Origin: Octopus bimaculoides
Lineage: Eukaryota
Assembly (NCBI RefSeq): GCF_001194135.2
Contig: NC_068985.1
Coordinates: forward strand, 54,856,228 to 54,920,227
Direction of reading: 5' to 3'
DNA: 64,000 nt
This document shows, one piece after another, positions 1-64,000 of the stretch. Numbering within the stretch: position 1 is the stretch's first letter; each line of letters begins with the position of its first letter. A model generated the notes under the pieces. It was given only the letters and a program-made list of their open reading frames with translations, did no database searches and was not told the origin of the DNA. Both the position numbers and the translations under genes were made by a program.

Positions 1-50
1 TGTGTGTGTGCATGTATATTTGTGTGAGTGTGTGTGGAGAATACTGTATG

Positions 51-91
<41 letters not shown>

Positions 92-309
92 ATTCTTTTA
101 CTTGTTTTGGGCATTGGGTTACGACTATGTTGGGGCACTGTTTTGAGGGTTTTAGATGAACAAATGGACCTTAGGACTTATTTTTCAAATTCGGTACTTA
201 TTTTATCATTCTCTTTCGCCAAATCAGTAAGTTATGAGAACATAAGCAAGCTTACATTGGTTGTTAAGCAGTGGATGACAAACATAGATACATTGAGACA
301 CACACACAC

Positions 310-443
310 ATGCATATATATATATATGTATATGTATATGTATATATATATGTATATATATATGTATATATATGTATATGTATATGTATATATATATGTA
401 TATGTATATATATATGTATATGTATATATATATGTATATGTAT

Positions 444-475
<32 letters not shown>

Positions 476-492
476 GTATATGTATATATATG

Positions 493-531
<39 letters not shown>

Positions 532-901
532 ATATGTNNNNNNNNNNNNNNNNNNNNNNNNNNNNNNNNNNNNNNNNNNNNNNNNNNNNNNNNNNNNNNN
601 NNNNNNNNNNNNNNNNNNNNNNNNNNNNNNNNNNNNNNNNNNNNNNNNNNNNNNNNNNNNNNNNNNNNNNNNNNNNNNNNNNNNNNNNNNNNNNNNNNNN
701 NNNNNNNNNNNNNNNNNNNNNNNNNNNNNNNNNNNNNNNNNNNNNNNNNNNNNNNNNNNNNNNNNNNNNNNNNNNNNNNNNNNNNNNNNNNNNNNNNNNN
801 NNNNNNNNNNNNNNNNNNNNNNNNNNNNNNNNNNNNNNNNNNNNNNNNNNNNNNNNNNNNNNNNNNNNNNNNNNNNNNNNNNNNNNNNNNNNNNNNNNNN
901 N

Positions 902-930
<29 letters not shown>
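310..930. repeat. Compound (TA)n/(TATG)n microsatellite around assembly gap 538-900
   Basis: Direct. Other N-gaps: 2021-2130, 11626-11635, 44110-44119, 46045-46146, 47455-47464, 49622-50015, 60759-61198, 62764-62867, nearly all at microsatellites. Confidence 0.95.
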
Positions 931-934
<4 letters not shown>

Positions 935-2130
935 AAAATCACCTGACTGGCTCCCGTGCCGGTTGCATGTAAAAAGCAGCATTCAAGCATGGTCGATGCC
1001 AGTACTACCTGACTGGTCCTCATGCCAGTGGCATGTAAAAAGCACCCACTACACTCTTGGAGTGGTTGGCATTAGGAAGAGCTTCCAGCTGTGGAAACTT
1101 TTCCAGATCAGATTGGAGCCTGGTGCTTATTGTATATATATATATATATATATAATGTGTGTCTGTTTATCTCACAGTGCTCAACAATCAGTGTTGGTTT
1201 GTTTATGTCCCTGTAACTTAGCAGTTTGACAAAAGAGGCTGATAGAAAGAAAACACTTTAAAGCATAGGCACAGAGGTCAATTTGTTTGACTGGAACACT
1301 TAAGGTGGTGCCCCACCATACTTGCAGTCCAATGACTAAAGTACACACACACACACACACACATATATATAAACATTATTCTCTGCACACACTCACAAAT
1401 ACATGCCTTGTACATATAAAGTACAATATTTGAAATTGTAAGTATATTGCCATGGTTCATCAGTCAGCTGTAAAAAGATACCTTTACTCAACTATTTATT
1501 ATTTTTAATGTAATTTTTAAGAAATAAACAGTAAAAGAATTTTCATTTCTTTCTGCGTTATTTTTGTTATAAACCACTTCTTAAATCTTTAAGCATTCAA
1601 ATTACTCTGTCAAATATAATTCATATTCATTTCACATTGTTTTGAATTAATCATGCCTTACCTCATTCTTTTGAAAGTTCATAGATGACATTATTTTTAG
1701 AATGGCATTGTAGTGTAGGTATGAGAGGTCAGATCTGGCTAGTTTGAACGTAAAACTGGTAGAATATTCTAGCTGGATGTGGCCAGTTTAAATGCAGGGT
1801 TAATGTTTCTATTCAGCATATCATTATTTTGTGTTGTGTAATGTTGTGTTTGATACATCTCTTGCTGGAATTAAAACAATTGCAGCGTGGAAGGTGTTTA
1901 TTAGCCATTTAAGAAACACACAAAAACTGTTAGATTTACTTCAACATTTAAATTTAATTTAGCAAAATATTTTTGTTGCTTTGAGACTGCTCACTGACAA
2001 AATTCTATGCTGCATGCATANNNNNNNNNNNNNNNNNNNNNNNNNNNNNNNNNNNNNNNNNNNNNNNNNNNNNNNNNNNNNNNNNNNNNNNNNNNNNNNN
2101 NNNNNNNNNNNNNNNNNNNNNNNNNNNNNN

Positions 2131-2188
<58 letters not shown>

Positions 2189-2189
<1 letters not shown>

Positions 2190-2540
2190 CAGGCATGGCT
2201 GTGTGGTAAGAAGCTTGCTTCCCAACCACATGATTCCAGGTTCAGTCCCATTTGTGGCACCTTAGGCAAGTGTCTTCTACTATAGCCTTGGGCCGACCAA
2301 AACCTTGTGAGTGGATTTGGTGGATGGAAACTAAAAGCCCGTCATATATATATATATGTGTGTGTGTTTGTGTTGTCCCCTACCATCACTTGGTGTGTTT
2401 ACGTCCCCATAAGTTAGCGTTTTGGCAGAAAAGAATAATAGAATAAGTACTGGGCTTACAAAGAATAAGTCATTTGTTTGACTAAAGGTGGTGCCCCAGC
2501 ATGGCCACAATCAAATGACTGAAACAAGTAAAAGAATAAT
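2189..2540 (+). mobile_element. Abundant tRNA-head SINE (family A; CORE-like, possibly OR2-type) with internal (TA/TG)n
   Basis: GGCTGTGTGGTAAGAAGCTTGC...GGTTCAGTCCCA head, CCTTGGGCAAGTGTCTTCTACTATAGCC block, tail ...ATGACTGAAACAAGTAAAAGA. About 20 whole or partial copies in the window. Family name is inference. Confidence 0.75.
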
Positions 2541-2685
2541 ATATATATATCTTGTGTGAGCTATATCTTCTCTTGTGCGTGTCATACTTTGTGCATGGCA
2601 TGTATTCTGTTGTGTATGATATGCAGTGAAGAGATGCAACCTAGTGGTTTGGGCATTTGGCTCACAATCAATGGGTCATAGGGTT

Positions 2686-3070
2686 CATCATCATCATCAT
2701 CATCGTTTAACGTCCGCTTTCCATGCTAGCATGGGTTGGACGATTTGACTGAGGACTGGTGAAACCGGATGGCAACACCAGGCTCCAGTCTGATTTGGCA
2801 GAGTTTCTACAGCTGGATGCCCTTCCTAACGCCAACCACTCAGAGAGTGTAGTGGGTGCTTTTACGTGTCACCCGCACGAAAACGGCCACGCTCGAAATG
2901 GTGTCTTTTATGTGCCACCCGCACAAGCCAGTCCAGGGGCACTGGCAACGATCTCGCTCGAAAATCCTACAGGAGCCAGTCAGGCGGTACTGGCAACGGC
3001 CACGCTCAAAATGGTGCATCTCATGTGCCACCCGCACAAGAACCAGTCCAGGGGCACTGGCAACGATCTT
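2686..3070 (-). mobile_element. RTE-tail element (SINE-like) with internally repeated GC-rich segment
   Basis: (CAT)n tail at 2686-2705; body is the reverse complement of the 60330-60580 sequence; the CACCCGCACAAG...GGCACTGGCAACG segment is repeated. Confidence 0.7.
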
Positions 3071-3364
3071 ACTTGGTTAACCCTGCAATAGAATGGTATC
3101 CTATTCAGAGGTGGGTGGGTGGCGTACTGTACTTCCTCATTTATATGCCACAATAACCAAGACAAGCTCTGGCCTAAGGAGACTCTAGTCTCCTTATAAA
3201 CATTTTTTCCTTCTTTTTTTTTGTTTGTAGTTTTTGACAGTAACCTGTAACTTACTGATGTTTTCAGCTTTTGACTAACATAGAAAATGAATTATTCATA
3301 ACTAGTTGATGACTTCACATTGTGTCTAGTTACAGCAGTGAACTCTCAATATAATACAAAGAGG

Positions 3365-3590
3365 AAGGTGGCAAGCTAGCAGATTCATCAACATGCTGGG
3401 CAAAATTCTTAGCAAGTATTTTGTCTTGTCTTTACATTCTGAGTTCAAATTCTGCTGAGGTTGACTTGCCTTTCATTCTTTTGAGGTCGATAAAATAAGC
3501 ACCATTTGATCACTGTAGTCGATGTAATCAACTTAGTTCCTCCCCAGAAAGAGCTGGCCTTGTGCCAAAATTTCAAACCAATATAATACA
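3365..3590 (+). mobile_element. Family C SINE (single copies also at about 6560-6780 -, 42770-42930 +, 56860-57080 +)
   Basis: TTCTGAGTTCAAATTCTGCTGAGG B-box-like head, central block and GGCCTTGTGCC tail. Confidence 0.7.
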
Positions 3591-4279
3591 AAAGAACAGC
3601 AGAACTGAAAAAAACGATAGCTTATTGTTCAGAATAGCTTGTTCTATTCCTTTACATTCAGAGTTTAACTTACACTTAACTTTCATCCTATTGGAGTTGA
3701 TAAAATAAAGTACCTGTCAAATACTGGGGTCCATACTTCCCCTTCAACCTCGAGGAATTGTGTCTACCTCTCACACAATCTAACATGTACATTTTATTCA
3801 CTGCTATGTTTCTCTCTACATTCATCAACACTATTTTCATCTTTATGAAGGTTTACCTTGTTTGTTAGTTGAGTCTGTAGTGTATGTGTCACCAGTTCAT
3901 CATATTCTGGTAATGTGCCCAACGTTGGGAATCACTGCTCTAATATGAAAATTGATTTTACTGAGGAAAAACACAACAGTAGTTTCCCTTTACTTTTTGC
4001 TGATTTATTTACAGTTTATTTTGTGAATCTCCTGTTCTTCCAAGCACAAAGCCAATTTCATTGTAAAGTAGGAAGATTGGTTCATGTGACATCCACCTAG
4101 TGGTGAGATGAGCCTGTATGGTACTTTTCTTGGAGTCAGCCTTCGAAATTCTGTATGCTTTAGCCACAAAACCATTTTCTAATAATTAATGAGAAATTGT
4201 CATTTTCAGAAATCTCAATGTAGTTTCCCAAACATTAAACCATAACAGTTGTTGCTGAAGTGATGTCATATTAATTAAA

Positions 4280-5480
4280 TAATAATAATAATAATAATCC
4301 TTTCTACTATAGACAAGGCCTGAAATTTCAGGTGAGATGTATAGTTGATTACATCAACCTCAGTATTCAACTGGTCCTTCTTATTTTATCAACCTCAAAA
4401 GGATGAAAAGCAAGGTTGACCTTGGTGGAATTTGCCATAATAATAATAATAATAATCCTTCTCTACTATAGGCTCAAGGCCTGAAATTTTGAAGGAGGTA
4501 TATAATCCATTATATCAATCCCAGTATTCAACTGCTACTTATTTTTATCAATCCCAAAAGCATGAAAAGTAAAGTTGATCTTAGTGGAATTTGAACTCAG
4601 AACATGAAATGCTGGAAGAAATACCTCTAAGTATTTTGTCTGGTGAGGTAACGATTCTGCCAGTTCACTGCATAAATGCTAAATGTTTCAAATTTTGGCA
4701 CAAGGCCAGCAATTATGAAGGAAGAAGCAAGTCAATTCCATAGACATTAGTTGTTGACTCTTATTTTATTGACTCTGAAAAGATGAAAGGCAAAGTTGGC
4801 CTTGGCAGAATTTGAACTCAGAACATGAAGCCAGAAGAAATGCTGGTAAACATTTTATTCAACACGCTAATGATTCTGCCATCTTGTAATCTTAATAATA
4901 ATCCTTTCTACTATTGGCACAAGGCCTGAAATTTGGGGGAGGTGGATACTCGATTACATCAACCTCAGTACTCAACTGGTACTTATTTTATTGATCCTGA
5001 AAGGATGAAAGACAAAGTTGACCTTGGCAGAATTTGAACTCAGAATGTAGCGATCGGTGAAATACTGCTAAGCATTTCGTCCAGCGTGCCAACGATTCTG
5101 CCAGCTCACTGCCTCAATGATAATAATAATAATAATGGTATCAAAAAGGTCAGCAATTTTGTGGAAGGGGATAAGTCGATTACATTGACCTCAGTAGTCA
5201 ACTGGTATTTACATTATCAACCCTGAAAGGATGAGAGGCAAAGCCAATCTTAGCAGCATTTTGCCCATTCTGAATTCAAATTCTGCTAAGAATTTTGCCC
5301 AGTGTGCTAATAATTCTGCCAGCTTAGTGCCTTACCCCTACTAATTATTTTTTTCTACTATAGGCACAAGATTTGAAATTGTGTAGGGAGAGAGCGACTT
5401 GATTACATTGACTCCAGTGCTCAACTGTTACTTACTTTTTGAACACAGGATGTAAAACTGGAAGAAATGTTGCTAAGCAT
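4280..5480 (-). mobile_element. Head-to-tail array of about 6 family C SINEs separated by (AAT)n
   Basis: Repeated CCTTTCTACTAT-GGCACAAGGCCTGAAATT...AAAGGATGAAAG...GGAATTTGAACTCAGAA...ATTCTGCCAG. The central GCCTTTCATCCTTT-GGGGTCGATAAAATAAGTACC block resembles the Meta-type SINE domain (inference). Confidence 0.75.
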
Positions 5481-5756
5481 ATTGTAGGATGTGACAAATG
5501 GGAGAGAGGACAATACCAGCACTTGACTGGTGGTCATTTCTGGATGAGTCGACTGGAGCAATGTGGAAATGTTTTGTTCAAAAGCAAAATGTGTTGTCCA
5601 GTGCCGGAATCAAGCACACATGAACTCAATTCCTACAGTTAATCCAAATCCATGAGATTTCAATTACGTTCTGTAATTTCTGTTATGTCCCATTTCAAGG
5701 GACATAACCCCTCATATCTTACGGTATTTACTGAATTTCATGATCCAAGTTTGCAA

Positions 5757-6075
5757 CATCGATTCTCAACTATTTTTTGTCTATGGAACCCTTTGATTAC
5801 TATTCTATTCTGGTGGACCCCACATAGCCATTCGATGTTTTAAAACTAGTTTTATAGATGCTTCTTCCAAAATTCTTATTTTGTTCTTCACACATTAATT
5901 TGTATTGGTTGAACTATATAAAACTTTGAGAAAGAAACTTAGCCGTTTCTTGCATTAAATACATGTAAAGCAAAAGTTTTTCATGGACCCTTAATGAATT
6001 ACTGTAAATCCCTAATTTAGTATTTTGCTTGTGGACCCCCAAAAGTCTTACATGGATCCCATTTGGGAACCACTG
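5757..6075. mobile_element. hAT-like MITE
   Basis: Ends CATCGATTCTCAAC ... TTTGGGAACCACTG resemble hAT CAGTGGTTC(T/C)CAA TIRs; repeated TGGACCCC subterminal motif; 8-bp flanks GTTTGCAA / ATTTACAA (6/8 match) fit a decayed TSD. Confidence 0.55.
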
Positions 6076-6974
6076 ATTTACAAACTTGGATTTTTTAAAA
6101 ACCGTTTTTGCTGACACAAAACTCCTCAGTCTCCCTAGAGTCTGAGTTTTACCGGTATTTGTGGTCAATAACGGACATTCCATCCTTTCTGCTAAAATCT
6201 TTCGGGTAGAATTTCATCTACAAATGCATGCTTCAAGCGCTTCCACTCACCTTCACCATTTTCACAATTATCCACCTTTTGTGAAAATGTAAAGTTAGAG
6301 CATTTTTGCTTTATTTTCAGAAGTGAAAATGTCTTTTGTAAACTGAGTGCAATTCAATACGTGAAGAATTTTTCATTATTTGTCACAGAAGAGTAAACAG
6401 GTAATTAGTCACTCATGATCACACACACAAAGATTTCTGGAAAAACAAAAATTCATTACTTTCCATTTTTTTTTTTTTGTTTGTAGGAATGAATCAGTTG
6501 TTTCAATGAGAGGTTATCTAGCTGCACTAAATTATTGGCGAGTTAAAATCTCCAATAATTTGGTTTCGAATTTTGGCACAAGACCAGGACTTATGGGAGA
6601 GGAGGTTAGTTGATTACATCGACCCCGGTGCTCAACCAGTACTTATTTTATTGACCACAAAAAGATCAACGGAAAAGTTGACCACAGTAGAATTTGAATT
6701 CAGAACATAGATCTGCACAAAATGCTGTTAAGCGTTTTTACTTGGTGTGCAAACAATTTCGCCAGTTCACCACCTTTATTGGTGATTTTATATCAATGAT
6801 TGATATTATCGATATGAAGAGAGAAATTAACCAAAGCAAAAATTTAGATGTAGTGGCAAAAATATAGTTTGACTCGATCCTCCTAGAATTTAGAATGAAC
6901 AACTTCATGACATTAACAGGTACAAAAAAACAAACAAACAAAAAAAAAAACAGTGTGATTTTTCTTATTTTTAA

Positions 6975-7192
6975 CCCTTTAAGTATTCAGATTATTCTGT
7001 CAAATGTGATGTTTGTTTATTTATATTGTTTTGAATAAATCATGCATTATCTTGTTTAGAGATTTCAATGATATGGTTGTTTAGATTTAGAATGGCATTG
7101 TAAGTTTGAAGTGAGAGACCAGATCTGGTTAGTTTCAGCATAAAACAGGTTAAATATTTTGGCCGGATATAGCTGGTTTGAATGCTAAAGGG
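6975..7192. mobile_element. ~218-bp TTAA-flanked MITE, piggyBac-like ends (family P1; also 1585-1799, 9121-9337, 34607-34825)
   Basis: TTAA|CCCTTT(A)AG(C/T)ATT ... AATGCTAAAGGG|TTAA terminal inverted repeats; four colinear copies of near-equal length. Confidence 0.75.
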
Positions 7193-8019
7193 TTAAATGT
7201 TTTCACTGATTTTTTTCATTAAAAAAACAAAGAATTAAATAAAAAATTTTGAAAACTTGATAGAGAATGTACAGGATTTTTTATTTTCTGAATAATGAAT
7301 TTCATCTAAGGCTGTATCAAAAGTAGAAATAAGGTTTTTTAATGCAAAGCTAGCCCTTGGCACACATCTTCATCCAATATTTCAAATATTTCACCTGGAT
7401 TCAAACAAAAAAATATTCCCATACAAAAATATTTTCATATAAATTGGTAAATTCTTCATGAAAAGAAACAGAACAACAAAGTATCTTAGCATGTGTTAAT
7501 CAAAGTATATGTATCTCTGTATGCGTATCTGTATGTGTGCGTGTATGTTCATTTGAATATTGGCTCAAGCGCTGAGATCAAAGAGATGTTCCACTGCTGT
7601 TTTATACTAAACTGTCCTCTTATTCTTTGATTAATACTCAACAATCATCTGGTTCTTAATCTTCCAAATCTCTCTCTCTCTCACCTTATGGAATCCTAGA
7701 ACAGATAATGTAATCTGCACCTCAGATAAGTTTAGAATTTTATAGACAGGTTACAGTTTCTTGATTAAATCTCAGATGTTTTGTAGAGCTAAGGTTTATA
7801 ATAAAGTAGTTCTGGTCAGTGAGGAAACCTAAAATTTGAGTAGACACTTATATATATTTATCTACCTTCCTTGTTTTATGTCCATTTTTTTTTAATGATT
7901 TGCATGGATTAGATGTGACTACCCTATCTGTATACATATGTGAAGAAACCTCCCTCTCCACTACAAACCTAATTAGTGAAGGAGAGCTTTTTTTCTTAGT
8001 GATATGAGTTACCTGGCAA

Positions 8020-8225
8020 CCCCACTAGTGTTGGTGTCATGTAAAAAGTGCCCAGTACACTCTGTAAAGTGGTTGGGGACAGAAAAGGCATTCAGCCATA
8101 AGAAACCATGCCAAAGCAGACTTTGTAGCTTGACACAGTCCTCCAGCTTGTTGGATCCTGTCAACAAAACCATTTATCCTATACCAGCATCTAAGACAGA
8201 TATCAAATGATGATAATGATGATGA
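8020..8225 (+). mobile_element. RTE-tail element copy (others at about 945-1125, 30440-30612, 51627-51908 on +; 48895-48975, 50120-50290 on -)
   Basis: Shared core AAAAGCACCC...TTAGGAAGGGCATCCAGCTGTAGAAAC...CAGCATGGAAA...(GAT)n. Confidence 0.65.
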
Positions 8226-8349
8226 CACACACATACACATGTTAGCTAAACTAAGATATGATATGAAGATGTATTGTAACAAACAATCTTGATATCAAGG
8301 ATATTGCAGAGAAATCTACCAAGTCAATATGGACAATTTAGATATTGTT

Positions 8350-8690
8350 GGAGGGAGGAAGAGAGGAGGATTATATCATAGATGTATATTTTACTGCAGT
8401 GGTGATATAATAGCTCTGTATTTTACAAGGGGTGAGGTAAAATATAACTCATGGGGTGGTGGTTATAAGTTTACATTTTACTCAGGGAATGAGCAATACA
8501 TATCCCTACATTTTACTAGGGGCAGGGAATAACATAGGTCCATATTTTATTGAAGAGAAGATTAGATAACTCTGTTTTACTGGGGATGAATATAACCCAA
8601 CATTTTACAAGATGTGGGAGAATATAGTGCAACATTTTATTTGGAGGGGGAGAGAGGCAATAAAATTCTACATTTTACTGGGGGAGGGGT
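8350..8690. repeat. Degenerate ~35-bp tandem repeat with core CATTTTACT(G)n
   Basis: CATTTTACTCAGGG, CATTTTACTAGGGG, GTTTTACTGGGG, CATTTTACTGGGGG recur. Confidence 0.6.
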
Positions 8691-9479
8691 GCTTGTTTCA
8701 TGCTTTTGCTTGATAGAGCTGGGGTCATCCAGGTTAGAGATCCCAAAGATGTCATCATATGTAGAGCCAATCTCCTGGGCATGGCCTTGTTGTGGTGAGG
8801 GGGGCTTGCATGTTCCAGAGTCACCGACCAGAAGAAGGGAGAGTGGTGTTCACAATGTAACACTATGTTTTACTTTTCTATCAAAGAGAAAATTCCAGTT
8901 TTGTGACTTAATAGGAAGGAGTGGGTGGCAGTTATATCTTTGACCAGACTATCGTCAATAGCCATCTCATATCAGAGACAGCAATAGCCATCTCAACCCA
9001 GAGTAGCAAGTGACTGCAGCCAAAGAGAAAGCTGGACATTGGTTAAGATATTGCTTATTGTTTTGTTTGTCTTGTTTTCATAGTTTTAACCTATGGAAGA
9101 CTAAGATTTGTTAAAACTAACCCTTTAGCATTCAAATTACTCTGTCAAATGTAATACTGATTTATTCAAGTTATTTTGAATTTATCATACATTATCTTGT
9201 AGCTCTGAGATTTCAATGTAAAAGTTTATTTTTAGAATAACATTGTAGGGTAGGTGTGAGACGTCTGATCTAATCAGTTTGAACATAAAACAGGCAGAAT
9301 ATTTGGGACAGATATAACTGGTTTGAATACTAAAGGGTTAAATATCTTTTGTGTGCGCGTGCATGCATCAGTACATCTATATCATCATCATACTCTGCTC
9401 ACTTTTCCATGCTGGAATGGGTTGGACAAGTTGTTACATACTGAGTCAGTTTCAGCTTGAGCTAAATTACTCCTTATGT

Positions 9480-9660
9480 GTGTGTATCTGTACTACCACC
9501 TCTAAAATCTGTTCTATATATTATATATATTACTACAGTGTATGTGTGTGTGTGCATGTACCAGCACCTCTATAACCTGTTCTATATTACTGCATTGTGT
9601 GTACAGCCAGCACCTCAGTACACAATGTGTGTACACACCAGCACCCACAGACCCACAGTC
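9480..9660. repeat. Degenerate tandem repeat (TGTGT-ACCAGCACCTC core)
   Basis: About 5 units of TGT(G/A)C(A)CCAGCACC. Confidence 0.5.
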
Positions 9661-10996
9661 TGTGATAAAGTACACAAGGCGCTTAATTATGAAAGCCTAA
9701 ATTTTGAATTAAAAAAAAAAAAAATTCATTCAGAAAGATAACTGAAAACTAAAACTTAAAAAAACGAAAAAGAGTAGAACTGCAATGTAGAGAAGATATT
9801 CGATGTTTGTAAAAGAGGACAGAAGGCAAGGAAATGAAGATATTTAGAGCTTTCAGTTGTGTTGTGTGTATATATATTCACTAAAACCTGGAGAAGAATG
9901 ACCTGAGGTCAAGCATTTCAGATGGCTGAATTTTAATCTAATGCCGTGTGACTATGTAACTATGACTAACAACTAAACTACGACAAACTATGTAGAGCAG
10001 CAGTTTTAGAGTTCATCGAATTGAACTCTCTCTCAAGAAAATATATAAAAAAAAAAACAGGATCCGTAATGGACACGCATTCTTGGATTCTAACAGAATG
10101 GATTCATATGGAAATACAGCTTTGATTTGTGATTTGAGATGGAAAAAAAGTAATCCAGACAGTTAGGGATTTATATGAAAGAGGGGTAATGATGTTGGGT
10201 TGTGAAGGACTGGATCTACTTGAGAGAATCAATTATACAGCTTTTCTTTTTTTTTATATATATATAAGAGATTCTAATAGAACCATTTTGCTGGATTGAC
10301 CACAATAATAATCAGCTGTCTTTACACTAAATATTAGAACTTTGAAAAATGTTTACAAGTTTGTTTCTTTTTTTTCCAAGAAAAATTTTTTTTTTTCAAT
10401 CAGCTAAAGAGGAGAGGATCCCCAGATCTCCATACAAATTTTGGGATCAGATCAACTAATGAGATGAATATCTAAAGCTAAGAATAGAAATTTTAATGAA
10501 AGAAGCTGCTATACAATAAGCAGTTTCATTATAGCTTCACTATTAACTTCATATATATATATCTCATACATACATACATATATATGTATATATATCATCA
10601 TCATCATCATTTAATGATAATATATATACATATAAATATATACTGATACATACATACATGATCTATGTTAGCTTATATACACACATAATCTATATAATGT
10701 TGCTGGATTATTAACAATGTCAAATAATCTGGCAATAGTTACTTATATACAACAAGGTGATGCTATATTTTGACAGTCATCTAATCTAGCTACTTAATAT
10801 ATACAGCTAAGAAGGGTGTTACTACATCATTCACAGTGTCAAAACTAATGTAGCTACCAACTATTTTTATACACACACACACACACACACACACACAGAC
10901 TCACACACACACATATATATATACACACACACACACACAGCTATGATGTGTTACTATGATATTCAAGGTGTGAAACTAATACAGATATTAGCTACT

Positions 10997-11044
<48 letters not shown>

Positions 11045-11593
11045 CATACATATATATATATATACCTGTGATGTGCTATTAATGTAGCTACTAGCTACAT
11101 ACTTATGTGTATATGTATATATATATATATACAGCTCTGAGGTGCCACTAAAATAGTCACAGTGTCAACTGCGCTGCTTAAAATTTATTCACATCAAACT
11201 AATTGCCTGTATCATAACTACAGTTTGTTATTTCAATAATAACAAACATTTATATATAGAAGGTTAAAAGCATTTCTATAAACACGACCAGGAAGTCAGT
11301 ATAAATACTATGTATATATATATAAATATATACACACATATACATACTACTAAAAGCATGTATCGAGGGTTATTGTAGAAAGTCTTCAAAATAGGTAACT
11401 CTGCAGAGAGGTGTGTTTGCATTAATACTAAATCACACACTAACTGTGTTCAACTATTATATATTCATATAAAACAGCTTCCATTTTTTAAAAACAATAT
11501 CGGTAAATCATCAGGAAATAATGGTTCAGTTGCATATTTTACAACTGAGAAAAACAAAAAGACATGTCTGAGACTAAGACAACATATGGTATC

Positions 11594-11625
<32 letters not shown>

Positions 11626-11635
11626 NNNNNNNNNN

Positions 11636-11682
<47 letters not shown>

Positions 11683-11753
11683 TACCATTTATATATACAT
11701 ACATACACATATTTTACCATTTATATATATATACATATATATATTTTACTATT

Positions 11754-11803
<50 letters not shown>

Positions 11804-11881
11804 CACACACACATACATAGTATGAGCATGTCAGGGGAATTATTTATATATACATACTAAAAGCATGTCATTACAAATACT

Positions 11882-11928
<47 letters not shown>

Positions 11929-13713
11929 AATATATATATATACATATGCTATGAGCATGTATTGAGCATGTACATGAGTGGCAACCTTTCCAGAAGAAGA
12001 GCAATTTCTATGAGAATGGAGTGGCTAGTTACCACAAGAGATGTATTAGAAACAGCAAGAAAACCATTTATAAAACTATAAGCCTTGGTAAGCTCTGTTT
12101 TGTTGGCAGCCAGTGAGATGAGAGACTCACTGTTGCTGACACTTTTAGTTTACATTTAGAAGTTAACATTGTTGGTCACAAAAAAATATTCAAGGGTTTT
12201 GTTGGTGGCTCAAAAATCACATTTTTTGTAAAATTTTGATGGTGGTCTCTCTACAAGATCAACTTCGACCCAGACTGAAAAAAACATTTTGGCAAGAGAG
12301 AATGATAAATATCAGATTCAATTTGTTTCATTTTTATGTTAGAAAAAAAACAAAACAAAACAACAAAAAAACTGTTAACCAAATGCAAAAAAGAGAGGAC
12401 ATTGTTATCAAATAAACACTTGAATAAACAACTTCCCACACTCTAAAAAAAATTAATTTTTTTCACTAATTAAAAGCAGGAATAATTCAGTTTGTTGAAA
12501 GTCATATGACATAACAGAGATCACTTATTAACATTGTCACATAAAGCATGAAGTGAAAATAAAACATGTGGATCAACAATAAGAAAGATTGATATACAGT
12601 TAATTTGTAGTAAACTCTATTCCATTTAATTTTGACCGTTAATAAAACAAAAACGTTACCCAAAATAGAGTTCACTGATCAATTATATCCTACAGAAAGT
12701 AGACCACAAGTGAAAATAGTTCCACAAAATATAGACCTGTGGTCATGAACTACCTGCTTGAGGAGGGTTGACCAAGACTACACAATCATCATATGGAATG
12801 TGGAGTGTAAACTGTCCTATAAATCATCGTTTAGAAATAAAAAATTCTCCACAAAATATAAGCACATTGTCACAACTGGTTTGACAAAATATCTGGGGGT
12901 CGTATGCAGAGCAGTAATTAAGAGTAGTTTGGACATGAACAATAAAATATATATTTCTTAAAATATTAGCATCACTAAGATGTGAGGAAGTGGTCCTTTA
13001 AAGATATTTAAAAGGTATTTTGATTGGAAATTATTTCTAAAGAATTAATTCTAATAATGTAATTCAAATGTTCTTTCTTTGCTAAAATTACTAACATTTT
13101 CTCTTTTGAGACATGAATAGGTGAGACATGTTTCAATAGATTAGGAACAGATTTGAATAAGCTACGAACAAATTGCAACAAAGAAATGGTATTTTTTTTT
13201 AAAAACAAAACAAGGGTGTATTTCAACTTAACAAAAATGCAATTCAACAGAATATAGGTATATTTTAGCAAAAGACAGTGATACTCCAACAAAACAGGGA
13301 TGCATTTCAACAGAAATATCTGGTTTAACATAATGGAATATTATCAGTTGGTCTAGTTTTATGTTTGTATCCAAAGATGGTATGCGTATGTTTGTATATA
13401 AAGTATCACAGTTGTCTAATACAATATTGGTCAACTTGGTAAGGAGGTAATGGTTTCTATTTTATCACCAGCTCTGTTGTGTGTTTCTGAAAAGAGAATG
13501 ATTCTCAATGGTCCAGTGCACTTAACTATAAAATAGTTACTATAGTGAAGTATAATTCATTTTATGGATTCTGTATTATTACAACTTTATTATTTTGTAA
13601 AGCCTAGTCTGAATCTTCCCACAAAGGTGGGCCAATGTTTTTCAATACACTACCTGAAGATGAAAATCTTTAAGTGATGTTGCATAAACATGAAAGATAA
13701 CACATACATACAC

Positions 13714-13755
<42 letters not shown>

Positions 13756-14019
13756 ATGACCCTTTATTCCTATGTCTTATCAAATTCTTAATACATACCA
13801 CCTCCTGTTTGATAAACTATGATATATATCATTATAATTATTATTATTGTTATTTTTTCACTTTAATGTAAACATGAAGTTTGAGAATCTGAAGGAAGAT
13901 TGACAACAAAAATATACAAGATCTTACATTAATATATAATGTAAAAAATATATATAAACAATTTAGTCAGTTAAACTATATTTTAGTTTGATCTACCCCA
14001 ACCCCCATAAAAACCAAAC

Positions 14020-14960
14020 AGTTCAGTCAACAAAGCACAAGTTACACATACAAAACATGATATATTAACAATTCATTTAAAAATATTCAATTTAGTCAAT
14101 ATAAAATGTGTTGACAATATAGTCAATGAAACACTATATGTTGATAGTTTAGTCAACATAAGACAAGTTTACAGTTTAGTCAATATAACATACAATATGT
14201 TGACAGTTTAGTCAATACAGCCCACCATATGTTGACAGTTTAGACAATATAACACAGGTTGACAACAGAGTCAATAACATGCCATATGTTGACAGTATAG
14301 TCAATATAAGATATTTACAATTTAGTCAATATAACATACAATAGGTTTAGACAATATAACACATGTTGACAGCATAGTCAATATAACACACAATGTGTTG
14401 ACAGTATCGTCAATATAACACAACATAAGCTGACAGCATAATCCATACAACTCACAATATGTTGACAGTGTAGTTGAAATGAATATACCATATATTGAGT
14501 ATTTACTTAAACATTTCATATACTAACATTTAGTCAACAATGAAGACGGTATATTGGCAATGAGCAGATATTGACAGTTTAGTTAACATATTTTCAATGA
14601 CGTTTATTAAACAGTAAACATATATTGACAGTTTTGTCAATATTAAAGAATATATTGATAATTTATTTAAACATTTCATAGAGTAACAGTTTAGCTAATG
14701 GACATAATATATTGAAAGCTAAGTCAACAGTTAGTAAGGTATATTGACAGTTTAGTCAACAATGAACACAATATATTGACAGTTTAACTATGAACATGAT
14801 ATATCGACAGTTTAGTTAATGGTGAACATTACACATTAAGTTTAGTCAACAGGAAACTTGGTGTATTGTATACTTTAGTTAACAATGAACACATTGACAG
14901 TTGATGGTTTCATTAACAGTGAACATATTTCGACAGTTTAGTCAACAAAGCATACAATAA
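14020..14960. repeat. Degenerate ~30-bp tandem array with palindromic core TTGAC-AGTTTA-GTCAA
   Basis: Roughly 25 units read directly, e.g. ATATGTTGACAGTTTAGTCAATA at about 14195-14217 and ATATTGACAGTTTAGTCAAC at about 14741-14760. Confidence 0.85.
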
Positions 14961-15289
14961 ATTTATCAATTCACAACCACAGATTTTATATTGGCATAAC
15001 TTATCATTTATTGATTTAACTTATGAAAATACCCTGATTCTTTCAGTGTTGAATCATGAAGATAATGGCAAATATTTCTTACACAAGAATAAAACCAATT
15101 TTCATAGAGAAAAAAAATACAATCCATGGATTTGAACCCAGTATCTTACTGGTACCTACTATATTGGCCCAGATGTAAGGGATATATGGCGTATTTAACA
15201 TCGGCAGCATTTGAACACAGAACAGCAATTTACCAAATTAAATGACAATGTAATTATTGAGAAATTGTACGGTCACAGCCTAAAATAAT

Positions 15290-16490
15290 AATAATAATAA
15301 TAAAAATATTTCTAAAAGAGACACAAGGCCACAAATGTATGCATGTATATGTGTGTGAGTGGTGTTGGTGGTATAATAACATATTGATCCCAGTATCTGA
15401 CAGGTACATTATTTTATTGACCTTTAAAATTTAAAAGGTAAATATGACTTTGCTGGAATTTGAGATCTGAATGTAGAGAGATGGAAGTAAACAACACAAG
15501 ACATTGGTTTCAGTGCTCCACTTGTTCTGCTAATCCACTGTTCTTCAAAGTAAACAATCACAATAACAACAACAAAAATAATAATTGCTTCTAATTTAAG
15601 TCCAAGGCCAGAAATTTTGTGGTGGGGGAATGTTGATTATATTGATCTAGTATGTGGCTAGTACTTTAGCATATTGATCCTGGAAAGAAGATCAAGACTG
15701 ATCTTAGCAGGATTTGAACTCAGAACAGAAAGAGCTGGAATAAATACTGCAAAGTATTTTGTCCTTTTTACTAAAAGCACAAGGCCTGAAATTTGAAGGG
15801 TGGGGACTAGTTGATTACATTGACCCCAAAAGGAAGAAAGGCAAAGTCGACCTCGATGGGATTTGAACTTAGAAGGTAGTGATGGGTGAAATACAGCTAA
15901 GCATTTCATCCAGCATGCTAACAATTCTGCCAGTTCACTGCCTTTATATATAATAACTATAATAATAATAATAAAAATAAAAATATTATAATAGTAGTTT
16001 CAAATTTAGGCACAAGGCCAGCAGTTTCAGGGAAGGGGCTAAGTCGGTTACACTGACCTCAGTGCTCAACAGTTACTTATTATTATCAACCCCTAAAAGA
16101 TGAAAGGCAAAGTTTACCATGGTGGAATTTGAACTCAGAACGTGTAGACAGACAAAATGCTGCTAAGCATTTTGCCCAGCATACTAATGACTCTGCCAGC
16201 TCCCTGCTATTATAATGATAAAAAAATAAATAAAAATATAATAATAATAATAATAACAATAATAATAATGAAGGGCTCTGATTTAGGCACTGGGCTATCA
16301 ATTTTGAGGGGAAGGGTGTTAGTTGATATCATCAGCCACAGTACTTGATTGGTTCTTTATTTTATCAATCTCAGGAGGATAAAAAATAAAGTTGACCTTG
16401 GCAGGATTTGAACTCAGAATGTAAAGAGCTGGAAGAAATGCCACCAAGCATTTTGTTCAATGCTCTAACAGTTCTGCCAATCCATCACTG
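15290..16490 (-). mobile_element. Second head-to-tail array of about 5 family C SINEs
   Basis: Same unit and (AAT)n spacers as 4280-5480; one copy interrupts another near 15770. Confidence 0.75.
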
Positions 16491-18194
16491 CAATGGTCAG
16501 TTCAGAAAGATACTTAATAGCTTTATGACACATTCCCAATGGAGCTAAAGAAAAGAGAGGTTATCTTCTCTGTTACCCTGCTTGTGGTACCACTTCACCT
16601 TTTGTGCATCCATAGATTACACTGAGTACATAAAATGTGCAGCTGTGATCATCATGCCTTCTTTATGGGTACAAGTGACCTTTTCTAAGAAAAAAACAAA
16701 AACAAAAAAACTTTCATCTGAGAATCCAAGCAATATGTTTGCAGTCACTGTTAACCCAACACAGAATTCTATATTAATTTTAACTAGTTTTAATACTGCA
16801 ATAGTCTCCCTTGCCTTTCTTGACTAGAATCACTCATTAAACTAATGGCTTTATTAAGCCATTATCTTAATGAGTAATTTAACTCTAGGTCTAATTTTAA
16901 TTAAAGCTTTTGGCTCATTACATTAAGAGCTGACTTCACTGTTTGCTTTTCATGCAACAGGACTTTCTGGGTAGCCCCCAACTCTTTTCTTCTATTCTGA
17001 TCTCAACAAAACATTTCATTCTTTTGAAGAAGATACTTCTAAGGGATCACAACATATTAAAAACAACTTTTATTTTTGTGGTTTAACCACTTTTGTTACT
17101 ATATTTCTATTGAAATATGCTGTTTTTTTTTTCAATTAATTTTGAAAAGAAAGAAAAATTTCACTAACTAATTTTGTCCATATCAAACTGGATAACAAAT
17201 TAAAATGAGCTTTTGACAGTAGATTTTAATCTAGATTACTTTATCCCTTTTGTTACCATATTCTATTAAAATATAACTGCCTTTCTTTCAATTAATTTTG
17301 AAAGTAATGAAGAATTTATTAAAATAACTTTGTCCTTATTATGCTGGTGTTTTGAATATAAATTAACATGAAATTTTGATGGAAGGTTTGAATTTAGATC
17401 AGTTTAAAATGGGGAGTTTTATATTATCAAACCAGGAACATGCTTTCCAGTGGGTTGGAATTGAAAACGTTAAATGAAGAGGAAAGGAGTGGAAGATTGT
17501 GACCCTGGCCTTTGCAGGAACCCTTACCCACCTACAGTCAGTGCTTACTCGCAAAAAAAAAAAAAAAAAAAAAAAAATGGGGAGGATTCCAGAAAACCAA
17601 TATTCTGTACAAGAAAGAATGGGAGAAAGTGGTAAGAGATGGAGAGGGGAAATGTAATGAGAGGAGGAGGAGTTGCAGTAAAGACAAGTGTGTTTGGTGG
17701 AGTCGGATAGGGATGCAGTAATGCAGTTTAGAGGAACAGAAGTTAAAGTAGTTGTGGTAGAATAGATAGGTGGAGGAGACAACAGATCTGTGGGTCAAAT
17801 ATGGTTCTAGAGTTTATGATATAAAATAAATACAAGTAGAAAAATTATATTCTCCTTATTTACATTATTTTCTCAGTGGTTTAACCCAGATTCATTTATT
17901 TCATTTTATGTTATTTCAATTAGATTTACCTCTGAAACAAACCCATTCCAAACCTAGATTATTATTATTATTATTGTTATTTTCATTATTATTATTATCA
18001 GCTGTTTACTCTGATCTTAAGAGATTTTGTTGGAAAATGTGGCAAATCTGCAACTGGCAATAAAATATATTTGTGTGTGTGTGTGTGTGAAAGAGAAAGA
18101 GAGAGAGAAAGGGGGAGAGTACAGAGATAGAGAGAGCGTATATGAGTGTGTGTAATGCATGTGGTTCTGTATGTGTATAAGTGTTTTTTTATAT

Positions 18195-18247
<53 letters not shown>

Positions 18248-18895
18248 CTGTACCAGTCATATACTGAGGGGGGGGGGATTTAAATGACTACACTTTGACT
18301 ATGTAATACATTATTTTTATTTCTCCTTCACCTTTGACCCTCAAAAGGCAAAAATATTTGATAAGACAAATTATCCTCTCTCTCCTTCCTTACTCACTCA
18401 TTATGCCAGTTAAACCCAAGTTTTATACTTCAAGGCATGTGTATGTGTGTTTCTGGTTTTTACACTAAAAGTCAGTTCATAAGTTTTGTTGTTATCTAAA
18501 AAACTGACAATTTACAATAGTTAAGTTTTGTTGTTGTTGGTGATGACGATGAAGTTATGTTGATTGTTGGCAAGGAAAAAGCCAGAGATTCTTTATGGAT
18601 TGAGACAGGATCTGTCATAGTGGAGCACAAGATGGAGGACCACCATGGTGTGACCACAATAAAACAGTGAGATGATCCTTAGCTATCCCATAACACACAT
18701 ACACACAGATGACAGACCAATATATGTACACATGCACTGACGCAGGGTAAACGTAGTAAAAAAAAAAAGTGAACACTAGTGTACATTTGAAAGTGAACCT
18801 TGAAAAGTTGAACAAATTTGGGATCAGGTTGCAGTGTTTATATTTGTTTTAAATGACTACTGAGCTTTATGGAATACTTCAATTACACACCACTG

Positions 18896-18972
<77 letters not shown>

Positions 18973-19044
18973 ATAATATAAATATATGCATATATATACA
19001 TATACATGCCTACATATATATGTATATATACATGCACATATGGG

Positions 19045-19520
19045 TACAGGATGTCAAAAAAACATGAACAAAATGAGAAACGAGAACATAAATAACAAAA
19101 ACATGGAAACTGAACTTTTTTTCGAACAATGATAGAAACAAATAGAGAAACGAGACAGGCAACATAAAGAACAATCCCTTCATCAGTTGTCCCCTGTTTT
19201 ATCTACTCCGATTTTCGAAGGTAAGGACAAGACACGACTTCTTTAAAACAGTCTTTCCTGCAAAGCAAATTAAATAAAGTTTGGGATTTTTTGCAGAGAG
19301 TTAAAGTGGTAACAAAAACAGGACAGTAAGAACAAACGGTGAGGGCTGTTAAGCCATAACGAGGTGAAGAGGTGAACGCTGGAAAAACGAGTTTTGAGAA
19401 GAGACAGGCAAAAGCACGTCTTGTCTTTAGGAAGGAAGTGGAAGAAAGAGAGAATGGCCATTAGCCATGTGTGATCAACAAGAGAGTCAAGGAGGAAGAG
19501 TGAGAGAGGGGGGGAATGGT
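19045..19520. repeat. Unclassified interspersed repeat, possibly Penelope-derived
   Basis: Composition differs from the flanks; minus strand carries CAACTGATGAAGGG. No second copy in the window; classification is inference. Confidence 0.3.
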
Positions 19521-19677
19521 GAAGGGGAGAGGAGAAGAATTAGAATTATATATACATATACACACACATTTTTATTGATATGTAGCAGAAGCAACAGAGT
19601 GACTCAAGGGTTGAGAGTTTCATGCATTGGCATTTGAGCCACTCTGTTGCTTCTGCTAAATATTAACAGAAATATAA

Positions 19678-19735
<58 letters not shown>

Positions 19736-22700
19736 GCACACAGTCAGTCTCTCACTGTCTCAACTATTCCTTTGCTCATATTTTGCCTTTATAAATGAAT
19801 ATATCTCACACTGGCCCCTTGAGGAATAAAACATTTTCTATACTTTCTATTCCTGGTGTTTTCAACACACATTTAACAACTAATTGGATGGAAATTCATT
19901 GGAGTAGTCTCACTGTTCCTAGAGATAATATTTGTCTGTCTTTATTGAAGAGAGGTCAATGAAAACAGATCAATGAAGCTGTTTGATTTGTGTAAAAATA
20001 GATCTGTAAAGATAGATCAATGAAGCTGTTTGATCTGTGAAGTTGTTTGATCAACAAAGACAAAGCTATTTATCTAAACAGGAAGTCCTTTTCTATTCAG
20101 CTACTATAGGTACAAAACTGACTGTTTAGACACTGATGGTCCAGAACCTCTTATATTCTGCACTAATTTACAAGCAGGAGTTTTAAATTCCCACGGCTGC
20201 CAGACTAATTTATTGGTACTTGATGCAGTACAGTATTAATAAACTTGCAGCAGTTATACTAATGAATAGGTACCTTCATTTTATTATCGAAGTAAATTTA
20301 ATATTTGTTTAACTTAGAGTGAGTTGATGAAGGTGATGACTCCTGGTTAAGAAAAATCAGTAATCCAAAAAAGCTTAGGAGCCAACAGTTCCAGAAAATC
20401 GGTGTTGTACCTGTATTTATGACCTAACAATTACTCACCGTAATATGAACTACAGCTAATGTGACAAGTTCTAACAGACTTTCACAGCTAATTCTATCTC
20501 TGTATGGTACGACAATACTATATTACACTACCAACAGGCTATGATCATATGATTATATTGCCAGTTACTATGGTACTTACTAAAGTACTAGAATATTTAC
20601 ATTACCACAATATTAAATATAGTCACTAGCATGATAGTTACTACTGGACTACTAAATACAGCATATTACTATTAGTGTGACACTAACAGACTACCACTAG
20701 CTTATAATATGTACATGTGTTTATATAAATGCATAGAATTACTATTAATTACAATATTTCTACCATCAGAGATGGCTACTGATAAATACATATATTAACA
20801 GTTTATTGCAATTAGTGTGGCCATTAGTATTTTGACTAATAGTACATCAAACAGAACAGTAGTTACTGTCCAAATGAGCTTGATCTACTCATATAGTCTT
20901 AGATTCAATGGGAGATTAATGGTCAATCATCAATCATTCTCACACTTAACACCAATACACTGACCAACAATAATATAGTTTCTAGAAAATATAGGTCACT
21001 GGACACCTTCTTCACATCAGAACAATCTTATACCGTATCTAACACTGGCAGGTGATTGCTTGTAGCAAAGATGTCCATCAAGGGGATCCTTTTACATTAA
21101 TCCCCTGGACTGAAAGATAACTACATCACAATATCCATCTCTTTCCTATCATACCCACTTTAGCAATGTAGAGAGGGGCATCTAAGGACTGACACACTTC
21201 CTCTCTACATGTATATACATATACAGTTTACTTCAACAACACCCATCTCTATGACATTGATACCAGATTACACCCACCTCTATGATATTGACATCCAGCA
21301 CACTTCTGTAACATTAGCACTAACTCACACCTCCTATGATACCGACATCACTTCATACCCAATTCTATAACAATTAGACCATCCCACACCATCTCCTTCC
21401 AGCTATAACCCTCTACACTTCTTACATAATCCAAAATAGTTCTCTATCCTCTACACATTAACACTACTTAGAGTACCTTGCTGAACCAAGCAGGAACACA
21501 ACACACTACACAATCATATCTAGCTCCTCACAACTTATATTCTCATTCTCAATCATAACCAAGCTGTCTATCAAATCCCACTCTAAGCACTTTGTTCAAG
21601 TAGGGCTATTGCAGAAGACATTTTCCCAAAGAGTTATGCAGTGGGATTGAACCTATAAACACTTTGTTAGTGCAGTATATCTCTCCCTCATCCAACCATT
21701 AAGCATACAGGACAGTCAACAATGAGAACACTGACCCTACACAATTGGTCTACAAAGGTTAGAAACAGGTTTTCAACTTGTCAAATATCTTGACCAGTTA
21801 ATACAAGCATGAATAGAGATTAATTAGTTACATAGCTGTTAATGAAAACATCACATCTCTGTAATATACAATTCATAATATAATTTCTTTTTTTTTTTGG
21901 ATTGATTGATTACCATCTTAACAAACAGATGTATGCTCATACATACAAACCACTTATATACATATACGTGTAATTATCTAAACATTTACACAGGGTCCTT
22001 CAAGTTTCTTTGTAAAAGGAAAAAAAAAATTGCTAAGATTTAAAATAAAAACTAATTAATATGTGTAAATAATTAATGACTGTAAAACAGTCCCTTACCA
22101 ATTTTCCAATACCCTTGATTCCAAACCCATGCTAGATTATTCATTTTGAAGAATTAAAAGAAGTCACGTGACAGTAATTCTGAATAAATGCTGCAACATT
22201 ATTTATTATAAACTTCTTCACTGTTAAACCTTTGCGACATATCTTTGGTTATTCACTAGAAACTTGTAATGAAGTTGGAAGCATTCTTCTAAGTTTTCAA
22301 CTTAAATAATATGAAGGTGCAAATATTTAAAACAAAAATCCAGTGCCAAGCATTAACAGGGCACCGGATGAATCTTCTCTTGTAACTGTGAAGTGCATAC
22401 ATTTACCACTTCCTCTTACATGCTGGGATACTGTTTTCCACAATAAAGGTAAGTTAACTTGTTCTTGAGAAAAAGAGAGAGAAAGGCTCTCTAGGATGTT
22501 AGATTTATTTATAAATATTTGTATCTTTATATAATTTGAGTTAGACATAAAGAGAGTGTTTCCACCTTCATGATATATATCTAGTGAATAAACAAATGCA
22601 TGTTGTGAAAGCTTAGTGGCAAAAAAGTTATTAATAATGATCATAGGAAAATTTTAGTGACCTTACTTAATAATTATGACTGAATTAAAAGAGATACCAG

Positions 22701-24077
22701 ATCATCTGTTGCTGGAAAATCAGTGTTGTAATCTGTATTAATGTTCTCTTCTTATTCATGACAGACAATAAATTCATACTTCAACCTAGCAATGCAAATG
22801 AAATATATTCCAGTAAAAAAAATTATCTTTGAACCACATAAAACTTAATTACTACTACTGCTATTGTCACTGCTCACACACACAGAGCTGAAGTTGTTTA
22901 ATTACAAGTGTTCATCTCTAACACAAGTTAGACATACCCAAGATAGATGCTATGAATGAGACCTCGTGTTTAGCTGTAAAGTAGTCAAGAACCAAGGATT
23001 CTGCAGTGACCAAAGGAGCAAGAAACATTTTAACTGTAAAGTATTTGATTCAACATTTGAGAGAAGTTCTCTACAGCACTAAAGATGGTGTGTGAATCTG
23101 TCTGCCCCCCCCCCCACATACATATGTTATGTTCACATGTATGTACATATATATGAAGTATGTATGTGTATATATATGTGCGCATGTGAATTTCTATAAA
23201 GGAAAGATTGACAGTGACTCTAAAGTTTTGGCTTGCTTGCTTTCATTAGACTGTCTGATGAAGGTAAGCAAGTGGAAACTTTGAAGTTACTGTCAACCTT
23301 TTCCCTGCAAAAGTTAATAGACATGTCTACAACTAAAAAGTGTCAAATAATCCTTCAGTTTAATATAAATTGTTTTTGTTTTTATATATAATTGAATAGA
23401 AGAAAAAAAAGCACTAATACACACAGACACCCATCCTTATACCATTTGACTTCTATTTTTCCATATTTGCATGGATCAGATAGAATTTGTTGAAGTAAAT
23501 TTTCTGTGGCTGGATGCCCAGTACACATGCATGCACACACACACACACACACACACACTTTATACATGTGTGTGTGTGTTTGTTTAGATGTAAAAACACA
23601 TACCTATCCTGCAATCGACTTGTATTACACAACTACTATTTAAGAAGCTCAGATTTAAGCCTGGACATCCTTAAAATTCTACTGGTCATTGGTTGAAATG
23701 TAACAGAAATGGTTGAAATTGGTCAGTTACCAGTTCTGTAAATGATAGTAGGGAGTGGGGTTGGGTAGTATATTTTGATCCAAACTAAAACCTTTGTGTA
23801 TTAACCCAAACACACTGCCACACTAAATTATGAGAGAGTGTGCGTGTGTGTGTTGAGTTACCTGTGCCTGAAGATATGTGCATGCAAGGCGGCATGTACC
23901 TGTATGCGTAGGTGTATGTACCTGTGCATGTTTGCTTTTTTACTTTGTTCTTTAAAGAAAATATCTGAAAGAAAATTCTGTTTTAGTTGAGAAAAAGAAT
24001 TGAAATAGTTTTGAAAATATAATTGAGGTTTAGTAACATTAGGTTGAAATGGCATTGTTTTAAACATTAACTAAAAT

Positions 24078-24116
<39 letters not shown>

Positions 24117-24398
24117 ATATATAGTCAGTAAGGTAGTAGTTGACCTTGTGTGTGTGTGTGCATACGAGAGAGAGAGAGAAAGAGAGAGATGAGAAAATAA
24201 AAAAAAAATGAAGGAGGTCATATAGGTTTATTTATAAGAAGAATGAAAAAATGTACAAAATGAAAATAAAGTTTAAAAATCTTTGAGATAAACCAAAAAG
24301 TAAACAAAAAAAGAAATAAGGCTGTATAAAGAGAGATAGAGAGAGAGAGAGAGAAAGAGTGAGAGAGTGAGAGAGAGATTTTGTGAGAAACATATAAT

Positions 24399-25700
24399 CT
24401 ACAGATTCATACAGCTCAGAAGCTCAGAACAAATTTTTTCGTAATGTGTTGAGTCCCCAGATATCCTACGCACTTGTAGTCCATTCACCCCGCCATTCTC
24501 ATAGACTTCTAGCTCTATTTGAACACCACTGTTCTCTAACTGAAATAGATTCTGAGAACAATGGTAACTGATTTCTGAAGTTTGATTATCTAGTGTACGT
24601 TTGATTTCAGACAGAATCTCTTGAGTATTTTTCTTTGTATTTAAAGATATTGTAGATACAGGACTGTGCTGCTGGTGGTGGTGGTGGTGCTGGTCACCAC
24701 CAGAGAAAAGTTTACCATCACCAACAATGAGAGGTACAGTTTCATAAGATTTATCACTAATTTTGAAGCAATTTTCATTGGAAGGCGACATGTTACTCAT
24801 AAACGTGTGATTCGCAACAGAACTCACATTGTTTAAACAGTTTTGAGTTGAGAATTCTTGATCAAGGCTTGGGAATAAAGGTTCGTTTTTCAATGAATAC
24901 GAACACTTATTGTAGGCTTCGATGGGACTAGTTATTGCGTGGTTTCGCCAGTAGCGTGTTTGATTTAACCTGTAGACAGAGTTTGAAGAGTTGATTTGAT
25001 TTGAACACCAGTTGAACATGTTGGTGTCTTGGTAACATTTCTCCCAGTTTTGTGAATGCAATGAAGACTTGAATGGAATCTGTTCATTGTCCAAATCTTG
25101 TTGTATTTTGGTAAGGTTAGTATTGATGTATTTTGGTGCGACATAAGTGGGTTTACAGCTCACAGCAGACGTCACTGAATAAACAGAAGTGGTGTTGGTG
25201 CTCGTTGAGAATGAAGTATAGTTGGGAGATACTCTACTGCTTTCTTTGGGGATGTCGAGGTCATTGTCTGAAGACATTACATCTGTGTTTCCATAGGTGT
25301 CTGTGATGCTGATTTGGGGTGTCTGAGAAAATTGTCTCTGGTGTAAGTCTTGATGGGATAGTATCTGCGATTCCTGAATTTGCATGTCTTCAGCTGCTGT
25401 CTGAGTGTCTGTTGTGTCTTCAAGTATCCGTTGGAGGTTCTGAACTAAATGAGGGGAGTATGACTGTGTAGGTAATGTTTCTGAACTAGTCAATGACCTC
25501 ATTAACATGTTGTAGTTGGGCTGTGTCCCTGAATTAAATGATATAACACCACTTGTCCCTGTTGGCACACAGTGTTGTTGTAAGTGTAGTCTTTGGAAAC
25601 GGTTGTTTAGGTTTGCTGGTAAATTGTCTGAACCAGTGGTTGGGGAAGGAAGCGGTGGGGAAGGCACTGGAGAATGGGAAAGACTAGGCATCTGTTGTTG
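24399..25700 (-). CDS. SIK3: SIK3 terminal coding exon: S/T/Q/N-rich region, PxIxIT motif, His/Gln run, C-terminal KA1-like domain
   Basis: Acceptor tttcAG at 25701-25702; open for 434 codons to TAG at 24399-24401 (contains the 430-aa ORF 24399..25691). Confidence 0.9.
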   Translation of the reverse strand, partial: QQQMPSLSHSPVPSPPLPSPTTGSDNLPANLNNRFQRLHLQQHCVPTGTSGVISFNSGTQPNYNMLMRSLTSSETLPTQSYSPHLVQNLQRILEDTTDTQTAAEDMQIQESQILSHQDLHQRQFSQTPQISITDTYGNTDVMSSDNDLDIPKESSRVSPNYTSFSTSTNTTSVYSVTSAVSCKPTYVAPKYINTNLTKIQQDLDNEQIPFKSSLHSQNWEKCYQDTNMFNWCSNQINSSNSVYRLNQTRYWRNHAITSPIEAYNKCSYSLKNEPLFPSLDQEFSTQNCLNNVSSVANHTFMSNMSPSNENCFKISDKSYETVPLIVGDGKLFSGGDQHHHHHQQHSPVSTISLNTKKNTQEILSEIKRTLDNQTSEISYHCSQNLFQLENSGVQIELEVYENGGVNGLQVRRISGDSTHYEKICSELLSCMNL

Positions 25701-25948
25701 CTGAAATTAAATAAGAAAACAGATTGATAAGCACAAACATGTATAGGCATATATGTCTATAAGTATTCAAAAAACAACACACACCAGATATCTGTGTGTT
25801 ATTCTGTATTTTAAACAATAAAAAAAAAAATCAGTTTTCTATTAAAAGCACAAAAAAAAAAAAACCCAAAGATTTTATGTGGATGAAATTTTTAGACATC
25901 TATATGATTTTACACTCACATGGATAGAGATACACACACATTTCTCTT

Positions 25949-25989
<41 letters not shown>

Positions 25990-25994
25990 CACAC

Positions 25995-26285
25995 ACAACA
26001 TATCTTTTATCTTTTACTGGTTTCAGTTATTAGACTGAAGTTATGGGGACATACACCAGTACCAGTTGTCAAGCAGTGGTGGGGGATGAACACAGATACA
26101 TGCACGCATGCACACACATACGATGGGCTTCTTTCAGTTTCTGTCTACCAAATCCACTCACAGGGCTTTGGTTGGCCTGAGGCTATAGTAGAAGACACTT
26201 GCCCAAGGGGCCACATAGTGGGACTGAACCCAGAACCATGTGGTTAGGAAGTAAGCTTCTTACCACACAGCCACATGTGCGCCTG
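25995..26285 (-). mobile_element. Family A SINE (internally deleted)
   Basis: Reverse complement of the family A head and tail. Confidence 0.7.
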
Positions 26286-26985
26286 CACAAATATACAATA
26301 TACTTATGATGCTAGATGCACACATGGCATCAGAAGTACATACACTAAAATAAATAAATAAATAAGCCTACCCGCCCAAGTGTCTTTCCTTATTGGTGTA
26401 GCCCCAGGTTAGTCTTGATTCATGAGAACTATTATGTAAGATGTTTGATCACTTATCAGTCGATATTTTTCCTACATAGGTACATAATGTTATCTCGAAC
26501 TATATTATCTCTTGAGAAAGTAGCATGTGGCTTGAAGGAAATTTTGCTATTAAATTTAACAGACCAAATGAACATGTAGAGGCTCCCTACATTGATTCAT
26601 ATATAAGAACAAACATATTGTACACAGTGCTTGTTGTAATAGGGTAAAAGAGGTGATGAAAAGCAGACATATAAATCAAGTACCGAAAGACAGCTACGAA
26701 GGTTACAAGTATGTACATAGTACACAAAATAAAACACAAGGAGATAGAAAAGTGAGCAGTAAAAGAGACATAAAGAGGGAATGATGCATACAAAAGTAGC
26801 AGAAGAGAGAAATGGTGAACTTCACAGATGAAATATAGAATTAAAATAATAGCATTATGTCAAATTGTACATTTATTCAACCAATTAGTACAGGTAGTGG
26901 TGATATATCATTGTGTTGTTGTCAGGAGGGAAAAGGAAGATGTAATGCTTTGAGCAAGTGTGTTGCAGATGAGAGACAAACTTAC

Positions 26986-27075
26986 TTGAATTGATTGCTG
27001 CTGTCGGAGATGTAATGTGTGTTGTTGCTGCTGTAACTCAGCTTGTCGCTCACACTCATAGCTATTGACTTGTTT
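26986..27075 (-). CDS. SIK3: SIK3 Gln-rich exon (KQVNSYECERQAELQQQQHTLHLRQQQSIQ)
   Basis: Acceptor tttcAG, donor GTaagt; 90 nt, symmetric phase 0/0. Confidence 0.82.
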
Positions 27076-27151
27076 CTGAAATAAACAAACAGATAAGACA
27101 ATCAAATACATGCACACATAAACACAAATATATGTAAGTGTACGTGTGCAC

Positions 27152-27190
<39 letters not shown>

Positions 27191-28169
27191 CACACACAAC
27201 GAGTATATAAGGATAAATTATCCAGTGGGGTACCATGAGCTCTCAGATATAGTCCAGGTTCCACATCAAATAGTAAGAAGCACCAAGGATTGCTTCTTTG
27301 CCGAATTATGAAATGCACACAATACAATATGTGTATCTCTCTGCTTACAATGTCATTTCAACATACACAGATTTAAATTCAATAATATACATTTAGTTAA
27401 ATCTCTCTCTCTCTCCCTCACACACATTCAATCATTCCACATCTGAAATTAAATAAGACTGGATTTAATACTGATTACCTTCTTTTATTTTTTTAATTTC
27501 CCAAAGTGTGAAACTGTAGAAATCCTAGATAGTTTCAAAATGTGATTGAAACCAGGTGTTAAATGTTAAACGTTTATAGAACAATGGTTACTGTATATTA
27601 AGCTATTTATCATACTGCAGTTGAAAGGATGTGCCTATAACAATTGAATCTCTTGAGAGAAGAAAATCAGAAAGTTTGTCAGAAGTTAGAACTATTACAG
27701 TTTCATTGAGGAAATACTTGAATAGAAAATGGTGCAGTTTTAAGGTGAATGATTGTTCTGAAAGAATGAGAATGAGAGGAGGCAAGTGGTACAAAGAAAT
27801 GTAAATAGGTGGCAGTAACATGAAACCATTAAGTTAAAATGTGTAGAAGCTGTTGTATTAAAAGGAAGAAGAGATGAACTGAAGTGGGAGAAAATATAAC
27901 AATCAGGTATTTTGGAAATTCAGATTGGTAATTTTAACAGAGGCCAACATTTCTTGAGGCAAATATGGATAAAAACAAAACATGACTTCACAACGGAAAT
28001 TTATATCTATAGCAAGAAATCTTGATATAAAATCAATTTTAAACAGTGGGGAACACTCGATATTAGATATCATAAGCACCAAATTAAGACATTAAAAGAT
28101 ACAAACCCTGTTTTTATCACATTGCAGAAAACATGAGTTTATTGTATACAGTGCTCAGGTGTGCACTAC

Positions 28170-28900
28170 AACTCATCAGAAAAGGATAAAAGAGGGGACA
28201 GAAAGTAGCTATAAGTCATATAAAGACAGACAGCAATGAGAACCAGAAGTACATGTATAGTACACAGAATAAAATATAAAAGGACAGAAAATTGAACAGT
28301 AAAAGAGCCACAAAGAGGAAAGGGTTCATAGATGGATATGTAAGGAGTGGTGTTGGTGAATTTCAAGAAGCAAAGAATTTTTGAAGGATGCAGTGTCATG
28401 ACAGCTAACCACTTATGTGGGTAATTTATTCCATGCTTTGACAATTCTGTGCATGTAAAAATATTTCCCGAAAGTCATGGGTACTGCACTGTTCTATTTT
28501 AATTTTGTTTTGTATTTTATAAGCATAACCAAGAGGGGTAGAGGTACTGAATTCAAAGAGGTGGCCAAAGTAGTTGGAAAGATTGTGGATAATCTTCTGG
28601 GCTTCTATCAAGTCAGCTACTAGATGTTAGAAAAAAAAAACGACTATGTATTTTGCTTGCTAGAGGACTGTGTCATTGTTACAATACAGTGCCTATCATT
28701 CCTATTCCTTAAACAAGGAACAAAAATGTTTTCCTGTTATTTTAACTACTGTTCTAAGCTATTTCTACAATCATCTTATTTGTTGTACTTGGTGTTAATT
28801 AGGTAGGTTATTTTACAAATGTCCAACACAGATAGCCATGTGTCTCACCTAGATTTGAAGATTGTAGTAAAAATGATCACCGTGTATATTCATACCCTCT
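28170..28900 (-). mobile_element. CR1-type LINE 3' fragment
   Basis: Minus strand gives DLIEAQKIIH...HDFR/YFYMHRIVKAWNKLP, resembling the CR1-group RT C-terminus. Its 3' UTR recurs at about 26640-26800 (-), 29090-29330 (+) and 34140-34255 (-). Confidence 0.6.
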
Positions 28901-29574
28901 GTCAGTCACTGAATATATTGCATATATTTTGAGCACATTGTTTCTCTGAGCACAGGCACACTAAAATATTGACATCTAGAAGTTGACTTGATAAAAGTCC
29001 ACATGATTATCCAACAACTGTGGCCAATTTTTTTTAATTCATAGGAAGGGCATCTCTGCTACTCATGGACATGTTCATAAAATCAAAAAAATATTGCAGC
29101 ACCCAAGAATTCTTCAAAAATTCCAGGATTCTCAAAATTCACCAACATCTGACAGCCTAGGCACCCTTTCCTCTTCATGGCTCTTTTACTGTTCACTTTT
29201 CTGTCTTCTTGTGTTTTGTTTGGTGTGCTATTCATAAACTTCTAGCTTTGATTGCTGTCTTTCTTTATTTGACTTCTTGCAACTTTCTGTTCCCTTTTTG
29301 TAACCTTTTCTGATGAGTTGCACACTATACAATAAGCTCATTATTATTTAATATGAAAAAATTATAAATGATTATAAATAATTTCTAAGAGTGTTGACAG
29401 AAATGGTTATCAAAGTAATCACCAATTTGAGAGAGAAAATACATGCAGGCAGACTGTTATAGTTTTTTTTTTCTGTCTGAGATTAATGTTTGTAATGTAT
29501 AACATTTACACTAAAACCTTGACCGTTAATCTATAATGAACAAAATTTGTGAATGGAACAAAGTAAATAGTCAC

Positions 29575-29768
29575 CTGTAAATCTTGACATTCTTGCTGTA
29601 GTTGCTTCAGACTGTTTTGTGCTTGAATTGGTGAACTACTCAGAGATACAGCAGCATTGTACAGTTTCTCCAAGTGGGATTGGCATTTGTTTGGACTGAC
29701 AAGAACATCACTGGCACGGCGCAAAGGAGAGTATCGTTCAGTGGGGAAGTGAGGGACAGGATCACATC
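29575..29768 (-). CDS. SIK3: SIK3 exon (GCDPVPHFPTERYSPLRRASD...SLKQLQQECQDLQ)
   Basis: Acceptor gtaaAG, donor GTgact; 194 nt, phase 1/0. Confidence 0.9.
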
Positions 29769-31072
29769 CTTTACAAGATAAAAACAAAAAGAAATGAAAT
29801 GAATTTAAAAGAAAAAATATTTTTTCGTGTTAGTATAATAGAAGGTAAATGAGGTGTTGTTATTGTTTACCTCAAATATGTTGAATCTTGATGACCTCTG
29901 ATGTCACAGGTCAATAACATAAACTATCTCTTTCCCTCTGGAAGGAACTGTATCTGAACAGCAGGATACAACATATAATGTAAATAAAATGAAGAAATCA
30001 GAAACTATGGTGTTGGTATGGATTAGACAGGTGGTTCTTATGACATAGAACTATTTCTCCCAGTCTGGTGACAACTCACCTGTTAGAACCAACTTTCTGA
30101 AATATAATCTTTCTGATAAAGCTTCCTCCACAATCTCAGTAGTTTCCTGCTCAGTAGATATCATCCTTTCACATTGCATGTCTCACATCACATGTCCATA
30201 CCACTACCCTGCACAATACATGTCTATATCACCCAACTCAATACCACATGTTTACATCACTCCACATTCATTGTACTACATGTTGATAATTTATCAAAAT
30301 TTATTTTTACTAACATTTTTGCTATCTTCTCTCTTTTTCCAAGAGGGGTAGCTATGTATCTCCTCTATGGCAACACATCTATTTCTTCCCCTCTATAGCT
30401 ACCTGACATAAAGCCACCTCCCTCCATACTACTTCTCATCCTTCAGTTGGGGGATCTTGTTTGTGAGTTACTTCATAGGAAGGGCATCCAGCTGCAGAAA
30501 CCATGCCAAACCAGAAATTGGGGCTTGGTGTAGTCCTCTGGCTCAACAGCTCCATTCAAACGATCCAACCCATGCCAAGTCGGAAAATGGACATTAAATA
30601 GTGATGATGATTACTTATTTCCATACATGCTTGTAAGGTTACAGAGTTCACTTAGTAACCATATGATTTCTAGTTCTATCTTACAGTGTGGCACTTTGGG
30701 CAAGTGTTTTCTACAATACCCTAAGAATGACCAATGGTTTGAGAGTGAAACTGTTACATGAAACTGTACAGAGTCCCAATGTGAGTGTGTGTGTGTGCGC
30801 GCGCATGCGTGTGTGTGAGAATATTTACACTCAATGTCTTAACATGACAGCCGTGAGCTACAAAACACTGATGCTATTTTCACATTGTCAGGTGCTATGT
30901 TCCATAAACAAGATATCACATATAAAGCATATTTGACAATTCAAAAATCTTCTTAGAGACCGTTATATACACACATGCTCCTCACATTTGCTATATGCAA
31001 TACATTTCTTAAAGAAATTAACCCGAGTTTAATACAATGTAAAAAAAAAAATGTTTTACAGTTAAAATCAAT

Positions 31073-31111
<39 letters not shown>

Positions 31112-31256
31112 TCAATCCAAGGGGCATAACTTCGGTAACCATAGAGAATGTTATCTCCCTTACACCACTAATTGCAAAATTCTTCACAAATTTTTACGAG
31201 TAGCTTTGAATTGCCTAAAAACCTTACTGGTTTGTAGCGTCTGATATAACACTTTT

Positions 31257-31639
31257 TATCTTTTACTTGTTTCAGTCATTGGATTGAGGCTAAGCTGGGA
31301 ACTGCCTTGAAGGGTTTAGTCGAACAAATCGACCTCAGTACATATTTTTTAAGCCAAGTACTTATACTATTGGTTTCTTTTTGCCAAACTGCTAAGTAAC
31401 AGAGACATAAACAAACACTGGTTGTCAGGTGGTGGTGGGGACAAACACAAAGACACACATGCATAGATATATATGGAGACACTTCAGGCTTCTTTCAATT
31501 TCTGTCTACGAAATCCACTCACAAGGCCTTGGTCGGCCTGGGAGTATGGTAGAAGACACTTGCCCAAGGTACCATGCAGTGGCACTGAACCAGGAATAAT
31601 TTGGTTTGGTAGTAAACTTATCACAAAGCCAGGCCTGCA
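31257..31639 (-). mobile_element. Family A SINE
   Basis: Full-length reverse complement of family A. Confidence 0.75.
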
Positions 31640-32719
31640 TGAATATATATGTGTGTGTGTGTGTGTATAAAAGGTTGATATTGTAGAGTATGTTTAAGAA
31701 TAACAAAAAGGCAATGGGGAGATTAAATGTTGAAAATAGAGTCAAACTTATTATAAAATTCATAATGACTGGGACTTTAAGTTTCACCTAATGGCTTATT
31801 TGTCCAGTTCAGTCAGATAAGCCATCAAACAAAACCTAGTCTCAATCAAGAGAAATTTTATAACACTAGATTACCTGTGACCCGTTGGGTCACTGACGGT
31901 TCAGGTTATAAAATATTGAAGCTGATTTCAACATTGCATTGAAATGGAAGTTAATTTTATGATGATTCAGTTAAATATTTCATTTTACAAGTTCATGTTT
32001 AAGGTTTTTTTTTGATTATTTACAGCATCTAATAGAAATAGAACATGTGGGATAAACTTGAACTCCAGTAACAGCATTTATTTATGGCATATGTGTACAC
32101 TTCTACAAAAATGCAAAAGGAATTGTTATATAATGTAAACATAAAATTAATGTAAACAATTTTCACAGTATTATATATTCCCATTTCAGGGTTATGTTAC
32201 TTTTGGAGTATTTTCCCATGATGCGCCGTTTTCGCTATTTATGAAAGTACCCCCCAAAAAACTGCATATCTTGGGAATCCGTGGTCTGATTTACATGAAA
32301 CTTGTTTTAATCCATTTGTATTCACATTTCAGGGATACCTTACTTTCAGAGTATTTTCCCATTATGCGCTGGTTTGGTTGTATTAAATTACAAACAAGCA
32401 CGCACCTAAGCGGATCCATCACAGAGTTTTAGTAGTATAGAGATAATACATACAATCTTTGTAGTTATGTTTCACCATGAGACCATTGGCTGACCCTCTC
32501 AAAGGGAACAAACTAAATATCTCAAAGCATTTTCTTCACTGTGAAGAGTAAGAGATTTACATATATCTCAGTTGAGTAAACTGAAAGGAAATAAAGAAAT
32601 GTACTCTTTTGATTAAGGACTTCCATCTACCATCTATATATACCATCAGAGTTGTCTGACACTTCAATAATTTAACTCTGATGGCTTAGTACTAATTATA
32701 GACCAAATTAGTGACCTAC

Positions 32720-32871
32720 CTGTAGTGGTTTCAGCCCGATGTAGGCTACTTCGTCGAATTGTCCTTGCAGAAGGCAAAGTCAGTTTCTTCTGGAGGTCAT
32801 CACGAATTTCTTGCACAGGGCTCGCCATGGCAACAGTATGGCGTTTACACATCCCACGACTATTCATGTAG
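32720..32871 (-). CDS. SIK3: SIK3 exon with KRHTV and RRSS motifs (SYMNSRGMCKRHTVAMASPVQEIRDDLQKKL...IRRSSLHRAETTT)
   Basis: Acceptor tttcAG, donor GTaggt; 152 nt, phase 2/1. Confidence 0.88.
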
Positions 32872-32959
32872 CTGAAATGAAATATACAACAGTAAAACAA
32901 GGAGGTTGAGGAGAATCACAGTGAAAACTAATATTGAAAACCTGAATAGATGTCTTCAT

Positions 32960-33250
32960 ATTCAACGTAAGGTCCACTACAATACCACTCCACTACAATA
33001 CCATCATGCCGCTTTTCTAAATTACCATTATATCATCTCTCTAAAATACCATCTTACCACTCCATACAATACCATCATACTACTCCACTGCAATGTCACC
33101 TTAACAAATGAATACCACTCAACACCACAAATCATGTTTTAGATGCTACCACTATGATGCCACACCATCAAATACCATCCTTATAATGTAACAAACCAAT
33201 GTTACACAATGGCACCATCTATGCTAACAATACCATCAGAGTAACATTTG
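32960..33250. repeat. Degenerate AATACCA(T/C)-based tandem repeat
   Basis: Recurring AATACCATC/TACCACT; fills most of intron 32872-33276. Confidence 0.65.
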
Positions 33251-33276
33251 CTTGTGATGTAGTAATTACAACTTAC

Positions 33277-33407
33277 CTGAGGACAGCTTCGTTATCAGGT
33301 TCTTGATCAGAATTACCTTCGTCAGCTCCCCCATTGCTGTCAACAACAGGATGAGACAGCAATGGTACAGGAAGTGAAAGAACAGCCGGAGATGTAGATG
33401 AGGGAGT
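33277..33407 (-). CDS. SIK3: SIK3 exon (TPSSTSPAVLSLPVPLLSHPVVDSNGGADEGNSDQEPDNEAVL)
   Basis: Acceptor tttcAG, donor GTaagt; 131 nt, phase 0/2. Confidence 0.88.
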
Positions 33408-36224
33408 CTGAAAGCAGAGAAAAGTTGATGTTAGCTGCAAACAACAACATTCAACAATAATTTGCACATGCTGGATAGGTCTGCAAATTAAGTCATTTGC
33501 AGAAAAAAAAACTGAATAAATACCTTTACATGTTTAACTTATTTACTCAAGAAGTCAGAGAGCAGACAGAGTAACAGGTAAAATAAAATGTAAAGGTGAA
33601 ATTATTTGTAGTGATAAGCCAGTAGTCAGAGAATGTCAAGAATTATAATAACTCAACAGTTCAGTTGCTATTAGTGGGAGTGTTCAATAAGCCATTAGGT
33701 TAAATATTAGAGACCTCAAACTGTTGACTGATATGTTGTTACCAGCACTTCTTTTAAACAGATGGTGGCAGTTTATGTTGACTGTTAGCTGATTGAGGAA
33801 CATTTTTGTTTGCTTACATGCCTGTTTTTTCCGTGTTAATATGGCTTGGATGAATGTTATTATTGAAGCATTAGTTTACAGTCACATGCTTTTCCTGTCA
33901 CAAACCATTACCTATTTTACTAGCAAAGGATCTCCTACCTCACAAGTCTTCACATGTGTAAAGCTAGTGAATGATTTATTAACAGGAGAAATGACAATAT
34001 CACTGCTTGTAGCTTGTGATATTTGTGGAGAAGTGCAAACATAAACAAACAAAGGCAGACACACATGTACATATGTATGTACATACATGTATATTTATAA
34101 TAATGAGTATAGTGTTCAAGTTCACTATAACTTATCAGAGAAAGTTAAAGAAGCGACAGAAAGCAACCAGAAAGAGACTAATGGAAGTTAGAAGTACATG
34201 CACAATACAGAAAATAACACAAAACGACAAAAGTGAACAGTAAAAGAGCCATGTACGACAGGCTTGTTTCAGGTTTCATCTACCAAGTCTACAAACAGCT
34301 TTGTGTGACCCAAGGCTATAATAGAAGATACTTGTACTGAATACTGTGCACTGAAACAGAACCTGAAACAACATGGTTCGGAAGTGGTATTCTTAACCAC
34401 ACAGCCATGCTTGCACCTATTAGAGATATATTTGGAATAAACATCTCACATACAAAATCATCAACACCTTAACTATTTCTTACTTGATAAACTTCTTTCA
34501 TTTAGAAATCAATTAAAGCATTATCTGGCGAAATCAGGCAAGATATATGAAACAAGTTTTAACCAAAAAATATTGAACATCATATCAGTAGGGTTTATAT
34601 TCTTAAGCCTTTAGCATTGAAATTACTGTCAAATGTAACACATATTTATTCATATTGTTTTGAATTAACCTTGCGTTACCTTGTAGCTTTGAAATTTCAG
34701 TGATGTGATCGTTTATGTTTTGAATGACAATGCCAGGAAGGTGTGAAAGGCTAGATACGGCCAGTTTTAATATGGAACAGGTAGAATATTCTGGATCAGT
34801 TATGGCTGGTTTAAATGCTAAAGGGTTAATCAATGATTGATTTTTAAAAGGAATTAAAAGCTGAACTTGAACCCCTGTTCTGTTAAAGGGCAACCCAAAT
34901 ACAGAGGAACTACAGCCAGAGACATTCTAGACATGGCCATTTCAACTTATTTTCAGACACTGTATTTAGGAGTACATTATGCAATATTTTCTTTCTTAAG
35001 ATGCTAGGCTGTGAATTTGCTACTGTTTATAGCAGAGCAAGCAACCACACACAGGGTCAGGTGCCCTTGTTGGCTATAAGGATCAAAGAGTACAAAATTG
35101 ATAGAGTGACAGACATAATTCCCCATGGTAGTTGTGTCCCCTATTAAATTATCAGTTAATATTCTACTGCGATTGATGCTTCTCATTCATCCTTTGTCAG
35201 GTCAATAAAATACAAATGTTAATTTGAAACAATTATTTGAAAGCAAGCTTAAGCACAACAGTGGAACATTTACTGATGGAGGGAGGCAGAAACTCAATGC
35301 TGGAAGCAGAGTCCAATTTAGTGTAAAGTTTGGGGACTTTACAATAAAATTAATTTTTTAAAAATCCATATCAATCAGAGTATTGGGATTTGATTAATCA
35401 TTTGTACCCACCACCAAATTTTCTCACCTTGTACTAATGTTTGAAATCAAGATGTAAAACTTTCCCCACTAATCATTCACAAGTAATCCAGTGTATACAG
35501 TGAGAAGGGGATGGTAAAGTCATTATGACATCTATTGAATATTTGAACAGACACAATAAATTCTTCAAAATCACTAACTCATCTTCCATGTATTTCTCTG
35601 TTACAACTACATTGGAATTACTTGGACCGCTGATCAACTTCAGAGTTAATCCCCACTTCCTCTCTGTCTGTCTGTCTGTCTCTCTCTATATATATATGCA
35701 TGTGTAGGTACAGGCATGGCTGTGTGGTTGAGAAGTTTGCTTTCAAACCATGTGGTTTTGGGTTCACTGTGTAGTACCTTGGGCCAGTGTCTACCACTAC
35801 AGCATTGGGCCAAACAAAGCTTTGAGAATGGATTTGGTAGTAGGAAACAGAAATCTTGTTTATGTGTGTGTGTATAACCTTGTTCCTTGTTTTACTGCCA
35901 CCTCAGATACTTTGGGGCCAAGGGACATAACTCTTGATAAATCCCTTGTCGTTAGTCTCTTGTAACTTTCATTTTTCTTCACAGCACCCACAAACTGGAT
36001 ATGACATTTTTTTACACCTCCATTAACCTAGAGCAGTTGCCATGTTTTTTTCATATATGCCACCTCTGAAGAGCATGTGGTGTTAGTTAATCACCCTGTT
36101 ATCTAATATCCAGTAAAAAAACTGATTGGTAAGATCAACTGAAATGGATCTGTAATACTCCATACTTTGATTAATATGTATGTGTGTGTCATTACCTTTT
36201 CATCACATGGTAGTTGTAAATGAG

Positions 36225-36464
36225 TGGAGGTGCAATGGCCCAGTGGTTAGGGCAGCGGACTCGCGGTCATAGGATCGTGGTTTCGATTCCCAGCCCGGGC
36301 GTTGTGAGTGTTTCACGCTGAATATCCTTGAGAACTACGTTAAGGGTACACGTGTCTGTGGAGTGCTCAGCCACTTGCATTTTAATTTCACGAGCAGGCT
36401 GTTCCGTTGATTGGATCAACTGGAACCCTCGACGTCGTAAGTGACGGAGTGCCAACACACACAC
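36225..36464 (+). mobile_element. tRNA-derived SINE, internally deleted copy
   Basis: A box TGGCCCAGTGG, B box GGTTTCGATTCC, (CA)n tail, 13-bp TSD AGTTGTAAATGAG at 36212-36224 and 36465-36477. Confidence 0.85.
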
Positions 36465-37065
36465 AGTTGTAAATGAGCATCACCGTCATACCAGCAGCGT
36501 CCATTTCCAATATGTGGAAACATGTCTGACCATGAGCAAATATCTTTCTTAAGAACATGTGAAGGTTGGTGACAGGAGGGTATCCAACAATAGAAAATCT
36601 GCTTCAATGAATTTTGTCTGACCCACACAAGTATTGTTAAGTGGAAGTTACCATGATTAGGGTACACCTTCTTTTGGCTTTATTAGAACTCACGATGTTT
36701 CTAGTTACATAGTTTCAATGTATTTAACAGTGGCTAAGTGGTTAAATATATTTTCCAAAAATTTATTTATGAAGAAGGGGAGTGAGTCCATGGTGATTAC
36801 AGTCACCCTGAGACTGTTGACATTGGTAAGATTGATGTTTAATGAGAATATCTGTAAGGTTGAAGACAATGGTCATTAGGGAATTTGAAGAGGAATTTGT
36901 ATTCTGGGGAGGAAGGATTGGATGAAAGTAGTTATTGTGGGATTTGTGGGTGCAAGACAGTAAGGGTGACAGGAAGAGGAGCAGTGGCTGTTGTAGCAAA
37001 GATAGAAGTAAAGACACTGTAGTATGTTAGTAGGGGGTCAGAAGTACTGTGTTCAATACCCGCCT

Positions 37066-37110
<45 letters not shown>

Positions 37111-37724
37111 CATATATATATATATAAATACAGAGACACCTGATAACAATTTAAATGTGTAACAATCAAAACAAAGATGAGAAATAAGATCAATAATCTG
37201 TAGAAGGTTCAGTTGTCATAGTTGAGTGGTAGACTTAATAAATCTCCCAGTCTAACACCATCATCTGACACCTTGGGTGCCTTTAACAAAGTCCACTGTA
37301 TTATAAGCATTCAGGCCAGACCTCTGCTTTGAAGATACTTTTACCCCTTCCCTCCTCACTAAAAAATAAGAATCAAAGAAATACAGAGAATTAACCGACT
37401 CTTTTGGTACTAATCTGTCTGGGCTTGCTCCTAGTACTATAATATTAACTTCCTGTTTGAAAGTAATAAGAAAATGAGATGACAAAGGAATAAACAATTA
37501 TCGTATGTATCTGATTGGCTTACAGCTGTTTCTGCTATAAGATGCAGTGGACTCATAGTTGTGATCTAAATTAAAACGTTTCATTAACATCTCAAGTTAA
37601 TTTACATTTCAAACACCAGCTCAATAATGACAAAGTTATTTCATACTAAACTCTTCCTTATTTCTTAACTTAATTGAAATAAAGCCTGTGTATTCCAACA
37701 GAAATATGATAATGAAAGTTTTAA

Positions 37725-37943
37725 CCCTTTCGTTACTGTATTTATTTTCAGATGATCTGTGTTTCTTTCAATTACTTTAAATATAACAAAGAATTTAGTA
37801 AAATAACTTAGTTATCATTCAGCTAGTGTTAGGAACATAAATTGTGACTAAGGTTTGTGGAAGATTTTAATTCAAAACTTATGAAAGCAAGACATTTGTA
37901 CTCAGAGCCAGAGCCAGTTTCAGCCAGGTTGGTAATGAAAGGG
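37725..37943. mobile_element. 219-bp TTAA-flanked MITE, second family (P2; relics at 37595-37720 inverted and 17085-17470)
   Basis: TTAA|CCCTTTCGTTAC ... GTAATGAAAGGG|TTAA. Confidence 0.7.
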
Positions 37944-38055
37944 TTAAAGACAGTTATGATTACATGAACGATGCTTATCTTAACACTTCGACTCAGCTAA
38001 CAACACATTTGTTCCACTCACAATAACTAATCAAAGGTTGAGATAATAAACGTAC

Positions 38056-38165
38056 TGTGCAAAGACCATCTTTACTGTTGAACTGTGATTGCTGTTGAAA
38101 ATATCGCTGGAAGCAGTGAATATTAGCACCACCATCAGATGCACGTCGACAGAAGTTGGAAGAAC
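38056..38165 (-). CDS. SIK3: SIK3 exon with RRASDGGANI motif
   Basis: Acceptor ttcaAG, donor GTacgt; 110 nt, phase 1/0. Confidence 0.88.
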
Positions 38166-38359
38166 CTTGAAAAAGAATCAATTACAAATCATTAATCAAC
38201 TGTTTAAACCAATAACTGAACTTTCAATGATTACTCAACGATAAACAACTAGAAAGGATTTCTTTTTAGAATAATAATATTCTCTAAAAGACTGCTGTTG
38301 CTGATGTTACTGATGACAATGTTAATGTGGCTAATGTTGCTGTTGTTGTTGATGTTATG

Positions 38360-38743
38360 TGGAGGCGCAATGGCCTAGTGGTTAGGGCAGCGGTCTCTCG
38401 GTCATAGGATCACGGTTTCGATTCCCAGACCGGGCGTTGTCTGTGTTTATTGAGCGAAAACACCTAAAGCTCCATGAGGCTCCGGCAGGGGATGGTGGCA
38501 AAGCCTGCTGTACTCTTTCACCACAACTTTCTCTCACTCTTACTTCCTGTTTCTGTTGTGCCTGTAATTCAAAGGGTCAGCCTTGTCACACTGTGTCACG
38601 CTGAATATCCCCGAGAACTACGTTAAGGGTACACGTGTCTGTGGAGTGCTCAGCCACTTGCACGTTAATTTCACGAGCAGGCTGTTCTGTTGATTGGATC
38701 AACTGGAAACCTCGACGTCGTGAGCGACGGAGTGCCAACAACA
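38360..38743 (+). mobile_element. tRNA-derived SINE, full-length copy of the same family
   Basis: Same head and 3' body as 36225-36464 plus about 150 nt of middle; TSD TGTTGATGTTA at 38347-38357 and 38744-38754. Confidence 0.85.
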
Positions 38744-39419
38744 TGTTGATGTTAATGCTACTATTGTGTTACATTCATGTTGTTGTTGATATTGTTAATG
38801 TTGCTGTTGCTGGTGGTATGAAAGCTATTCTTGATGCTTTTGATATTATTGTTGATGTTGATATTGTTGTTGATGCTGTACTTCTTGAAGATGTTACTGA
38901 TGCTGCTGTTGTAACTTAGTCCCAAAGAAACCAACAAATACAATAAGATGGCCTAAAGTTAGAGGCTACAGTTGTGTCTGCTGTCCAACAATGGACATTT
39001 CTAAGAAGTTCCTTTGTAATAAAGTAAACAAACAAGAACTCTTTGCCTCTTTATGTAACATCAAAGAATTAAAGAACAACTAAAGATCTTTAAAACATTG
39101 ATAAGATCTAACACAAATTTATTCATTAATTCACATAGTGATCTACCTGGTGTGTCTGTGTGTTTAGACACTGCAGTTGCATCACTGTGTAAACCAATGA
39201 AAGACCAAGTGGCAAAGTGTATGCTTGTCTCGTTGTGTGTGATAGTGAAGACTGCACTAAACAGAGTATTTCACTTACTTTCAATTACCACAAGAAATAC
39301 ATCTAAACTATTGTATTATTATATTATCATATATTGTGAAAGCCTTTAACCATTGTAACACAATTTCTATCCCAAACAAAAAAAAAATCTCAAGTATCAA
39401 AATTGTGTTTTAAGTATCA

Positions 39420-39570
39420 TGCTGGATGTATCACGTGTGTTGTGCCATATGTGATGCATTATATTTGATGCATCATGTCTGATGTATCATGCTTGATGCA
39501 TTATGTCTGATGTATCATGCTTCAAGTACTATAATGTATTATGTGTCATGAAATACATCATGCTTGATTT
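39420..39570. repeat. ~15-bp tandem repeat (TGATGTATCATGCTT-like)
   Basis: Alternating TGATGCATTATGTC / TGATGTATCATGCT units. Confidence 0.7.
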
Positions 39571-40351
39571 AAAATGAAACAAAAAATTCAAAGTTTATGA
39601 TAACGGAACCACAACGAAGGTATTTTAAAAGATAATGATTGGTGTGAACACTGGAAGGTTGCTCCCTCAAATGCATAGGAGATTAAGGTGTACTATGTAT
39701 TAATAACAGTAACAATGAGAGTACTCAATACCTTTGCGGGAACTGCCGAGCATCACCTGTTTCTCAGTTAAGAAATATTTTTACTCCAGAGGTCTTCCAA
39801 AGCACAGTAACCAGTCGGAATGTCAACATTAGCTCAAGTTGTGAAAGGCGTGGAATATATATAAACGTTAATGCACATTTGTGCACACACAAACATGCGC
39901 ATGCACTCACACATTATATATTTCCTGCAGTTTCCTTCACATATCATTGGTTAGCCCAAAGCTACAGCAGAAGACATTTATCTAAGGTGCCATGTAGTGG
40001 GAATGAACCTGAGACTAGTTGGTTGGGAAGTGAACTTCTTAACTCTACCTCTACTTATATCTATCTATCTGTATATATGTGTGTATGTGTGTAATGAATA
40101 CACACACAGATAGGTATATAGATGGAGTAAAAAAAAAGATGCAGAAGAAGATAGATAACTGTGGCTGGAATGTTACTGAACTAAATGGCAAAAATCCACC
40201 TTAGGATGTACCTTATGATAATTCATGGTATGTTGTAAGTCATAAGATGCAATAAAGAAAGCAAATGCAATAAAATAAAACATGAGTTACAAATATTTAT
40301 TGACAATTACTCTGGTTACGTGAGACACAGGAGACAGGAATAATGATGTAC

Positions 40352-40682
40352 CTGGGCCAAGAATGGGGGGAGGCAAGAGTAGGTTTTGATCACGTTGTAA
40401 AGTTGTTGGAGATGCTGGCAGTTCGTTATGTAGCAACTGTGGAACATTCTGTGGAAGGTTGGTATTTGGTAGTGGTGCTCCAAATGGCATCAAATAATTC
40501 TGTTGAGGAGGCATTGCTATGATTGGTTGATGATTCGCTAGTTTCACTCGGACATCTTCCAAAACTTCATGCCGTGCATCTCCCACACCGACCGTATGTC
40601 GACGCATGGCCAGGTAGCGGGCCAATGCTTCTGGAGAAGGCTCTTCACTGTCAGAGTCAGATTGTTGAGAAGTTGCATCCGA
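40352..40682 (-). CDS. SIK3: SIK3 exon with RRHTV PKA/14-3-3 site (SDATSQQSDSDSEEPSPEALARYLAMRRHTVGVGD...PPPILGP)
   Basis: Acceptor tttcAG, donor GTacat; 331 nt, phase 0/1. Confidence 0.92.
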
Positions 40683-40784
40683 CTGAAACAAACAAACAAT
40701 CAACTATTATTCCAAATAAAATTTCATTGTTATGATAGACTTATGGTAGCCATTATGTTTATTCCACAGTGTCAGTGACCAGAA

Positions 40785-41035
40785 TGTAGATGTATGATGA
40801 CATACTTAGACACTTAATTGTAGATGTATAACATCAAATTATAACATTTTGTAGTAGCTGCATGATCACAAATTTTCAACATTTATTATAGATGTATGAC
40901 AAGAGACTTTGATGCTATACTATAGATGTATGACAAGAGACTTTGAAGCTATACTGTAGATATATGACAACAGACTGATGCTATACTGTAGATGTATGAC
41001 AGCAGACTGACACTTTATAGTATATGATACAATTA
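40785..41035. repeat. Degenerate ~33-bp minisatellite (TATAGATGTATGACAAGAGACTTTGATGCTATAC-like), about 8 units
   Basis: Units read directly; lies in SIK3 intron 40683-41260. Confidence 0.8.
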
Positions 41036-41260
41036 TAAAATTAAGCAAAAGGGAATATAATAGTGTATGTGTGTGTGAGTGTATGTTCATGTGGTTAACA
41101 TTACCATAATGTAAGTAATTTCAACACATGGTCTCTGATTAAGTGGTTTTTGCAAACAAGTTACAAATCCAAAATTCAAAATAAATTGTTTCCAAGAATT
41201 TGAAAGATTAAAATGAAAAAAGTCAAGTGTCTTTGGGAAAAATGAAGTTAATGAACTTAC

Positions 41261-41382
41261 ATCAGGAATTTGTGCTGGGTCAGTAAAGTAAGTTAACTGC
41301 GGAAGAGCTGCCAGAGTTGATGGTGCCAAGTGTGTCGGTGTAGGTTTGTCTAGAACCTCTACAGGTACTTCTACACGTTCAA
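41261..41382 (-). CDS. SIK3: SIK3 exon (VERVEVPVEVLDKPTPTHLAPSTLAALPQLTYFTDPAQIPD)
   Basis: Pyrimidine tract plus ccAG acceptor, donor GTaagt; 122 nt, phase 1/0 fits both neighbours. Confidence 0.85.
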
Positions 41383-41680
41383 CTGGAAAGAAGAAAAGTA
41401 ATGAAAGAATTTGAAAACCAAATAATTCACAAAGACCAATATATTGTTATGAATTACATAAATCTATGCAAAATCTCTTAGATAAATTCTAATTTATTAT
41501 AATAGGTACAAGTATGGTTGTGTGGATACTGTCAGCTGGTGTCATGTGTTATAACTGATTAACTAATATCTTGTCAGTGAAAACAGGTAGATGGAAACTG
41601 AAGAAGCCAGCTGTGTATGTGCGTGTGTGCATGTATGTGTGTGCATGTATGTGTGTAAATATATATAAACATATATGTGC

Positions 41681-41722
<42 letters not shown>

Positions 41723-42157
41723 TTATATATACACACACATGCACATAATGCAGTGAAAGTCTCTCACATTTGTTTTGTTTTTAGCTAGCAAGGGTTGAGG
41801 GCATATCACAACCAGCCTCGAAAATTGTTGCTGCTGCTCCTACTACTGCTGCCACCACCACCACCACCACCACTACCACATGCGCTTGTATGTGTGTGTG
41901 TGTATATACACAGAAGTAATAATAATAATAATAAGTAATATTTACCCCCACTTAAACATGGTAGATACCAAAGAAACTCTCAATATGAGAGTTCCTCTCA
42001 TGGTACAAACAAGAGTGCATTTTGCACTCTTATTTATATTGCTAGTGGAGAGATTAGTTGTCACCACCTCCGGTGCTGAGACCACAATATCATGTGATTT
42101 TGACCGTCCTTAATCCTTTCAATGATGGATGCTCAAGTACTAGTACTGCCTCTATCA

Positions 42158-42196
<39 letters not shown>

Positions 42197-42657
42197 ATAA
42201 TAATAATAATAATGATAAGGATTATTATGAGGTAGCATAGCATTACCTTGAATTCCTTTTTATATATATACAGATTCAAATAGACCTACACATGTTTCTA
42301 CTGCATCAATTAGTAACCATTGCAATTTCAATCCTACTATAATACCGATGCAGTTTCTTCAGGGTCTTCACTTTAATATCCTTTGATTTAACTGTTTAAA
42401 GTTTCTCGTTTATTTACTCTGCATTGTATGATGTGGAGTCATTTGTTAATTTAGACATGAACTATCTTCAATTCAAGTTTTGATTTGATAAGCACTTAAA
42501 GTCAATTATTTCAAAACATTCTCTTGTCTAAATGTTTATTACTCATTTATATTGAGCAAAGGTAAATTTCTTCATATGCAAGCATCTCAAAGCTTGTTCT
42601 AGTCTAGAATTTATTATATTACCCTTAGATGTAGGTAGTGTTACTGCTGCACTCTGT

Positions 42658-42707
<50 letters not shown>

Positions 42708-43049
42708 AAATATATGTATGTATCACAAAATATCACAAAATGCTTTGTGATATTTCTTTTGGCTTTTCAATGTTCTGAGTTTAAATCCTGCTGATATCAT
42801 CTTTACCTTTCACACATTCAGGGTTGATAAAATTATGTACCAATCATGTACTGTAGATTGATATTGTCAATTATTTCCTTCTGCTCAAATTTTTGGCCTT
42901 GTGCTGATGTAGAAAATAATTATTTACAGTGATTTAAAAATTTAATTTTTAATTTAATTAAATACCTATTTTTCTCTTATTTAAACCAACAATGTTTTAA
43001 GTTAATTTTCAAAGCATAACAAAATATAACAGATGGCAATTTGTATGTA

Positions 43050-43407
43050 TCTTTTATTTTTTTATTTCAGTCAATGGACTATGGTCATACTGGGGCACCA
43101 TCTTCAAGGACTTTAGTTGAATAAATCAATTTCGTTTTCTTTTTAAAGTCTGGTAATTATTCTATTGGTCTGTTTTGGTGAACTGATAAGTTATGAGGAT
43201 GTAAACAAACCAACACTGGTTGTCAAGCAGTGGCTGTAGGCAAACACAATAGACTTCTTTCAGTTTCCATCTATCAAATCCACTCACAAGACTTTGGTAA
43301 GCCCAGAGTTATAGTAGAAGATACTTGCCCAAGGTGTTGTACAGTGGGACTGAACCTGGGACCATGTGGTCAAGAAGCAAACTTATTAATAGACAGTCAA
43401 GCCTGCA
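43050..43407 (-). mobile_element. Family A SINE
   Basis: Full-length reverse complement of family A. Confidence 0.7.
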
Positions 43408-44036
43408 CTGTCAGTAATTAGAAAACTGATTACGGGTTGTGTGTTTATATGTTTATAACACACCCAACTCAACACAAGCTTATACATTTTCTATGTAGAT
43501 AGATTAATACTCTATACCTATAACCTTCAAAGACGGTGTGTGTATGTATTTATATATATGAAGACAACTGGAGATAAGCTGCTCAAACACTTTGTCAGGG
43601 CCGCCGATCTTCATCCATTTGTGATTGATTGGAGCCTAGTGCAGCCATCTGGCTCATCAGTCCTCAGTCAAACCATCCGACTCATGCCAGCATGGAAAGC
43701 GGATGCTAAACGATTATTATGATAATGATGATGATGATATTTTGTGAGGGTACATGGCCTAGTGGTTTTGGTGTTACACTCATAATCGCAAAATTGTGGT
43801 TTCAATTCCTGGACCATGCTGTGTTTTGTTCTTGAGCTAAACTCATGTGGTTCTGTGATCACTTCAACATCTGGCATGTAGTACACACTGTACCAGTTCA
43901 TGCAATACTGATTTAATGGAGATATTGAACCAACATGCAGCACAAATATTTGATCACTATAAACAAATCATCAGTGCAAGTTGTTCAGTAAGAAATTGCA
44001 GAAGTCTTTCTCGGATTATGAGAGACTACCATCAAT

Positions 44037-44073
<37 letters not shown>

Positions 44074-44075
44074 AA

Positions 44076-44109
<34 letters not shown>

Positions 44110-44123
44110 NNNNNNNNNNGTGT

Positions 44124-44190
<67 letters not shown>

Positions 44191-44206
44191 ATTTACTGAA
44201 ACTTAC

Positions 44207-44381
44207 CAACACCAGTTGTGATACTTGAACGTCGCTCAGTTCGAGTAGCAACAGGTAAACTGGAACCAAGAGTGTCTGGATTAGACAATTTATTGGTTAA
44301 AGTCTTTGGGTGTCGTTTACATTTGTCTAGTAGAAGATGGTAGATGGCACTATGGTGGTCGTATGCTTCAGTTTTCACAGC
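44207..44381 (-). CDS. SIK3: SIK3 exon, end of UBA plus RRSS motif (AVKTEAYDHHSAIYHLLLDKCKR...ERRSSITTGV)
   Basis: Acceptor ttccAG, donor GTaagt; 175 nt, phase 0/1. AYDHHSAIYHLL matches the SIK UBA. Confidence 0.93.
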
Positions 44382-44821
44382 CTGGAATGATGAGGGACAA
44401 AGGTCAAATCAACATTAAACATTTCAAATGTTGGTGAAGGAAAACACTTAACATATGTACAATTTGTTGTGCATCATCTTATACTCTGAACAGCTAAACA
44501 ATGATGATGATGATAATAGTGATTATCATAAGGATGATGGTTTATCTGAACCCACGATTAAATTTTTCTCTGACACCTAACAGAAACCACATCATACAAT
44601 AGTCCTTTTTCTTACGCTTTACAGTTCTGATGCAGGAGCTAAGACTAGTTTATACTTCTTACAGTACTTTAGAAACTAAGAAAATTCTTCAGAGATATTA
44701 CTCTGGCCTCTATAACAAAAGGGACCAGATCCTGAGAGAAGGACTTTCTTTGGAAGGGCTAGGAATGATTTATTCAAAAGAAATCTATGACATATTTATA
44801 TTATGAGGTCATATTATGCTT

Positions 44822-45151
44822 CCACTTGTTCCAGTCAGTTGACTGTGGCCATGCTGGAGCACTGCCTTAAAAATATCTTAGTCAAAGAAATCGACCCCAG
44901 GAGTTATTCTTTGTAAGCTTAGTAATCATTCTATCGATCTCTTTTGCTAAACTGCTACATTATGGGGATGTAACCATACTAACAATGGTTGTCAAGTGAT
45001 AGTGGGGAACAAACAGACACACATATATATTTTATATATATATATATACATACACACACACATATATATACATACATACACACATATACACACATAAATA
45101 CACACATACACACACACATATATATACATACATACACACATATACATACAT

Positions 45152-45189
<38 letters not shown>

Positions 45190-45370
45190 GACAGGCTTCT
45201 TTCAGTTTCTGTCTACCAAATCCACTCACAAGGATATGGTCGGCCTGAGGCTATAGTAGAAAGTGCTTGTCCAAGGTGCCATGCAGTGGGACTGATGTGG
45301 TTGGGAAACAAGTTTCTTGCTGGAACCATGTGGCTGGGAATCAAGTTTCTTGCCGCACAGCCACGCCTGT
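44822..45370 (-). mobile_element. Family A SINE with expanded internal microsatellite and ~33-nt head duplication
   Basis: Family A tail and head flank about 170 nt of (CA/TA)n; ATGTGG(T/C)TGGGAA(A/T)CAAGTTTCTTGC is repeated twice. Confidence 0.7.
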
Positions 45371-46146
45371 GTATTCAGTAAGGAGCAATATAAAATTATC
45401 CTTGGAGCAGTACTTATACTCCAGCTTCCTGCTCACAGGTATGCTGTCTTGTCTTTTTTCTGCCTTTTCTATTGCTACTAAAATGGTTTCTGTTCCTTGG
45501 AGCTGGATTGTCTCATACATCCACCACTCAGGCAACCCTAACCCACTCATCTCTCCCCTCTTGGCTCTGCATTAATCAGTGTTATTTCCTTGGCTCTACT
45601 ACACTTTCAAAGTTATGTGAAATAAGTGATCCCTTACTTGAAAGACAGGTAAAGGTTAGCAACAGAAAGGGCAACATTGCCTCAATAATATGTACTCATC
45701 TAACCCTGCCAGATTGAAAAACCAAACTAACAAACCTATGAGGCAAACACACTTCTCTTCTCAACTATTTTTTCTCTTTCACACTCCTCCTTTACTCCTC
45801 TGATGAAAGACTACTGTCTGAAACATCTAGACTCTTTCCTTTCATTTTTAAGTATTAAACTAACACAACATTTATTAAAACTTGTCCCTCCTGTGTTGTC
45901 TTTTATCTTTTTTGCCCAATGCTTCCACAATACATCATGCTGAGTTAAAAGCAGCCAACATTTTGAGCCATGAATAACTAGCACTGGAATTTTGGAGAGA
46001 GAGAGAGAAAGAGAGAGAGAGGGAGAGAGAGAGAGAGGGGGAGANNNNNNNNNNNNNNNNNNNNNNNNNNNNNNNNNNNNNNNNNNNNNNNNNNNNNNNN
46101 NNNNNNNNNNNNNNNNNNNNNNNNNNNNNNNNNNNNNNNNNNNNNN

Positions 46147-46203
<57 letters not shown>

Positions 46204-46478
46204 CTCTTTCAGCTGAGTGGACTGGGGCAATGTGAACTGGAGTGCTTGGCTCAAAGATAAATTGCACAGCCCTGTGCCAGAAATTTAACCCATGACTTTG
46301 TAATCACGAACCCAATAACTTAACTACAAGGTCACACATATTCACACACACACACACAAACATGCAAATGAATGAGCGTGGAAGCTCTACTAAAAAGAGA
46401 AAAGAACAAACAAACAAAAGTAAATATATCCATAAAAATTTCAAAAGACATAGGAAAATAATATCTATGAATGTTCAC

Positions 46479-46711
46479 CTCAACAGTTCGTTCTCGGTCC
46501 AGTTTAAAGCTCTCCATGTAGTTGAGTACCTGCTCATTCAGATGATTGGTCTCCTGGCTCAGTTCGGACGAACCATTACAATTCGAGATAAGCTGCTCAA
46601 ACACTTTGTCGGGGCCGCCGATCTTCATCCATTTGTGATTGATCACTTGTTCTATCGATATCCGTTTGACCGGATCAACTACTAACATATGGCTGATCAA
46701 GTTCTCACATT
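46479..46711 (-). CDS. SIK3: SIK3 exon, kinase subdomain XI, linker and start of UBA (ECENLISHMLVVDPVKRISIEQVINHKWM...LNEQVLNYMESFKLDRERTVE)
   Basis: Acceptor atacAG, donor GTgaac; 233 nt, phase 1/0. Confidence 0.93.
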
Positions 46712-47699
46712 CTGTATTAAGTATGACAAAGACACAGACAGATCAGAGAAGAGATAAATGAAAGAAATGAATTATGGTTACTGAATGCTGGCAGACATGT
46801 TATGTTGTTGGTAAAGAGTCTGATGGTAAGAATATATAAAACAAGACAAAATTACAATATAAGATACATCAGTCCCTTGGTTTACATGACACTCAGTTTG
46901 CAGGGTTATGTTTGGGGTTGAATAATCTCCTAAACACTTTATGTACACAGAAGGGCATGCATAGTTGTGTGGTTAAGACAGTCACTTTTGAACCATGTAG
47001 TTTTGAGTTCAGTCCTACTGTGCATCACTTTGGGCAAGTGTCTTGTACTATAACCCTAGAATGACCCAAAGCCTTCAGTGAATTAGGTAAACATGACAAA
47101 ATGTGGAAGCCCACTGTATGTGTGTGTATGTCAAAACAAAAGATTGGAAAACATTTCTGGTGTTATTTATTCACCATTACACATGTTTCATTTGCTAATA
47201 GGAGTAAAAAAATTGTACATGTAAGAGAAACATGTAAAACATCTATTAGCAATCCATCAGACTGAGAATCAAACAATTTTTTCCAGTATCCTGTTTTGAT
47301 ATGTAATTACTCTGCATAACATATTTTCCAGAATTTTCAACTCTTATGAATACCTCATACATATATAACATCTACATATGATTTTGGAGTACTGGAATAG
47401 ATAAATGTGCTTCAAGAGGAGGCAGCTTGGATTTTTACCCTATCTACATATTATNNNNNNNNNNGTGTGGACATGTCCATCTCAACACTGCTTGACAACT
47501 GGTGTTGGTTTGTTTACATCCTCATAACTTAGTGGTTTGATAAAAATGATACAATAGAATAAGTATCAAGCTTAAAAAAAATAAACTACTCTGGTTCAAT
47601 TGTTCAGCTAAGCCCTTCAAGCCAATGCCACAACATGGCTGTAGTCCAATAACTAAAACAAGTAAAGGACAAGATCCAGGGCCACTATCACTTTGTCAT

Positions 47700-48175
47700 T
47701 TCTGTCTCGGATGAGAGACAGCTGCATAAAGTGCTGATCTCTAATTGTGGAGGGAACCTGTGGAAGGGGTAGATACATGAAGACATGGGATGAAATGGTG
47801 ATAAAAGATCTTCAGAGGCTGGGCCTCACTGAGGAGATGAAAAGGGACCAAGACCTCTGGCGATTTGCTGCACTTTCGGCTGAGAGCTCTTTGATTTGCA
47901 GCTGCTGGTGCCATTTAAGTGCACTCATGCTGGTGCCACATAAAATACACTCATGTCAGTACCAGATAGGGTGCACTAATGCCAGTGCTGCATAAAAGCA
48001 CCCAGCACACTCTGTAAAGTGGTTGGCATTAGGAAGGGCATCCAGCCATAGAAACCATGCCAAATAGACAATTGGAGCCTGGACAGCTTTCCAGCTTGTC
48101 AGCTCCTATCAAACTGTAAAACCAATACCAGCATGGAAAACAGATGTTAAACAATGGTGATGATGATGATGATAT
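47700..48175 (+). mobile_element. RTE LINE 3' end with (GAT)n tail
   Basis: GRGRYMKTWDEMVIKDLQRLGL resembles the RTE ORF end, followed by the same 3' UTR as 60330-60580. Confidence 0.65.
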
Positions 48176-49418
48176 TTATTTCATTTTACTTACACATCAC
48201 TTCTTTGACAATGAAAAAGGTCATATTTTGCACTAACTTAAAAGTTAGAATTAATTTTTTCTATATTTTGTTAAATAATTTCAAAACTGAATAATAGAGT
48301 TTTGAATGTCAAGAAAGTTGATTTCTCTAGAATCAAGAATGAAGAAATTAAAATAACTTCAGCTACGAAGAGCAAAAGATTTTAATTTAAATGAATTGTT
48401 AGAAAAATTACAAGAAATGGAGAAAACATTAGAACTAGTTGAATGATTGGATCTCAAATAGCTTTAAAACACACATCATGTAAATGTACTAACATTATAG
48501 AAACAATGGAATAAGTACTACTATTTTGGATAGTAAAGGAAATCCTATATTGTGACAGCAGCCACATGTGTGAGTGTATGTGTGTATGTCTATATATATG
48601 CATATATGTATAGATATACCATGTCCACTCATAAGGCTTTGGTTGGCACAAGGGTATCGTGGAAGACACTTGCCCTAAAAGCCATATAGTGAGCTTGAAC
48701 TTGAGTCAATACGGTTGGGAAACAAGCTTCATAACTACACAGCTATGTCTGTGCCTGGATGAACAGAGACTATATTTTGTCTTCTAGCTAAAAAACAAAA
48801 GTGAGGGGGTATATTTGGTTGGGTGAGGGAGGAATGGCACTTGTCAGTTTAAGAACCACTGGACAAGTTGAGCATTGTATACACACGCATATACATCATC
48901 ATCATCACCATCATTTAATGTCCGCTTTCCATGTTGGCATGGGTTGGATGGTTTGACTGAGGACTGGCGAGCCAGTTATAAAATTGTAGTGGTAGTGGTG
49001 GGGACAGTAATAAATATTTGGGGTACAGCATTATTCATGTGAAATAAATAACAAAGAAATATAATAAAAATAACAATTATGTATGTAGGACTTTTGTAAA
49101 AAAGTTGAATACAATATTATGATAGGGACTTATTTTAGTGGCAGCAATAATGACAGCAAGATTTTATTTTCAAATGTGGTGATAAAAAGACGAAAAAAAG
49201 AAGAAGAAAAACTTCAGTAAGATGTAATTGTTTCAAAAGTGAGATGCAAAGAATGTGTTTCTTGAACAAATGGATGTAGAATGTAAGTCGACATTTGTTT
49301 GTTTATTGTATATATTTTTAGCAAGACCTTGCATCATGCCATAATTGAGGTCTATTGTTTGTTCTCAATAGAAAGAGAGAGAGAAATAGAAGGAAGAAGA
49401 AGAGAGCAATAAATGTTA

Positions 49419-49553
<135 letters not shown>

Positions 49554-50015
49554 CTACAAAAAGAAAACAAAAAAGAAGGAAAATATTAAAATAAAAAAGA
49601 CAAAAAAAAAAAAAAAAAAAANNNNNNNNNNNNNNNNNNNNNNNNNNNNNNNNNNNNNNNNNNNNNNNNNNNNNNNNNNNNNNNNNNNNNNNNNNNNNNN
49701 NNNNNNNNNNNNNNNNNNNNNNNNNNNNNNNNNNNNNNNNNNNNNNNNNNNNNNNNNNNNNNNNNNNNNNNNNNNNNNNNNNNNNNNNNNNNNNNNNNNN
49801 NNNNNNNNNNNNNNNNNNNNNNNNNNNNNNNNNNNNNNNNNNNNNNNNNNNNNNNNNNNNNNNNNNNNNNNNNNNNNNNNNNNNNNNNNNNNNNNNNNNN
49901 NNNNNNNNNNNNNNNNNNNNNNNNNNNNNNNNNNNNNNNNNNNNNNNNNNNNNNNNNNNNNNNNNNNNNNNNNNNNNNNNNNNNNNNNNNNNNNNNNNNN
50001 NNNNNNNNNNNNNNN

Positions 50016-50063
<48 letters not shown>

Positions 50064-51471
50064 ATTAATAAAAACACACACACACACACACACTATATAT
50101 ATATTATACATGCGTATATTTCATTGCTGTAATCTCATTGTTTTACATCCACTTTCCATGTTGGTATGGGCTGGATGGCTAATTACTCCTACACAGATCA
50201 GACGAAAACAACTCATGCAAAACTTCTATTTTAGGTTGGTTCCTACAGCTGGATGCACTTCCTAATTTCAACAAGTTTTCAGAGTATAGTGGATACATTT
50301 TATCAAGCCAAAAGAAAGAAAGAAAGACAGAAAGAAAGAAATAAAGAAAAAAAAGAAAGGAAAAGGAAAGGAAAGAAAGACAGAAAGAAACACAAACACA
50401 CACACCATAGACTCATGTTTGCATCCGTACACACTGAGACATGTAACAGACAAAAAGAAACACACCCACACCCACCCTAACAGTGAAGTTGTGCCCTAAA
50501 CCATGTTATACATCTATACTTTGCTAACCTTGCCACCATCATCATCAACAACAACATCATCATCATTTTAATGTCCACTTTTCTGTATTGGGTTTGAGGA
50601 AATTTGCGCAGGAAGATTTTCTGTACCGAATGTTCTTTCAGTTGCCAATTCTCCCTGCTTCCACACAAGGAAATATTTTCCCCAGTCCTTCAAACAATAA
50701 ACAACTCAATGGTTTTGACCAGTTCTCATAAATGATTACAAACAATGACATTATTTGTATGGATGGTGACTGTCTTTAACTAGCATGCATACATCACAAC
50801 AAAGGGAAGCCACCCACACACGACAGGTTTCTGTATAGGTTCTGCCTACCAATTTCACTGATAGGGCATTGCTCAGCCAGCAGCCATAGTAGAAGATAGT
50901 ACTATACAGTGGTAACGAAACCTAAACTATGCAGTTCTGATTATTTCTTTCTCCATTAAATGCAAACATATTGAAAATAACATGATACAGCTAAGAAGAA
51001 GGGTTATAATCACTCCAGTCTTTAACAGCATTAACCACTGTGCAGGATTTCCATAAACCCAGAAGCTATCTGGTGATTGCTCCACTGTTTGAAGAACATC
51101 AGTCACTAATCATTTCAGTTCTTCAGTAACATTTCACATTTATCTAAGCATTGTTTTTATACACACACACATAGGTGTGTGTGTCTTTGTGTCTGTGTTT
51201 GTCCCTCAGTACCACTTGATAACTGGTGTTGGTGTGTTTACATCCCTGTAGCTTAGCAGTTCAACAAAAGAGATTAATAGAATAAGTACCAGGCTTAAAA
51301 AAAGAAGTACAGGGGTTGATTCATTCGACTTAAAATTCTTCAAGGTGGTGCAGCATGGCCACAGTCTAATGACTGAAATGAGCAGAAGATAATTTCTACT
51401 TCTATAAATTTTATAGCTACCCCCAAACCTTCACTACTGGAAGTAGTTAAAAAAAAAACAAACCTTTTGTC

Positions 51472-52165
51472 AAGGTGTGGCTGTATGGTAAGAAGCTAGC
51501 TTCCCAGCCTCATGGTTCCGAGTTCATTTCCACTGCATGGCATCTTGGGCAAATGTCTTCTACTATAACCTCAGGCTGACCAAAGCCTTGTGAGTGGATT
51601 TAGTAGACAGAAACTGAAAGAAGCTAGGCTGGCATGTAAAAAACACCACTTGAGCATAGCCGTTGCCAGTATCACCAGACTGGCCCTCGTGCCGGTGGCA
51701 CGAAAAAGCATCCACTACACTCTCAGAGTGGTTGGTGTTAGGAAGGGCATCCAGCTGTAGAAACTCTGCCAGATCAGATTGGAGCCTGGTGCAGCCCTCT
51801 GGTTCGCCAGTCCTCAGTCAAATCGTCCAACCCATACTAGCATGGAAAGCAGACATTAAACAATGATGATGATGATGATGACGATGATGATGATGACGAT
51901 GATGATGATATATATATATATATATACATATGTGTATATATGTACATATTTATGTGTGTATGTGTGTGTGTCTGTGTTTGTCCTCCCACCATTGCTTAGC
52001 AACCAATGCTGGTGTGTTTATGTCCCTGTAAATTAGTGGTTCGGCAAAAAAGACCGATAGAATAATTACTAGGCTTACAAAGAATAAGTTCTGGGGTTGA
52101 TTTCTTTGACTAAAACCCTTTAAGTCAATGCTCCAGCATGGCTGCAGTCAAATGACTGAAGGAAT
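51472..52165 (+). mobile_element. Family A SINE interrupted by an RTE-tail element (nested)
   Basis: Head at 51472-51625, RTE tail plus (GAT)n at 51627-51908, microsatellite, then family A tail at 51960-52165. Confidence 0.7.
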
Positions 52166-52443
52166 AAAAGAAGAATTGCTTTCAAGCTTCTACCCCTTCT
52201 CCATGAACTCAGTAACACAGTAGACAATGACATTTGGCTGATGTTACCACTGCTCCCTCCACACTCTTAATATTTCTTTACTTCATTAATTCCGTCCCTT
52301 ACTAGGCTAGTAAGTTAGAACATACAAATAACAACAGTGCAGAAATGTAAAAAGAATGAAAAAAATTGGGTGATTAAATATGTCTGGAATTAATGAAAAG
52401 TTGATTAATTTTCAATTAGATTTATACACTTGAATTTATTTTA

Positions 52444-52755
<312 letters not shown>

Positions 52756-53429
52756 TTAATGAATAATTTAAAATGTACTGATATACTGCATAATGAACAA
52801 TTCAAATTTACTAATATATTTGTTAATTAAGATTTAAAAAAAGAACAACATGTAAATGAAGTGTTGAAAGTAGAGAGGGTATATAAAAGTTATAATGTGT
52901 GTGTGTGCGTGTGCATTTATGTATTTGGGCATGTATGTGTAAGTATGCACACGTGTGTGAATGTCTGTAAATATGTGCATGTTAGTATGTATGCTCTTCC
53001 AGACAGGAGTTTTAAATTGTATTTTTAGACAATGATTTTAATTTTAAAGAACAGAGTCCCATTTGCTTCCTCATCTTTTTTGCAACACTTCGCCATTTAA
53101 ATTCTAAAATTTTGTCCCAAGTAGCATTGTCATTTGTAGCATATGAATTATGGAGTCATGTTCCTTCTTGAAGAATACAAACAAATTCAGCCATAGTGTG
53201 ATAGGCAGGAATTCCATTCAGTGTACCCAATGAAAGCTATAGACACACAAGAGGTGCAGTGGAATAATAGGAAGGTTGACAGAGAAAGTAGTGTTTGTAT
53301 ATGGAAGATGTACAGGAACCATAAAGTCTACAGATACATGAGAAATTGATTTTCTCAAATGCTCCAGAGGCTCTCTAGAGACAGTGGATAATTTCTGCTA
53401 CCTAGATGACCTAATTAGCAGTGGAGGAG

Positions 53430-53960
53430 GATGTACTGTAAGTCTAATTGTTAGGATAAGAGTACAATGGAGAAAGTTTAGAGAGCTTTTGCCTCTGTTG
53501 GCAACCAAAGGTCTCTCTCTCTCTTTGAGTGAAAGGGAGATTGTATGATGCATGTGTATGAACAGCAATGCAAAATGGCAGAGAGACATTGGCCCTGAAT
53601 GTAGGGGATATGTGAAGACTAGAAAGGCATGAAACTGGTATGCTTTGCTGGATGTGCAATGTCAGAGTGCTTGTATTGAGAGAAATGTTAGGCATAAGAG
53701 GAATTAGATGCAGTAAGAGAGAAGACTGCACTTGTTTGTCATGTGATATGGATGGATAAGGACAGTTGCATAAAGAAGTGCTGATCACTTAAAGTGGATG
53801 GAACTTGTGGAAGAGGGAAACCCAGGGAGACATAGGATGAAGTATTTAAGGCTGATCTCAAGACACTGAGACTTACAAAGGAGATGCCAAAGGACCAAGA
53901 TATCTGGTGCTTTGCTGTACTCAATAAGACCCATCCACCACAGCAGAACTAATAACCTAA
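53430..53960 (+). mobile_element. Older RTE LINE fragment
   Basis: Colinear and similar to 59690-60150 (e.g. GAGTGAAAGGGAGATTGTATGATGCATGTGT); multiple stops. Confidence 0.7.
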
Positions 53961-56900
53961 AACCACCTTGGTATGCTTGTCCGTGAGGGGCTCTGTCCTT
54001 CTCCCATTTCCATCCTCTCTGCCTTATCAACCTTCCCCCACCCCCATTTCATCCCCTAACACCCATCACTTCTTTACCACCTGAGAGCAGAATAGGTATG
54101 TACTAGATCTGCTGGCTTTCTCAGTTACCTGTCTTTCCCCACCTCAGACCACTTCCATTTCTCATTATCTTCCTCAGCCTACTGTCTCCACCAATCACCT
54201 CCTTTCTGTACTGTTCTCCATCATTAACCCTTGCTTACTTGCTATCACCCTCAATGCCTTCACATATCTACTGCAACCCCTGCTCCCAAGCCCCCTCTAT
54301 ATTTCTCCCCATCATTTGCTGTAGTCACCTCGGTCCTGCCCACTCACCCAGTCCTAACCTCTGTATCACCTCATCTATTCTCACCACCCCCAATGTTACT
54401 TGAGGGCATGTCCAGACATATCTTCACCATCATATCTCCTACTATTGCTCTCTTTATCTTACTTTCTGACTCACTATCCTTTCTTTTCCAAATGTATCTA
54501 TTCTACAGCAAGATACCTATCTCTGTCATTCTATACCTCTAATCTCTCAAGTGACACAAAGCTGCACCTCCTCAATACTACTTCTCCCCTTCTAGTTGAG
54601 GGTTTTGTCTTGCAAGGTTCATGATCCTTTATAGGGTCTCCAAGGTTGTTTGGTGAGAGGGAGGCTGGTATTCTGAAACCAGAGACCAGATCTGAATGCT
54701 TGCAGCACAGTGGATTCCACTAAAGGCATGAAACATACCAGGTGGTGGTTTTAAACTAGGAGACTGATTAAGTCTGCAATCTATGAAGGCCATGGTTGGT
54801 TTTGAACTCAGAATGTAAGGAGCTGGAACAAATACTACAATGTAACTGGTCCAATGGTCTCAGTTCCACCAATCCATGGCCCAGGATTGGTACCTTTTGT
54901 TTATTGGCCTTGAAAAGATGATCAAAATCTATTTAATTTAATTGTATTAGTATAGCTGGTTTCCTTGAATAATGTTGAATTATAACACTATTTGGAATAT
55001 GACCTTCAAAGTAGCATCACAGAGCCACTAGTTAAAGCCAAATACATAGACAGATACATACATAAACACTTGGTTATGTTTGTAACAATATGGAAAATCT
55101 AGGGCCTTCAGAAAAAGAAATCAACTGGTGAACATGCACAATACAAATTCAGTCTGTAAGCATAATGGTAATAAATAATATGCAAGACTTTTCTTATGTA
55201 AACTTTTCTCAAGTTCAACATGTAAACTTGTTTTTGTTATATATATTCAAACGGAGCTTTGTATCTTTGTTAGAAACCAGCTCCTTGCTTACAGGAAAAC
55301 TTCAAATAATTAAAAAAATAGATGAGAAAAAAAAACAAAAAAACATTTGTACATAGATACTGTTTCACTAACTCCCAAGCTAACATCAGGTATTTATGAT
55401 AATTGCCTTTCCTTTTGGTTGAATTAGAGTCTAGATTTAATCCAGGTGAGTTAGCTGCTTTAACAACATTCAATATAATAAAATCAAATGAGATATTTTC
55501 AATATATTTTACAAGCTTGTCTGTCTTTTGTAGGAAATAACAATTACCTGCTCTCTACCAAATATACTTCCTTTTTAAAACCAATGTGACAGAAATCAAT
55601 ATTGCAAAAGCATGTTGGTGAAAGAGAGAGAAATATCTTTGAATAAAGACAAGTTTGATAATAATTTTGGAGGAAATTTATAACAATTTATATAAGTCTC
55701 AGTAGAGAACCACTATTCTACATTGCTAGCCAGTTCAGTCAGAAGAATGACTAGTCAAGTACTTATTTAACACCAGATGATTAGTCATCTTAGAGCCTGC
55801 CTTGATAAACACAACAGCAGGTAGAAAGAGAAATTTATATTTTAATAAACAACTTTTATATATATTTTATTAGAAGAGAAGCAAGGAGTAAGTTCAATTT
55901 AAGTTGTTCCCTCCCGGTAATTATGTATTGGGAAACTATTTGTGAAGCATTCTTGGTTAGTGTATTTGTTTAAAATTAGGATATCATTTTTACCACCAGG
56001 CATCAAGGAAGTCAGCAAACTAGCAAAATCAATAATGACTGAAATACAGTGACCTTACAGCATTTGTTACAGTTCTCTACATGCAAACCCTACTGAGCCC
56101 AACTTTGCCTTGGACCTGTCCAAAGTTGAGTATTGGGATTGATTCTTCTCTTTCTCCTTAGGCTTGCACCAGTAATTTAAATGTTCACTCTTGTTACATC
56201 ATGTCACAGTGATTTTATTTGAGAATTGCATTAAGGATACACATGTCTGTGGAATACTCAGCCATATATTATCTATTATCATTTTCCTGAGCAGGAATTT
56301 AGTTGGTTCAATAACTGAAAGTGCATTATCGAAACCACCAGAGAATCCATCTCTGTCCATTAGGTAGCAATGGTTAGCTATTTTCTGACTACAGAGAATG
56401 ATGTAAAATTAAGTGGAAGTTAAAAGTATCTAAGGTAATGCAGTCCAGTCTACCATAAACTTTTTAATTAATTAGAATTACACTCATAATGAAGATAAAA
56501 ATCATTAGCATCAATAATAAAGTATTGACATGAAAGCAAGGAATATAACTCTGAAACCCTAATTCACTAATAATGAATGAATGCAATGAGAGCAGTGTTA
56601 TGCAGGGAGGGAATGTGACTTTCAGTAAAGCCAAAAGTCCTTAACTGTATTAACAGACCCTATATAACATGAAGGGAATAAAATGAAAGAAAGATGGGGG
56701 ATCAGGATTTTATTTTGTTACATTACATGTTCATATTTTCAATAGAAAGTGGTGTATTGGCAGAGCTGTTACAGTGTCAGAATGTATACTTTGAACTGTC
56801 AAATCCCACTTAAGTAAAATTTGTTTTCCATTCTTTTGGGATTGATATAAAAAAAGTACTGATTCTAACTGGTGGAACGGTGAAACATAAGATTATCAGA

Positions 56901-57717
56901 CAAAATGCTTTGTGGTTTTTGTTCTAGCTTTTTGTGTTCCAAGTTCAATTCCTACAATGGCCTTCTTAGGTGCTAGATTTAATCGGTGGTAGATTGAACA
57001 GATTGCCTCACAGCATTTGCTTCAATCCTCTGAGTTCCAAGTTCATTTACCTTTCATCCTTTTATAGTTGATGAAAAACCTCACCAATCCACAACAGTGG
57101 AGTGGTGGAACTACAAGAACATCAGACTGGATGCCTTGTATTTGGTCCAGTTTTTATGAACTGATTTCAAATCTGACTTTGGTTTATTTGGATGGTAGAC
57201 TTAGGCCATTTCCTACTTTAACACTGCCACCTGACACCACATGTACCTTTAGTGGAGTCTTTTCAGTTGCAGGCATTCAAGTTAGGTCTCGGGTTTGCAG
57301 GTACTTTCCTCCCTACCTCTCTCCCACAAATCTCAGAAACCCTATAAAAGGTATCTATGGACACTGCCTTCTCTTCTGACTTAAAAAAGAAAATCTGGAC
57401 TAGCTTCTATTACTAAATGAAGTTTATGGCTGTGTGCAAGTGTGTAACAAGGACATACAGACACATTTGCAGAGTATTGTAGATGTGGTAGGTCAAAGGC
57501 CGAGAGTCATGACTCTATTGTACAGAATGTCATGTATCATATGACTGAGTTAACAACAACAACAATGACAACAAATACATGGCTACAAGGTCAAAAGAGG
57601 ATCCCCAGGATTAAGAACAGAATTATTCTCAGTGTTGTGACAATTACATCACAAGTAAAGTCAATAATTTAAATAGATTTAACCATTAATGAACATTAGA
57701 TGATATAACAAAGCTTA

Positions 57718-58179
<462 letters not shown>

Positions 58180-58184
58180 TCAAA

Positions 58185-58256
<72 letters not shown>

Positions 58257-59457
58257 CAATCTCATTATCAGAAAATATCCCACAAAATAGAGATCTACCT
58301 CAGTTCTACTCTTCTATGTAGAGCATGTGTTTGTACACACACACACACACTTACTTCTGCATTAATGTATTCATTTGCTTGTGCATTATTTTATGAATGG
58401 GTGCACATAAATATAATATTCATGAATTTGTGCTTCATCCTTCTGTAGGTGCCAAACTAATCTTCTTCGTATAATTCCAAGGTGTTAGATTCATGATTAT
58501 AAATAAAACCACGAGTTCAATTCCCGGACTGAGAAGAGTGTCAGACGAAGAGCAAAGCACTTCATCTGACATTGCTCCAATCTACACAGTTTGTAAATGA
58601 GTACCAGCTGAGTGCCAGTGTAACCTTTTCTCCTTCCAGCTGTCGTAACTATCATATTCCACAGGTTCAAGGGTGGAAGGGCCAAGAGGGTGTCAATGTT
58701 GTCTCCTTGCCACTATATAGGAACCTAAAACAATAGGACAAAATGTGTTACAAGCTGCCAGGTCATACGCACTTGCAAGCGACAGCTAAGTTATGTGTAA
58801 ATGTAATTACATACACACACACATGTATAGAAATGAATGGGCGTGAGAGGAATGAAAAAAAAACAGTGTGCAAGTAGGAAGACTTTGCTGTTTATAGACA
58901 TGCGATACATATGGATGATGACAGATGAAGGAAGAAGTGTTGAATGAATGAAGTGGAAAGATCATAGGGAAGAGGAAGAAGTGGGTAGAAGTGGTGAAGG
59001 TGGATCTTAACAGGCTGAAAGGATGACAAAGGAGTGCAACAAATCAGTGAAGCATTGTGATGGAGAATGTAGATCTAACCCAAGCAAGCATAGAAGAGTT
59101 ATGAGGTGATGGTGGCGGCGATAATGATGATGACAGCATGGAAGCTATCAAATATAAACACACATGTGCATACACAAGGACAGTTATACTTGCATGAAGC
59201 ACATGAAAATACACATTGACAAACCATTAAATATGCATATTATATATACACAAGTAAATGATTATGTGTGTGTGTGTGTGTGTGTGTGTGCATGCACAGG
59301 TGTGACTGTATGGTTAAGAAGTTTGCTTCCCAACCACATGGTTTCAGGATCAGTCCCACTGCGTGGCACCTTGGGTAAGTATCTTCTACTATAGCTCTGA
59401 GATGATCAAAGCCTTGTGAGTGGATTTGGTAGAAGGAAACTGAAAGAAGCCAGTCAC

Positions 59458-59495
<38 letters not shown>

Positions 59496-59505
59496 ATATA
59501 TACAT

Positions 59506-60580
59506 AAAGGAAGGTTAACCGGGAAGATAGCTTTCATGTGCAGTAGATGCACAGGGGCAATAAACATCACAGATACTCAGAAAACAGATTCCATCAAATG
59601 CCAGGGGGGAGAAAGTAGAAGTAGTTGATTGCTTCCGCTACCTAGGTGACCAAGTCTGTAGTGGGGGTGGATGCTCAGAGAGTGTTACCACTAGAATAAG
59701 AATAGCCTGGGCATAGTCCAGAAAGCTTCTACCCCTACTGGTGACAAAGGGCCTCTCGCTCAGAGTGAAAGGTAGATTGTACGATGCATGTGTGCGAACT
59801 GCCATGCTTCACAGCAGTGGAACATGGGCAATGACTGCTGAAGACATGCGTAGGCTCAAAAGAAATAAAGCAGGCATGATCCGCTGGATGTGTAATGTCA
59901 GTGTGCACACACGACAGAGTGTAAGCGCCCTGAGAGAAATGTTGGACATAAGAAGCATAGGATGTGGTGTGCAAGAGAGATGTTTGTGCTGGTATGGTCA
60001 TGTACTATGGATGGATGGATGAGGAGAGCTGTGTGAAGAAGTGCCACTCTTAAACAGTGGTAGGAATCCGGGGTAGAGGGAGACCCAGGAAGACATGGGC
60101 CTCACAGAGGCAATGACAAGAGACTGAGACCTCTGGAGGTATGCTGTGACTTAGATGACCTGGCAAATAAAGTGAGCTCCCAGCTGTAACCCACACCAGT
60201 GTTGCATAACCAGCCCACTCAAAAGTTCCTTGGATCATAAGGCAACATGCCATGCTTGAGGAGACCTATTGAGTCAAGTACATCAAAATCAAATCAAATC
60301 ACATTCAAATGGATATTGTAGCTGTGATCCCCGTGCCAGTGGCACGTAAAAAGCACCGTCTGATTGTGGTCGATGCCAGACCTCTGGCCCCTGTGCCGGT
60401 GGCATGTAAAAAAGCACCCACTACACTCTCAGAGTGGTTGGTATTAGGAAGGGCATCCAACTGTAGAAACACTGTCAGATCAGACTGGAGCTTGGTGCAG
60501 CCTCCTGGCTTCCCAGACCCCAGTTGAGCCATCCAACCCATGCCAGCATGGAAAACGGATGTTAAACGATGATGATGATA
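59506..60580 (+). mobile_element. 5'-truncated, decayed RTE-clade LINE with 3' UTR and (GAT)n tail
   Basis: Translates (with a frameshift and stops) to FRYLGDQV...RIRIAW...GLSLRVKGRLYDACVRTAMLH...WYGHV, typical of the C-terminal part of RTE reverse transcriptases. Ends ...GGATGTTAAACGATGATGATG. Confidence 0.8.
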
Positions 60581-61947
60581 TATACATATATATATATATA
60601 TATACATACACACACACATATATAAACAGGAGATTGGAAAAAATTTGGTATTATAAATAATACCAAAATTTTTTTCCAATCTCCTGTTTTGATATGTAAT
60701 TACTCTGCAAAAAGTATCTTCCAGTATATTTCAACTCATGCATACCTCACACAAATATNNNNNNNNNNNNNNNNNNNNNNNNNNNNNNNNNNNNNNNNNN
60801 NNNNNNNNNNNNNNNNNNNNNNNNNNNNNNNNNNNNNNNNNNNNNNNNNNNNNNNNNNNNNNNNNNNNNNNNNNNNNNNNNNNNNNNNNNNNNNNNNNNN
60901 NNNNNNNNNNNNNNNNNNNNNNNNNNNNNNNNNNNNNNNNNNNNNNNNNNNNNNNNNNNNNNNNNNNNNNNNNNNNNNNNNNNNNNNNNNNNNNNNNNNN
61001 NNNNNNNNNNNNNNNNNNNNNNNNNNNNNNNNNNNNNNNNNNNNNNNNNNNNNNNNNNNNNNNNNNNNNNNNNNNNNNNNNNNNNNNNNNNNNNNNNNNN
61101 NNNNNNNNNNNNNNNNNNNNNNNNNNNNNNNNNNNNNNNNNNNNNNNNNNNNNNNNNNNNNNNNNNNNNNNNNNNNNNNNNNNNNNNNNNNNNNNNNNTA
61201 TAAAATTAACATTATCATCATTGTTTATCATCCATCTCCTATGCATGAGTAGGATAGTTCATAGGAGCTGGCCAGGTGGAAAACTACCCTATGCTATTGT
61301 GTCTGTTTTGGTAAGATTTTTATGGATGGATGTCCTTCCTAACACCGACCACTCTGCAGATTGGACCCAGTGCTTTTTACGTGGCACTAGCACAGACGAG
61401 GTTAGTTTTGGCATGATTTTAATAGTTGGATGCCTTTCCAAATGCCAACCACTTTACAGTGTGGACTGGATGCTTTTTATGTATATGTATGTGCATGTTC
61501 AAATAGACAGCTGTCTCCTTGCCTTGACATAATGATATATTTATTAATGAGCCTCAACTCTCACAAGCACTGATGTTCGTTTCCAATCTATGAAAACATG
61601 TCTGGCCACAGGCAAAAATATTACCTTGCTTGGAAAGAGGTGCAAGTTGAAGACAGGATGGGCATCTGACCATGGAAAAATCTACCTCAACAAATCCCGT
61701 CTGACTCATACAAATATGGAAATGTGGGTGACATTAAAATGATGTTGAGTATATCAATAAATAAGTTTATAAACTCAGATAAAAGGTTTTTAAACAAAAC
61801 AGCCACCTCAGTAAATGGATCAAATAACAATTACTGTGTTTTATATGGAAATTACACTGCTTCTGTCGACTAACATTCACAGACTATGTAGGTGTAAAAT
61901 TAAGTATCTATGTATGTGTACGTGTCTGTGAGATATCTTAATCCTTT

Positions 61948-62163
61948 CATCTTTTACTTGTTTCAATCATTAGACTGTGGCCATGCTGGGGCACCGCCTT
62001 GAAGAACTTTTAGTCAAACAAATCAACTCCAGTACTTATTTCTTGTTAAGCCTGGTTCTTATTCTATTGGTCTCTTCTTGCTGAACTGCTAAGTTATAGG
62101 AGTCATAAACTCACCAACACCAACTGTCAAACAGTCGGTGGGGGGACAAACACAGGTACAATG

Positions 62164-62218
<55 letters not shown>

Positions 62219-62867
62219 CAATTGACTTCTTTCAGTCTCCGTCAACCAAATCCACTCACAGAGCTTTGGTTGACCTAAGGCTAGAGTAGAAGACCCAAGG
62301 TGCATTGCAGTGGGACTGAACCTGGAATCATGTAGTTGGGGAGCAAGCTTCTTACCACGCAGCTATGACTCTATAAATATATATATGGTGCAGGAATGGC
62401 TGTGTGGTAAGTAGCTTGCTTACCAACCACATGGTTCTGGGTTCAGTCCCACTACGTGGCACCTTGGGCAAGTGTCTTCTTCTATAGCCTCAGGCTGACT
62501 AAAGTTTTGTGAGTGGATCTGGTAGACGGAAACTAAAAGAAGCCTATATATGTATGTGTATGTTTGTGTGTGTCCCCCCACCATCGCTTGACAACCGATG
62601 TTGGTGTGTTTATGTCCCCATAACCTAGTGGTTCAGCAAAAGAACTGATAGAATAAGTACTAGGCTTACAAAGAATAAGTCTTGGAGTTGACTTGTGCGA
62701 CTAAAGGCAGTGCTCCAGCATGGCTGTAGTCAAATGACTGAAACAAATAAAAGAATATATATANNNNNNNNNNNNNNNNNNNNNNNNNNNNNNNNNNNNN
62801 NNNNNNNNNNNNNNNNNNNNNNNNNNNNNNNNNNNNNNNNNNNNNNNNNNNNNNNNNNNNNNNNNNN

Positions 62868-62905
<38 letters not shown>

Positions 62906-63793
62906 AACATATTTGCGTGTGTGTGTATATATGCCAATGTTTATTTAAAGTTATTATTCTAAAGTAATTTTAAGAATAACAGAACATCTACTGAGTAGGG
63001 ATATTACAAAAAAGTAGAGTCAAATTCATTGTAAAATTTGTTATGACTGGGACATTTAGGTTTCACCTGACAACTTACTCAGCCAGATTAGTTGCTTAAG
63101 CCATAAAGGTGAAACTTAAAACCCCAGACCAAAATAAAAATATTATTTATCTTTCTACTAGGTATAGGTGTGACTGTGTGGTAATAAGTTTGCTCCCCAA
63201 TCACATAGTTATAGGTTCAGTCCCACTGTGTGTCACTTTAAGCGAATGTCTCCTGCTATAGCCCTGGACTGATTAAAGTCTTGTGGGTGGATTTGGTAGA
63301 TGGAAACTGAAAGAAGCCTATCATATATGCGTGTGTCATTGTGTTTGTGTTTGTTCCTCATCATCGCTTGACGACCAACGTTAGTTTGTTTACATCCCCC
63401 ATAATCTAGTGGGTCAGCAAAAGAGTCTGACAGAATAAGTACCAGGGTTTAAAAATAAATCCTGGGGTTGATTCAGTCAACTAAAACCCTTCATGTTAAT
63501 ACCCCAGCATGGCCACAGTCCAATAATTGAAACAAGTAATAGATATAGTGTATTTTATCTTTTACTTGTTTCAGTCATTTGACTGCGGTCATGCTGGGGT
63601 ACTGCCTTGAAAGACTTAAGTCAAACAAATCAACCCCAGGACTTATTTTTTTAAGCCTAGTACTTATTCTATCAGTCTCTTTGGCCAAACTGCTAAGTTA
63701 CAGGGATGTAAATATACCAACACCAGTTGTCAAGTTGTGTGGAGAACAAACACAGACACAAAACACACACACACACACACATAGATACACACA

Positions 63794-63834
<41 letters not shown>

Positions 63835-63950
63835 CAAGCTTCTTTCAGTTTCCATCAATCAAATGCACTCACAAGGCTTTGGTCAGCCTGAGGCTATAGT
63901 AGAAGACACTTGTCCAAGGTGCCATGCAGTGGGACTGAACCTGGAACCAT
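61948..63950. mobile_element. Cluster of four family A SINEs: 61948-62372 (-), 62387-62755 (+), 63161-63545 (+), 63555-63950 (-)
   Basis: Each shows the family A head/CORE-like block/tail in the stated orientation. Confidence 0.75.
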
Positions 63951-64000
63951 ATTTTCACTAATTGTTTCATGTACCTATGTAGCTGGCATAGACACCATCT

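What the first reader, a model, noticed from the sequence alone, without database searches (positions are those of the whole stretch)
43571..43740. A 59-nt copy of a SIK3 coding exon fused to a retroelement tail inside a downstream SIK3 intron
Seen: 43571-43629 matches 46585-46643 (kinase XI/linker exon, INHKWMKIGGPDKVFEQLIS) at 58/59, in direct orientation, 3014 bp away. The only difference (43597) is a synonymous CCC/CCT at a CpG. It joins through a GAT microhomology to the 3' part of an RTE-tail element (TGGAGCCTAGTGCAGCC...GGAAAGCGGATGCTAAACG, (GAT)n tail). That part looks clearly more diverged from its sister copies than the exon piece is from its source, and I see no TSD. Inference: a recent locally templated insertion into an older element, or an RT template switch. 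Any + strand transcript through this element would carry 59 nt antisense to SIK3 mRNA, a possible dsRNA/ADAR/small-RNA handle. No good splice sites flank it, so it is unlikely to be a pseudo-exon.
Basis: partly seen in the sequence, partly recalled or inferred. Interest (0 to 1): 0.75.

Follow-up and report, generated by a model that had tools for sequence, protein, structure and literature searches.

The report
Exon scrap beside a truncated retroelement
A 59-base piece of a SIK3 coding exon really is copied into a nearby intron of the same gene, next to a shortened retroelement, and it looks like an ordinary, harmless DNA-repair scar rather than a working part.

Summary
Window 43571-43629 equals 46585-46643 at 58/59, in direct orientation, and chance cannot explain it. 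The source lies inside a 233-nt minus-strand exon (46479-46711) whose best solved relative is human SIK3. The copy lies in intron 40683-44206, the second intron downstream of the source exon, not the first.

To its right is the last ~112 nt of a ~415-bp SINE-like repeat with a LINE-type (GAT)n tail. Sister copies continue 5' of the junction, so this copy is cut off exactly where the exon piece ends. There is no target-site duplication. Junction homologies are short: 0-3 nt on the right and 5/7 on the left.

The exon piece is antisense to SIK3 while the element is sense. This excludes a simple reverse-transcriptase jump onto SIK3 mRNA. It fits extension of the opposite DNA end on a local template, either nascent SIK3 RNA or the exon DNA. 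That could have happened when the element integrated or at a later break. Human L1 experiments have shown both routes.

The claimed age gap between the two parts fades once only private substitutions are counted (p = 0.4). Nothing supports an antisense or dsRNA role. Sequence from related species could not be obtained.

The parts
43571..43629 (+). 59-nt copy of an internal segment of a SIK3 exon. On the + strand it reads antisense to SIK3; on the - strand it reads INHKWMKIGGPDKVFEQLIS.
   Evidence: 58/59 identity to 46585-46643; tblastn hit at 43623-43564; only exon-derived duplicate in the window.
43564..43570 (+). Left junction. An imperfect 7-nt similarity to the exon bases just before the source segment (ACAACTG against ACAATTC). 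It may be a priming microhomology or a more diverged end of the copy.
   Evidence: BLAST extension to 63/66; P(>=5/7) about 0.02.
43627..43629 (+). Right junction. GAT could belong to either the exon copy or the element, giving 0-3 nt of microhomology depending on the source element.
   Evidence: Sisters read ...CAGATCAG-ATTGGAGCC (3 copies) or -ACTGGAGCC (3 copies).
43630..43711 (+). The 3'-terminal module of a ~415-bp SINE-like repeat, 5'-truncated. The same module ends a LINE fragment elsewhere in the window.
   Evidence: Alignments to 51777-51864, 2703-2790, 60483-60570, 48071-48156 and others. Sisters continue 5' for up to ~300 nt.
43712..43738 (+). Degenerate (GAT)n 3' tail: GAT TAT TAT GAT AAT GAT GAT GAT GAT.
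   Evidence: Sequence read. Sister copies end in (GAT)n.
46585..46643 (-). Source segment: positions 69-127 of the 233-nt exon.
46479..46711 (-). SIK3-like exon covering the end of the kinase domain and the linker into the UBA region. It has a cag|AATGTG acceptor and a GAG|GTGAAC donor.
   Evidence: Best PDB matches are human SIK3 (8oku, E = 7e-17; 8r4o); the next best are MARK/AMPK at E > 1e-4. Pfam Pkinase C-terminal end, below cut-off. Boundaries.
44207..44381 (-). Next SIK3 exon (UBA continuation, AVKTEAYDHHSAIYHLLLDKCKRH...). It lies between the source exon and the copy.
   Evidence: tblastn; splice sites ccag|GCTGTG and GTTG|GTAAGT.
40683..44206 (-). The intron that hosts the copy. The copy lies about 580 nt downstream of the exon 44207-44381 donor, in transcript sense.
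   Evidence: Exon boundaries. The copy and exon 40416-40682 lie in one gap-free stretch, 11636-44109.

Best explanation
The 59 nt are a neutral 'filler' patch made when a 5'-truncated SINE/LINE-tail copy integrated into this SIK3 intron.

Proposed steps:
1. The element RNA was reverse-transcribed from its (GAT)n tail on the bottom strand (target-primed reverse transcription). Synthesis stopped about 112 nt in.
2. The opposite (reciprocal) DNA end was the top-strand 3' end at about 43570. It annealed by a few bases to a local template of minus-strand polarity. That template was either nascent SIK3 pre-mRNA passing through the site or the exon DNA about 3 kb away.
3. That end was extended by 59 nt.
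4. Its new 3' end (...TTGAT) was joined to the element cDNA by end joining with 0-3 nt of microhomology.

The result is an exon scrap that is antisense relative to the element, sitting at the element's truncation point without a target-site duplication. It has no function.

Shown: the duplicate, its orientation, the truncation point, the short junction homologies, the absence of a TSD, and the local donor. Inferred: the timing (at integration), the enzyme, and whether the template was RNA or DNA.
For: - The exon piece ends exactly where the element is cut off. Sisters continue 5' with ...GGGCATCCAGCTGTAGAAACTCTGCCAGATCAG before (A/T)TGGAGCC.
- 5'-truncated tails of this family are common in the window: 30476-30598, 48894-48975, 60340-60580. 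Truncated integration is therefore the normal fate of this family.
- The orientation (element sense, exon piece antisense to SIK3) is what reciprocal-end extension predicts. It is the opposite of what first-strand template switching onto SIK3 mRNA predicts.
- The donor is in the same gene, about 3 kb away, and is transcribed before the insertion site. A random cellular RNA would almost never come from the host gene, so a physically local template is indicated.
- Junctions show 0-3 nt and 5/7 nt of homology.
- Experimental precedent in human L1 (PMC11702581, section 7). [quoted passage not shown] - RTE-clade LINEs are reported as recently active in Octopus (PMC9115989, PMC13282606).
Against: - There is no TSD. 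In the L1 data, twin-primed insertions usually keep one (PMC11702581).
- Taken at face value, the tail looks older than the exon piece: 11/88 against a crude consensus, or 14/115 with the impure tail, compared with 1/59 (p = 0.02-0.03). This favours a later event. The contrast vanishes when only private changes are counted (p = 0.4).
- Timing cannot be read from a single allele.
- No related genome could be obtained.
- The right-junction microhomology is uncertain.
Confidence: 0.45

Rival explanations
1. Later break repair. A longer, possibly full-length, element already sat here. A double-strand break or replication-fork collapse inside it removed its 5' part and perhaps some flank. The gap was bridged by a microhomology-primed templated insertion copied from the exon 3 kb away or from the SIK3 transcript (MMEJ / polymerase-theta-type, MMBIR/FoSTeS-type, or class-2 'templated sequence insertion' repair).
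For: - No TSD and short junction homologies.
- The donor is intact and local.
- The face-value divergence contrast is 11/88 against 1/59, p = 0.028; with the impure (GAT)n tail it is 14/115, p = 0.021.
- Repeats fill much of these introns, so a random break often falls inside one. The 'coincidence' with the truncation point would then be created by the event itself.
- Class-2 templated insertions have exactly these junction features (PMC5110952).
Against: - The age contrast is not robust: 4-5 private changes in 88 nt against 1 in 59, p = 0.40-0.65. CpG loss is similar in both parts (alignment).
- By my recollection, polymerase-theta templated inserts are usually shorter and copied from within tens of bases. 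This was not checked here.
- Class-2 TSIs are described as coming from distant loci.
- Truncated tails of this family arise routinely at integration.
Confidence: 0.33
2. Classical chimeric retrocopy. The element's reverse transcriptase, while copying element RNA, switched template onto SIK3 mRNA, as in U6-L1 chimeras.
For: The exon piece sits at the 5' end of the element copy, with possible GAT microhomology. Template switching is well documented for L1 (PMC4476161, listed; PMC11702581).
Against: The orientation test fails. Continued first-strand synthesis on SIK3 mRNA would place SIK3-sense sequence upstream of the element, but the piece is antisense. The model survives only if the second template was an antisense transcript or the plus DNA strand of the exon, and there is no evidence for either.
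Confidence: 0.05
3. Assembly or gap-closing artefact. The 59 nt were wrongly placed here from reads of the real exon, possibly from the other haplotype.
For: The window is a scaffold with nine runs of N, two of them between copy and source. If 46611 is heterozygous, the single difference could be an allele of the exon.
Against: - The copy lies inside a 32-kb gap-free stretch, 11636-44109.
- Both junctions share only 0-5 nt with the exon flanks, far too little for an assembler to join.
- The longest exact runs shared by the two loci are 26 and 32 nt, so they share no long k-mers.
- The flanks on either side are unrelated to the exon's flanks.
Confidence: 0.05
4. Functional module. The copy is kept because a plus-strand transcript carrying it pairs with SIK3 mRNA (dsRNA / ADAR / small-RNA handle), or because it acts as a decoy or cryptic exon.
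For: 59 nt of near-perfect complementarity would be enough for pairing if a plus-strand RNA existed. Weak cryptic splice sites lie further out: an acceptor at 43706 and donors at 43524 and 43517.
Against: - Within SIK3 pre-mRNA the two copies are direct repeats, so they cannot pair. No inverted copy exists in the window.
- No source of plus-strand transcription is evident. The element has lost its 5' part, and the complete SINE on the left points away from the copy.
- Immediate splice sites are poor, and 59 nt would shift the reading frame.
- One substitution in 59 nt says nothing about constraint.
Confidence: 0.03

Closest known systems
Non-canonical L1 insertions with two pieces in opposite orientation (heterologous twin priming / reciprocal-end RT extension; PMC11702581 section 7; twin-priming model of Ostertag & Kazazian 2001)
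   Same: A retroelement 3' segment is joined at its truncation point to a short piece of another transcript in the opposite transcriptional orientation. There are short or no microhomologies at the junction.
   Different: The second template is the host gene itself, in cis. No TSD survives. RNA origin cannot be shown, because the piece lies inside one exon.
[quoted passage not shown] S10 as cited in section 7)
   Same: Local genomic sequence is copied into the junction between the retroelement cDNA and the reciprocal DNA end, and the donor is left intact.
   Different: I could not read the donor distances in that study. Here the donor is about 3 kb away and happens to be a coding exon.
Class-2 templated sequence insertions (TSI/TSIP; Onozawa & Aplan, PMC5110952)
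   Same: A short templated patch with no TSD and no poly(A), microhomology at the junctions, an intact donor, and a possibly RNA-derived origin.
   Different: Class-2 TSIs are described as coming from distant loci and stand alone. This patch is local and fused to a retroelement tail.
Chimeric retrogenes made by RT template switching (U6-L1 type; PMC4476161)
   Same: A foreign sequence sits at the 5' end of a truncated retroelement copy.
   Different: Those chimeras have both parts in the same sense. Here the parts are in opposite sense, so the defining geometry is not met.

Membership tests
5'-truncated non-LTR retroelement (LINE/SINE) insertion | Homology to the 3' end of a multi-copy family whose other copies extend further 5' | tested here: met
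   Seven sisters align from 43627/43630 onward. Four continue 5' for 100-300 nt.
5'-truncated non-LTR retroelement (LINE/SINE) insertion | Simple-repeat 3' tail at the element end | tested here: met
   Degenerate (GAT)9 at 43712-43738. Sisters end in (GAT)n.
5'-truncated non-LTR retroelement (LINE/SINE) insertion | Target-site duplication flanking the whole insert | tested here: not met
   Longest shared word is 5 nt; 96% of shuffles equal it. Age, or a deletion at integration, could have removed a TSD.
SINE with a LINE-derived tail | The tail module is shared with the 3' end of a LINE that carries coding sequence | tested here: met
   At 47994-48177 the tail module follows an open frame ending ...GRGRYMKTWDEMVIKDLQRLGLTEEMKRDQDLWRFAA.... 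This is a single, short fragment.
SINE with a LINE-derived tail | tRNA-derived, pol III-type head | tested here: inconclusive
   Rfam found no tRNA match in 51400-51950 at E <= 10. Box-A/B-like strings are seen by eye only.
RTE clade | The partner LINE falls in the RTE clade by RT/APE phylogeny | not tested
   Only about 50 C-terminal codons of the LINE are in the window. The motif seen is, to my knowledge, shared by several LINE clades. RTE activity in Octopus is reported in the literature.
Twin-priming-type (reciprocal-end) RT product | The two segments lie in opposite orientation relative to their RNAs | tested here: met
   The element is sense on +. The exon piece is antisense to the minus-strand SIK3 gene.
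Twin-priming-type (reciprocal-end) RT product | Microhomology between the flank 3' end and the second template | tested here: inconclusive
   5/7 imperfect, P about 0.02, with a mismatched terminal base.
Twin-priming-type (reciprocal-end) RT product | The second segment is RNA-derived (splice junction or other RNA mark) | not testable with these tools
   The source is positions 69-127 of a 233-nt exon, so no exon-exon or exon-intron boundary is included.
Template-switch chimeric retrocopy (U6-L1 type) | Both parts lie in the same sense as their RNAs | tested here: not met
   Opposite sense.
Locally templated insertion at a break (MMEJ / MMBIR type) | Intact donor nearby in cis, with microhomology at both junctions | tested here: inconclusive
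   The donor is intact and about 3 kb away, across two N gaps. Junction homologies are 5/7 and 0-3 nt.
SIK3 (source gene) | Closest solved relative is SIK3 rather than another AMPK-family kinase, with a collinear set of exons | tested here: met
   PDB SIK3 at E = 7e-17 against MARK/AMPK at E > 1e-4. Ten collinear minus-strand exon matches from 58011 to 29575, including RRHTVGV and RRASDGGANI.

The most novel reading that the evidence does not exclude
A LINE reverse transcriptase reverse-transcribed the patch from the host gene's own nascent SIK3 pre-mRNA, primed from the reciprocal DNA end. This would be a natural, germline, non-mammalian example of heterologous twin priming. It would suggest that transcripts tethered at the integration site are preferred second templates.
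Probability: 0.2. Interest if true: 0.45.

Novelty: new member of a known kind. Interest (0 to 1): 0.22.

Why it matters
As a single locus it matters little. It is a neutral scar in an intron and does not alter the SIK3 coding sequence.

Its value is as a fossil of how (GAT)n-tailed LINE/SINE integrations are resolved in this genome. The orientation rule lets one tell first-strand template switching from extension of the opposite DNA end. A genome-wide census of such 5'-junction fillers could show two things:
- whether host transcripts are used as templates, which fillers spanning splice junctions would reveal;
- how often exon scraps are scattered into introns this way.

It is also a caution for annotation. 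Short exon-identical scraps next to repeats can seed false exon or paralogue calls.

Tried and rejected
Orthologous or independent sequence: none could be obtained.
- A protein search with the 76-aa exon peptide found nothing.
- Exact-product look-ups of the 122-aa and 36-aa window ORFs found nothing.
- Collection scans for the SINE tail (metagenome and viral contigs) and for the exon segment (metagenome contigs only) gave 0 hits.
- The public collections reachable here therefore appear to lack this organism. The species could not be verified.

Inverted SINE head at 43254-43408 as the twin-primed 5' half of the same element: rejected. It is part of a complete, independent ~365-bp SINE of another family (43044-43408) that aligns end to end with copies at 62388-62763, 2188-2549 and 63171-63535. 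43409-43563 has no other copy in the window.

Remnant of a processed SIK3 pseudogene: rejected. Homology stops within 7 nt on the left and at the element on the right.

Gene conversion: rejected. There are no homologous flanks.

Known RNA families: Rfam scans of 42500-47500 and 51400-51950 gave only far sub-threshold hits on microsatellites. ARAGORN found no tRNA in 43000-44300.

(GAT)n tail purity as a clock: rejected. Sister copies with more diverged bodies have purer tails.

Full report

Yes. Window 43571-43629 and 46585-46643 are identical at 58 of 59 positions on the same strand. The expected number of such matches in a 64-kb window is about 3e-21.

The single difference is 43597 A against 46611 G. 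On the coding (minus) strand this is CCT against CCC, both proline. It removes one of the segment's three CpGs in the copy.

BLAST extends the match seven bases to the left, giving 43564-43629 against 46578-46643 at 63/66. Those seven bases (ACAACTG against ACAATTC) match at 5/7, which chance gives about 2% of the time. I treat this as a possible priming microhomology, not as established.

No other SIK3 exon has a second copy in the window, and there is no inverted copy.

**2. The source and the gene**

The source lies inside a minus-strand exon at 46479-46711. The exon is 233 nt long, with acceptor cag|AATGTG and donor GAG|GTGAAC, and the source is positions 69-127 of it.

The exon peptide's best solved relatives are human SIK3 (8oku, E = 7e-17; 8r4o). 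MARK and AMPK score only E > 1e-4. Pfam sees the C-terminal end of a protein kinase domain, below its cut-off.

These include ...[12 protein letters not shown]..., DFGFSN...YAAPE, the UBA continuation, RRHTVGV and RRASDGGANI.

The next exon downstream is 44207-44381 and the one after starts at 40682. The copy therefore sits in intron 40683-44206. That is the second intron downstream of the source exon, about 580 nt past the donor of exon 44207-44381.

**3. The assembly**

The window contains nine runs of N. Two of them (44110-44119 and 46045-46146) lie between copy and source, so the 3014-bp spacing is nominal.

The copy lies in a gap-free stretch, 11636-44109, that also holds exon 40416-40682. 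Its placement inside the gene is therefore secure.

An assembly chimera is unlikely. The two loci share exact runs of only 26 and 32 nt. The copy's flanks share only 0-5 nt with the exon's flanks.

**4. The element on the right**

43630-43711 plus a degenerate (GAT)9 at 43712-43738 is the 3' end of a repeat family. The best full copy in the window is 51473-51888, about 415 bp. Other copies lie at 2685-2880, 60340-60580, 47994-48177, 30476-30598, 48894-48975 and 8025-8226.

Sisters continue 5' of the junction with ...GGGCATCCAGCTGTAGAAACTCTGCCAGATCAG before (A/T... or A/C...)TGGAGCC. Our copy is therefore 5'-truncated exactly where the exon piece ends.

The GAT at 43627-43629 is shared with the element only if its source read ATTGG. 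Three of six sisters read ACTGG.

At 47994-48177 the same tail module follows an open frame ending ...GRGRYMKTWDEMVIKDLQRLGLTEEMKRDQDLWRFAA. This looks like the C-terminus of a LINE ORF, so the tail is LINE-derived. I could not test the RTE clade itself. A tRNA origin for the head was not confirmed either.

RTE LINEs and SINEs are reported as abundant and recently active in Octopus (PMC13282606, PMC9115989).

There is no target-site duplication.

**5. Surroundings**

To the left, 43044-43408 is a complete, independent minus-strand SINE of another family that shares the head module. It is not an inverted half of our element. 43409-43563 has no other copy in the window.

To the right, 43745-43835 looks tRNA-like by eye. 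It has no sister in the window, and neither ARAGORN nor Rfam calls it.

**6. What the orientation says**

The element is sense on the plus strand. The exon piece on the plus strand is antisense to SIK3.

In target-primed reverse transcription the first cDNA is the bottom strand and grows leftward. If it had jumped onto a second RNA, the top strand would carry that RNA's sense sequence. SIK3 mRNA is therefore excluded as the target of a classical template switch.

The top-strand 3' end at the left side of the break behaves differently. Extended on a minus-polarity template (SIK3 pre-mRNA or mRNA, or the minus DNA strand of the exon), it would write exactly 46585 to 46643 in the observed orientation and in the direction a polymerase must travel. 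Its new end, ...TTGAT, could then join the element cDNA.

This is the geometry of twin priming with a different template. Recent L1 experiments describe both variants (PMC11702581 section 7):
[quoted passage not shown] The donor is in the same gene, a few kb away, and is transcribed before the insertion site. That argues for a physically local template. The segment lies inside one exon, so RNA and DNA templates cannot be told apart.

**7. When did it happen?**

Distances to sister copies are the wrong measure for this.

Against a leave-one-out consensus of seven in-window sisters, the tail differs at 11/88, and it is the copy closest to that consensus. Fisher's test against 1/59 gives p = 0.028. 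Against 3/66 it gives p = 0.15.

Six of the 11 differences are shared with some sister. These reflect subfamily or CpG states rather than private change. That leaves 4-5 private changes in 88 nt against 1 in 59, p = 0.40-0.65. CpG loss is similar in the two parts: about 3 of 6 in the tail (from the alignment) and 1 of 3 in the patch.

The impure (GAT)n tail points the other way (14/115 against 1/59, p = 0.021). However, sister tails are purer than their more diverged bodies, so tail purity is a poor clock.

Timing therefore stays open. I rate one-step origin at integration at about 0.45 and a later break inside an older, longer element at about 0.33. The later-break features would match class-2 templated insertions (PMC5110952).

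**8. Function**

None is indicated.
- The two copies are direct repeats in the pre-mRNA and cannot pair.
- No plus-strand promoter is evident.
- Splice sites immediately beside the copy are poor. Weak candidates lie further out: an acceptor at 43706 and donors at 43524 and 43517.
- One change in 59 nt cannot show constraint.

**9. Limits**

No related or independent sequence could be retrieved. The species, the polymorphism status and the orthologous site are therefore untested.

**10. Verdict**

The duplicate is real and was correctly spotted. It is best read as a repair or integration scar of a known kind. Its mechanistic interest is modest and there is no evidence of function.

Noticed in passing
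window 538-901, 2021-2130, 11626-11635, 44110-44119, 46045-46146, 47455-47464, 49622-50015, 60759-61198, 62764-62867: There are nine runs of N, so the window is a scaffold of contigs. Distances across gaps, including the distance between the exon copy and its source, are nominal.
   Followed up: yes
window 29575-58011, minus strand: Ten collinear SIK3-like exon matches: the kinase core at 57835-58011, about 52489-52620 and 49431-49550; the kinase end at 46479-46711; UBA at 44207-44381; RRHTVGV at 40416-40682; RRASDGGANI near 38119-38223; a second KRHTVAM site at 32781-32870; and 29575-29751. Exon ends were refined only for three of them.
   Followed up: partly
window ~47900-48177, plus strand: A heavily 5'-truncated LINE 3' end. 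The open frame ends ...GRGRYMKTWDEMVIKDLQRLGLTEEMKRDQDLWRFAA and is followed by the same tail module and (GAT)n as the SINE-like family. The clade was not determined.
   Followed up: partly
window 43044-43408 (minus) and at least 12 other places, e.g. 26120-26273, 59297-59453, 62388-62763, 63171-63535: The ~155-nt head module is far commoner in the window than the (GAT)n tail module, and it is joined to at least two different 3' halves. This suggests modular SINE families that share one head.
   Followed up: partly
window 43745-43835, plus strand: This stretch (GGGTACATGGCCTAGTGGTT...GGTTTCAATTCCTGGACC) looks tRNA- or SINE-head-like by eye. It has no sister copy in the window, and neither ARAGORN nor Rfam calls it.
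   Followed up: partly
window 44035-44185 and 45995-46201: Related microsatellite-like tracts flank the N gaps at 44110-44119 and 46045-46146. The contig breaks therefore coincide with simple repeats. These tracts also give spurious sub-threshold miRNA hits in Rfam at 44997-45196.
   Followed up: no
window 43564-43570 against 46578-46584: On the minus strand the copy reads LISSC (TCC AGT) where the exon reads LISNC (TCG AAT). If the 7-nt extension is part of the copy, it may preserve an older state of the exon: one synonymous and one Ser/Asn change. This can be tested with SIK3 from related species.
   Followed up: no
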